Shown piece by piece: positions 1 through 47,077 of a stretch of 47,077 nucleotides of DNA. Under the pieces are notes generated by a model, which worked only from the letters and a program-made list of their open reading frames with translations, did no database searches and had not been told where the DNA came from. How positions within the stretch are numbered: the stretch's first letter is position 1; every line of letters starts with the position of its first letter. This stretch comes from Bacteroidales bacterium GP3. GTDB taxonomy: Bacteria > Bacteroidota > Bacteroidia > Bacteroidales > Muribaculaceae. A program made the position numbers and the translations under genes. The stretch is from NCBI GenBank assembly GCA_001701075.1, contig DAAK01000131.1:1-47077 (forward strand), read 5' to 3'.

Positions 1-41
1 CCCTCTGCATTAGGGCTTCCATTGATCAGCAGAACTTTCAT
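1..41 (-). CDS. Flavodoxin-fold / NADPH-dependent FMN reductase family protein, 5' end only (runs off window)
   Basis: Reverse complement of 1-41 reads MKVLLINGSPNAEG, matching the N-terminal INGSP motif of this family. Not in the ORF track; read by hand. Confidence 0.75.
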   Translation of the reverse strand, partial: MKVLLINGSPNAE

Positions 42-163
42 GTTATTCGATATTATTGGTCAATTCTGCAATTATAACAAATTCAAATTAAATTCTGTTT
101 GATTTTTTTCTATATCCAAAGCAAGATTGCAAATTCGCTTAACTGATATTTTTGATGATTATA

Positions 164-195
164 TTTGTTTTGTAACTAAAAAATAGTTACCTTTG
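164..195 (+). promoter_or_regulatory. Bacteroidetes sigma-A promoter for hicAB
   Basis: TTTG (164-167), 20-nt spacer, TACCTTTG (188-195) fit the -33/-7 consensus TTTG-N19-21-TAnnTTTG. Confidence 0.7.
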
Positions 196-213
196 CAACT
201 AAAATTCAGTTAC
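172..213. promoter_or_regulatory. Two tandem palindromic operators, probable HicB binding sites
   Basis: GTAACTA-AAAAA-TAGTTAC (172-190, perfect arms) and GCAACTA-AAATT-CAGTTAC (195-213), flanking and overlapping the -7 box. Confidence 0.7.
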
Positions 214-219
214 TATATT

Positions 220-474
220 ATGGGGACAAAAGAGAAACTAATAAATCGGTTTGCATCATTGCCTAAAGATTTTACTTGGGATGAAATGCACCGGTTGTTG
301 GTGTCATTAGGATATACTACTGACAATAAAGGAAAAACATCTGGATCCAGAGTCATCTTCAAGAGCCAGAATAAGAAACCTATCATGCTCCATAAACCTC
401 ATCCTGGAAATATTATTAAGGAATATGTGATGAAACAAGTTTTTGATTATCTTAAAAATGACAAAATGATATGA
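220..474 (+). CDS. hicA: HicA family toxin (mRNA interferase)
   Basis: 84 aa from ATG at 220; GKTSGSRV...LHKPHPG motifs; ATGA overlap with hicB. Confidence 0.88.
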   Translation: MGTKEKLINRFASLPKDFTWDEMHRLLVSLGYTTDNKGKTSGSRVIFKSQNKKPIMLHKPHPGNIIKEYVMKQVFDYLKNDKMI

Positions 475-809
475 ACACACTTAAATATAAAGGTTTTATT
501 GGATCAGTTGCATTCAGTGAAGCTGACAATGTTTTTTTCGGAAAGATAGAGGGGATTGATGGATTAGTCAATTTCGAAGGGGACAGTGTAAAAGAGCTGA
601 CCGATGCTTTCCATGAGGCGGTCAATGACTATCTGGCATATTGTGAAGAGGAAGGAATTGAACCTCATAAAAGCTATTCCGGTTCATTTAATGTCCGTTT
701 GACTCCAGACTTACACAGCAGGATTGCATATCTAGCCAAACAGACAGGAGTATCTATAAACTCCTTTATTCGTACAGCAGTCGAAAAACAGATCTCTGCC
801 ATGCTATAA
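471..809 (+). CDS. hicB: HicB family antitoxin with C-terminal ribbon-helix-helix
   Basis: LKYKGFIGSV...FHEAVNDYL...YSGSFNVRLTPDLH...SINSFI pattern. Confidence 0.9.
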   Translation: MNTLKYKGFIGSVAFSEADNVFFGKIEGIDGLVNFEGDSVKELTDAFHEAVNDYLAYCEEEGIEPHKSYSGSFNVRLTPDLHSRIAYLAKQTGVSINSFIRTAVEKQISAML

Positions 810-872
810 TCAACATGCATATTTTTCTTTTCAATGAATTAATATGATATGTCGTTTTCAATTTGAAAAATA

Positions 873-904
873 TGAGACAGCCTGAATTTAGTCACGCTGC
901 CTCA
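873..904. terminator. Possible hairpin terminator between convergent hicB and MBL genes
   Basis: TGAGACAGC...GCTGCCTCA inverted repeat (one mismatch, G-U on the minus strand). Confidence 0.4.
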
Positions 905-972
905 ATGAAAACACATTATGTAATATGATTAATTGAATGATGCTTCAAGTTTTGGCAGTATGGGACCGATAA

Positions 973-1596
973 TCATAATAGCAATCTTTTTTCTTGTTCA
1001 ACAGTTATTGGTGAGGAATGGCCGGAAAGCAGGACTGTGTTTTCCGGAAGGGTCAATATCTTATTGATGATGGAATTTTCCAGTTCTTGCCTGTTACCTC
1101 CAGGAAAATTTGTCAGTCCCGGGCCATGGTTGTAGAGCAGGTCTCCAACAAATGCAGCCCCATCATTAGGAGAATAATATGTCACTGAGCCAGGGGTATG
1201 GCCGGGAGTGTGAATTACTTTCAGAATGAAACTGGAATTTGCCTTCAACCTGATTATCTCCCCATCATAAAGGTCTTCATAGTGGGGTACTATCACCGGT
1301 TGACCGGAATTGGCACTGAGATTCAATCTTGCATCTGTCATGTATCGTGCGTCCGACGGATATATGTAGATGGGCGCAACGAGTTTCTCCCTCAGCAGTT
1401 CAGCAGCGCCCATATGGTCGAAATGACCATGAGTGAGCAGTATTTTCTCAATATGCCAACCATTGTGCACGACTGTGTCATATATAATACCGGCCTGTGC
1501 ACCCGGATCAATGATAAATCCAGACTTCGAATGGTCGTCGATGTAAAAGTAGCAGTTTTCAGCGTAAACGCCCTGCACAATCAATTCCCTAATCAT
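973..1596 (-). CDS. MBL-fold metallo-hydrolase (glyoxalase II / YcbL-like)
   Basis: LTHGHFDH, HTPGHTPGS, FVGD and SGH metal-binding motifs. Confidence 0.9.
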   Translation of the reverse strand: MIRELIVQGVYAENCYFYIDDHSKSGFIIDPGAQAGIIYDTVVHNGWHIEKILLTHGHFDHMGAAELLREKLVAPIYIYPSDARYMTDARLNLSANSGQPVIVPHYEDLYDGEIIRLKANSSFILKVIHTPGHTPGSVTYYSPNDGAAFVGDLLYNHGPGLTNFPGGNRQELENSIINKILTLPENTVLLSGHSSPITVEQEKRLLL

Positions 1597-1608
1597 GTTT
1601 CGCCTCCA

Positions 1609-2322
1609 TTACACCAATTGACATCCATCAGGACCGCAGACATGCGGTCTTTCGGTCGATTCTTCATTTGTCTTTTCCTGTCTCTTAAGTTCCCTTTCAA
1701 GAGCAGACTTGAAACCATCGACACTCATGGCACCCGGTATGGCAAAGTTGCCACCGAATACAATATATGGAACACCTCTCACGCCACGCATGGCAGCCTC
1801 ACGCTCGTCAAATCTCACCTCATCATCATACAGGTTTGATTCAAGCATTTCTTTCACTTCTTTTTCATCCATACCGACGCTGACAGCCTTATCGATAAGG
1901 ACCTTATGGTCAGACAAAACAAGATTTTCTGTGAAATATGCCGCGAAAAGAGCCTCGTTAAGCCGCTCCACAACTTTACGGTCATATTTTGCCTCAGCCA
2001 GTTTCATAAGTCTGTGAGCATCCCTTGTGCTGGAATATTGGGTTGTGGCATATCTGAAATCTATCCCGATCTCCCTTCCAAGAGATGAGATCTGTTCTAT
2101 TTGCTTCTTAGCGCCCTCCAGTGAGAGACCATATTTCTTTGCAAAACGTTCAGGAGTTGTGGTTTGCACCTCCTTCGGTGCATACGGATCCAATTCATAT
2201 GCACGATATTCGATCTCCACCTGATCTTTAAGACCGAGTTCCTCGATTGCGCGTTCCAGACGTTTCTCGCCGATATAGCAGTAAGGGCAAGCAAAATCGG
2301 ACCAAATAGTTAGTGTCATCAT
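1609..2322 (-). CDS. DsbA-family cytoplasmic oxidoreductase (FrnE-like)
   Basis: WSDFACPYCYIG active site, GVP cis-Pro loop, C-terminal CGPDGC tail; no signal peptide. Confidence 0.9.
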   Translation of the reverse strand: MMTLTIWSDFACPYCYIGEKRLERAIEELGLKDQVEIEYRAYELDPYAPKEVQTTTPERFAKKYGLSLEGAKKQIEQISSLGREIGIDFRYATTQYSSTRDAHRLMKLAEAKYDRKVVERLNEALFAAYFTENLVLSDHKVLIDKAVSVGMDEKEVKEMLESNLYDDEVRFDEREAAMRGVRGVPYIVFGGNFAIPGAMSVDGFKSALERELKRQEKTNEESTERPHVCGPDGCQLV

Positions 2323-2398
2323 AGTAGTTTCCTTTCTTATTTATTGATTCTGTAATATTTATACTTTATTTTTAAACATTAACTTTCACTTGCGAAAG

Positions 2399-2833
2399 TC
2401 AGTTTTCATTGATAATCCTTTTTATTATTTTGGAAAAAATGTCTATTTCTTCGCGTGTACCCAATGTCATGAAATGCTTCTCACGATCAGATGCAACCTC
2501 TATTATGGATGGTTTCATATCTTTTGCCTTCGGGGTCAGAAAAACCCTCAGGCATTTATGACTAACAGATTGGGTAGAGACAAGACCCTTTTTCACCATC
2601 GTTCCTACTGTCCGACAGACGGCAGCCTTATCTTTTCCAAGTGCTGATGCAATCTCGCATTGTTGCAAACCATCGAAATCATATAAGACGCGAAGAATAA
2701 GATATTCCGGCACTGCAATCGGCAATCCTGCTGATTTCAGTGCTTCCTCAAGTTGGGATACCATGACTTGATAGGCTGTTCCAATCATGCATCCCATATT
2801 GGGCATATTGTATATTTTTGAACTTTCTTTCAT
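2399..2833 (-). CDS. MarR family transcriptional regulator
   Basis: 144 aa winged helix: YLILRVLY..DGLQQCEIASALGKDKAAVCRTVGTMVKKGLV...VFLTPKA. Confidence 0.85.
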   Translation of the reverse strand: MKESSKIYNMPNMGCMIGTAYQVMVSQLEEALKSAGLPIAVPEYLILRVLYDFDGLQQCEIASALGKDKAAVCRTVGTMVKKGLVSTQSVSHKCLRVFLTPKAKDMKPSIIEVASDREKHFMTLGTREEIDIFSKIIKRIINEN

Positions 2834-2869
2834 GTCTTAATCGTCTTTTGAAAATAAAACGCTTGATTG

Positions 2870-2899
2870 AAAAAATGGTTGATATGTTAACCATTTTTT
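2870..2899. promoter_or_regulatory. Palindromic operator upstream of marR (probable autoregulation site)
   Basis: AAAAAATGGTT-GATATGTT-AACCATTTTTT: 11-bp perfect arms, 37 nt upstream of the marR ATG. Confidence 0.65.
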
Positions 2900-2918
2900 A
2901 GAATTTGGAAACAAAAAT

Positions 2919-2952
2919 TTTAGGCTGCCAGATTCAATTCCGGCAACCTAAA
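2919..2952 (-). terminator. Intrinsic terminator downstream of ligA
   Basis: TTTAGGCTGCC...GGCAACCTAAA stem (G-U allowed on the minus strand), followed by a U-rich tract on the minus strand. Confidence 0.6.
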
Positions 2953-3021
2953 CGAAAAAATGTGTAATATATCCTTAAGAATTCCGTATTCTGATAGAAC
3001 CGTCTAAATAGAATGAACGTG

Positions 3022-5028
3022 TTATTGGTCAGCTATAATATTCAGGAATTCATCTTCCGAAACCAAGGGAATACCGAGTTTCTGGCATTTCTCGTATTTT
3101 GCGGGTCCCATGTTTTCACCGGCAAGTACGAAAGATGTCTTTTTCGAGATACTTCCGACATTTTTTCCTCCGTTGGCTTCAATCATTTCCTTATATTCCT
3201 CACGACTATGATGTGCGAAAGTGCCTGAAATGACGATAGTCTTTCCTTCGAGAGCAGTACCTGCAGGTAGCATTTTCTCTTCGCTCAGCTGCATCTGAAG
3301 ACCAGCAGCTTTCAATCGCTCTATATTTTCGACATTGACCGGATCTCGCAGATAATCATAAATTCCTTGCGCAACTATCGGACCCACATCTGGAATTGCC
3401 TGAAGTTCTTCGACACTCATAGCCTGCATTCTATCCATACTCTTCACGCTCTTGGCAAGGCGTTTTGAGGTTGTTTCGCCGACATTAGGAATCGATAGAG
3501 CATATACTACTCTTTCAAAAGGCACTTCTTTGGAATCTTCAAGACCATTTAGGATTCTTTCGGCACTCTTGTCTCCAAATCTGTCGAGAATGGAAAGTTG
3601 CTCTTTGGTAAGGTCATAAAGATCAGCAGAAGTCTTGACAAGACCTTTTTCGTATAGAAGTTCAGCAGTTTCCTCTCCCACTCCGTCAATATTCATCATA
3701 CGTCGGGCGCAGAAATGCTCAATCCTTCCGGTTATCTGAGGACGGCACCCATACTTGTTAGGACAAATCCATGCTGCGTCACCCTCCTTATTGACGAGAG
3801 GAGTGCCACAAACAGGGCAATGAGAAACAAATTCAAGGGGTTTGCTATCAGGATTACGACGTTCTTTATCCACTCCAGTAATCTTCGGAATTATTTCGCC
3901 GCCTTTCTCTACATATAGCCAATCATTCTCATGGATATCGAGTTCCTTCATAATGTCGGCATTGTGAAGGGAAGCTCGCTTTACAATAGTACCGGAAAGC
4001 AATACAGGCTCAAGATTAGCCACAGGTGTCACTATTCCCATTCTTCCAGTCTCGAAACTGACAAACCGCAACTGGGTGCAAGCATTCTCCGGATTGAACT
4101 TGAAAGCAACAGCCCAGCGAGGAGATTTAGCTGTATAGCCAAGGTTAAGTTGCTGACGTAAAGAATTGACTTTGAATACGAGTCCGTCGGTGGCAACCGG
4201 AAGTTCCTTTCTGGCTACATCCCAATAGTCGATATAGGCATCCACTTCTTCTTCTGTGTGGAGAATCTTCATTTCTCCTGATACCTTGAAACCCCACTTT
4301 CGGGCAGCTTCCATATTGGCGTAATGAGTGTCGTATGGAAGGTTATCAGAAAGAAGATAATAGAAAATGGCATCCAGACGACGTTTCGCCACTTCCCGTG
4401 GATCCTGTGTTTTCAGTGTTCCGCTGGCAGCGTTGCGTGGATTTGCAAAGAGGGGTTCTTCATTGTATTCCCTCTCTTTATTCAGTTCATCAAAAACTTT
4501 CCAGGGCATAAGAATCTCACCCCTAATCTCGAATTTTTCAGGCCAATCTCCTGGTTGAAGCACAAGAGGAATGCTTCTGATGGTCTTCACATTGGCAGTC
4601 ACATCATCACCCTGAGTGCCGTCTCCGCGAGTCACAGCCCTTACAAGTCTACCTCCTTCATAAGTGAGAGAAATGGAAGTGCCATCATACTTCATCTCCC
4701 CTGTGATCTCAAAAGATTCTCCTTCCAATCCTTTCTTAACCCTATCAAACCATTCATCTACCTCTCCTATCGTATAGGTATTGGCAAGAGATAGCATGGG
4801 TCGCTCATGAGTGATATGCTCGAAACCTTTGGTGAGGTCAGAGCCAACACGCTGTGTGGGAGACAGAGGATCATGAAGTTCGGGATGCTCCTTTTCAAGA
4901 GCTTCAAGTTCCTTCATCAGCATATCAAACTCCTTATCGCTGATTTCAGGGGAATTAAGCACGTAATAATTATGATTATGCTTGTTGAGCTCATTGCGAA
5001 GCTCTATGATTCTTTCTTCCGCATTCAT
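3022..5028 (-). CDS. ligA: NAD-dependent DNA ligase
   Basis: KYDG adenylation motif, [17 protein letters not shown]...CPN...C zinc finger, HhH repeats, C-terminal BRCT. Confidence 0.98.
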
Positions 5029-5031
5029 GGC

Positions 5032-5778
5032 TTAGTCTTTTATAAAGTCATATTTTATATCCCATAAAAACAGAGCTTCACCAGGCATCGACTGTCCGGC
5101 AGCGCATCGGTCTTTTCTTTCAATCACGTCTCTAAATTCATCCAATGTCATTTTCCCTCGTCCTATATCAACAAGAGTTCCCACTATAGCCCTTACCATA
5201 TTTCTAAGAAATCGGTCAGCACTTATCGTGAAAACAGCCAAATTTCCTTCCTTCTTCCACTCAGCATGAGTTACCTTGCAAATATTCGTCTTGGCATCAC
5301 TATGGAGCTTAGCGAAAGATGTGAAATCTTCTGTGGTTAGAAGGAGTCGGGCAGCCTCATTCATCTTTTCTAAATCCAATCCGTTGGGACAATGCCAACT
5401 AAGTGGATAAAAGAAAGGAGACTTTTCAAATGAGACAAAGTATTTATAGGTGCGCTCAGTTGCATCAAATCGTGCATGTGCTGAATCGTCAACCTTAAAT
5501 ATATTGTAGATTGCGATATCCTTTCCTACCAGTCGATTGAGCGAAATAAGCAATCTTCCAATTTCCGGAAGTTCGCCGTCATAATCAAAATGGGCGTACA
5601 TGGTGCGTGCATTCACTCCTGTGTCAGTCCTACCTGCTCCAACGATCGACATCGGAACGCGTAAGACTGTGGAAAGAGCTTTTTCCACCTCTTCCTGAAC
5701 GCTCACAGCGTTTGGTTGTATCTGCCAACCGTGAAAGGGAGCGCCGCGATAGCCCAATTTGATGAAATATCGGCTCAT
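5032..5778 (-). CDS. truA: tRNA pseudouridine(38-40) synthase
   Basis: FHGWQIQP, GAGRTDTGVNA (catalytic Asp), HARF, FLRNMVR. Confidence 0.97.
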   Translation of the reverse strand: MSRYFIKLGYRGAPFHGWQIQPNAVSVQEEVEKALSTVLRVPMSIVGAGRTDTGVNARTMYAHFDYDGELPEIGRLLISLNRLVGKDIAIYNIFKVDDSAHARFDATERTYKYFVSFEKSPFFYPLSWHCPNGLDLEKMNEAARLLLTTEDFTSFAKLHSDAKTNICKVTHAEWKKEGNLAVFTISADRFLRNMVRAIVGTLVDIGRGKMTLDEFRDVIERKDRCAAGQSMPGEALFLWDIKYDFIKD

Positions 5779-7676
5779 CAGTATCTTTCAAGATATGTAA
5801 TTCCGTATAGGCCGGATTTATAGATGTTTAGGAACTGACGACCTTCCTCGGCAGTAATCTTGCCTGCTTTCATTGACTTGGATACCCAAGTCTCAAGGTT
5901 GCGGACAAGTTTCTTTGAATTGTATTCCACATAGTCGAGCACATCAGCAACAGGCTCTCCATCAATCACCTGTTCAATCTCATATCCATCCTTATCGCAA
6001 GTGATATGGACAGCGGCTGTATCACCAAACAGATTATGGAGGTCGCCAAGGATTTCCTGATATGCACCGACGAGGAAAACACCTATGTAATATGGTTCTC
6101 CAGGTTTTAGCTGATGCACAGGCAGAGAATGGCTGACACCTTGCGGAGCTACAAAACGATTTATCTTTCCGTCAGAATCGCAAGTTACATCCTGGATGGT
6201 ACATTCATGAGAAGGTTTTTCGTCCAGCCTGCTGATTGGCATTGTAGGGAACATCTGGTCGATTGCCCAAGTGTCAGGAAGTGACTGGAAAAGGGAAAAA
6301 TTGCAGAAATACTTTTCTGGGAGCATACGTGCCACCTTGCGAAGTTCTTCTGGTGGATGCTTCATGCTCTTGGTAATATCATGCACGTCGCGGGCTACGC
6401 TCCAGAAGAGCTTCTCAATTTGAGCTCGTGTGGTGAGATCAAGAAGACCGAGACTGAAGAGTTCAAGCGCTTCTTCTCGAATCTGAAGTGCGTCATGCCA
6501 GTCTTCAAATACACGCGAAGAGTCTATTTTATCCCATATATTATATAGTTCGCGAGTAAGCTCGTGCGCACCTTCTGGAAGTTCGTCATTGTCATTCCAT
6601 ATGGGAAGTTGGGTGGTCTCAAGAGTCTCGATGATAAGCACAGAATGATGTGCTGTCATGGAGCGTCCGGACTCCGTGATAATATTAGGTTGGCGAAGAT
6701 TGTTTTTCTTGCATACGTCCACGAGTGCAGAAACGGCATCGTTTGCATATTCCTGGATTGAATAATTCATCGAATTCTCCCCTGATGAAGAGCGGGTTCC
6801 GTCATAGTCGACTCCCAGTCCCCCACCAATATCGACGAAATCGATGTTGAATCCTGATTTGGAGAGCTGCACATAGAATTGCATAGCCTCCCTCAGGGCA
6901 TTCTTGATACGACGTATCTTGGTGATCTGGCTCCCTATATGAAAATGTATAAGCTTAAGGCACCCCTTCATCTTATTTTTATCGAGGAATTCAAGAGCAT
7001 CAAGAAGTTCGCTGGAGTTAAGACCAAATTTGCTGACATCGCCTCCTGATTCTTCCCATTTGCCACTGCCAGCGGAAGTCAGCTTTATGCGTATACCGAT
7101 ATTGGGTTCTACCTTCAGACGCTTAGCTACTTTCATTATAAGTTTCAGCTCATTGAGTTTTTCTACAACAAGGTAAATCCTCCTGCCCATCTTTTGCGCA
7201 AGAAGAGCGAGCTCAACATAATCTTCGTCTTTATAGCCATTGCATACCACGAGCGAATTCTCATGGGTGTTGACAGCAAGCACAGCATGAAGTTCTGGTT
7301 TAGATCCAGCCTCAAGTCCGATATTATATTTGTTTCCATGGCTAACAATTTCTTCTACCACTTGACGCATCTGATTGACTTTGATGGGATACACAAGATA
7401 GCTCTGACCCTCAAATTCGTATTGCTTGCTTGCTGTCTTGAAGCAACTCGTTATTTTTCTAATCCTGTCGTCAAGGATGTCAGGAAACCGAAGCAGCATT
7501 GGAGCAGATATATCGCGAAGTTTAAGCTCATCGAGCACCTGGCGTATATCTACAGGAGCATATCCGGCTTTTGGAGTCACCTGAACATGTCCCTGCTCAT
7601 TAATGCTGAAATAGCTGAGTCCCCACCCCTGAATATTATAGAGCTCACTTGAGTCTTCTATTCTCCACTTCCTCAT
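5778..7676 (-). CDS. speA: Biosynthetic arginine decarboxylase
   Basis: YPIKVNQ (PLP Lys), GLEAGSKPEL, HFHIGSQ, DIGGGLGVDYDG, TCDSDG, GAYQEILGDLHNLFG. Confidence 0.97.
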   Translation of the reverse strand: MRKWRIEDSSELYNIQGWGLSYFSINEQGHVQVTPKAGYAPVDIRQVLDELKLRDISAPMLLRFPDILDDRIRKITSCFKTASKQYEFEGQSYLVYPIKVNQMRQVVEEIVSHGNKYNIGLEAGSKPELHAVLAVNTHENSLVVCNGYKDEDYVELALLAQKMGRRIYLVVEKLNELKLIMKVAKRLKVEPNIGIRIKLTSAGSGKWEESGGDVSKFGLNSSELLDALEFLDKNKMKGCLKLIHFHIGSQITKIRRIKNALREAMQFYVQLSKSGFNIDFVDIGGGLGVDYDGTRSSSGENSMNYSIQEYANDAVSALVDVCKKNNLRQPNIITESGRSMTAHHSVLIIETLETTQLPIWNDNDELPEGAHELTRELYNIWDKIDSSRVFEDWHDALQIREEALELFSLGLLDLTTRAQIEKLFWSVARDVHDITKSMKHPPEELRKVARMLPEKYFCNFSLFQSLPDTWAIDQMFPTMPISRLDEKPSHECTIQDVTCDSDGKINRFVAPQGVSHSLPVHQLKPGEPYYIGVFLVGAYQEILGDLHNLFGDTAAVHITCDKDGYEIEQVIDGEPVADVLDYVEYNSKKLVRNLETWVSKSMKAGKITAEEGRQFLNIYKSGLYGITYLERY

Positions 7677-7690
7677 TTTTATCTATTTTA

Positions 7691-7726
7691 TGGTTTTACT
7701 GGTTTAAAAGGTTTAAGGGTTTTGAG
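7691..7726. repeat. Degenerate ~9-bp tandem repeat at the ssb-speA junction
   Basis: TGGTTTTAC TGGTTTAAA AGGTTTAAG GGTTTTGAG; includes the ssb stop codon. Confidence 0.5.
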
Positions 7727-8045
7727 TTTGCTGGGAGCGACCTAAGATTTCAAACACCTTAGCGTAAATTTCTGTCCGTTTGCGTGCAATATTGAACTTG
7801 TCGGTATACTGACGGGTTCGCAGCGAACCCTCAATATAGAGTTTCATTCCTTTCCTTAGATAGCGCTCTGCATAGCGTGCTTGCTCCCCTGTCATCACTA
7901 TATTGTGCCATTCTGTCACTTCCGAGTTGCCACGCAGTTCATTGGTAGCAAGAGAAAAGTAAGCTACTGGAAAATCCTTTTCAGGATATCTTACATCAGG
8001 ATCTCCACCAATATTCCCGATAAGTATAACTTTGTTTACGCTCAT
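7713..8045 (-). CDS. ssb: Single-stranded DNA-binding protein, short form without acidic C-terminal tip
   Basis: MSVNKVILIGNIGGDP...FSLAT...TEWHNIV...YLRKGMKLYIEGSLRTR OB fold; likely ATG at 8045; ends RSQQTQNP. Confidence 0.93.
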   Translation of the reverse strand: MSVNKVILIGNIGGDPDVRYPEKDFPVAYFSLATNELRGNSEVTEWHNIVMTGEQARYAERYLRKGMKLYIEGSLRTRQYTDKFNIARKRTEIYAKVFEILGRSQQTQNP

Positions 8046-8050
8046 ATCAA

Positions 8051-8971
8051 TCAAAATTTATGTGCCTTAAGGTATAACCCAGTGCGCTCGTGAAGTCCAA
8101 AAAGAAGATTCATAATGTGCACTGCATCACCGGCACCACCTCTCATGCGGCTATCAGCTACTACCGTCACGGTAAGGCGATCTGCAGTCTGCTTCTGAAG
8201 AGTGACAAGGGTCTTCTGAGTTCCTTCCACTTCATAACCAGGCATAGCACTTGACACCATGAAAGTGAAATTATGATCATCATAGCAATCCTCAAAGACT
8301 TTGAATACTTCTGAAATTTCAAGTGAACAAGGAAGGTCGATCACAACCTTCAGTCCTCTGTCGGACACTTCTTCTTCAAGCCGATGCAATTTGATATCTC
8401 CATTGAAAGAGATTTGTGTCTTTCTGAGAACATAAAGAATCTCTTGACGCACCATATTGATCTTCTCCTCAGTATCTATATCAGCAGGACATGCATAATC
8501 CACTATGATATCTCCTTTTAGGAGAAGATGCCTTGCAAGTGGATACAGACCTATGACTGCTGCTACTGCCACCGAACGAGGCACAACAGCCCGCTTGCAA
8601 CCACGCACGAGTTGCTTACGATTAGTCTCCGGAAGTCCATAGGCCATTTCAAGAGCTTCAAAGTCAAGCGAAGGGCAATGCGACATATCGATGATTCTCA
8701 AATCAGGCCATCGGTCCGTGTTCATCCTGAAGCGGTCGGCTACATCTGAATGGGCATCTATGAATATGACGTCGAGCATCTGAGGATTGATGTCGGGGGA
8801 AAACTCAAGATCACATTCACCTGCCAATCCATGATGTACGGAAGCTACCGTGCGTCCTACTTTTCCAGGTGCAAAAGCACTGGCAAGCTCTACATCAGGA
8901 TGATTGACCAGAATTCTTATCAATTCTCCAGCCATGGCCGTATCGGCACCTGCAATTCCTACTTTTATCAT
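8051..8971 (-). CDS. ArgC (N-acetyl-gamma-glutamyl-phosphate reductase) homologue with degenerate active site
   Basis: GELIRILVNHP, IIDMS, YGLPETNR and AVHIMNLLFGLHERTGL follow the Bacteroidetes ArgC scaffold, but NPGC reads VPRS. The ORF is intact. Confidence 0.85.
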   Translation of the reverse strand: MIKVGIAGADTAMAGELIRILVNHPDVELASAFAPGKVGRTVASVHHGLAGECDLEFSPDINPQMLDVIFIDAHSDVADRFRMNTDRWPDLRIIDMSHCPSLDFEALEMAYGLPETNRKQLVRGCKRAVVPRSVAVAAVIGLYPLARHLLLKGDIIVDYACPADIDTEEKINMVRQEILYVLRKTQISFNGDIKLHRLEEEVSDRGLKVVIDLPCSLEISEVFKVFEDCYDDHNFTFMVSSAMPGYEVEGTQKTLVTLQKQTADRLTVTVVADSRMRGGAGDAVHIMNLLFGLHERTGLYLKAHKF

Positions 8972-8976
8972 GCTTC

Positions 8977-9459
8977 TTAGAAATTATTCATAGGGAGTAA
9001 AAAAGAAAGAAGTTCCTTCGCTTTTTCATGAGTCACCCCTTCCCTAAGAACAATGAAGACAGTATTGGCTCCTGCTATTGTGCCAGCTATCTCTGGGGCG
9101 TTCAGCATATCTATATCATATGCAATTCCAGAGGCATAACCGTTTCTGGTGAGCATGACTCCTATATTATTTGAAAACTCAAGCGAAATGAATCCATTAC
9201 TGGCATGACGTGAAAAATCTACAGATCGCCTGCCCGAAGTCATCTTTGCTGTCGATGCATCCGGAAGCATATAGGCATAAGCACCATGATCAAGTGGCAC
9301 TTTTGTAGTCTTCAACATCTTAAGATCGCGAGAAAGAGTTGCTTGAGTTACGTAAATTCCTCTTTCCGCAAGCATTTTGAGAAGTTCTTCTTGGCTTCCG
9401 ACATTATTATTTTTTATAATCTCTATCAGATGCTCAATTCTGTCGTTTTTTCTACTCAT
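8977..9459 (-). CDS. argR: Arginine repressor family regulator with variant effector pocket
   Basis: SQEELL...TQATLSRDLK DNA-binding helix; C-terminal GTIAGANT in place of GTIAGDDT. Confidence 0.92.
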   Translation of the reverse strand: MSRKNDRIEHLIEIIKNNNVGSQEELLKMLAERGIYVTQATLSRDLKMLKTTKVPLDHGAYAYMLPDASTAKMTSGRRSVDFSRHASNGFISLEFSNNIGVMLTRNGYASGIAYDIDMLNAPEIAGTIAGANTVFIVLREGVTHEKAKELLSFLLPMNNF

Positions 9460-9462
9460 CTC

Positions 9463-10101
9463 TTATGGCAATTTATCAGCACTGTTGTGCCTTCTGTCAA
9501 TTTCCATTTTTATTTCTCCAGCTTTTTCATAGTCTTCATTTTTCACAGCCTTTTCCATAAGACGCTGAAGACTCTCCAAAGTTTCGTCGGCATAAGAATA
9601 TGTGCCGGGATTTTTCACTCTTTCAATTGCTGTCCTGACAGGGATTGACTGTCTGGAAGAAGTATGTAGCTGTCTGGCAGCAAATGCATCCCTTTCAATT
9701 CCGCATTTGTCAATAAGACTCCTGAAAGTGAAGATTGGGGCATCTGTTCTCATAGCCAATGCGATAGCATCACTCGAACGCGCATCCAGAACCCTTTTTT
9801 CATCATCCTTTCTAAAAGACACATCAGCTGTGAATATTCCATTTTCAAGCTGTTTTATGACTACAGATTCAATCACAATTCCAAAAGAATCAAGAATCTC
9901 TGATGTAAATTCATGTGTCAGAGGTCTGGGTGTCTTAATCTTCTGTAGCATGCATTCAATCGATTGTGCTTCATTGTAGCCTATGATTATAGGAAGCCTG
10001 CGATTGCCATCAGCCTCTTCCAGAACCATGGCATACATGCCGTTTTCTATCTGATTGTATGTAATTCCGACTACTTTGAGCCGAACCAAATCATTTTCCA
10101 T
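9463..10101 (-). CDS. Bifunctional nuclease (DUF151) domain protein with C-terminal UvrB/UvrC motif
   Basis: LPIIIGYNEAQSI, PRPLTHE, DARSSDAIALA; C-terminal AVKNEDYEKAGEIK. Confidence 0.9.
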   Translation of the reverse strand: MENDLVRLKVVGITYNQIENGMYAMVLEEADGNRRLPIIIGYNEAQSIECMLQKIKTPRPLTHEFTSEILDSFGIVIESVVIKQLENGIFTADVSFRKDDEKRVLDARSSDAIALAMRTDAPIFTFRSLIDKCGIERDAFAARQLHTSSRQSIPVRTAIERVKNPGTYSYADETLESLQRLMEKAVKNEDYEKAGEIKMEIDRRHNSADKLP

Positions 10102-10122
10102 TGTCTGAAACTTGAAAATTAA

Positions 10123-11208
10123 CTATTTCTTTGTAATCATTCCCGAACCAAGACAAATCTTCTTATCCGGAGTATATATTATTGAATATTGTCCCGGAGC
10201 TATTCCCTGTATGTCTCGTTCAGACTCGATAACATATCGATTATCATCAGTGCGATACAGTACAGCATCGAAAAATTCAGGAGTATGCCTCGTCTTGCAT
10301 GAAATCCGTATAGCCCCTTCCTCATTCTTTTCAAACATATCAGTCTCAAATGGGTCTACCGTGATCCAATGCATTTCGTCCATATATATCACTTTGCCAT
10401 ACTGAAGTTTAGTGTCATAGCCATGACTTACGTAGACCACATTGTCACGAATATTTTTCCTGACGACAAACCATGGTCCACCTCCGAGTCCAAGACCCTT
10501 TCGCTGACCAATTGTATAGAACCAATAACCTTTATGTTCTCCTATTTTCTTGCCGGTTTCTATCTCTATGACCGGACCTTTCTTAGTGCCGAGCTTACGC
10601 TCCAGGAAATCGCTATAGTCTATCTTTCCAAGAAAACAGATGCCTTGACTATCCTTTCTTGTGGCATTGGGGAGTTGAGCTTCCTTGGCGGCCGCCCTAA
10701 CCTCTTCCTTTGTCATGTCTCCCAAAGGAAAAATGATATGCGACAATTGCTTATAGCTGATTTGTGCGAGGAAATCGGTCTGGTCCTTAATCGGATCGGG
10801 AGCAGTAGCAAGCCAGTATTTTCCATCTTTTTCTAACACCTTGGCATAATGTCCGGTGGCTGTCTTGTCGAATTCATGACCCCAACGGTCTTCAAAAAAG
10901 CCGAATTTAATTATCTTATTGCACATCATGTCAGGATGTGGTGTAAGGCCCTCTTTGACTGTATTGAGAGTATATTGCATCACATATTCCCAATATTCCT
11001 CATGTAGAGAGACCACCTTGAATGGCAGACCATATTTCTTGGCTATAAGAGTGCACATCTCTATATCTTCTTCAGCTGTGCACTCACCCTCTCCATTATC
11101 CATACTTATACGGATATAAAAGAGATGCAAGTCATGCCCTTGCTTATAAAGACGGTCCACAGTCACTGCACTGTCAACTCCTCCTGATATTAAAACAGCT
11201 ATCTTCAT
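10123..11208 (-). CDS. mnmA: tRNA 2-thiouridine(34) synthase
   Basis: SGGVDS PP-loop, [34 protein letters not shown]; likely ATG at 11208. Confidence 0.97.
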
Positions 11209-11717
11209 CACACCTCTTCAAGTTCATCCTCGCTATGATCTGACGAATGCAGAAGATGAAGCGACAGAAAATAGTCAACAGAAATCTTCCCGGGACCAAC
11301 AAGAATAAGGAAGAAATAAATACCAAGAAACATAATCGGGAGATAGCCAGGTTGCTCCCAACTTAACTGGTAGGAGGCTTTTGTAGCTACATCATGGAGC
11401 AGATGATATTCGGCAAATGTCATAGCAATGAAAGGAGGGAGTATCATCACTCTTGTCAAGAATCCCGCCATTATAAAGACACTGCATACTATCTCTATAC
11501 ATATCATTATCCACAGTGAAGCTTCAGACGACATGCCTAATACCGATGGGAAAGTGTCCGCAAGCATTGAGGCATCATTTATCTGGCGGATACCGAATTG
11601 CAGAAGCATTATTCCTACAAAAAGACGTAGAAAGAGCCTACCGAGATTTGTATAACTATATCCCGTACTTGTAACATAAATCTTTTTGGGAAGACCGAGT
11701 ACATTCTTTCTATACAT
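11208..11717 (-). CDS. DoxX family membrane protein
   Basis: [31 protein letters not shown]; several hydrophobic helices. Confidence 0.85.
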
Positions 11718-11751
11718 AACCTATCAGTTTCTAAAAATATAATGTTTCTAA

Positions 11752-12678
11752 TCAATTTATCAAAGATAAGGTTCTCGACATGGCTTCCATGACACTTATG
11801 TGTTTGCCTATGATTTTTCCATCAGAGCCGATCACGTAAATTTCCGGGATTTCCCTGATGTCATAGATGTCATCTATGGATTCGGAAGCACCTACTGTCC
11901 AGTTTTTAGGAAAGTCTGTCACATTCTCTTCCCATCCGGCATCAGGATCTGGGATAATAAAAAGAACATTGATCTTGCCATCAGAGACAGCCTTGTTGAA
12001 AGTAATGTTGGATTGCATCCGCAATTTCCCCATCCTGCACTCATCACAATCAGGATCTCCAAAGATTATGATAGTTGGGGTTGACATTGGAAAATACTGG
12101 GCAGTATCACCGTTTGGCCGCACGAAATCAAAGGATGCCGGAGTTTTTCCAATCAAAGAGTTCTCGAGTTGTTTGAGCTGATGCTCATAGCGTGCACGCT
12201 TAGTCTTTGGGAACTTCTTATTAGCCAAAGCTGAGCTTAGCATGCGGGCATATAATTCGTCAATCCAGAAATCTGCACGCGGACCATAGATGGTTTCCTC
12301 TGCCGCCTTTATCATCTGATAGGTAAGCATAGGATTTTTCTGTAGATTCTTCATCATCTTGTCTACTGCAGCCGTCACAACGTCCTTGTCTGCGTATTGG
12401 ACTGTGGTCGCATATACATTAAATGCATGATTGAGTTTGTTTTGATCTACAGCCTCCTTGGTTTTCAAATCAAGTGGATTCCAGAAGTTGACTGCGAGCC
12501 AGTTGCATTTTTCACTAAACTCATTCAATTCTTCCGGAGCTACAGGATATTCAAAAAGTGGATCAACATACATGACTCCCGGCTCTATGAGTTCAGTGGA
12601 ATCATTAGTCACCTGAGCGGAAGCCATTAAACTGCTTCCCATCAAGGCTAAAGCCGATATCAATATCTTTTTATTCAT
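11752..12678 (-). CDS. Secreted thioredoxin-like protein (DUF5106-type)
   Basis: Signal peptide ending ASA-Q; C-terminal thioredoxin fold with DPDCDEC and YDIREIPEIYVI. Confidence 0.7.
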   Translation of the reverse strand: MNKKILISALALMGSSLMASAQVTNDSTELIEPGVMYVDPLFEYPVAPEELNEFSEKCNWLAVNFWNPLDLKTKEAVDQNKLNHAFNVYATTVQYADKDVVTAAVDKMMKNLQKNPMLTYQMIKAAEETIYGPRADFWIDELYARMLSSALANKKFPKTKRARYEHQLKQLENSLIGKTPASFDFVRPNGDTAQYFPMSTPTIIIFGDPDCDECRMGKLRMQSNITFNKAVSDGKINVLFIIPDPDAGWEENVTDFPKNWTVGASESIDDIYDIREIPEIYVIGSDGKIIGKHISVMEAMSRTLSLIN

Positions 12679-13531
12679 GATTTTTCATTTGATTGATAAG
12701 AGAATCAAGAGGTCGTCTGATTATTTTACGAAGCTTCCAGCCTCTATTTTTCATTTCATCTTCAATAAAAGGTTTGAGTTCATTTGCAACTGATCCCACA
12801 AAACCTATTCCCTCTTCTTTAAGTTCCCTTTCGGAATAAGAAACGAATTCCCTATCGAAAAAACATCTTATCTGTGTCTCAACAATAGAATTAATGTATG
12901 GATTGGAAATATTGTCAATGATAAACGGCATAAATCCTGATATCCATCTATTTGGGGAGGGTTTCCTATAAAGATGATTCACCACGTCGCTTACCGACAG
13001 GGAATACCTATTTTCAAATTGCTCTATGATATCTTGTGGAGCTATTTTCTTATAAACATCGGCTAACAAACGCCTGCAGAAAGCCACTCCTCCACCTTCA
13101 TCATCAAGAAGATATCCGAGGGATGCAGATTTCCTGTCGATTTCCTTGCCATTATAGTGACAAGAATTGCTGCCTGTGCCCATTATGCACGCGATGCCTG
13201 GTTCAGACCCCAGCAATGCCATTGCCGCTCCAGTCATATCACTGTCTGCCTTGATATCACGGCATGAAAATGACTCCGATAGAATTGCCTCCATCTTTCC
13301 TGCTATGGAAGGAGACCCAATGCCAGCTCCGAAAAAACGGATTTTGTCGAAAGACTCACCCAGAGAAGCTCGCACTAAGCGAAGCTCCTCTTCTATCATA
13401 TCAGTGTCGTGATGCAAAGGACTAATGCCTATACCAGAGTAAAATTCTTCCTCGTCACCGGATGTTTTGCCGAGTGTGAGTTTTACCCAATCTGTCTTAG
13501 TAGCGCCTGCATCAGCTATAAGTATTTTCAT
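12671..13531 (-). CDS. BadF/BadG/BcrA/BcrD-type ATPase (N-acetylglucosamine kinase-like)
   Basis: LIADAGATKTDW, GIACIMGTGSNSC, LGYLLDDEGGG, IGFVGSVA. Confidence 0.85.
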   Translation of the reverse strand: MKILIADAGATKTDWVKLTLGKTSGDEEEFYSGIGISPLHHDTDMIEEELRLVRASLGESFDKIRFFGAGIGSPSIAGKMEAILSESFSCRDIKADSDMTGAAMALLGSEPGIACIMGTGSNSCHYNGKEIDRKSASLGYLLDDEGGGVAFCRRLLADVYKKIAPQDIIEQFENRYSLSVSDVVNHLYRKPSPNRWISGFMPFIIDNISNPYINSIVETQIRCFFDREFVSYSERELKEEGIGFVGSVANELKPFIEDEMKNRGWKLRKIIRRPLDSLINQMKNHE

Positions 13532-13555
13532 TTTCTTATTTTTGTATATTCACCA

Positions 13556-13563
13556 CAAAATTA
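13556..13563 (-). promoter_or_regulatory. -7 promoter box for the long minus-strand run (kinase to ligA)
   Basis: CAAAATTA on + equals TAATTTTG on -, 25 nt upstream of the ATG at 13531. Confidence 0.55.
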
Positions 13564-13678
13564 ATAAAAACGGACTAATTATACAAATAATATAAATTGA
13601 ACTTTGATTATATTGGTTCTAAAAATATAAATTTTATCTTTTTTTATGAATTTTCATTGTCTTTATCTTATTTTTTGT

Positions 13679-13686
13679 TAATTTTG
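13679..13686 (+). promoter_or_regulatory. -7 promoter box for the CAZyme cluster
   Basis: TAATTTTG, with TTG about 19 nt upstream. Confidence 0.55.
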
Positions 13687-13747
13687 CAACAAGCAAAAAT
13701 AACAGTTCACATTTCAGGCGAACAAATCACAACCTTAAATTTATAAC

Positions 13748-14458
13748 ATGAGAACAAATCAACTAATCAAGCGGAGCATGCTATATGCTCTTCTGGCAAG
13801 TGGCTTTGCCTCAGCTCCATTCTTTGCATTGGGAAAAGGAAACTCAGACGATGGCCTGAAACCCTATTTCTCAACACCTGAGACAAAAAGTGCCACGCCG
13901 AATGCCGATGGTTTTATTGGGAGATGGCTTATGCTCGAACCTATAGATAAACCCAATAGAAGCAATACTGTCTTCACTGACAGCTATTTGAAAGAGGCTT
14001 TCAATACGGAATATTTTCCCGGGCAGTTTGCTTCCTTGCCAAAGGCGGGGCAGAAAGTGAAGGTTGGGAAACAAACTCTTAAATGGCATTCCCTTGACAG
14101 CAACCTTTTCAATGTGAAACTTTTCAGGTTCGCAACAGGGCTTGAAAAGCAATATTACGGTGTCCTTTTCTGGGTTGTCACCGCTATCGATTGCGAGGAG
14201 GATATTCCGGATGTCAGAATGTCGGTTGGCTCAAATTCCGCTTCTATGTGGTGGCTTAATGGTGAGGAGGTAGTACTTCTTTCCGGCGACCGCAGAATGG
14301 TGATGGACGACTGTCTGTCGAAACGCCTTACTTTAAAAAAGGGTCGGAATATCATAAGAGGAGCCATCATTAATGGTCCCGGTATGAGTGATTTCTGCCT
14401 ACGCTTCATCAACGAAGATGGAAAACCAGTCACCAACTTCACAATCAGTAATCTTTAA
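13748..14458 (+). CDS. Secreted protein of unknown function in the xylan cluster (beta-rich, carbohydrate-binding-like)
   Basis: N-terminal signal-like segment; GFIGRWLMLEP...WWLNGEEV...LTLKKGRNII; no recognisable catalytic motif. Confidence 0.6.
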   Translation: MRTNQLIKRSMLYALLASGFASAPFFALGKGNSDDGLKPYFSTPETKSATPNADGFIGRWLMLEPIDKPNRSNTVFTDSYLKEAFNTEYFPGQFASLPKAGQKVKVGKQTLKWHSLDSNLFNVKLFRFATGLEKQYYGVLFWVVTAIDCEEDIPDVRMSVGSNSASMWWLNGEEVVLLSGDRRMVMDDCLSKRLTLKKGRNIIRGAIINGPGMSDFCLRFINEDGKPVTNFTISNL

Positions 14459-14462
14459 AACC

Positions 14463-15911
14463 ATGAAATCCAAGATATTTTTATATTTGCCGACAGCACT
14501 TATGTGTCTTACGGCGACGAATCTTAATGCACAGACAGGTGAACCTTATATCCATGATCCGTCTACAATAATGAAATGTGATGGTAAATATTACACTTTC
14601 GGTACAGGTGGAGGCGGATTGATCTCAGATGATGGCTACCACTGGCATGCCGGCGGTGTAAGGCCTGGAAGAGGCGCAGCTCCGGATGTTGTCAAGATTG
14701 GCGATAGGTATCTGATATCCTACAGCGCCACCGGTGGTGGCCTGGGTGGAGGACACAGCGGTAAAGTGCTCACTATGTGGAATAAGACTCTCGATCCAAA
14801 TTCTCCAGATTTTGAATATTCCGAACCAATCGAGGTGGCATATTCAGAAGAAAATGAAGACTGCGATGCAATTGACCCCGGACTTCTTCTTGATCCCACA
14901 ACCGGAAGACTCTGGCTTTCATATGGTACATATTTCGGATTCATCCGTCTCATAGAGCTTGATCCTGCTACTGGAGCCAGAAAGGAAGGGAATGAGCCTA
15001 TCAACATCGCAATTGATTGTGAGGCCACCGATCTTCTTTATCGCAACGGATGGTATTATCTTCTTGGAACTCATGGCACTTGCTGCGACGGCCCTAACTC
15101 CACCTATAACATTGTAGTTGGAAGATCCCGCAATGTAGAGGGTCCATATCTTGACAATATGGGGCGTGATATGCTCGAAGGTGGCGGTAAGATGGTGGCA
15201 TGTTCTGGCAACAGACGCACAGGAGCAGGACATTTCGGAAGATATATAGAGGATGATGGAGTGGAAAAAATGTCTTGTCATTTCGAGGCTGATTTCGATA
15301 TGGGCGGAAGAAGTGTACTCGCTGTTATGCCTCTTTTATGGAAAAACGATTGGCCTGTGGCAGGAGATCCTTTCGTTGAGGACACATATGAAATAGAATC
15401 CGAGCGACGTGGATATGGTCTGGAGCTTGCAGTTGATTTCGTAAGAATGCAAGGTGGGCTGCACAGATTCTGGGAACCTCAGAAAGAACCTATCGAACCT
15501 CTTGCCGACCAAAAACTTGAAGACGTGATCGGAACTTGGCCGTCAGGAGATATCGACGTCAGGATTGGCGACTACATGTTCCGGCCTCATCAGAAATGGA
15601 CTGTTACTGCTGTGCCTGATGCAGGAGGCTATCTCGGAGCTCCTTATTATAAGATTACTATTGAGGGGACTGACCGTGCTCTTGCAGCTACTGCAGATAA
15701 GGAAGTTTCAACAGTAGAGCATTTCACTGGCGCTGACGAACAGCTTTGGAGAATAGAACAACTTATCGACGGAACTTACCGGATAATGCCAAAGTCAGTT
15801 CCAGGTTGTGACGAAGATCTTGCACTTGTATCTTTGGGCGACAGCACACCATCATTAGGAAAATTTGACTTCTCAAGCGACAACTCAAAGTGGAATTTCA
15901 GAAAACGTTGA
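14463..15911 (+). CDS. GH43 glycoside hydrolase with C-terminal ricin-B/CBM13-like domain
   Basis: IHDPS (base), AAPD, AIDP, CEA (acid) pattern; QKW/QLW/SKW repeats; signal peptide from ATG at 14463. Confidence 0.88.
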   Translation: MKSKIFLYLPTALMCLTATNLNAQTGEPYIHDPSTIMKCDGKYYTFGTGGGGLISDDGYHWHAGGVRPGRGAAPDVVKIGDRYLISYSATGGGLGGGHSGKVLTMWNKTLDPNSPDFEYSEPIEVAYSEENEDCDAIDPGLLLDPTTGRLWLSYGTYFGFIRLIELDPATGARKEGNEPINIAIDCEATDLLYRNGWYYLLGTHGTCCDGPNSTYNIVVGRSRNVEGPYLDNMGRDMLEGGGKMVACSGNRRTGAGHFGRYIEDDGVEKMSCHFEADFDMGGRSVLAVMPLLWKNDWPVAGDPFVEDTYEIESERRGYGLELAVDFVRMQGGLHRFWEPQKEPIEPLADQKLEDVIGTWPSGDIDVRIGDYMFRPHQKWTVTAVPDAGGYLGAPYYKITIEGTDRALAATADKEVSTVEHFTGADEQLWRIEQLIDGTYRIMPKSVPGCDEDLALVSLGDSTPSLGKFDFSSDNSKWNFRKR

Positions 15912-15917
15912 TTTGCT

Positions 15918-18422
15918 ATGAAAAAGTATTTTTCAATTGGTCTCACATTATTTGCTTCCAGTCTTTGTGCTCAGAATCCAATAATCCACGACCAATTTAC
16001 AGCTGACCCTACAGCGAGGGTATTCAATGGCAAGATGTACCTCTACCCTTCCCATGACATTGTCAGCCCTATAGATGACTTAAAAGACTGGTTTTGCATG
16101 GCTGATTATCACGTTTTTTCATCTGATAATCTTGTAGATTGGACCGACCATGGTGTCATACTTACACAAAACAACATTCCTTGGGTTAAGCCAAACTCTT
16201 ATGCCATGTGGGCTCCAGACTGCGTGGAGAAGAATGGAAGATATTACTTTTATTTTCCAGCTTCTCCGAAGGATATGGAGCGTGGATTTGGTATTGGAGT
16301 CGCAATTGCTGAAGCTCCAGAGGGACCATTCATGGCGTTGCCCCGACCGATAAAGGGAGTGATGGGAATTGATCCATGTGTGCTTCTTGATGATGACGGA
16401 AACAGCTACCTTTATTGGAGCGGTATGGGCATATCTGTGGCAAAGCTGAAAGACAATATGATGGAACTTGAATCCGAACCAAAGAGAATAGAGGGACTGC
16501 CAGAAGGTTTCAAGGAGGGCCCATTTGCTTTCAAGCGTAATGGGCATTATTACCTGACTTTCCCCTGGGTTAAGGATAAGACTGAGACTTTGGCATATGC
16601 TATGGCAGACAATCCTTATGGTCCATTTGAGTTCAAGGGAATCATAATGGATGAATCTCCTACCGGATGCTGGACCAATCATCACTCACTTGTAGAAAAA
16701 GATGGTGAATGGTATCTCTTCTATCATCATAATGATTATTCTCCCGACATGGATAAGCGTCGCTCAGCAAGAATAGACGTGGTTACGTTTAATTCTGATG
16801 GAACGATCAACAAGGTGAACCCTACGCTTCGTGGAGTCGGAACAAGCGATGCAAGAAAACGTGTGCAGATTGACAGATACAGTGCTGTCAGTCCCAATGG
16901 AATCAAACTGAATTTCCTCGATAAAAATGATACATTCAAAGGATGGGCGGCAGAATTCTCGAAAAAAGGAGCATGGCTCCGCTATGATCGAGTCGATTTC
17001 GGTCAGCGACCAGTAAAAGACGTTTCTTTAAGGGTCCTTAGTCAGAAAGGATGCACTATGAAAATCAGCGATTCCGAAGGTAAAGTCATAGCCTATATGG
17101 CTGTAGCTCCAGGCAAGGAATGGAAGACAGTGACAGCTCCTGTGACCTTCTCGCCTCAAGGATTGACCGATCTCATTGTTACTATGACAAAAGGAAACAA
17201 GGCAGAAGTGGACTGGTTAGGTTTTGATGCCCTTCCTCTTGAGAAGGGTGCGATGACTACCGGAGAATATAGAAATTATTTCAAGGATCTCGGATATTCG
17301 GAAAAGGCAATCACTGACAAGCTCAATGAAATATTTCAGGGAGTCTTTTATGGACCGAACAAGGTTTATTTTGAGGCGAGTGATACCACAGCTTACATCA
17401 GTGATTTAAAAAATCATGATGTCCGCACAGAAGGGATGTCTTATGGGATGATGATCGCTGTGCAACTTGACAAGAAGGATATTTTCGACAAATTATGGCG
17501 TTGGGCGAAAAAATATATGCAACACCAAGATGGTCCGAATGAAGGGTATTTCGCATGGAGTTGCAAGACCGATGGAACTCCTAATTCCCTTGGATCTGCA
17601 TCGGATGGAGAATTATACTTTATAACCTCTCTCATTTTTGCCTCTAACCGTTGGGGCAACGACACGGGAATAGACTATCTTTCGGAGGCCCGCAATATTC
17701 TTGACAAATCTATGCAGAAAACTGGGATGGATCGAGTGTCTCCCCTTATCAATATAGAGGAGAAGCTCATTACTTTCACTCCTGATCCTTGGGGTGGAAG
17801 CTATACAGACCCCTCTTATCATATTCCAGCATTTTATGATGTCTGGGCAAAGTGGGCAAATGATGGAAGAAGCAATTTCTGGAAATCGTGTGCTGATAAA
17901 AGCCGCAAATATCTTCATAAGGCAACTCATCCGGTTACAGGATTGACTCCGGATTATTCAGCTTACGATGGCTCGCCACGCGGAAATAGATTTATAGTTG
18001 GAGACGACTTCAGGTTTGATTCCTGGAGAGTGCCTTTAAATATAGCTATTGACTATGCATGGAGCGGTGTTGACGGTGAGTGGCAGCGTGGCTATGCTGA
18101 CAGGATTCAAGATTTTTTCTATAATGAAGGAATCGACAGTTTTGTTGACCAATATAAAACTGATGGAAGTCAAGTTGAGAGAGTATTGGGAGCTGGAGAA
18201 TATCAGGCTCTCCGACATTCTGTAGGACTTGTTGGCACACTGGGTGCTGCTTCTCTTGCAGCTACAGATCCGAAGTCAAAGGAATTTGCTGCGCGGCTTT
18301 GGGATTCCAAACATGAACCATACGAAGACGGATATTTTGATGCCTATTATGACGGTTTATTACGTCTTTTCTCCTTCATGCTATTAAGTGGAAATTATAG
18401 AGCTATAGCTCCGAATGATTAA
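15918..18422 (+). CDS. Multidomain GH43 - CBM6-like - GH8 glycoside hydrolase
   Basis: N-terminal TADP, WAPD, IDP, KEGP, TNHHS (GH43); WLRYDRVDFG (CBM6-like); DVRTEGMSYGM, ASDGE, TDPSYH, DSWR, YYDG (GH8 xylanase/Rex group). Confidence 0.9.
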   Translation: MKKYFSIGLTLFASSLCAQNPIIHDQFTADPTARVFNGKMYLYPSHDIVSPIDDLKDWFCMADYHVFSSDNLVDWTDHGVILTQNNIPWVKPNSYAMWAPDCVEKNGRYYFYFPASPKDMERGFGIGVAIAEAPEGPFMALPRPIKGVMGIDPCVLLDDDGNSYLYWSGMGISVAKLKDNMMELESEPKRIEGLPEGFKEGPFAFKRNGHYYLTFPWVKDKTETLAYAMADNPYGPFEFKGIIMDESPTGCWTNHHSLVEKDGEWYLFYHHNDYSPDMDKRRSARIDVVTFNSDGTINKVNPTLRGVGTSDARKRVQIDRYSAVSPNGIKLNFLDKNDTFKGWAAEFSKKGAWLRYDRVDFGQRPVKDVSLRVLSQKGCTMKISDSEGKVIAYMAVAPGKEWKTVTAPVTFSPQGLTDLIVTMTKGNKAEVDWLGFDALPLEKGAMTTGEYRNYFKDLGYSEKAITDKLNEIFQGVFYGPNKVYFEASDTTAYISDLKNHDVRTEGMSYGMMIAVQLDKKDIFDKLWRWAKKYMQHQDGPNEGYFAWSCKTDGTPNSLGSASDGELYFITSLIFASNRWGNDTGIDYLSEARNILDKSMQKTGMDRVSPLINIEEKLITFTPDPWGGSYTDPSYHIPAFYDVWAKWANDGRSNFWKSCADKSRKYLHKATHPVTGLTPDYSAYDGSPRGNRFIVGDDFRFDSWRVPLNIAIDYAWSGVDGEWQRGYADRIQDFFYNEGIDSFVDQYKTDGSQVERVLGAGEYQALRHSVGLVGTLGAASLAATDPKSKEFAARLWDSKHEPYEDGYFDAYYDGLLRLFSFMLLSGNYRAIAPND

Positions 18423-18452
18423 CGATTATTATCAATAATCGATTATAAAACA

Positions 18453-18485
18453 AATGCGGTCTCTGGTGAATCCAAAGACCGCATT
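18453..18485. terminator. Hairpin terminator between convergent GH8 fusion and rubrerythrin
   Basis: AATGCGGTCT...AGACCGCATT perfect 10-bp arms with further inner pairing. Confidence 0.7.
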
Positions 18486-18507
18486 ATTAGTGTATTTCAA
18501 GTATAAA

Positions 18508-19050
18508 TCAATAATTATCTGGGTGAAGTTCGAAGAATGCTTGTGGATGGCCGCAAACAGGACATACCTTAGGAGCAGTCTTTCCGATATGAATATGTCC
18601 ACATTCGAGACACATCCACATGCGGTCGCCGTCGCGAGAGAACACGATTCCGTCTTCGATGTTTTTCAAGAGTGTGCGATAGCGCTCCATATGAGTCTTT
18701 TCGATCGCACCGACCATCTCAAATTTCTTTGCGATTTCTGTAAACCCTTCTTCACGGGCAATTTTAGCGAAACCTACGTACATGTCTTCCCATTCGTATT
18801 CCTCACCAGCTGCTGCATCCTTAAGGTTTTCGGGTGTTGCTGGTACGTCGCCATCGTGGAGATACTTAAACCATATCTTAGCGTGGGTGTGTTCGTTCTT
18901 TGCAGTTTCATCGAAGATATCGCCTATCTGCTCGTATCCGTCTTTTCTTGCTTTTTTAGCATAGAATGAGTATTTTACACAGGCCTGTGATTCTCCTGCG
19001 AATGCTGACTTCAGACATTCTTCCGTCTTACTTCCTTTAAGTTCTTTCAT
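18508..19050 (-). CDS. rbr: Rubrerythrin
   Basis: [30 protein letters not shown] diiron ligands; CLECGH...CPVCGHP rubredoxin domain. Confidence 0.95.
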
Positions 19051-19288
19051 AGTTTATTTTTATATTTTATAGGTTTTGATTCTTGTTATCAAAACAAACT
19101 CGCTTTGCGAAAGGTTTATTATTTTTGTCAATTTATATCGCAAATGATCAATCTTTCCGAATTTAGATATTTTTTGACCCTTCCCTCGTAGACTATTAGA
19201 GAAAATTATGTAAAATCGTTTTAAGATTTGTGATTTTTTTATTAACTTTGCCATTTTGAAAGCAATTTACAACACTAAAGGACGCTTT

Positions 19289-20818
19289 ATGGAAATAAAA
19301 GACAAGTCTACATCCCAACATAAGAAAAAGGAGTCCACTCAAACATCACTGAAATCTTTCAGACGATTGTTGGCTGTGATCTCAATTCTTCTGATTACTC
19401 CACTATTCCTCGACTTTACAGGAACATGGCAAGCTCTTTTTGGATGGATGGCGAAGATTCAGTTTCTTCCGGCAGTGCTTTCCTTAAATGTTCTTGTGAT
19501 TTTGGCGTTGATTATCCTTACCTTGCTTATGGGGCGCCTATATTGCTCTGTGATTTGTCCTTTAGGTATCATGCAGGATGGTTTCGGATGGTTTGGTAAG
19601 AAAGCTAAGAAAAACAGATATTCTTATTCCAAACCTAAAAATATTCTCCGATATACATTCCTCGGCATCATGGTGATAGCCATAATATCAGGAATCAATT
19701 CAATGGTAGCCCTTCTTGCTCCCTATAGCGCATATGGCAGGATTGTATCAAGTATTCTTAAGCCTGTTTGGATTTGGGGCAACAATATTCTTGCTTCATG
19801 GGCAGAGCAACATCAAAGCTATGCTTTCTATAATGTGGAGTATTGGCAAAATGGCTATGGCGTGCTGATTGTAGCGGTTGTCACATTGATTGCTTTGGCT
19901 ATACTTGCATGGCGCAATGGCAGGACATATTGCAATACCATTTGCCCTGTCGGAACAATTCTTGGGTTCTTTTCGCGTTTCTCAATTTTCCGAATTGTTA
20001 TCGATAAGTCGAAGTGTGTTGATTGTAAACTTTGTTCACGCAATTGTAAGTCATCATGTATTGATATTTCTAATCATGATATTGATTATTCACGCTGTGT
20101 GTCTTGTTTCGATTGTATTGGCAAGTGCAATGAGGGAGCTATTTCATATAAGTATGTAGGTATAAAAACAGTAAAGTCAATTTCTGGGAAAGAAAATATG
20201 GATGGTTCTCGCCGTCAATTCCTGTCTGTGGCGGCTCTTGTCGGAACTACTACAGCTCTTTCTGCAGCTGACAAGACCGTAGATGGAGGTCTTGCTGCAA
20301 TAGAAGACAAAAAGATACCGGAACGCAAGACTCGTATCGTCCCTCCTGGAGCGATAAGCTTGAGAAACCTTCATAATCACTGCACGGCATGCCAGCTTTG
20401 TGTCTCAGCTTGTCCGAACGGAGTTTTGAGGCCGATGATGGATTTAGAAAACTTCATGCAGCCAGAATCTTCCTATGAGCGTGGATATTGCCGACCTGAA
20501 TGTACGCGTTGTTCAGATGTTTGCCCAACTGGTGCTATCAGACCAATTGATACTGCCGACAAGTCTTCGATTCAGATCGGACACGCAGTTTGGGTTAAGG
20601 CCAATTGTGTGCCTCTCACAGATGGTGTGGAATGTGGCAACTGCGCACGCCACTGCCCCACTGATGCCATTACTATGGTGGAGGCCGGTAATGGACATAA
20701 GATACCGGCTATAAACACGGAAAGATGCATCGGTTGTGGAGCTTGCGAAAATCTATGCCCGGCTCGTCCTTTTAGTGCCATTTATGTAGAAGGTCATGAG
20801 AACCATCGGATTATTTAA
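19289..20818 (+). CDS. Membrane polyferredoxin (NapH/MauN-like membrane part fused to NapG/MauM-like ferredoxin)
   Basis: About five TM helices, GRLYCSVICPLG and YCNTICPVG, six CxxCxxCxxxC-type motifs, internal SRRQFLS; likely ATG at 19289 (TAACTTTG -7 box at 19243-19250). Confidence 0.88.
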   Translation: MEIKDKSTSQHKKKESTQTSLKSFRRLLAVISILLITPLFLDFTGTWQALFGWMAKIQFLPAVLSLNVLVILALIILTLLMGRLYCSVICPLGIMQDGFGWFGKKAKKNRYSYSKPKNILRYTFLGIMVIAIISGINSMVALLAPYSAYGRIVSSILKPVWIWGNNILASWAEQHQSYAFYNVEYWQNGYGVLIVAVVTLIALAILAWRNGRTYCNTICPVGTILGFFSRFSIFRIVIDKSKCVDCKLCSRNCKSSCIDISNHDIDYSRCVSCFDCIGKCNEGAISYKYVGIKTVKSISGKENMDGSRRQFLSVAALVGTTTALSAADKTVDGGLAAIEDKKIPERKTRIVPPGAISLRNLHNHCTACQLCVSACPNGVLRPMMDLENFMQPESSYERGYCRPECTRCSDVCPTGAIRPIDTADKSSIQIGHAVWVKANCVPLTDGVECGNCARHCPTDAITMVEAGNGHKIPAINTERCIGCGACENLCPARPFSAIYVEGHENHRII

Positions 20819-20841
20819 TGTTTAACGAGGATTTTTCAGAT

Positions 20842-22227
20842 ATGAGCAATAAGATTAATCGTAGGGAATTTCTTAAGAGATTTGGTATAGGAACCTCGTT
20901 GACAGGTTTGGCAATAGCGGGATGTAAGAACGCTGAAAAAAAGATAGTGGCCACTCCTGAATCCGAAGGAGGAGAAATGACTTATCGAATAAATCCAAAG
21001 ACTGGGGAAAAGGTTTCAATCCTCGGTTATGGATGCATGCGTTGGCCTACCAAACCAGCAGAAAATGGTAATGAAGGAGAAGAAGAATTAGACCAGGAGA
21101 TGATAAATCGCCTCGTAGACATAGCTCTTGAAAATGGAGTGAATTATTTCGATACGTCGCCAGCCTATTGCCAAGGAAAGTCGGAAGGAGCTACAGGAAT
21201 TGCTTTGAGCCGTCACCCCAGAGAAAGCTATTACATAGCCACAAAACTGTCTAATTTCGCACCTCAGACTCAATCAAGGGAAGCTTCGATTGCTATGTAT
21301 AATAATTCCTTGAAGGAACTTCAGACGGATTATATCGACTACATGTTGCTTCATGCAGTTGGAGGTGGCGGATTGGACAATCTTAATCAAAGATATATCG
21401 ACAATGGTATCCTTGATTTCCTTCTTGAAGAAAGAGAAAAAGGACGGATTAAAAATCTGGGATTCTCCTATCATGGCGATATTGAGGTGTTTGATTATCT
21501 TCTCTCGAAGCATGATGAGTATAAGTGGGATTTCGTGCAGATCCAGCTTAACTATATGGATTGGAAACGCTCAAAAGACGAGGAACCTCTTAGTGTCAAT
21601 GCTCACTATCTATACGATGAACTTGAAAAACGTGGGATTCCGGCAGTAATCATGGAACCTCTCTTGGGAGGACGACTTGCAAAAGTGCCTGATAATATTG
21701 CCCATAGGCTCAAGCAGCAGAATCCTGAAGAGAGTGTGGCATCATGGGCGTTTCGTTTTGCCGGGACACACCCAGGTGTGCTTACGGTATTGAGTGGCAT
21801 GACATATATGGAGCATCTTGAAGATAATCTTCACACATATAGTCCCCTTGATCCTCTTTCAGAAGAAGAGTTAGCATTTCTTCAGGAGACTGCTGATATA
21901 ATGAAGCAATATCCAACAGTGCCTTGCAATGATTGCAAATACTGCATGCCATGTCCTTATGGCATTGACATACCTGCAAATCTTCTTCACTACAATAAGT
22001 GTGTAAATGAAGATAATATCCCCACTACGAGGCAGTCTCGTCAGTATGCGCAAGCACGAAAGGCATTTCTTGTAGAATATGACCGCTCTGTTCCCAAATT
22101 GCGGCAGGCGAGCCACTGCATCGGATGCGGACAATGTGCTCCTCATTGTCCACAAGACATCGACATCCCAGGAGAATTACATCGCATTGATGAATATGTG
22201 GAGAAGCTCAAACAACAGACACTCTGA
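20842..22227 (+). CDS. Aldo/keto reductase with Tat/lipoprotein signal and C-terminal 4Fe-4S dicluster
   Basis: NRREFLK...LAIAGC; LGYGCMR, FDTSPAY, IATK, LLH catalytic tetrad; CNDCKYCMPCP and CIGCGQCAPHCPQ. Confidence 0.9.
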   Translation: MSNKINRREFLKRFGIGTSLTGLAIAGCKNAEKKIVATPESEGGEMTYRINPKTGEKVSILGYGCMRWPTKPAENGNEGEEELDQEMINRLVDIALENGVNYFDTSPAYCQGKSEGATGIALSRHPRESYYIATKLSNFAPQTQSREASIAMYNNSLKELQTDYIDYMLLHAVGGGGLDNLNQRYIDNGILDFLLEEREKGRIKNLGFSYHGDIEVFDYLLSKHDEYKWDFVQIQLNYMDWKRSKDEEPLSVNAHYLYDELEKRGIPAVIMEPLLGGRLAKVPDNIAHRLKQQNPEESVASWAFRFAGTHPGVLTVLSGMTYMEHLEDNLHTYSPLDPLSEEELAFLQETADIMKQYPTVPCNDCKYCMPCPYGIDIPANLLHYNKCVNEDNIPTTRQSRQYAQARKAFLVEYDRSVPKLRQASHCIGCGQCAPHCPQDIDIPGELHRIDEYVEKLKQQTL

Positions 22228-22241
22228 GTTTGAAATTTCAT

Positions 22242-22257
22242 TATGTTATATAACATA
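22242..22257. promoter_or_regulatory. Perfect 16-bp palindrome upstream of the serC promoter
   Basis: TATGTTATATAACATA; -7 box TAAATTTG at 22311-22318. Confidence 0.45.
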
Positions 22258-22385
22258 TGTTGATGTCTAAATTTTTTGAAGAAATAATTGGCAAATTGAT
22301 ATTATTTGATTAAATTTGCACTTGTGAATAGTAGTTCATATTAACATTGAGATAGTAAACATTCATACATCTAAATTAAATAAAG

Positions 22386-23456
22386 ATGAAGAAACACAAT
22401 TTCTATGCAGGCCCATCCATTTTGAGCCAGTACACAATCAAGAATACAGCGGACGCTATCATCGACTTCGCTGACATGGGTCTTTCGATCCTTGAAATCT
22501 CTCACCGTAGCAAACAATTCCAGGCCGTGGTTGACGAGGCTGTCGCTCTTGTAAAGGAGTTGCTCGAAGTGCCTGAAGGATATAGCGTCCTTTTCCTTGG
22601 TGGCGGTGCAAGTCTACAGTTCGCAATGGCTCCTATGAACTTCCTCAATACTAAGGCTGCATATCTTGACACCGGCGTATGGGCTTCTAAGGCCATCAAA
22701 GAAGCAAAGCTTTTTGGAGAGGTTGATGTTGTAGCTTCTGGTAAGGATTCCAAGTACACAGTTATTCCTACCGGATGGACTGTTCCTTCTGATGTAGACT
22801 ACTTCCATTACACATCAAACAATACTATTTACGGAACAGAAATCCGCAAGGATCCAGAAGTTCCCGTACCGATGATCTGCGACATGAGCTCAGATATATT
22901 CTCACGCCCAGTTGACGTAAGCAAATACGATCTCATCTATGCAGGCGCACAGAAGAACCTTGCTCCTTCTGGCGTGACTATTTGCATCGTGAAAGACGCT
23001 GCTCTCGACAAGGTAAGCCGAGTGATTCCTACTATGCTCAAATATAAGACCCACGTTGACAAGGGCTCTATGTTCAATACTCCTCCGGTACTTCCTATCT
23101 TTGCCGCTCTGCAGACTCTCAAATATTACAAGAGCCTCGGTGGCATCCGCGAGATAGAGAAGATGGATCTTGCAAAGGCCGCTCGTCTCTATGAGGCAAT
23201 CGACACAAGCAAGATGTTTGTGGCCACTGTCCAGGATAAGGCTTCACGTTCTATCATGAATGTATGCTTCGTAATGAAGCCGGAATATGCTGAATTTGAG
23301 AAAGACTTCATCGATTTCGCTACTTCCAAGGGCATCATCGGCATCAAGGGTCATCGTGATGTAGGTGGTTTCCGCGCATCTCTCTACAATGCTCTTCCAA
23401 TGGAGTCAGTTGATGCACTCGTGGAATGCATGCATGAGTTTGAATCACTTCACTAA
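22386..23456 (+). CDS. serC: Phosphoserine aminotransferase
   Basis: [33 protein letters not shown] (PLP Lys), [15 protein letters not shown]. Confidence 0.97.
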
Positions 23457-23484
23457 ACAATAAACAATTAAACGATTAAACAAA
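23454..23484 (+). repeat. 7/8-bp tandem repeat filling the serC-serA junction
   Basis: TAAACAA TAAACAAT TAAACGAT TAAACAAA, starting at the serC stop codon. Confidence 0.65.
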
Positions 23485-23488
23485 TCGT

Positions 23489-24406
23489 ATGAAAATTTTA
23501 GTATTTACAGAAAAGCCTTTTGCTTCTAATGCGGTTAAGGCTATTGAAAATACAGTCAATGCGAGTGGCAATGAGCTTGAACTCGTGGAGATGGGCACAC
23601 GTGAGGATCTTCTTAATGCAGTTAAGGATGTAGAAGGACTCATCGTACGCAGTGACAAAGTGGATGCAGAGGTAATGGAACATGCTCCGAAGCTGAAGGT
23701 TATTGTCCGCGCTGGAGCCGGATATGACAACATCGACCTTGAGGCTGCCACAAAGCATGGCATCTGCGTCATGAACACTCCTGGCCAGAACTCTAATGCT
23801 GTTGCAGAACTCGTCTTTGGTATGGTTGTCATGATGTGCCGTAATATGTATAATGGTAAATCTGGCTCAGAGCTTAAGGGCAAGAACCTTGGTATATATG
23901 CATTTGGTCAGGTTGGTCGTAACGTGGCAAGAATCGCCAAAGGTTTTGGAATGAACATTTCTGCTCTCGACAAGTTTGTGGATGATGCAGTTATGGAAGC
24001 CGAGGGTGTGCGCCCTGTGCATGATGTAGATGCACTCTTCTCAGAGAATGATTTCGTGTCTCTCCACATTCCGGCAACTGCAGAGACAAAAGGAAGTATC
24101 GGCTACGACCTCGTGATGAAGATGCCTAAGGGTGGTGTGCTTATCAACACTGCACGTAAGGAAGTGATTGACGAGGCTGGTCTGATGAAAGCTCTTGAAG
24201 AGCGTCCCGACCTCCGCTATGTCAGCGATATCAAGCCGGATACTGCAGAGGAATTCGAGAAGAAATTCGGTGCGCGCGTATTCTTCACTCCTAAGAAAAT
24301 GGGAGCACAGACTGCCGAAGCCAATTTCAATGCAGGCGTAGCTGCAGCAGAGCAGGTGATAGCTTACCTCAAGGATGGCTGGAACAAATATCAGGTAAAT
24401 AAATAA
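23489..24406 (+). CDS. serA: D-3-phosphoglycerate dehydrogenase (short form, no ACT domain)
   Basis: VRAGAGYDNID, NTPGQNSNAVAEL, AFGQVG, SLHIP, INTAR, TPKKMGAQT; adjacent to serC. Confidence 0.9.
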   Translation: MKILVFTEKPFASNAVKAIENTVNASGNELELVEMGTREDLLNAVKDVEGLIVRSDKVDAEVMEHAPKLKVIVRAGAGYDNIDLEAATKHGICVMNTPGQNSNAVAELVFGMVVMMCRNMYNGKSGSELKGKNLGIYAFGQVGRNVARIAKGFGMNISALDKFVDDAVMEAEGVRPVHDVDALFSENDFVSLHIPATAETKGSIGYDLVMKMPKGGVLINTARKEVIDEAGLMKALEERPDLRYVSDIKPDTAEEFEKKFGARVFFTPKKMGAQTAEANFNAGVAAAEQVIAYLKDGWNKYQVNK

Positions 24407-24425
24407 AATCCTTCACATAACGATG

Positions 24426-24458
24426 AAGAGGCTGTCTAAACTTTTAGGCAGCCTCTTT
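24426..24458. terminator. Bidirectional terminator between serA and trpB2
   Basis: AAGAGGCTGTCTAAA-CT-TTTAGGCAGCCTCTT, long stem with one G-U pair. Confidence 0.8.
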
Positions 24459-24479
24459 ACGTTTTCTAAATTGTTTTGT

Positions 24480-25841
24480 TTATTTCACATTTTTCAGTTT
24501 TTCGGTGTTCTTCTCGATTATCTCGTCAGAAACATGATAATTGGAAAGGTCGCCGGAGATATAGCTGTCGTAAGCTGCCATATCGATCAGACCATGACCG
24601 GAGAGATTGAAGAGTATTACAGGTGCTGTACCTTCTTCATTTGCCTTCTTAGCCTCGCGGATTGCAGTTGCTATGGCATGAGAGCTCTCTGGAGCTGGAA
24701 TGATACCTTCTGTCTGTGCAAAGAGAGTAGCAGCAGCAAAAGTCTCAAGCTGAGGAATGTCAACAGCTTCTATCAAATCTTGGCTCTTAAGCTGACTTAC
24801 TACAGATCCGGCACCATGATAACGCAAGCCTCCTGCATGGATATTTGCTGGAGCAAAATCGTGGCCTAATGTATACATTGGGATCATTGGAGTATATCCT
24901 GCCTCATCACCGAAATCATAACGTAGTTTTCCTCTTGTCAGTTTGGGACATGATTCCGGTTCTGCGGCTATGAAGCGAGTGTTGCGTTCTCCGCTGAAAT
25001 TATGCCGCAAGAATGGGAATGAAATACCAGAGAAGTTACTTCCACCTCCGAAGCATCCAATCACGATGTCTGGGTACTCCCCTGCCATCTCCATCTGTTT
25101 TTCTGCTTCAAGACCAATTACTGTCTGGTGAAGAGCCACATGATTGAGAACAGAACCAAGTACATACTTACAGTTTTCTGTTGCCATTGCAAGCTCTACA
25201 GCCTCTGAGATAGCAGTTCCAAGTGAACCTTGATAAGTTGGATTCTCGGTGATTATCTTGCGACCAGCCTTTGTTGACATGGAGGGTGAAGCTATTACTT
25301 CAGCTCCATATGTCTGCATTATAGAACGGCGGTATGGTTTTTGGTTGAATGAAACCTTAACCATGTAAACGGCAAGGTTAAGTCCGAAATGCTTGGCAGC
25401 GAGAGAGAGGGCTGCTCCCCATTGTCCAGCACCGGTCTCAGTAGTAATGTTAGTGACTCCCTCTTTCTTGCAGAAATATGCCTGAGGTATTGCGGAATTC
25501 AGTTTATGACTTCCTACGGGACTTACACTTTCATTCTTAAAATATATGTGAGCTTTTGTTCCAAGAGCCTTTTCAAGTCCCCTTGCACGAACAAGTGGCG
25601 TAGGACGATAGATCTTATACATCTCTCTCACTTCTTCTGGAATCTCAATAAACCGGTCTGTATCGTTCAATTCCTGTAGTGATGCCTCTTTTGAGAAAAG
25701 TGGCATAAGATCCTCAGCTTTCAGAGGTTCGCCAGTGCCGGGGTTTATCATGGGTTGTGGCTTCACCGGCATGTCGGCTACGATGTTATACCATGCGGTA
25801 GGTATATCTTTCTCCTGTAGGAGAAATTTTTTAGATTCCAT
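24480..25841 (-). CDS. trpB: TrpB2-type (stand-alone) tryptophan synthase beta-like PLP enzyme
   Basis: IPTAWYNI N-terminal extension, GSHKLN (PLP Lys), TETGAGQWG, GGGSNFSG, HAGGLRYHG, PAPESSHA, NLSGHG; 453 aa; no trpA adjacent. Confidence 0.93.
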   Translation of the reverse strand: MESKKFLLQEKDIPTAWYNIVADMPVKPQPMINPGTGEPLKAEDLMPLFSKEASLQELNDTDRFIEIPEEVREMYKIYRPTPLVRARGLEKALGTKAHIYFKNESVSPVGSHKLNSAIPQAYFCKKEGVTNITTETGAGQWGAALSLAAKHFGLNLAVYMVKVSFNQKPYRRSIMQTYGAEVIASPSMSTKAGRKIITENPTYQGSLGTAISEAVELAMATENCKYVLGSVLNHVALHQTVIGLEAEKQMEMAGEYPDIVIGCFGGGSNFSGISFPFLRHNFSGERNTRFIAAEPESCPKLTRGKLRYDFGDEAGYTPMIPMYTLGHDFAPANIHAGGLRYHGAGSVVSQLKSQDLIEAVDIPQLETFAAATLFAQTEGIIPAPESSHAIATAIREAKKANEEGTAPVILFNLSGHGLIDMAAYDSYISGDLSNYHVSDEIIEKNTEKLKNVK

Positions 25842-26011
25842 ACTAAAATAGTTGTTATTGTTTGAATAAATATTGAATATGCGATAAAATTATGCATAAT
25901 ATTACATTATTCTGCATATCTATATAACAAAATATTTTGAAAATCTATCATGTATAAAATAAAATAGATTTAAGAATTGCACATTAGGACTACTTTTTGT
26001 AATTTTGCACT

Positions 26012-26560
26012 ATGATTACAGCATCACAGAAAAAAAGAGAAAATATTGCGGAATATCTGCTTTATATGTGGCAGATAGAAGATTTGATCAGGGCTTTTGG
26101 CCTGGATCTTGATCGCATTCAGGAAAATATAGTTAATAAGCATGAAGGGCTTTCTGAAGAGCAGCGCAAGGAAATGACTGAGTGGTATGAGTCGCTTATC
26201 GACATGATGCGTCGTGAAGGTGTAGTGGAAAAAGGACACCTGCAGCTCAACAAGAATGTCATTATAGCACTCGACGACCTCAACGCGAGGTTGGTGAAGG
26301 ATCCGAAATATGCAAAATATGCAGCGGAATATTATAAGATTCTTCCTCTTATAGTAGAACTTCGCGCAAAAGCTGGTGAGAACAAGGCAGGCGAGATGGA
26401 AACTCTATTCAATTTCCTCTATGGCATACTTATGCTTAGGATTCAGGGAAAGGAAATATCAAAAGAGACTCTGGATGCGGCCAATGAAGTATCGCATTTC
26501 TTGGGTACTCTCGCGCAATATTATAAAAAAGACTTCAACAACGAGCTTGACCTTGAATAA
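26012..26560 (+). CDS. Conserved Bacteroidales protein (DUF4924-like)
   Basis: KRENIAEYLLYMWQIEDLIRA N-terminus; helical, 182 aa. Confidence 0.75.
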   Translation: MITASQKKRENIAEYLLYMWQIEDLIRAFGLDLDRIQENIVNKHEGLSEEQRKEMTEWYESLIDMMRREGVVEKGHLQLNKNVIIALDDLNARLVKDPKYAKYAAEYYKILPLIVELRAKAGENKAGEMETLFNFLYGILMLRIQGKEISKETLDAANEVSHFLGTLAQYYKKDFNNELDLE

Positions 26561-26563
26561 GAC

Positions 26564-28147
26564 ATGTCTGAAGAATTAAATAAAGAAATAGCACGACGTC
26601 GTACGTTTGCAATTATCTCCCATCCTGACGCCGGTAAGACTACCCTCACTGAAAAATTGCTGCTTTTCGGTGGCGCTATCCACGTAGCAGGAGCCGTGAA
26701 AAGCAATAAGATTAAGAAGACTGCTACATCCGACTGGATGGAGATAGAAAAGCAGCGTGGTATCTCTGTTGCTACCTCAGTGATGGGTTTTAACTATAAG
26801 GATTATAAAATTAACATCCTTGACACTCCTGGTCACCAGGACTTCGCGGAAGATACATTTCGTACGTTGACAGCCGTAGACTCGGTAATAATCGTAGTTG
26901 ACGTGGCTAAGGGTGTAGAGACACAGACCCGTCGTTTGATGGAGGTTTGCCGCATGAGGAAGACTCCGGTGATTATCTTCGTCAACAAACTTGACCGTGA
27001 AGGTCGGGATCCGTTTGACATCCTTGATGAACTTGAACAGGAACTGAAGATATCAGTGCGTCCTCTCTCTTGGCCAATTAATATAGGAGAGAAGTTCAAG
27101 GGTGTCTATAATATTTATGAGCATGGTCTTGATCTTTTCACTCCTTCCAAACAGACAATAAGCGAGCGTGTTGAGATTGAGGATGTCAACTCCCCTATTG
27201 TTGATGAGCTCGTAGGTAAAGCTGATGCTGACAAACTGCGTGAGGATCTTGAACTCATTGAAGGGGTCTATCCAGAGTTTGACAAAGAGGCTTATCTTCG
27301 CGGTGAAGTGGCTCCAGTATTCTTTGGTTCTGCTCTCAATACTTTCGGGGTTAAGGAACTTCTTGACTGCTTCTGCGAGATTGCCCCAGCCCCTCTACCT
27401 ATTGATGCTGTGGAACGCACGGTGGATCCAAAGGAAGAAGCATTCACAGGATTTGTCTTCAAGATACATGCCAACATGGATCCGAATCATCGAAGTTGTA
27501 TCGCTTTCGTCAAGATATGCAGCGGCAAATTTGAACGCAATGTCAACTACAAGCATGTGCGTCAGAATAAAATGATGAAATTTGCGGCGCCTACAGCTTT
27601 CATGGCTCAGAAAAAGAATATCGTGGATGAGGCTTATCCAGGGGATATTGTTGGTATTCCAGATACAGGTAATTTCAAGATTGGAGACACCTTGACTTCA
27701 GGGGAAAATCTACATTTCAAGGGACTCCCTTCTTTCTCTCCTGAAATGTTCAAGTATCTTGAGAATGCTGATCCGATGAAAGCAAAGCAACTTGACAAGG
27801 GCATCAATCAGCTTATGGATGAAGGTGTCGCGCAGATGTTTATCAACCAGTTTAATGGACGGAAGATTATCGGTACGGTCGGACAATTGCAATTTGAAGT
27901 AATCCAGTATCGTCTTTTACATGAATATGGTGCACAGTGTCGCTGGGAGCCCATCAGCCTTTATAAGGCATGTTGGATAGAAAGCGACGACCAAGAAGCT
28001 CTTGAGGCCTTCAAGAAACGTAAATACCAATTCATGGCAAAAGACAAAGAAGGACGCGATGTGTTCATGGCAGACAGCAACTATGTCCTCCAGATGGCCC
28101 AAACCGACTTCCCAAAAATCCGCTTCCATTTCTCCTCCGAATTTTAA
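26564..28147 (+). CDS. prfC: Peptide chain release factor 3
   Basis: [48 protein letters not shown]. Confidence 0.98.
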
Positions 28148-28160
28148 TTTGAATTCAATT

Positions 28161-28205
28161 AAATAAAAATAGCCTGTTGAATTTTTCAGCAGGCTATTTT
28201 ATTTT
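28161..28205. terminator. Bidirectional terminator between prfC and GH28
   Basis: AAAATAGCCTGTTGAA-TTT-TTCAGCAGGCTATTTT with A/T tails on both sides. Confidence 0.85.
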
Positions 28206-28215
28206 AGGTTTTAGT

Positions 28216-29571
28216 TTATTCTATCACAACGTTTTCGGAGTCGTTGGTGATGAAGAGTGGACGGTCATCGGGAGAGGAGGACTCTATCGAGATGTTGCGG
28301 AAGAAGATGTCTTTGGTGTGATTGAGCCAGAACCCTTGTGCCGGAAGGATTCCCCACATAGTTGATTCTGGATAATCCTTTATTTTTTCATCGGTAGGAG
28401 CCGGTGTGATAGGTTGACCTCCCGCATGTCGGATTTTAATATCGTGTAGCAGTATGTCTTTGACTGGATGTCCGGCAAGTCCTGTTATCGAACTTCCTGT
28501 CGGCCCTGCATCTTCTATCAGGATATCATGAAGCACAACTCCACTGATTGATCCTATTCCTTCAATTGGATGGTCTTTTGAATAGGGTCGTGCACGATCG
28601 GCAAGACGAATGAAGATGGGCGATTCTGTACCTTTAATAGTAATGTCGGAGATATCTATGTTGTGCATCGTGCCTCCATCCACTATCTCAAGTGAAATCG
28701 CAGAATGTCCTATGCCACCTGGATATCCAAAAAACTGAGATGACTGATCTGAGGATGGCTTGACGGCTATCCCGCGGATAATAATATTGCGGAAACCTCC
28801 GTTAGTTTCCGTGCCAAGTTTGATAGCATTGCAATGTGATGAAACCACACAGTTGGAAATGACAATATCTTCGCAAAGACGAGGGGAAGTGCTCTTGAGC
28901 GTTATGGCATCATCATCAGAATCAGCTATCATATTAGTCACGGTGACATTATGGCATCCGTCCAGATCCAGGGCATCATTATTGTAGTTGTTGCGGTTGA
29001 ATACCGTTATGCCATCAATACGAAGTCGGTCACAGGCAAGATAATGCTGCATCCAGCAACCGGAATTTTTAAGAGTGATTCCTCTGACAGTGATGTCTTT
29101 GCCCCGAATGATGCGCAACAGATGTGGACGTGTGATACCTTCATCATTCCAAGAAAGCTTTGGGAATGCTTTGCCACGTCCGTCGATTGTTCCGGAACCA
29201 GTAATCGAAACGTTTTCCACAGAATCAGCATAAATTAGCTGAATGGTCGGAATGCCTGTACGAAGAGATACATAACTGCTTGTTATCGGCGTGTAGTCTT
29301 GTATATTTGTGCTCCCATAGAGTGTTGCTCCCTCTTCAAGATAAAGATGCACATTACTTTTTAGCTGTATAGAGCCTGTCTTGAAGTCACCGGATGGCAC
29401 CACTACCCTGCCACCTCCCGACTTTGAACATTCGTCGATGGCTTTCTGGATTGCATAAGTTGAGAGTATTGTAGTGTCAGCTACTGCTCCGTAATCTGAA
29501 ATATTGAAAGTGCGAGCTGACAAAGACAAGTTAGCAAAAGCAATAAGGGATAAAAATAATCGAAGCTTCAT
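28216..29571 (-). CDS. GH28 polygalacturonase-family glycoside hydrolase
   Basis: Signal peptide; AIQKAID, GTIDGRG, NNDALD, SDDDAITLKS, AIKLGTE beta-helix motifs. Confidence 0.88.
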   Translation of the reverse strand: MKLRLFLSLIAFANLSLSARTFNISDYGAVADTTILSTYAIQKAIDECSKSGGGRVVVPSGDFKTGSIQLKSNVHLYLEEGATLYGSTNIQDYTPITSSYVSLRTGIPTIQLIYADSVENVSITGSGTIDGRGKAFPKLSWNDEGITRPHLLRIIRGKDITVRGITLKNSGCWMQHYLACDRLRIDGITVFNRNNYNNDALDLDGCHNVTVTNMIADSDDDAITLKSTSPRLCEDIVISNCVVSSHCNAIKLGTETNGGFRNIIIRGIAVKPSSDQSSQFFGYPGGIGHSAISLEIVDGGTMHNIDISDITIKGTESPIFIRLADRARPYSKDHPIEGIGSISGVVLHDILIEDAGPTGSSITGLAGHPVKDILLHDIKIRHAGGQPITPAPTDEKIKDYPESTMWGILPAQGFWLNHTKDIFFRNISIESSSPDDRPLFITNDSENVVIE

Positions 29572-29599
29572 GGTTAAGAAGTTTAATGGCTATTTATTG

Positions 29600-29699
29600 C
29601 AAAATTAGCAAATAATTTCTTTTGTGCAAAATTTTCAATTAAATATAAAATGATACTACAATCATTGTTTGCTTAAGTATTAGTTTTTTATTACCTTTG
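29600..29699. promoter_or_regulatory. Divergent promoter pair (GH28 / thioredoxin)
   Basis: Minus strand: TAATTTTG (29600-29607) with TTTG at 29627-29630. Plus strand: TTTG (29668-29671), 20 nt, TACCTTTG (29692-29699). Confidence 0.65.
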
Positions 29700-29726
29700 C
29701 AAGTGAAATATAAATCAGATGATAAA

Positions 29727-30233
29727 ATGAAGAAGATTGTAACAATAGCGGCTTTGCTGCTGACAATTATGTGCATTAGTGCTCAGACAAAAGTGAAGGT
29801 ATATGATGAGACAATAAATCCGAATACCCAAATTACAGAAGCTATAACCAAAGCTTCCTCTAACGGGAAGTTTGTTGTAGCTCAATTAGGTGGCAACTGG
29901 TGTAAATGGTGCATCAGATTTGCAAAGTTCGTGGAGGCTGATCCTGAAATCAAGAAACTGGTAGACGATAATTTCGAATTTATACACGTCAACTACAATC
30001 CGCGTAATCCGGAATCTACTATCGAGGAGGCATCTACAAAAGCAGCCTTGAAAAGATTAGGTAATCCTGTCCGTTTCGGATATCCTGTATTGGTAGTGCT
30101 TGATACCGAAGGCAATGTCATACATACTCAAGATTCCGGTTTTCTTGAGTCAGGCGATGGATATGACAAAGAAAAAGTCACCCGCTTCTTTGAAACTTGG
30201 ACTCCTGAAGCTGTCAAGTCATCAAAAATGTAA
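29727..30233 (+). CDS. Secreted thioredoxin-family protein
   Basis: Signal peptide MKKIVTIAALLL...ISA-Q; GGNWCKWC; RFGYPVLVVLD. Confidence 0.88.
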   Translation: MKKIVTIAALLLTIMCISAQTKVKVYDETINPNTQITEAITKASSNGKFVVAQLGGNWCKWCIRFAKFVEADPEIKKLVDDNFEFIHVNYNPRNPESTIEEASTKAALKRLGNPVRFGYPVLVVLDTEGNVIHTQDSGFLESGDGYDKEKVTRFFETWTPEAVKSSKM

Positions 30234-30286
30234 TCTGAAAAAGATTCTTGCATATTTCTGAAAAAAATTGTAATTTTGCATACTGA

Positions 30287-31915
<1,629 letters not shown>

Positions 31916-31918
31916 AAA

Positions 31919-31973
31919 CAGACAACTGAAATCTGATATCTGACAACTGACAACTGAAATCTGAAAACTAAAT
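31919..31973 (+). repeat. Heptamer tandem repeat (CTGAnAn, about 8 copies) filling the pyrG-ABC-F junction
   Basis: CAGACAA CTGAAAT CTGATAT CTGACAA CTGACAA CTGAAAT CTGAAAA CTAAAT, then C-ATG. Confidence 0.85.
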
Positions 31974-31974
31974 C

Positions 31975-33957
31975 ATGGTAAGTGTCAACGACCTGACAAT
32001 GGAATTTTCTGCACGTCCGATTTTTTCGGACGTGAGTTTCGTTATCAATAAAACCGACAAGATTGGCCTTGCTGGGAAAAATGGTGCTGGCAAATCAACA
32101 TTGCTAAAGATAATAGCCGGACTTCAACAACCCACTTCAGGAACGGTCTCAAAACCATCTGAAGTCACGATCGGTTATCTTCCTCAGCAGATGAAGTTGG
32201 CTGATGACACTTCCATCATAAACGAAGCACGCAAGGCTTTTGCTCACATTGATGAGCATAAGGCTCATCTCGAAGATCTCAATAATCAGCTTGCAACTCG
32301 CACCGATTATGAAAGCGATTCGTATGCCCAACTTATCGAGGACATCGAATATCTTAATGATCGTCTTTCTTTGGAAGGTGCCGACAATATGGAGGCTGAA
32401 GTGGAAAAGACACTGTTGGGACTTGGTTTCAACAGAGATGATTTCGACCGTCCTACATCGGAATTTTCCGGCGGATGGCGTATGCGCGTTGAACTGGCCA
32501 AGATTCTTCTTCAGAAACCAGACCTCCTTCTCCTTGACGAGCCTACCAATCATCTTGATATCGAGTCTATCCAATGGCTTGAGCAGTTCTTGCAGACTAA
32601 AGCCAAAGCCGTGATGCTTGTGAGTCATGACCGTGCTTTTCTTGATAATGTGACTCGACGCACAATAGAAATATCTTGTGGAAAGATATATGACTATAAA
32701 GTGAGCTATACTCCATATACAGAGTTAAGGAAAGAACGTGTAGAGCAGCAGATGCGGGCGTATGAAAACCAGCAAAAGCAGATTGCTGACATAAAGGCTT
32801 TCATCGAGCGGTTCCGATATCAAGCTACAAAAGCTATCCAGGTGCAGAGTCGCATCAAGCAGCTTGAAAAGATTGTCCCTATAGAGGTGGATGAGGTAGA
32901 CAATTCTCACTTGCGTCTCAAATTTCCTCCAGCCCCCCGTTCAGGCGACTTCCCTCTGATTCTTGAAGATGTAGGAAAAGCATATGGGGATCATCAGGTG
33001 TTTGACCATGCTGAATTCAGAATACGACGTGGCGAAAAGGTGGCTTTTGTTGGCAAGAACGGCGAAGGAAAGTCAACTCTCGTGAAGTGTATAATGGGTG
33101 AGATAGACTATACAGGAATTCTTAAACTTGGGCATAATGTCAAGATTGGATATTTTGCCCAGAATCAGGCTCAGTTGCTCGATGAGAATCTGACTGTATT
33201 CGAAACTATCGACAACGTTGCTGTTGGCGACATCAGATTGAAGATAAGGGATATCCTTGGAGCATTCATGTTTGGAGGTGAGGCTTCAGACAAGAAAGTG
33301 AAGGTGCTTTCCGGAGGAGAAAAGACACGTCTTGCCATGATCAAGCTCCTTCTGGAACCTGTAAATTTCCTTATCCTTGACGAACCTACCAATCATCTTG
33401 ACCTAAAGACAAAGGATATCCTGAAAGAAGCTATCCGTGAATTTGATGGGACTGTTATCATCGTCAGCCACGACCGTGACTTCCTTGACGGACTTGTAGA
33501 AAAGGTCTATGAATTTGGAGGCGGAAAGGTTAAGGAAAATCTCGGAGGTATCTACGACTTCTTGCGTTCGAAGAATCTTGAGAACCTTCGTGATCTTGAA
33601 CTTACTAAATCTCCGACAGGGAAACTGGCCGCATCTTCTCAAGAACCTATACCAGATGCAGATCCCACAACAAAACCCACCCAGAAAGAAGCTGCTCAGA
33701 CTCAGAGCACTCCAAGGCTTTCATATGCCGAGCAAAAAGCGAGAGAAAAGATTGTAAAGAAGGCTGAGAAGAAAGTGAAGGATGCGGAAGAGGAAATCTC
33801 ACGTCTCGAGGCTTTACAAAAGGAAATAGAAGATAAGATTGCCGCTGGAGATACATCTCAGGAAACTCTCGACGCTTATGCCAAGGCACAGAAGGACCTT
33901 GAAAATGGAATGTCGATATGGGAACTCGCAACAATGGAACTCGAAGAACTAAAATAA
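31975..33957 (+). CDS. ABC-F family ribosome-associated ATPase
   Basis: Two ABC domains (GKNGAGKST, FSGGW, LDEPTNHLD; GKNGEGKST, LSGGE, LDEPTNHLD), linker, C-terminal coiled coil, no TM segments. Confidence 0.93.
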   Translation: MVSVNDLTMEFSARPIFSDVSFVINKTDKIGLAGKNGAGKSTLLKIIAGLQQPTSGTVSKPSEVTIGYLPQQMKLADDTSIINEARKAFAHIDEHKAHLEDLNNQLATRTDYESDSYAQLIEDIEYLNDRLSLEGADNMEAEVEKTLLGLGFNRDDFDRPTSEFSGGWRMRVELAKILLQKPDLLLLDEPTNHLDIESIQWLEQFLQTKAKAVMLVSHDRAFLDNVTRRTIEISCGKIYDYKVSYTPYTELRKERVEQQMRAYENQQKQIADIKAFIERFRYQATKAIQVQSRIKQLEKIVPIEVDEVDNSHLRLKFPPAPRSGDFPLILEDVGKAYGDHQVFDHAEFRIRRGEKVAFVGKNGEGKSTLVKCIMGEIDYTGILKLGHNVKIGYFAQNQAQLLDENLTVFETIDNVAVGDIRLKIRDILGAFMFGGEASDKKVKVLSGGEKTRLAMIKLLLEPVNFLILDEPTNHLDLKTKDILKEAIREFDGTVIIVSHDRDFLDGLVEKVYEFGGGKVKENLGGIYDFLRSKNLENLRDLELTKSPTGKLAASSQEPIPDADPTTKPTQKEAAQTQSTPRLSYAEQKAREKIVKKAEKKVKDAEEEISRLEALQKEIEDKIAAGDTSQETLDAYAKAQKDLENGMSIWELATMELEELK

Positions 33958-33962
33958 CAACT

Positions 33963-35924
33963 ATGCCCCACGGAATAAATCAAAAAAATCTTGACATCAC
34001 CACTTCCCCGAAGGAGGATTTTTATCAATATAGCAATGGCGGATGGATGCTTGAGCATCCATTGACTGCAGAATACTCACGATTCGGTATGTTTGACTAC
34101 CTTCGTGAAAATGCTCGCGATCAACTGAAAGAACTTATTCTGAATCTTGCAGACCATGAAGATGCCAAAACTCCAGGCACGGTAGCACAAAAGGTAAGCG
34201 ACCTATATGCTATGGGTATGGATGAAAAGCGACTCAATGAAGAAGGTCACGAGCCTCTTATGCCGTTGCTTGATAAGATTGCGAATGCAGATACTTCAAA
34301 AATTGAAGAATTGCTTGCTTGGCAACATATGGGAATTGGAAGCAGCTTTTTCGGAACTGGAGTTGGCACGGATGCGATGAACTCTGATATGAATATCCTT
34401 CATATTGGAGAAGTCGGTCTTGGCCTTGGCGACCGTGATTATTATTTGGAAGAGGGGGAGCAGAATGCTAAGATATTAGATGCATACCATACTTATGTCA
34501 AACGAGTAATGGAGCTTATCGGTTATGATGAAGAGGCTCAGGAGAGAGTATGGAATGCAGTGATCAAGCTTGAAACGGAGTTCGCGCGAAATAAGATGCC
34601 ACGTGAGGATAGAAGAGACCCAAGGAAGCGCTATAATATAATGACAATCGATGAGATCAAGTCAAATTATCCTCTTTTTGACTGGGATAGATATTTCAAT
34701 CTGTTGGGACTCGAGAATGTTGATAAGGCAAATGTGGCTAATCCTGCATTCACACAATTCATCACCTCATATATTCCTACTCTTAGTGCTCAGGAAATCA
34801 AGGATTATATGACGTTTGAGACTGTTAATGATGCCACTAACTTATTAAGTGACGATTTCATCAATGCAAGTTTCGAACTTTATGGCCGGGTCATGAGTGG
34901 CACAGAAGAGCTAAAGCCACGTTGGAAGAGATCAATGGCTATTCCCAACTCCATGCTTGGAGAGGCTGTCGGAAAACTCTATGTCGAGAAATATTTCCCA
35001 GAGGAAAACAAGGAATATATGAAAAATCTTGTTGAAAATCTGCGGAAGTCACTTGGAAAGCATATTGAAAGTCTGACTTGGATGAGTGAAGAGACAAAGG
35101 CAAAAGCTCTTGATAAACTTTCCACGTTCACAGTTAAGATAGGTTATCCGGATAAATGGAAAGACTATTCAGAGATTCATATAGATCCTAAAAAGTCGTA
35201 TCTTGAGAATGTGCTTGAGGCTTCAAAATGGTATGTCAAGGATAATTATGCCAAAATGAACAAACCCGTCGACAAGGAAGAATGGCATATGACCCCACAG
35301 ACAGTTAATGCATACTATAATCCTACTACCAATGAGGTTTGCTTTCCTGCAGCCATACTTCAGCCACCTTATTTCGACCCGAATGCTGACGATGCCCTGA
35401 ATTATGGAGCAATCGGTGTTATTATTGGGCATGAGATGACACATGGATTCGATGATAGCGGTCGTCAATTTGATAAAAACGGAAATCTTGCAGAATGGTG
35501 GACCCAAGAGGATGCTGATCGTTTCAAGGCTCTTGCAGACAAGCTTGTGGCTCAATTCGACGCTATTGAGGTTGCTCCTGGTGTTCATGCTAATGGACGC
35601 TACACTCTTGGCGAAAACATAGCAGATCAGGGTGGTTTGAGAATTGCTTTGACAGCTTATCTCGATAGTCAGAAAGACAAAATGCAGGAGGATATTGACG
35701 GCTTTTCCCCATTGCAAAGATTCTATATCGCTTATGCTAATGTATGGGCTGGAAACATTCGTGAAGAGGAAATAAAACTTAGCACGAAGACTGATCCACA
35801 CTCTTTGGGTAAACTAAGAGTGAATGCAACTCTCAAGAATATTGATGAATTTTTCGATACTTTTGAAATAAAGGAAGGTGACGATATGTGGCGTCCTAAA
35901 GAAGAAAGGGTTGTGATATGGTAA
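33963..35924 (+). CDS. pepO: M13 family metallopeptidase (PepO-like)
   Basis: DFYQYSNGGW, KIGYPD, VNAYY, HEMTHGFDD, GENIAD; likely start MPHG at 33963. Confidence 0.92.
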   Translation: MPHGINQKNLDITTSPKEDFYQYSNGGWMLEHPLTAEYSRFGMFDYLRENARDQLKELILNLADHEDAKTPGTVAQKVSDLYAMGMDEKRLNEEGHEPLMPLLDKIANADTSKIEELLAWQHMGIGSSFFGTGVGTDAMNSDMNILHIGEVGLGLGDRDYYLEEGEQNAKILDAYHTYVKRVMELIGYDEEAQERVWNAVIKLETEFARNKMPREDRRDPRKRYNIMTIDEIKSNYPLFDWDRYFNLLGLENVDKANVANPAFTQFITSYIPTLSAQEIKDYMTFETVNDATNLLSDDFINASFELYGRVMSGTEELKPRWKRSMAIPNSMLGEAVGKLYVEKYFPEENKEYMKNLVENLRKSLGKHIESLTWMSEETKAKALDKLSTFTVKIGYPDKWKDYSEIHIDPKKSYLENVLEASKWYVKDNYAKMNKPVDKEEWHMTPQTVNAYYNPTTNEVCFPAAILQPPYFDPNADDALNYGAIGVIIGHEMTHGFDDSGRQFDKNGNLAEWWTQEDADRFKALADKLVAQFDAIEVAPGVHANGRYTLGENIADQGGLRIALTAYLDSQKDKMQEDIDGFSPLQRFYIAYANVWAGNIREEEIKLSTKTDPHSLGKLRVNATLKNIDEFFDTFEIKEGDDMWRPKEERVVIW

Positions 35925-36709
35925 AAGAAGAATATGGATTGATTGGGAAGACACTTGGCCATTCATTTTCAGCTAAATATTTCAATGAAAAATTTGAAAG
36001 AGAAGGAATACCGGCAAGGTATGATCTCTACCCTCTTTCAAGTATTGATTTATTGCCGACACTAATATCTGACCATCCTCTACTGAAAGGACTTAATGTA
36101 ACTATTCCTTACAAAGTTGATGTGCTGAAATATCTTGACTCACTTAGCGAAGAAGCTGAGGGAATAGGGGCTGTCAATGTAATCAAAATTACAAGAGACG
36201 AGGCATCTGGAAGCACATACTTAAAGGGATATAATTCTGATGCGTATGGCTTCACTGAATCAATGAAGGAAGTTCTGAATTCAGCTGGTTTTGTTGCAGA
36301 CAAAGAGGATAAGAGGCCAGTGGCTTTGGTTCTTGGTACAGGTGGTGCTTCAAAGGCAGTGGTTTGGTCGATGCATAATCTTGGTTTTGACACTCAACTT
36401 GTAGGAAGAAACCATCGTGAAGACTGTCTGGCATATTCAGAACTGACTCCTGAGACAGTGTATAATGCCAAGGTTGTGGTCAATTGCACTCCTCTCGGCA
36501 CGAGTCCTGATGTCAATCAAGCTGCACCGTTTCCATATGAGTATCTCCATAACGGACAAGTTTGTTTCGACCTTGTATACAATCCGGCAGAAACACTTTT
36601 CATGAAATTATGCAAGGCACATGGATGTGTGGTAAGCAATGGGTTGGAAATGCTGCGTCTGCAGGCAGTGGGTGCTTGGAAAATTTGGAACGAAGATAAG
36701 GAAGAATAA
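35918..36709 (+). CDS. aroE: Shikimate dehydrogenase
   Basis: LGHSFS, GLNVTIPYK, GAVN, GYNSD, LGTGGA, NCTPLG, DLVYNP, NGLEML. Confidence 0.95.
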   Translation: MVKEEYGLIGKTLGHSFSAKYFNEKFEREGIPARYDLYPLSSIDLLPTLISDHPLLKGLNVTIPYKVDVLKYLDSLSEEAEGIGAVNVIKITRDEASGSTYLKGYNSDAYGFTESMKEVLNSAGFVADKEDKRPVALVLGTGGASKAVVWSMHNLGFDTQLVGRNHREDCLAYSELTPETVYNAKVVVNCTPLGTSPDVNQAAPFPYEYLHNGQVCFDLVYNPAETLFMKLCKAHGCVVSNGLEMLRLQAVGAWKIWNEDKEE

Positions 36710-38184
36710 TGCATCGGGGACCATTGATTCCTGTGCTTTCGCTTGCCGGAGGCATAATTCTATCCAAGCTATTAGAGATGCCCTGGTGGGTCGGATCAAT
36801 ACCCATAGCTTTGGCTATAACCTTATATCTTTTCATTTTAAGATCATCGTCAGACCCCGTGTCAGCTTTTAGGTTGGGCAAATGGCACATAGCATGGGTC
36901 ATATTGCTTTTTGTGGGAATTGGTGTGACTGATGAATCCCTTTCGCGACCCAATACCCTTCAAAAGAGTTTTGGCGGTCATGTCCCAGATACCTTGTACT
37001 GTGAAGTGACGGGTGTCTTGACAAAGACATATGGGGAAAGATTAGATGTCATCATTGAAGGGACAAATGGTGCCAAGGCACGAATCAGGACCGGTGTGAC
37101 GCAATTATCACCTGGGGATATCATCAAAATACCTTCCAAACGAATCAAGGATGTTTCTGCCGATACTACAGAGATCGGAAGGAAAATCATGCCAATGATG
37201 AAAGCTTCCGGAATCTTATATACCGGCAGAATTTCACCCACTCGGATAGAAGTTGTAGGACGAAGTAAAAATATACGCTACTTCTTCATTGACCTTCGGG
37301 AGCATATAGAGACCAAAATTGAGACCAGTCATCTGTCTAAGCCGACAGCGGATTTCCTTAAAGCTATTCTGATGGGTGATAAGACTGGTATTGACGAGCA
37401 GACAAGACTTACATTCGCAAATGGCGGAATGGCTCATATGCTTGCACTCAGCGGACTCCATATCGGTATACTCGCAGGGTTTCTTATGCTCCTTTTGATA
37501 CCCATAAAGCTTGCAGGCAGATACAAATGGGGTTATGTGCTTGCTATCATAATCTTATGGCTATATGTGGCAGTCACAGGTTTTGCATATTCTTCTGTAA
37601 GAGCCTGCATAATGACAACATTTGCGTTTATAGCAATCGTCGCAGAACGAAAGAATTTTGCCAGCAATGCGCTATTTTCAGCTTGCCTGCTGATATTGCT
37701 CTTTGATCCCAGTGCACTCTTTGATGCAGGGTTCCAGCTTAGTGTGGTTTGTGTAGGAGCTCTAATCGCTTTCGCTTCCCCCTTGAATCCTATCGGACAT
37801 CGTAATCATCCCATACTCTTTACAATTTGTGGCGCTTTGATTGCAACTATGGTGGCTACCGCCGCCTCATGGGTGTTGACCTCCTATTATTTTTCCCAGA
37901 TACCCCTTATGTTTCTGCCTTCCAATCTTCTTCTCCTCCCCTTACTTCCTGCATATCTTTCGGTAGGAGCTATCTACACTGGATGCCTATGTGCAGGATT
38001 GGAGATAAGATGGATAGGAAGATTGCTTGATTATGGTTATGATTTTCTTCTCAAAGGGACGGAAACACTTTCAGGAGGTCAGGAGTTTGTAATCAACCAT
38101 CAGATTCCTCTATGGGGAGTAGCTCTTTGGCTAGTAGTCATTGCTGTAGGTGCTTATATATTAAATAGAAAGAACTTTAGATGA
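36709..38184 (+). CDS. comEC: ComEC/Rec2 family competence membrane protein (no C-terminal beta-lactamase-like domain)
   Basis: AILMGDK, GMAHMLALSGLHIG, SSVRA, GFQLS; many TM helices. Confidence 0.9.
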   Translation: MHRGPLIPVLSLAGGIILSKLLEMPWWVGSIPIALAITLYLFILRSSSDPVSAFRLGKWHIAWVILLFVGIGVTDESLSRPNTLQKSFGGHVPDTLYCEVTGVLTKTYGERLDVIIEGTNGAKARIRTGVTQLSPGDIIKIPSKRIKDVSADTTEIGRKIMPMMKASGILYTGRISPTRIEVVGRSKNIRYFFIDLREHIETKIETSHLSKPTADFLKAILMGDKTGIDEQTRLTFANGGMAHMLALSGLHIGILAGFLMLLLIPIKLAGRYKWGYVLAIIILWLYVAVTGFAYSSVRACIMTTFAFIAIVAERKNFASNALFSACLLILLFDPSALFDAGFQLSVVCVGALIAFASPLNPIGHRNHPILFTICGALIATMVATAASWVLTSYYFSQIPLMFLPSNLLLLPLLPAYLSVGAIYTGCLCAGLEIRWIGRLLDYGYDFLLKGTETLSGGQEFVINHQIPLWGVALWLVVIAVGAYILNRKNFR

Positions 38185-38876
38185 GAGCGACCATAGATTT
38201 TTTAGCAGAAAGGTTTCATAGATTCAATCAGGATATATTTGGCAATGCCCTTCCAGTGCCAGTGATGCATATATCACAGGCTCGGTCGTTTATGGGGCAA
38301 TTTAAGGTGGAACGTCAATCTTCCTTACTAAGGAAAGCCAATGAGACATACCATCTTACGTTGAGCAGTCGCTATGATCTTGAAGAACAAGTATTGGAAG
38401 ATGTCATGATACATGAAATGATTCATTATCTGATTCATTTTAAGAAATTAAAAGACACTTCCAGTCATGGCAAGCATTTTCGAAGCATGATGTTGGAAAT
38501 CAACCGACGTTTTGGACGCCATATCACAGTCAGCCACCGATGTTCGAAAACAGAGCTTGAAAGTGATGCATCAAAGGCTCATTCAATAGTATGTCTGTGC
38601 ACAATGACCGATGGCAGGAAATTAGTCTGCCGTGTATCTCAGAGTAAAGTATTTGAGATTCACCGGGCATTTCAGGAATGGGACAAGGTGGAAACGGAAG
38701 AGTGGTATTGGGTCTATGGAAGCTATTTCAATCGCTATCGTAGGGTTCTGACTCCCCGATTGTTTACTGTTGACAATGAAGGTTTGTCAGTTATAGCCTC
38801 TGGGACTATTCTTGAATTTGCTGAAGTATCGGGAGGAAGGACAATCTTGCGTCCAGCCGGACGGATAGTGCGTTGA
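38181..38876 (+). CDS. SprT-like zinc metalloprotease domain protein
   Basis: FNQDIFGNALP, IHEMIHY, SHGKHF; ATGA overlap with the comEC stop. Confidence 0.85.
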   Translation: MRATIDFLAERFHRFNQDIFGNALPVPVMHISQARSFMGQFKVERQSSLLRKANETYHLTLSSRYDLEEQVLEDVMIHEMIHYLIHFKKLKDTSSHGKHFRSMMLEINRRFGRHITVSHRCSKTELESDASKAHSIVCLCTMTDGRKLVCRVSQSKVFEIHRAFQEWDKVETEEWYWVYGSYFNRYRRVLTPRLFTVDNEGLSVIASGTILEFAEVSGGRTILRPAGRIVR

Positions 38877-39628
38877 TATCCTACTTTGCGATAATCTTCA
38901 CGATTTAATGGGAGGGAGGTCAACTGAATGCTGTCGATGAGCACTCGTTTCGTAGGATTGCCAAAATCAGCTGTTGCAAAAATACGGTTTACAGTCAGTG
39001 ATGAATCTGTCTGAAGTGACAATTCAACCCATTTGTCAAATCCCTTGTTTGATACCTTATAAATATCAGATGTGCCATTTTCATAGTCAACGCCAAGAGT
39101 GAGATTGCGTGATGAAGCACCTTCTACCATCATCTTCCATGTAATTTTGTCGCCCGGCGTAATATCTGTGACAGGAATATTGACGATTATACCATCTGTC
39201 AAAGAGCGATTATCAAGTACAAAATGACGGTTATATGGCCATAGATCGGCAGAAGAACCTTCGTAATTAGATTCTCCTGCTGCTCTTGCATATTTCAATT
39301 GCCTCTTGTTGAGTTCTGCGTCAATTTTCTTATATAATTTCGGATATTGGTCCATGTTCCTGCCATACCATGCAAGAGTACTGTCCATTTCCTCTACAGT
39401 GACGCCATGTTGCATAAGAATGCCTCTGCCAAGAAGTTCCCGGTTCTGACCATTCAGGTATCCATTTGCATTTCCTGAGCGTTCGTATGCTTCAGCTATC
39501 TGGATATCTACCATTACCGCCACCATTTTATCTTCGCTAAGAATATTCTTTGGGCGTTTGGAGCATCCGGTGGCCATAAGAATCAGAATCGCTGATATGC
39601 AAAGGTATTTCTTATACATTCTACCCAT
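38735..39628 (-). CDS. DUF4296-like lipoprotein
   Basis: Lipobox MATG-C; RPKNILSEDKMVAVMVDIQIAEA...MDSTLAWYGRN; follows lspA. Confidence 0.8.
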   Translation of the reverse strand: MGRMYKKYLCISAILILMATGCSKRPKNILSEDKMVAVMVDIQIAEAYERSGNANGYLNGQNRELLGRGILMQHGVTVEEMDSTLAWYGRNMDQYPKLYKKIDAELNKRQLKYARAAGESNYEGSSADLWPYNRHFVLDNRSLTDGIIVNIPVTDITPGDKITWKMMVEGASSRNLTLGVDYENGTSDIYKVSNKGFDKWVELSLQTDSSLTVNRIFATADFGNPTKRVLIDSIQLTSLPLNREDYRKVGYQRTIRPAGRKIVLPPDTSANSRIVPEAITDKPSLSTVNNRGVRTLR

Positions 39629-39636
39629 AACAATGA

Positions 39637-40323
39637 TTATTTTTCGGTTTCCTCTTTCTTCTCTCTGTCAAAAACCGAGTTGAAAGCCTTGGAGCAATCT
39701 GAAGAAAAGAAAATGATGAGCAATCCAACTCCGACACAGATTGAGGCATCTGCTATATTGAAGATATATTGGAAGAACTCATATTCTTTGCCTCCCAATC
39801 CCGGAATCCATGATGGCCAAGTGAAGGAGAAGAATGGGAAATATAGCATATCCACTACCCTTCCTTCAAACCATCCGGCATAACCGCCTCCAGCTGGGAA
39901 AAGGACAGCATGTTGCGGAGGGAATGGATTATTGAAAATCTCTCCGAAGAAAACACAGTCGAATATGTTTCCGGCAGCCCCAGCAGTGATCAGAGCACAA
40001 GCAATGAAGAACCCCTTTCGCAGATTTGTGACCGACAGAGCCTTCTTAATAAACCAAATAAAGAATATTACTGCGGCTATTCTGCCAAAGGTTAGTATTA
40101 ACTTGTTGAAAAGTTCCATCCCGAAAGCCATACCGTTGTTTTCAATGAATTTGATCTGAAACCATGGTAAGACTTCATAAGACTCACCCAAATAGAAATG
40201 GGTCTTGACATAGAACTTTACAGCTTGGTCGATGATCACAACCAGAAGCATCACTATAGTGACCAGCCACCCTGTAGTCAACACAGAGTGGCGGGTATTA
40301 TTATTTTTAAGCTTATCTGTCAT
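39637..40323 (-). CDS. lspA: Lipoprotein signal peptidase II
   Basis: IDQAVK, ENNGMAFG, GAAGNIFD, VVDML, IFNIAD; likely ATG at 40323. Confidence 0.95.
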   Translation of the reverse strand: MTDKLKNNNTRHSVLTTGWLVTIVMLLVVIIDQAVKFYVKTHFYLGESYEVLPWFQIKFIENNGMAFGMELFNKLILTFGRIAAVIFFIWFIKKALSVTNLRKGFFIACALITAGAAGNIFDCVFFGEIFNNPFPPQHAVLFPAGGGYAGWFEGRVVDMLYFPFFSFTWPSWIPGLGGKEYEFFQYIFNIADASICVGVGLLIIFFSSDCSKAFNSVFDREKKEETEK

Positions 40324-40328
40324 ATTCT

Positions 40329-43300
40329 TCAACGCACTACGTTGGCGAGAATCTTCATGCCGTCGATATCAAGTTCCTTAGCGGGATTTGGCACTTCTGA
40401 TGCAACTTCGATAGAATCAGCAAGTACTTGGGAAGCGATGTAGTCCTTGTATTCATTTAGGCAAGCTTCCACTTCCGGAGTTGCAGAAAGCACTACCTTC
40501 ACGCGGTCGGTAATGGCAAAATCAGATTCCTTACGTATGTTCTGGATTCTGTTGATAAGATCGCGTGCAAGTCCTTCATTGCGCAGCTCATCTGTGACAG
40601 TGACATCAAGTGCAACTGTCACATTGCCTTCGTTTGCCACGAGCCATCCAGGAACGTCCTCCGGTATGATTTCCACGTCATCAAGTGTGACAACAGGAGC
40701 GCCACTTATTTCAGGGAACTCAATCTTACCTTCGCGCTCAAGCAAAGCAATCTGTTCGGATGTCATGGTAGTGATAGCTTTTCCGAGATCCTTCATCACC
40801 TTTCCATAGCGTGGACCGAGTTTCTTGAAGTCAGCTTTGACTTTCTTCACGAGTCCGGACTCTTCATTGTCGACAATTTTGACTTCCTTGACATTGACTT
40901 CAGCAGCCACGAGCGGCGCGATGGCCTCGAAATCTGCCTTCTGAGAAGCATCGATAGCCGGAACTAATAATTGGCTGAGCGGTTGACGCACCTTGATATT
41001 GACCTTACGGCGAAGTGCAAGAACAAGCGACGTTGCTATCTGGGCAAGTGCCATACGGCGTTCGAGAGCTGGATCTACAAGAGCAGGATCGCTTACCGGG
41101 AAGTCGGCCAAATGCACTGATGCATATCCTTCTCCCTCTGTGGCAGCTCCAATAAGGTCGCTATAGAGACGGTCGGCATAGAATGGAGCGAATGGAGCCA
41201 TCAGCAATGCAACAGTCTTCAGACATGTATACAGAGTCTGATATGCTGCAAGTTTGTCGGTATCCATTTCACCGGCCCAGAAGCGTTTGCGGTTAAGGCG
41301 AACATACCAGTTAGAGAGATTGTCGTTGACGAATGTCTCTATCGCACGAGCCGCTTTTGTCGGCTCATAGTCATCGAGATCTTTTTCTACTTCAGCCACG
41401 AGAGTATTGAGCAGGGATAAAACCCAACGGTCAATTTCCGGACGCTCTGCGACTGGCACTTGTGCTTCATAGCCAGTGAACCCATCTACATTGGCATATT
41501 GAGCGAAGAACTTATATGTATTGTAGAGAGTTGAGAAGAGCTTGCGGCTAACCTCTGTCACTCCATCCTCGTCATACTTGAGGTTATCCCATGGGGATGA
41601 GTTGGAGATCATATACCAGCGAACCGGGTCGCTACCAAACTTCTCTATATTGCCGAAAGGATCGATGGCATTACCAAGACGCTTGCTCATCTTATTGCCA
41701 TTCTTGTCAAGCACGAGTCCATTGGAAATCACGGCTTTGTAGCTGACAGAGTCAAACACCATGCCTGCGATGGCATGAAGAGTGAAAAACCATCCTCGGG
41801 TCTGGTCGACACCTTCTGCAATGAAATCAGCCGGATATATCTCGTGGCTGTCAAGAGCTTCCTTATTCTCGAAAGGATAGTGACACTGAGCATAAGGCAT
41901 AGCGCCTGAGTCAAACCAGACGTCGATTAGGTCGAGCTCACGCTTCATCGGGCGACCAGTCGGAGATACCAGAGTGATTTCATCGACATAAGGACGGTGT
42001 GGGTCAATCTTGTTATAGTTTTCCTTTGAGTAGTCACCCGGTTTGAAACCTTTAGCTGCGAATGGATTCTCCTTCATAACTCCAGCTTTGACTGCTTTTT
42101 CAATCTCATCGTAGAGTTCCTGATAACTACCGATGCAGATTTCCTCCTTACCGTCTTCGGTGCGCCAGATAGGAAGCGGAGTTCCCCAATAGCGAGAACG
42201 GCTAAGATTCCAATCCTGGACATTCTCAAGCCATTTGCCAAAACGGCCAGAACCTGTAGCTTCCGGTTTCCACTTGATAGTCTTGTTGAGCTCTATGAGA
42301 CGTTCGCGAGCCTGTGGAGTGCGGATAAACCAGCTGTCGAGTGGGTAATAAAGCACAGGCTTATCAGTACGCCAGCAGTGAGGATAGTTGTGGACATGCT
42401 TAGCGATGCTGAATGCCTGGCCGGCCATCTTCATCTCCATGCAAAGCACAATGTTGAGATCTTCAGCCTTGTTAGCTGCAGCTTCGTCATACTTTCCGCC
42501 CTCATTAAATTTCGGGTCGTAGGCATTCTTCACATAGTCGCCTGCATGTTTCGAATAAAGCTCTACGTCAACACACTTTTCAACAAACTCTGGAGCAAGC
42601 TCATCGACATTGTAATACTTACCAGTAAGGTCAACCATAGGACGGGTCTCCCCTCTCTTATTAACCATGAAGAGAGCCGGAATACAAGCTGCCTTTGCCA
42701 CCTTGGCATCGTCGGCACCGAAAGTAGGAGCAATATGTACGATACCGGTACCATCATCAGTGGTCACATAGTCGCCGGGTATCACGCGAAATGCCTCATC
42801 AGCAATTTCCACAAAGCGGTCGGTTCCTACCTCGTAGCATTTATCAGGATGAGCTTCAGCATATTCCTTCACATAGTCAGGAGCAAACTCATTTACCTTT
42901 TCAGTAGGCTTCACCCAAGGCATAAGCTGAGAATAATGCATTCCGACCAGGTCAGAACCTTTCCATTTGCCTACGATTTCATAAGGAAGCACTTTATCGC
43001 CATGCTTATAGTCGGCAAGTGGCAACTTAGCTCCTTCAGCCTTGAAATAAGTAGGAACGAGCACTTCTGCCATCACCACAGTGATAGGAGTTCCTGTATA
43101 TGGATTGTAAGTACGGATTGCCACGTAGTCGAACTTGGGTCCGACGCAAAGAGCTGTATTGGAAGGAAGTGTCCACGGGGTTGTGGTCCAAGCCATGAAG
43201 TATGGTTCACCCCACCCATTCATCTCAGGCTTCGGTTCAAGAATCTTGAACAAAGCGGTTGCAGTAGTATCCTTTACATCGCGGTAGCAACCAGGCTGAT

Positions 43301-43889
43301 TGAGCTCGTGGCTCGAAAGTCCTGTACCTGCGGCCGGAGAATATGGCTGGATAGTATATCCCTTATAAAGATATCCCTTATCATAAAGTTGACGGAGAAG
43401 CCACCATACTGATTCGATGTAGGAGTTGTCATAAGTGATATAAGGGTTATTTAGGTCGACCCAGTATCCCATCTTGTGAGTAAGGTCGGTCCATTCCTTA
43501 GTGTATTTCATCACCTCGCGGCGGCAAGCGGCATTATATTCCTCTACAGAAATCTTCTTGCCGATGTCTTCCTTGGTGATACCAAGAGTTTTCTCAACAC
43601 CTAATTCAACGGGAAGACCATGAGTGTCCCAACCTGCCTTACGCTTAACGTGGAAACCTTTCATCGTCTTGTAGCGGCAGAAGATATCCTTTATGGTGCG
43701 TGCCATCACATGGTGGATACCCGGCATACCGTTTGCCGACGGTGGACCTTCGAAAAAGACGAAAGTAGGACAACCCTTACGGACATCCATTGATGTCTCG
43801 AAGAGATTATGGCGATCCCAGACCTCAAGGATCTCCTTATTCACATTGGAGAGATTGAGTGGGGTTGAGTATTCTTTGAATTTTTTCAT
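40329..43889 (-). CDS. ileS: Isoleucyl-tRNA synthetase, type 2, with GIHH signature
   Basis: GPPSANGMPGIHH, GWDTHGLP, WTTTPWTLPSN, GTGIVHIAP, DWNLSRSRYWG, KMSKR. Confidence 0.98.
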   Translation of the reverse strand: MKKFKEYSTPLNLSNVNKEILEVWDRHNLFETSMDVRKGCPTFVFFEGPPSANGMPGIHHVMARTIKDIFCRYKTMKGFHVKRKAGWDTHGLPVELGVEKTLGITKEDIGKKISVEEYNAACRREVMKYTKEWTDLTHKMGYWVDLNNPYITYDNSYIESVWWLLRQLYDKGYLYKGYTIQPYSPAAGTGLSSHELNQPGCYRDVKDTTATALFKILEPKPEMNGWGEPYFMAWTTTPWTLPSNTALCVGPKFDYVAIRTYNPYTGTPITVVMAEVLVPTYFKAEGAKLPLADYKHGDKVLPYEIVGKWKGSDLVGMHYSQLMPWVKPTEKVNEFAPDYVKEYAEAHPDKCYEVGTDRFVEIADEAFRVIPGDYVTTDDGTGIVHIAPTFGADDAKVAKAACIPALFMVNKRGETRPMVDLTGKYYNVDELAPEFVEKCVDVELYSKHAGDYVKNAYDPKFNEGGKYDEAAANKAEDLNIVLCMEMKMAGQAFSIAKHVHNYPHCWRTDKPVLYYPLDSWFIRTPQARERLIELNKTIKWKPEATGSGRFGKWLENVQDWNLSRSRYWGTPLPIWRTEDGKEEICIGSYQELYDEIEKAVKAGVMKENPFAAKGFKPGDYSKENYNKIDPHRPYVDEITLVSPTGRPMKRELDLIDVWFDSGAMPYAQCHYPFENKEALDSHEIYPADFIAEGVDQTRGWFFTLHAIAGMVFDSVSYKAVISNGLVLDKNGNKMSKRLGNAIDPFGNIEKFGSDPVRWYMISNSSPWDNLKYDEDGVTEVSRKLFSTLYNTYKFFAQYANVDGFTGYEAQVPVAERPEIDRWVLSLLNTLVAEVEKDLDDYEPTKAARAIETFVNDNLSNWYVRLNRKRFWAGEMDTDKLAAYQTLYTCLKTVALLMAPFAPFYADRLYSDLIGAATEGEGYASVHLADFPVSDPALVDPALERRMALAQIATSLVLALRRKVNIKVRQPLSQLLVPAIDASQKADFEAIAPLVAAEVNVKEVKIVDNEESGLVKKVKADFKKLGPRYGKVMKDLGKAITTMTSEQIALLEREGKIEFPEISGAPVVTLDDVEIIPEDVPGWLVANEGNVTVALDVTVTDELRNEGLARDLINRIQNIRKESDFAITDRVKVVLSATPEVEACLNEYKDYIASQVLADSIEVASEVPNPAKELDIDGMKILANVVR

Positions 43890-43892
43890 GTT

Positions 43893-43928
43893 TGCGATAT
43901 GCGTTATGCGATTTTACGTTATGCGTTT
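43893..43928. repeat. Heptamer tandem repeat (TGCGwTA, about 5 copies) filling the ddl-ileS junction
   Basis: TGCGATA TGCGTTA TGCGATT T TACGTTA TGCGTTT. Confidence 0.75.
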
Positions 43929-43931
43929 ACT

Positions 43932-45116
43932 TTAGAATTTTGCTCCCTTGGCACCTTTGACACCACCTTTTCCGCCTCCGCCAAGAGCGAAGATATTGCG
44001 GTCGTAGCTGAAAGTCTTGCGTTCCACTTCACGCTTGCGCTTGAGAGCAAGTTGAACGAGCTTGTCCATAAGGTCAGCAAATTTTATGCCAGTTGCTTCC
44101 CATAGATAATAAGAGAGAGATCCGGGGATCGTGTTGATTTCGTTGACGTAGATCTGACCGTCGCTTTCATCGATCATCACATCTACTCGGCTTACCCCAT
44201 GGCAAGAGAGAACACGGAAAGTCTCGCAGGCGAGATGCTGAACACGTTCTGAAGTTTCTTTCGGTAGATCAGCCGGAATTCTTTTCTCACTGGCAGCCAT
44301 ACCCTCGTTTCCACCGCGATATTTTTCATCATAGCTGAGGAAATCACCTTTAGAAATAGGTTCCTCGCATACAGAAGGCTGATAATCGTCGCAATCACCG
44401 AGCACAGAACAGTTGATCTCTTTCATCTTCTCGAGCATATGCTCAACGATGATGCGCTGTGAGAATCGGCAAGCGGTGTCGACTTTCTCAATCAGTGACT
44501 GACGGTCGGCAGCCTTACCTATACCCACGCTTGAACCGAGGTTAGCAGGTTTTACAATTACCGGATACCCTATCTTTGACTCAATTCTCTCAATAAGTTC
44601 ATCGCGCTTGCGGCTCCATTCCTTGTCGGTAAACCAGACGTAGTCTACAACAGGAACTCCGGATTCGCGAAGTATCATTTTCATGGTGATCTTATCCATG
44701 CCGTTGGCCGAAGCAAGCACGTCACATCCCGCATAAGGAATACCTATCAGATCAAGCAGGCCTTCGATTGTGCCATCTTCACCGTTAGCACCGTGAAGCA
44801 CTGGAATCATTACATCGAGCGTTGCAAAAACATTTGAGCCAAACATCGGTTTATGACAGCGATAGAGGTTGAAGTCACCGTGATTGGGCTGCATGTAGAC
44901 CTCCTCACATTTTTTTATCAGAGAAGCTGTGTCACGGTAGGCTTTAAGATCGAGCAATGCCTCTCCGCAATACCAGCATCCCTCTTTGGTGATATATATC
45001 GGGGTAACATCATAAGAGTCACGGTCAATTGCCGCCATGGCCTGTGAGGCCGAAATAACGGATATTTCATGTTCGGTGGAGCGGCCGCCAAACAATACGC
45101 CTATTCTTGTTTTCAT
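43932..45116 (-). CDS. ddl: D-alanine--D-alanine ligase
   Basis: GGRSTEHEIS, LHGANGEDG, GMDK, KPANLGSSVG, SYDEKY, NEINTIPG. Confidence 0.96.
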   Translation of the reverse strand: MKTRIGVLFGGRSTEHEISVISASQAMAAIDRDSYDVTPIYITKEGCWYCGEALLDLKAYRDTASLIKKCEEVYMQPNHGDFNLYRCHKPMFGSNVFATLDVMIPVLHGANGEDGTIEGLLDLIGIPYAGCDVLASANGMDKITMKMILRESGVPVVDYVWFTDKEWSRKRDELIERIESKIGYPVIVKPANLGSSVGIGKAADRQSLIEKVDTACRFSQRIIVEHMLEKMKEINCSVLGDCDDYQPSVCEEPISKGDFLSYDEKYRGGNEGMAASEKRIPADLPKETSERVQHLACETFRVLSCHGVSRVDVMIDESDGQIYVNEINTIPGSLSYYLWEATGIKFADLMDKLVQLALKRKREVERKTFSYDRNIFALGGGGKGGVKGAKGAKF

Positions 45117-45149
45117 TTTATGATAGTATGAGTCAAATAGTTTACTTGA

Positions 45150-46766
45150 TTATTTAAAGGTGTCGGGGAGATCGTTTTCATAAAGCACTACATCACCCTT
45201 GCGGAGCATGGGAGCCAATACCTGCTGGCTCTCGGCAAAACTGCGCACTTTTATCAGCTGACATTTCGGGGCGTCGCCTTTTTCGGCGAGCACCTCCTCG
45301 ATGCCCGAACAGATGGCCTCGCGGTTATAGTTGCCTACAATCACGGCGATGTCGGCCGAACGGGCTATATGACGGCCGAACTCGCGGTTGAGTTCCTCCT
45401 GAAGTGAGCCAAGTTCTATCATGCCGGGAGTGATAACAATGCGGCGCCCTCCGGTCATTGAGGCAAGCACATCAAGAGCCATCTTCGACCCTGCCGGATT
45501 GGAATTGAAAGCGTCGTCGAGAATTGTTATTCCGCCGGGAGTGTGTTTAAGGCTGAGACGATGTTCCACAGCCTCGATCTGCTCCACACCATATTGAATT
45601 TCTTTATAGCTCATTCCCTCCTGAAGCGCCATAACCACCGCGCCGAGAAGATTGGAAATATTACATTCTCCCACCATACGGGTAGTAAGCGTGAAGTCGG
45701 TACCATCAGTACCTTTTACCCTAAACGTGCTTCCACCCGGGCTATATACAATATCGGTAGCTATGAAATCCGCTCCTTCGGTATTGGTCACGGCATATCT
45801 TAGGGTCTTTACATTTTCAACTCTACGATTGGCTACATACGGGAAATCGTTATTAACAATCGCCACACCATCGGCGGGAAGAGAATCCACAAGCTCGAAC
45901 TTTGTGCGCTGCACATTCTCAATTGTCTTAAACGACTCCAGATGCTGCTCACCCACAGCAGTAAGGATAGCCGACGAAGGATGCACGAGATCACATATCT
46001 CCTTGATGTCACCGATATTCTTTGCACCCATCTCAACAATAAAAATCTGATGATAGGGCTTAAGCATTTCCCTCACCGTGCGCACGACACCGAGGGTGGT
46101 ATTATAACTGCCCGGGGTCATAAGCACATCGAATTTCTGGGATAGAATCGTGTTGAGGAAATGTTTGGTGGAGGTTTTGCCATAGCTGCCTGTTATGCCT
46201 ATGACCTTGAGCTGAGGCATTGATTTGAGAATCCGAGCAGCATCATCAATATATCCCTGATTGATATGTTTTTCAATCGGGCTAAGAATCATGAGTGAGC
46301 ATACTGTCACTACATGCGACAGCACATAAAGAGCGATTGCAGCAAGCGAAACGCCATAAAGAATATCCTCAGGCCGTGTAAGTCCGAACCCAAGCGCCAC
46401 TCCTCCGGTCAGCAACAGGCATATCAGACAATCTACCGCCATGATACGGCGTGCGCGGGGAGTCATCACCAATGGCTTCTTGTATTTCTTTTTCAGCAAC
46501 ACAATGAAGTTGCACACGGCAAACAGCAGCATTACCCACACGGCCCAGTCGACCGAAGCCCATACCACCTGCGACAGAAGGAATACCGCCATGCCGAGCA
46601 AACGGGGGGTGGATGTGGTGTCGCCGCTCTGCTTAATCCAGTTCATATACCGCTCGCGACGATATGAATTTTGCTGAAGCATGGTGAGGTCGCGCCTCAG
46701 CTCGGCATAAAGATTGGCTAAGGCAGCCAGTGCGGTCAGGATATATATTATCGTAAGAAAGCTCAT
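45150..46766 (-). CDS. murF: MurF (UDP-MurNAc-tripeptide--D-Ala-D-Ala ligase) with N-terminal membrane helices
   Basis: GITGSYGKTSTK, SYNT, VEMGA, HLE, DDAFNSNP, PGMIELG; about 160-aa hydrophobic N-terminal extension. Confidence 0.9.
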   Translation of the reverse strand: MSFLTIIYILTALAALANLYAELRRDLTMLQQNSYRRERYMNWIKQSGDTTSTPRLLGMAVFLLSQVVWASVDWAVWVMLLFAVCNFIVLLKKKYKKPLVMTPRARRIMAVDCLICLLLTGGVALGFGLTRPEDILYGVSLAAIALYVLSHVVTVCSLMILSPIEKHINQGYIDDAARILKSMPQLKVIGITGSYGKTSTKHFLNTILSQKFDVLMTPGSYNTTLGVVRTVREMLKPYHQIFIVEMGAKNIGDIKEICDLVHPSSAILTAVGEQHLESFKTIENVQRTKFELVDSLPADGVAIVNNDFPYVANRRVENVKTLRYAVTNTEGADFIATDIVYSPGGSTFRVKGTDGTDFTLTTRMVGECNISNLLGAVVMALQEGMSYKEIQYGVEQIEAVEHRLSLKHTPGGITILDDAFNSNPAGSKMALDVLASMTGGRRIVITPGMIELGSLQEELNREFGRHIARSADIAVIVGNYNREAICSGIEEVLAEKGDAPKCQLIKVRSFAESQQVLAPMLRKGDVVLYENDLPDTFK

Positions 46767-46798
46767 GATTGATTTATTGAAGTCGTTTTTACTATCTG

Positions 46799-47077
46799 TT
46801 ATGATCTAAGAAAGCTGCGCAACACTGCGGCAAACCCCTGAGGATTGTCAAGAAAACTGTAATGCCCGCAACCCGGAAAGCTCACCAATCCGGCATCGGG
46901 AATAAGCTTCTCCATCAGCTTGGCATCACTGAGCGGGGTTGCGGTGTCGTTTTCGCCCCATATCAGCAGAGTCGGCGCCTTGATGAGCGGCATCACGCTT
47001 GTGAGGTCATGGTTAACAGCCATTGAGAGTGCCTGACGCATTACGGGAGAGGGCTCGGGCTTGAGAAACCGGTGCTT
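46799..47077 (-). CDS. Alpha/beta hydrolase, 3' part (runs off window)
   Basis: PTLLIWGENDTATP (Asp) and GCGHYSFLD (His); reading frame is open to the window edge. Confidence 0.85.
   Translation of the reverse strand, partial: KHRFLKPEPSPVMRQALSMAVNHDLTSVMPLIKAPTLLIWGENDTATPLSDAKLMEKLIPDAGLVSFPGCGHYSFLDNPQGFAAVLRSFLRS

Follow-up and report, generated by a model that had tools for sequence, protein, structure and literature searches.

The 47,077-nucleotide stretch of Bacteroidales bacterium GP3 (Muribaculaceae) analysed here, referred to as the window, carries a gene for a protein, ArgC-like or ArgC', that descends from the arginine-biosynthesis enzyme ArgC, has lost its catalytic features and is maintained by selection. 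This dead ArgC, kept under purifying selection, is the unusual element of the locus, and its sequence fits best with a pseudoenzyme of a so far undescribed kind, derived from ArgC. In the reading that we favour, with a probability of roughly two in three, the locus is the remnant of an arg operon whose dead ArgC was fixed as a non-catalytic binding protein and has been kept by selection. As the protein is intact across the genus, even in genomes without arginine synthesis, it has probably taken on a new role in this gut bacterium and its congeners, one other than catalysis.

Organization of the locus

The ArgR-like, ArgC-like, SSB and SpeA genes (Table 1) are co-directional with gaps of 5, 5 and 36 nt, and the coordinates given in the initial annotation were confirmed, as was its statement that the window holds no further arginine-biosynthesis gene (none among 37 non-overlapping ORFs of at least 100 aa). 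The four genes are part of a co-directional housekeeping block of 11 minus-strand genes that extends from 3022 to 13531, the gaps ranging from -8 to 36 nt, and co-direction and short spacing are nothing peculiar to them. The Bacteroides-type -7 promoter word is TAnnTTTG, and inspection of the sequence some 25 nt ahead of the block's first gene revealed TAATTTTG, which fits this word and is a candidate promoter for all 11 genes. The gene encoding the BFN and UVR-motif protein is a member of a genus-specific neighbourhood and lies outside the arg relic.

Table 1. Features of the window at the ArgC-like locus
Feature	Position	Strand	Description
ArgR-like gene	8977..9459	-	160 aa, PF01316 + PF02863
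ArgC-like gene	8051..8971	-	306 aa; predicted ArgC-derived pseudoenzyme
Short SSB gene	7713..8045	-	110 aa from ATG at 8045; OB fold only
SpeA gene	5778..7676	-	632 aa; canonical biosynthetic arginine decarboxylase
Bifunctional-nuclease-domain (BFN) + UVR-motif protein	9463..10101	-	directly upstream of ArgR, 3 nt gap
Candidate promoter of 11-gene block	13556..13563	-	TAATTTTG, fits TAnnTTTG

An ArgC without its catalytic residues

The ArgC-like protein scores 46.5 bits against PF01118 (the N-terminal Semialdhyde_dh domain) and 89.6 bits against TIGR01850 (N-acetyl-gamma-glutamyl-phosphate reductase), under the equivalog cut-off of 233.6. In a search of the genome with the latter profile its match was split in two (47.5 and 35.6 bits), and only model positions 1-175 and 248-339 are covered, 176-247 being unmatched. 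Alignment shows that the catalytic Cys is gone (PRS vs PGC in canonical ArgC), that the glycine-rich dinucleotide motif GxxGYxxGE is spoiled (GADTAMAGE vs GGAGYTAGE), and that the central segment has a deletion of about 20 residues, with the remainder unalignable. PMC8220418 describes Tyr211, His217, Ser186 and Gly187 as lining the substrate pocket of the Mycobacterium tuberculosis ArgC, and motif resemblance suggests that the missing segment is where they would lie. Cys is found at the PGC site in 0/30 ArgC-like sequences of the genus, where the nucleophile position varies between S, T, V, A and P, with Ser or Thr in the subclade of the GP3 genome; it is also missing from 15 of 17 second ArgC copies in other genera.

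The scaffold is predicted to have survived. An AF2 model (pLDDT 90.8, pTM 0.90) gave ArgC/LysY structures as its best Foldseek matches (E 1e-25, TM 0.76-0.85), and the modelled protein keeps the two-domain ArgC fold. Compared with the characterised ArgC/LysY proteins (TIGR01850; PDB 1VKN, 5EIO, 2I3A), it therefore shares the fold (TM 0.83 to 1VKN) and has a related C-terminal motif (DxRMRGGAGDAVHxMNL vs canonical DNLxKGAxGQAxQNxN), but it differs in the three losses described above, in its length (about 322 residues in ArgC), in its profile score and in being retained by genomes that lack the arginine pathway. Among 32 sequences, 30 columns are invariant and 44 nearly so, and the protein has conserved motifs of its own, YGLPEINR and DxRMRGGAGDAVHxMNLLFGL. 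The features expected of a pseudoenzyme are found together: the catalytic residues are lost, and the ORF, the predicted fold and purifying selection are kept.

Probable descent from the family arg operon

The GP3 genome carries a full GNAT-argG-argC-argD-argF'-argB-argE-argH operon without argR (type B) on contig C59, the ArgC of which scores 276 bits against TIGR01850, above the cut-off. Type A loci of the family begin with argR-(GNAT)-argG-argC in 10/10 cases and have the order argR-GNAT-argG-argC-argD-(proC)-ssb in 5/10. The 16 ArgCs of types A and B retain PGC without exception, as do 24 of 26 ArgC rows from other families (25 distinct sequences, the G104 protein having been entered twice). 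Since the order ArgR-ArgC'-SSB is collinear with the Muribaculaceae arrangement argR-GNAT-argG-argC-argD-proC-ssb, it reads as a remnant of that operon, and the neighbourhood, initially taken for a repurposed four-gene module, is explained by this descent. The second ArgC copies of other genera adjoin gltX in 11/17 loci, often with kdtA, and the type A argR is likewise located beside gltX (L086, L088).

The ArgC-like protein is nearer to type A ArgC, at 39-46% over the N-terminal half, than to the type B ArgC of its own genome (34% and 31%). In a quick maximum likelihood tree the type B ArgCs formed one clade (SH-aLRT 98) nested among the ArgCs of other families, and the ArgC-like proteins of the genus formed another (99) outside type B. 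As this was a quick search without bootstrap, in which long branches lead to the divergent copies, descent of the ArgC-like gene from type A argC is likely rather than proven.

Retention under selection

The ArgC-like gene is intact in 142 of 151 genomes of the genus, a sample that includes many incomplete MAGs, and in 63/63 of the high-quality ones, with no in-frame stop among the 142 genus matches listed (37-92% identity). Its median pN/pS is 0.133 (153 pairs), an upper bound as synonymous sites are saturated, so that dN/dS can only be bounded; in deeper pairs the ratio climbs to 0.5, where pN is saturating as well. The values for the neighbouring genes are 0.163 (ArgR), 0.100 (SSB), 0.042 (SpeA) and 0.263 (BFN gene), and the suggestion that the two arg-derived proteins are intact ORFs under selection, not decaying, is borne out by the ratios for ArgC' (0.13) and ArgR (0.16). 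Outside the genus, a single in-frame stop interrupts the matched stretch in 4/32 full-length matches, so that some genera may be losing the copy and the genus of GP3 may be the only one to maintain it.

Retention is independent of arginine synthesis, as argC was found in just 17 of the 63 high-quality genomes, the identical 17 that carry argH, and the other 46 keep the ArgC-like gene without either. The loss of the arg pathway that had been proposed to accompany the locus thus holds for most of the genus but fails for the GP3 genome itself, with its full operon on C59. Nor does retention depend on ArgR: no ArgR match was found in two genomes of the genus (G329, 98% complete; G368, 89%), in which the ArgC-like gene is kept, adjoining the BFN gene and SSB. 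These two are not sisters on the ArgC tree and have no unusually long branch.

The ArgR-like protein

Both ArgR domains, the winged-helix DNA-binding one at the N-terminus (PF01316, 70.7 bits) and the C-terminal one for oligomerisation (PF02863, 65.5 bits), are present in the ArgR-like protein, which resembles ArgR/AhrC of E. coli, B. subtilis and M. tuberculosis in domains, length, domain order and SR motif region, and its DNA-binding wing is intact (VTQATLSRDLK invariant; T38-K47 invariant in 32 orthologues). It differs from these repressors in its score against TIGR01529 (111.3 bits, under the equivalog cut-off of 130.45), in heading no arg operon in the GP3 genome, where it is the sole ArgR match, and in having Ala-Asn (GTIAGANT) in place of the arginine-binding Asp pair of solved ArgRs (GTICGDDT or GTIAGDDT). 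By alignment, the lost first Asp is the equivalent of E. coli Asp128, which binds the guanidino group of the ligand according to PMC2880562.

That ArgR and ArgC' have both shed defining residues had been correctly recognised, but the loss in ArgR had been seen as targeted. The first Asp is found in 0/29 sequences of the genus and in 0/10 type A family sequences, the ArgRs at the head of complete arg operons with catalytically intact ArgC included (lost in 10/10), and DD is retained in 27/29 ArgRs from other Bacteroidales families; judged from these alignments, the loss is family-wide in Muribaculaceae. In the genus, PR[ST/V] ArgC-like proteins accompany the ArgRs whose second position is Asn (24/29), and P[ST]x ones accompany those with Ser-Asp (5/29), and the proposed co-occurrence of a Cys-less ArgC with a non-DD ArgR was indeed observed there. 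An ARG-box-like word, chosen by eye from type A promoters, occurs in 6/10 type A and 3/6 type B upstream regions; none, with up to two mismatches, was found upstream of the arg operon of GP3 or in the window between 5000 and 14000. Lactic acid bacteria offer a parallel, in that some of their ArgR paralogues lack the Asp pair and work jointly with an ArgR that binds the ligand.

SSB and SpeA

The SSB scores 104.4 bits against TIGR00621 (cut-off 53.95), which represents the OB-fold ssDNA-binding domain, and orthologue alignment places its start at ATG 8045, not at TTG 8054. It ends 7-10 residues past the OB fold, without a disordered linker or an acidic C-terminal tip of the D-D-D-I-P-F type. 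The tail-less SSB had been counted as part of the candidate module; the tail is missing in 38 of 39 family SSB sequences, no SSB match other than the tail-less one was found in 10 of the 11 family genomes searched, and the gene at this locus is the only SSB match in the GP3 genome. It is the family's ordinary SSB, apparently its only one. SpeA (874.5 bits against NF003763, cut-off 369; 787.4 bits against TIGR01273, cut-off 624.1; plus three Pfam domains) is found at the locus in 28/29 loci of the genus and adjacent in 0/35 loci examined from other genera, and its linkage to the relic was thus seen in this genus alone. Both are ordinary housekeeping genes, SSB being here by ancestry and SpeA by a genus-level rearrangement.

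Proposed history and alternative explanations

The favoured history would begin, in the lineage of GP3, with a second, argR-less operon, represented here by that of C59, taking over arginine synthesis, after which the old operon would have lost GNAT-argG and argD-proC. The old argC has shed its nucleophile Cys, the central substrate/His segment and the NADPH-binding glycine motif, and at that point further decay would have stopped, the copy being fixed as a folded, non-catalytic pseudoenzyme. Purifying selection has retained it genus-wide, with or without the arginine pathway, and also in the two lineages without ArgR. The catalytic losses and the maintenance by selection are shown by the sequence data, as is the descent from an arg operon; beyond these, we infer that a binding role is the most likely one, in which the protein would act by binding a ligand or a protein partner rather than by catalysis, using the retained ArgC scaffold together with the YGLPEINR and DxRMRGGAGDAVHxMNLLFGL motifs.

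The partner could be ArgR itself, the two forming a regulator in which an ArgR unable to bind the guanidinium group of arginine receives its signal from an ArgC-derived ligand-binding subunit, a proposal that we regard as tentative and rather unlikely. The genes are 5 nt apart and adjacent in 26/29 loci of the genus, as they are at four loci from other genera (L068, L073, L074, L078) and at L075 from another family; ArgR lacks the guanidino-contacting Asp; and the variants of the two proteins track each other. The two genes were already neighbours in the ancestral operon, however, so that their adjacency is no independent evidence, the co-distribution stems from one or two evolutionary events, and the Asp is equally lost from the ten ArgRs that stand beside an intact ArgC in complete operons. 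Moreover, the persistence of ArgC', on branches of ordinary length, in the two lineages without ArgR implies that the two need not form a strict pair, although they may act jointly. A bolder and more doubtful form of the idea starts from the loss, in Muribaculaceae ArgR, of the Asp that holds the guanidinium group, and proposes a split arginine sensor in which the dead ArgC would be the subunit that senses the signal. If this were true, the remodelled pocket would have been recruited in those lineages whose old argC became redundant, its ligand would be arginine or an acetylated intermediate, the signal would be relayed to ArgR or to some other partner on the DNA, and the spending of imported arginine, including via the adjacent speA, would be controlled in this way in largely arginine-auxotrophic gut bacteria.

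It is improbable that the protein is still an enzyme with an altered chemistry or substrate that dispenses with the thiol, for example by using Ser in place of Cys. The ArgC fold, the conservation in altered form of motifs flanking the canonical pocket, and the Ser or Thr of the GP3 subclade would fit such an activity, but the nucleophile site is unconserved across the genus, an Asp lies within the dinucleotide motif (GADT), and the Tyr/His segment of the pocket is missing. Slow decay, with the ORF open by chance or because translation must reach the essential ssb 5 nt downstream, would suit a redundant copy that has lost its catalytic residues and the stops seen in other genera. Coupling to ssb selects against stops and not against amino-acid change, however, and the pN/pS of ArgC', similar to that of ArgR and SSB, the uninterrupted reading frames among the genus matches listed, the invariant blocks and the confidently predicted fold make decay quite improbable. 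Least credible by far is a single system of ArgR, ArgC', SSB and SpeA, such as a complex with an architectural role on DNA or a switch tied to polyamines: the four are contiguous in 25/29 loci of the genus (singly, SSB in 29/29, SpeA in 28/29 and ArgR in 26/29), but they are embedded in the 11-gene block, the SSB is the only one matched in nearly all family genomes searched, it already stands behind the arg operon in genera with a catalytically intact ArgC, and SpeA adjoins the locus in none of the other genera examined.

Parallels to an ArgC-derived pseudoenzyme

HisZ, which is related to histidyl-tRNA synthetase as a paralogue and serves to regulate HisG, is a pseudoenzyme derived from a biosynthetic enzyme, and like the ArgC-like protein it is the paralogue of a pathway-related enzyme that has lost catalysis and retained selection. 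HisZ acts on a known partner inside its pathway, whereas the ArgC-like protein has outlived the pathway. USG-1 of E. coli (usg), encoded upstream of truA, is a protein of unknown role in the semialdehyde-dehydrogenase family. It is Asd-like, whereas the window protein is ArgC-like, and at the level of the superfamily, to which the likeness is limited, both are orphan members in a housekeeping operon with truA. The truA gene of the window lies two genes downstream of the ArgC-like gene.

Sequence and predicted fold of the ArgC-like protein

The ArgC-like protein of the window is best read as an undescribed pseudoenzyme that has been kept by selection after the loss of its chemistry and, in most species, of its pathway. 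It scores 89.6 bits against the ArgC equivalog model TIGR01850 (cut-off 233.6), matching model positions 1-175 and 248-339 only. The residue losses claimed in the initial annotation are real: in alignment with the canonical ArgC of the same genome, PRS stands where the latter has PGC, GADTAMAG replaces GGAGYTAG, and some 20 residues are missing opposite the canonical GSTGAG...YKPFTHQH segment. In M. tuberculosis ArgC the substrate pocket is described as lined by Tyr211, His217, Ser186 and Gly187 (PMC8220418), residues that, judging from motif resemblance, would map to the missing segment. The predicted structure is of high confidence (pLDDT 90.8, pTM 0.90), and its top structural matches are ArgC and LysY (1VKN, E 1e-25, TM 0.83). 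At least 174 clusters (50% identity) match the protein at E 1e-30 or better; the nearest clusters in the ESM Atlas are unnamed Bacteroidota proteins with a Semialdhyde_dh domain, none of which points to a function, and those family members that a source does name are hypothetical proteins. A search of open-access papers and preprints found no description of the protein or of the traits reported here.

Coordinates of the features discussed (window positions unless a genome and contig are given; G000 is the genome of the window)
Feature	Position	Strand
HicB-family antitoxin-like ORF	471-809	+
Eleven-gene block: 286-aa ORF, DUF5106 protein, DoxX, MnmA, bifunctional-nuclease/UVR protein (BFN), ArgR-like, ArgC-like, SSB, SpeA, TruA, LigA	3022-13531	-
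SpeA	5778-7676	-
SSB	7713-8045	-
ArgC-like protein (306 aa)	8051-8971	-
ArgR-like protein (160 aa)	8977-9459	-
BFN	9463-10101	-
Mur-ligase family gene (538 aa) and D-Ala-D-Ala-ligase family gene (394 aa)	43932-46766	-
Perfect ARG-box-like word	G000:C53:937-950	
Eight-gene arg operon without argR (also loci L094-L098)	G000:C59:11293-19539	-
Leader of that operon	G000:C59:~19560-19640	-
ArgR-dead ArgC-ProC locus (L075)	G104:C1:803329-816252	

Maintenance of the gene

Of 151 genomes of the genus, 142 carry the ArgC-like gene, among them all 63 with a completeness of 90% or more; no listed match contains a stop, and identities to the window protein run from 36% to 92%. Selection was measured as raw pN and pS over 18 close sequences (153 pairs); NG86 dS was saturated for nearly all pairs, and deeper pairs were uninformative. 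Among the ArgC-like pairs pS was 0.63-0.90, itself saturated, and pN 0.04-0.18, giving a median pN/pS of 0.133, beside 0.163 for ArgR, 0.100 for SSB, 0.042 for SpeA and 0.263 for BFN; because pS is saturated, these values are upper bounds on omega. The dN/dS comparison proposed earlier for the two arg-derived proteins, run in this form, thus indicates purifying selection on both. Of the aligned columns in 32 ArgC-like sequences, 30 are invariant and 44 nearly so, and the conserved motifs include YGLxExNR and DxRxRGGAGDAVHxMNLLFGLxExTGL.

Simple decay is rejected by the intactness of the gene in the 63 most complete genomes together with its low median pN/pS. It could also be supposed that the ORF is kept open through translational coupling to ssb alone, but amino-acid change would then not be constrained as observed. 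Beyond the genus maintenance is less clear-cut: in 4 of 32 full-length matches the matched part is interrupted by a single in-frame stop. A further candidate role, in a heteromer with canonical ArgC, is rejected by the persistence of the gene where canonical ArgC is absent. ArgC above the cut-off is present in 55 of the 151 genus genomes and ArgH in 57; among the 63 of high quality, 17 have argC and the identical 17 have argH, and the ArgC-like gene is kept in the 46 that have neither. These 46 appear to be without de novo arginine synthesis, and arginine auxotrophy seems to be the majority state of the genus. The subclade of the window genome mostly retains the pathway, and a complete operon on contig C59 (GNAT-argG-argC-argD-argF'-argB-argE-argH, without argR at its head, canonical ArgC 276.3 bits) shows that arginine biosynthesis has not been lost from the window genome. 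The proposed association of the dead ArgC with pathway loss accordingly holds for the 46 genomes but not for the one in which it was first noticed.

Strict dependence on ArgR was weighed in the same way. Neither genome G329 (pathway present, 98% complete) nor genome G368 (89%) has an ArgR match anywhere, yet both keep the ArgC-like gene, which argues against such dependence; their ArgC-like sequences are not sisters in a quick maximum-likelihood tree, which suggests that ArgR was lost twice in the genus. A role for the pseudoenzyme as an ArgR-linked sensor is considered unlikely, and the favoured reading is a binding role, for a ligand or a protein, on the retained ArgC scaffold. A structure prediction for the complex of ArgR and the ArgC-like protein returned no verdict (score 0.00, no controls) and weighs neither for nor against their pairing.

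Arginine operons and probable descent of the relic

To follow the descent of the gene, loci of further Muribaculaceae genera were compared. Where a genome has just one ArgC (about 290-307 bits), it carries an argR-headed operon, argR-GNAT-argG-argC (type A), which in 5 of 10 loci continues with argD-(proC)-ssb, the last gene encoding the same kind of short SSB as in the window; gltX or gltX-kdtA lies upstream in both loci that extend that far. Genomes with the argR-less eight-gene operon (type B) carry a second ArgC copy elsewhere, as seen in all five examined and in the window genome. In 11 of 17 other-genus loci this copy adjoins gltX, often as gltX-kdtA and sometimes with ArgR between, which is the old type A position. 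The TIGR01850 scores of the second copies form a gradient between 252 and about 70 bits; the catalytic-motif Cys is kept in 2 of the 17 and is replaced by S, N, E or A, or lies in an altered motif, in the other 15. The window genes for ArgR, the ArgC-like protein and SSB are collinear with type A minus GNAT-argG and argD-proC, and the ArgC-like protein is 39-46% identical to type A ArgC (N-terminal half) as against 34% and 31% to its own type B ArgC.

A quick maximum-likelihood tree was built from 90 ArgC sequences (three duplicate rows dropped, SH-aLRT support only). In it, type B ArgCs form one clade (SH-aLRT 98) nested among those of other Bacteroidales families, type A ArgCs form a grade beside other-family ArgCs, the ArgC-like proteins of the genus form one clade (SH-aLRT 99), and the divergent second copies fall outside the canonical cluster, on long branches of poor resolution. 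The nesting of the type B clade suggests that this operon may have been acquired by transfer, replacing the argR-headed operon of the family. In the proposed course of events the argR-less operon would have displaced its predecessor, leaving the old argC behind beside argR and ssb. Cys-less homologues in two other Bacteroidales families may be parallel relics: in G104 an ArgR with its DD intact is followed by a dead ArgC (PDAS) and ProC, with no canonical ArgC match found in that genome, and in G103 (locus L032) an ArgC has a Cys-to-Ser change. As a side observation, the leader of the C59 operon, otherwise AT-rich, holds a GC-rich stretch after a TAACTTTG promoter-like word and ahead of the first gene; the complementary ends of this stretch (TTGCCC...GGGCAA) may form a leader hairpin or attenuator.

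The neighbouring SSB and ArgR-like proteins

The acidic C-terminal tip of E. coli SSB recruits many partner proteins; the tail-less window SSB is an OB fold only. The short SSB is the sole match to the SSB equivalog model TIGR00621 in the window genome, in 4 of 5 near-complete genomes of the genus and in all five type A genomes searched, which represent five further genera of Muribaculaceae. These SSBs are about 105-120 residues long, without a disordered linker or acidic tip (window; L084, L087, L090, L091, L093; genus loci L035-L063), and 38 of 39 aligned SSBs stop just past the OB fold, the exception at locus L074 having a long tail with a D-V-V-P-F-type tip. It is thus the ordinary SSB of the family, inherited as the last gene of the arg operon, and not a special partner.

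No ArgR match other than the ArgR-like protein was found in the window genome. The protein contains the two Pfam domains of ArgR and scores 111.3 bits against an equivalog cut-off of 130.45. Its ligand residues are altered, as first reported, with GTIAGANT in place of the GTICGDDT or GTIAGDDT of solved ArgRs. In E. coli ArgR the first Asp, Asp128, is described as forming a salt bridge to the guanidino group of the ligand, and Asp129 as helping to hold its alpha substituents (PMC2880562). Among 29 ArgRs of other Bacteroidales families the pair is DD in 27, SD in one and ND in one, whereas the first Asp is absent in all Muribaculaceae ArgRs examined: type A ArgRs heading complete operons have AD (9 of 10) or TD (1 of 10), and the 29 of the genus have AN (17), SN (5), VN (1), GN (1) or SD (5). 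Because ArgRs of complete operons already have this change, loss of the first Asp is, on this distribution, a family trait older than the dead ArgC. The second change, Asp to Asn, is specific to part of the genus and tracks the distribution of ArgC-like proteins with PR[ST/V], a pattern that comes down to one or two events. The invariant DNA-binding region indicates that DNA is probably still bound.

An ARG-box pattern with six central W gave no relevant match. A second ARG-box-like pattern, TGMAT-W4-ATKCA, derived by visual inspection of type A argR promoters, occurs in 6 of 10 type A upstream regions (shuffles mean 1.6, max 5) and in 3 of 6 type B ones (mean 0.7, max 3); with up to two mismatches it is absent upstream of the arg operon of the window genome and from window positions 5000-14000. 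Genome-wide there are three perfect matches, situated within genes or ahead of an aspartokinase-like ORF. The match ahead of that ORF, on contig C53, is about 70 nt away from it and is closely followed by a TAAATTTG word; being one of only three, it may be a chance match.

Significance

Muribaculaceae, a family of Bacteroidales abundant in the gut, have seen little genetic work. Three linked traits emerge at the level of the family or genus, namely a selected ArgC pseudoenzyme, an ArgR without the guanidinium-binding Asp, and loss of argC and argH in most species of the genus searched. Annotation pipelines pass over the first as a hypothetical protein and label the altered ArgR and the SSB as ordinary, and automatic pathway calls that count the ArgC-like gene as argC would predict false arginine prototrophy. 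Should the pseudoenzyme regulate or bind, it would be a clean natural case of an operon relic put to new use, and would offer a way into how these gut bacteria handle arginine and polyamines.

The gene block and its neighbourhood

The window genome is 80.5% complete at 2.84 Mb, the window being its contig C93. The eleven genes of the block are separated by -8 to 36 nt, and some 25 nt ahead of the block's first gene is a TAATTTTG word, a putative Bacteroides -7 element (TAnnTTTG). The coordinates first given for the four genes and the gaps of 5, 5 and 36 nt from ArgR-like through ArgC-like and SSB to SpeA were confirmed, counting SSB from the ATG at 8045, the start used by its orthologues. SSB follows the ArgC-like gene in all 29 genus loci and SpeA follows in 28, the remaining locus being cut short by the end of its contig. 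Upstream of the ArgC-like gene lies ArgR in 26 of these loci; of the other three, one is truncated and two have BFN as the immediate neighbour. SpeA itself is canonical throughout (874.5 bits, cut-off 369). The four-gene module proposed in the initial annotation is rejected, resolving into common ancestry (ArgR, ArgC-like, SSB) and a genus-level neighbourhood (SpeA, BFN); that interpretation is partly supported, in that both arg-derived proteins are intact, altered and under selection. Elsewhere in the window, a HicB-family antitoxin-like ORF (PF05534, 73 bits) lies near the start, and a Mur-ligase family gene adjoins a D-Ala-D-Ala-ligase family gene, probably an ordinary pair of cell-wall genes.
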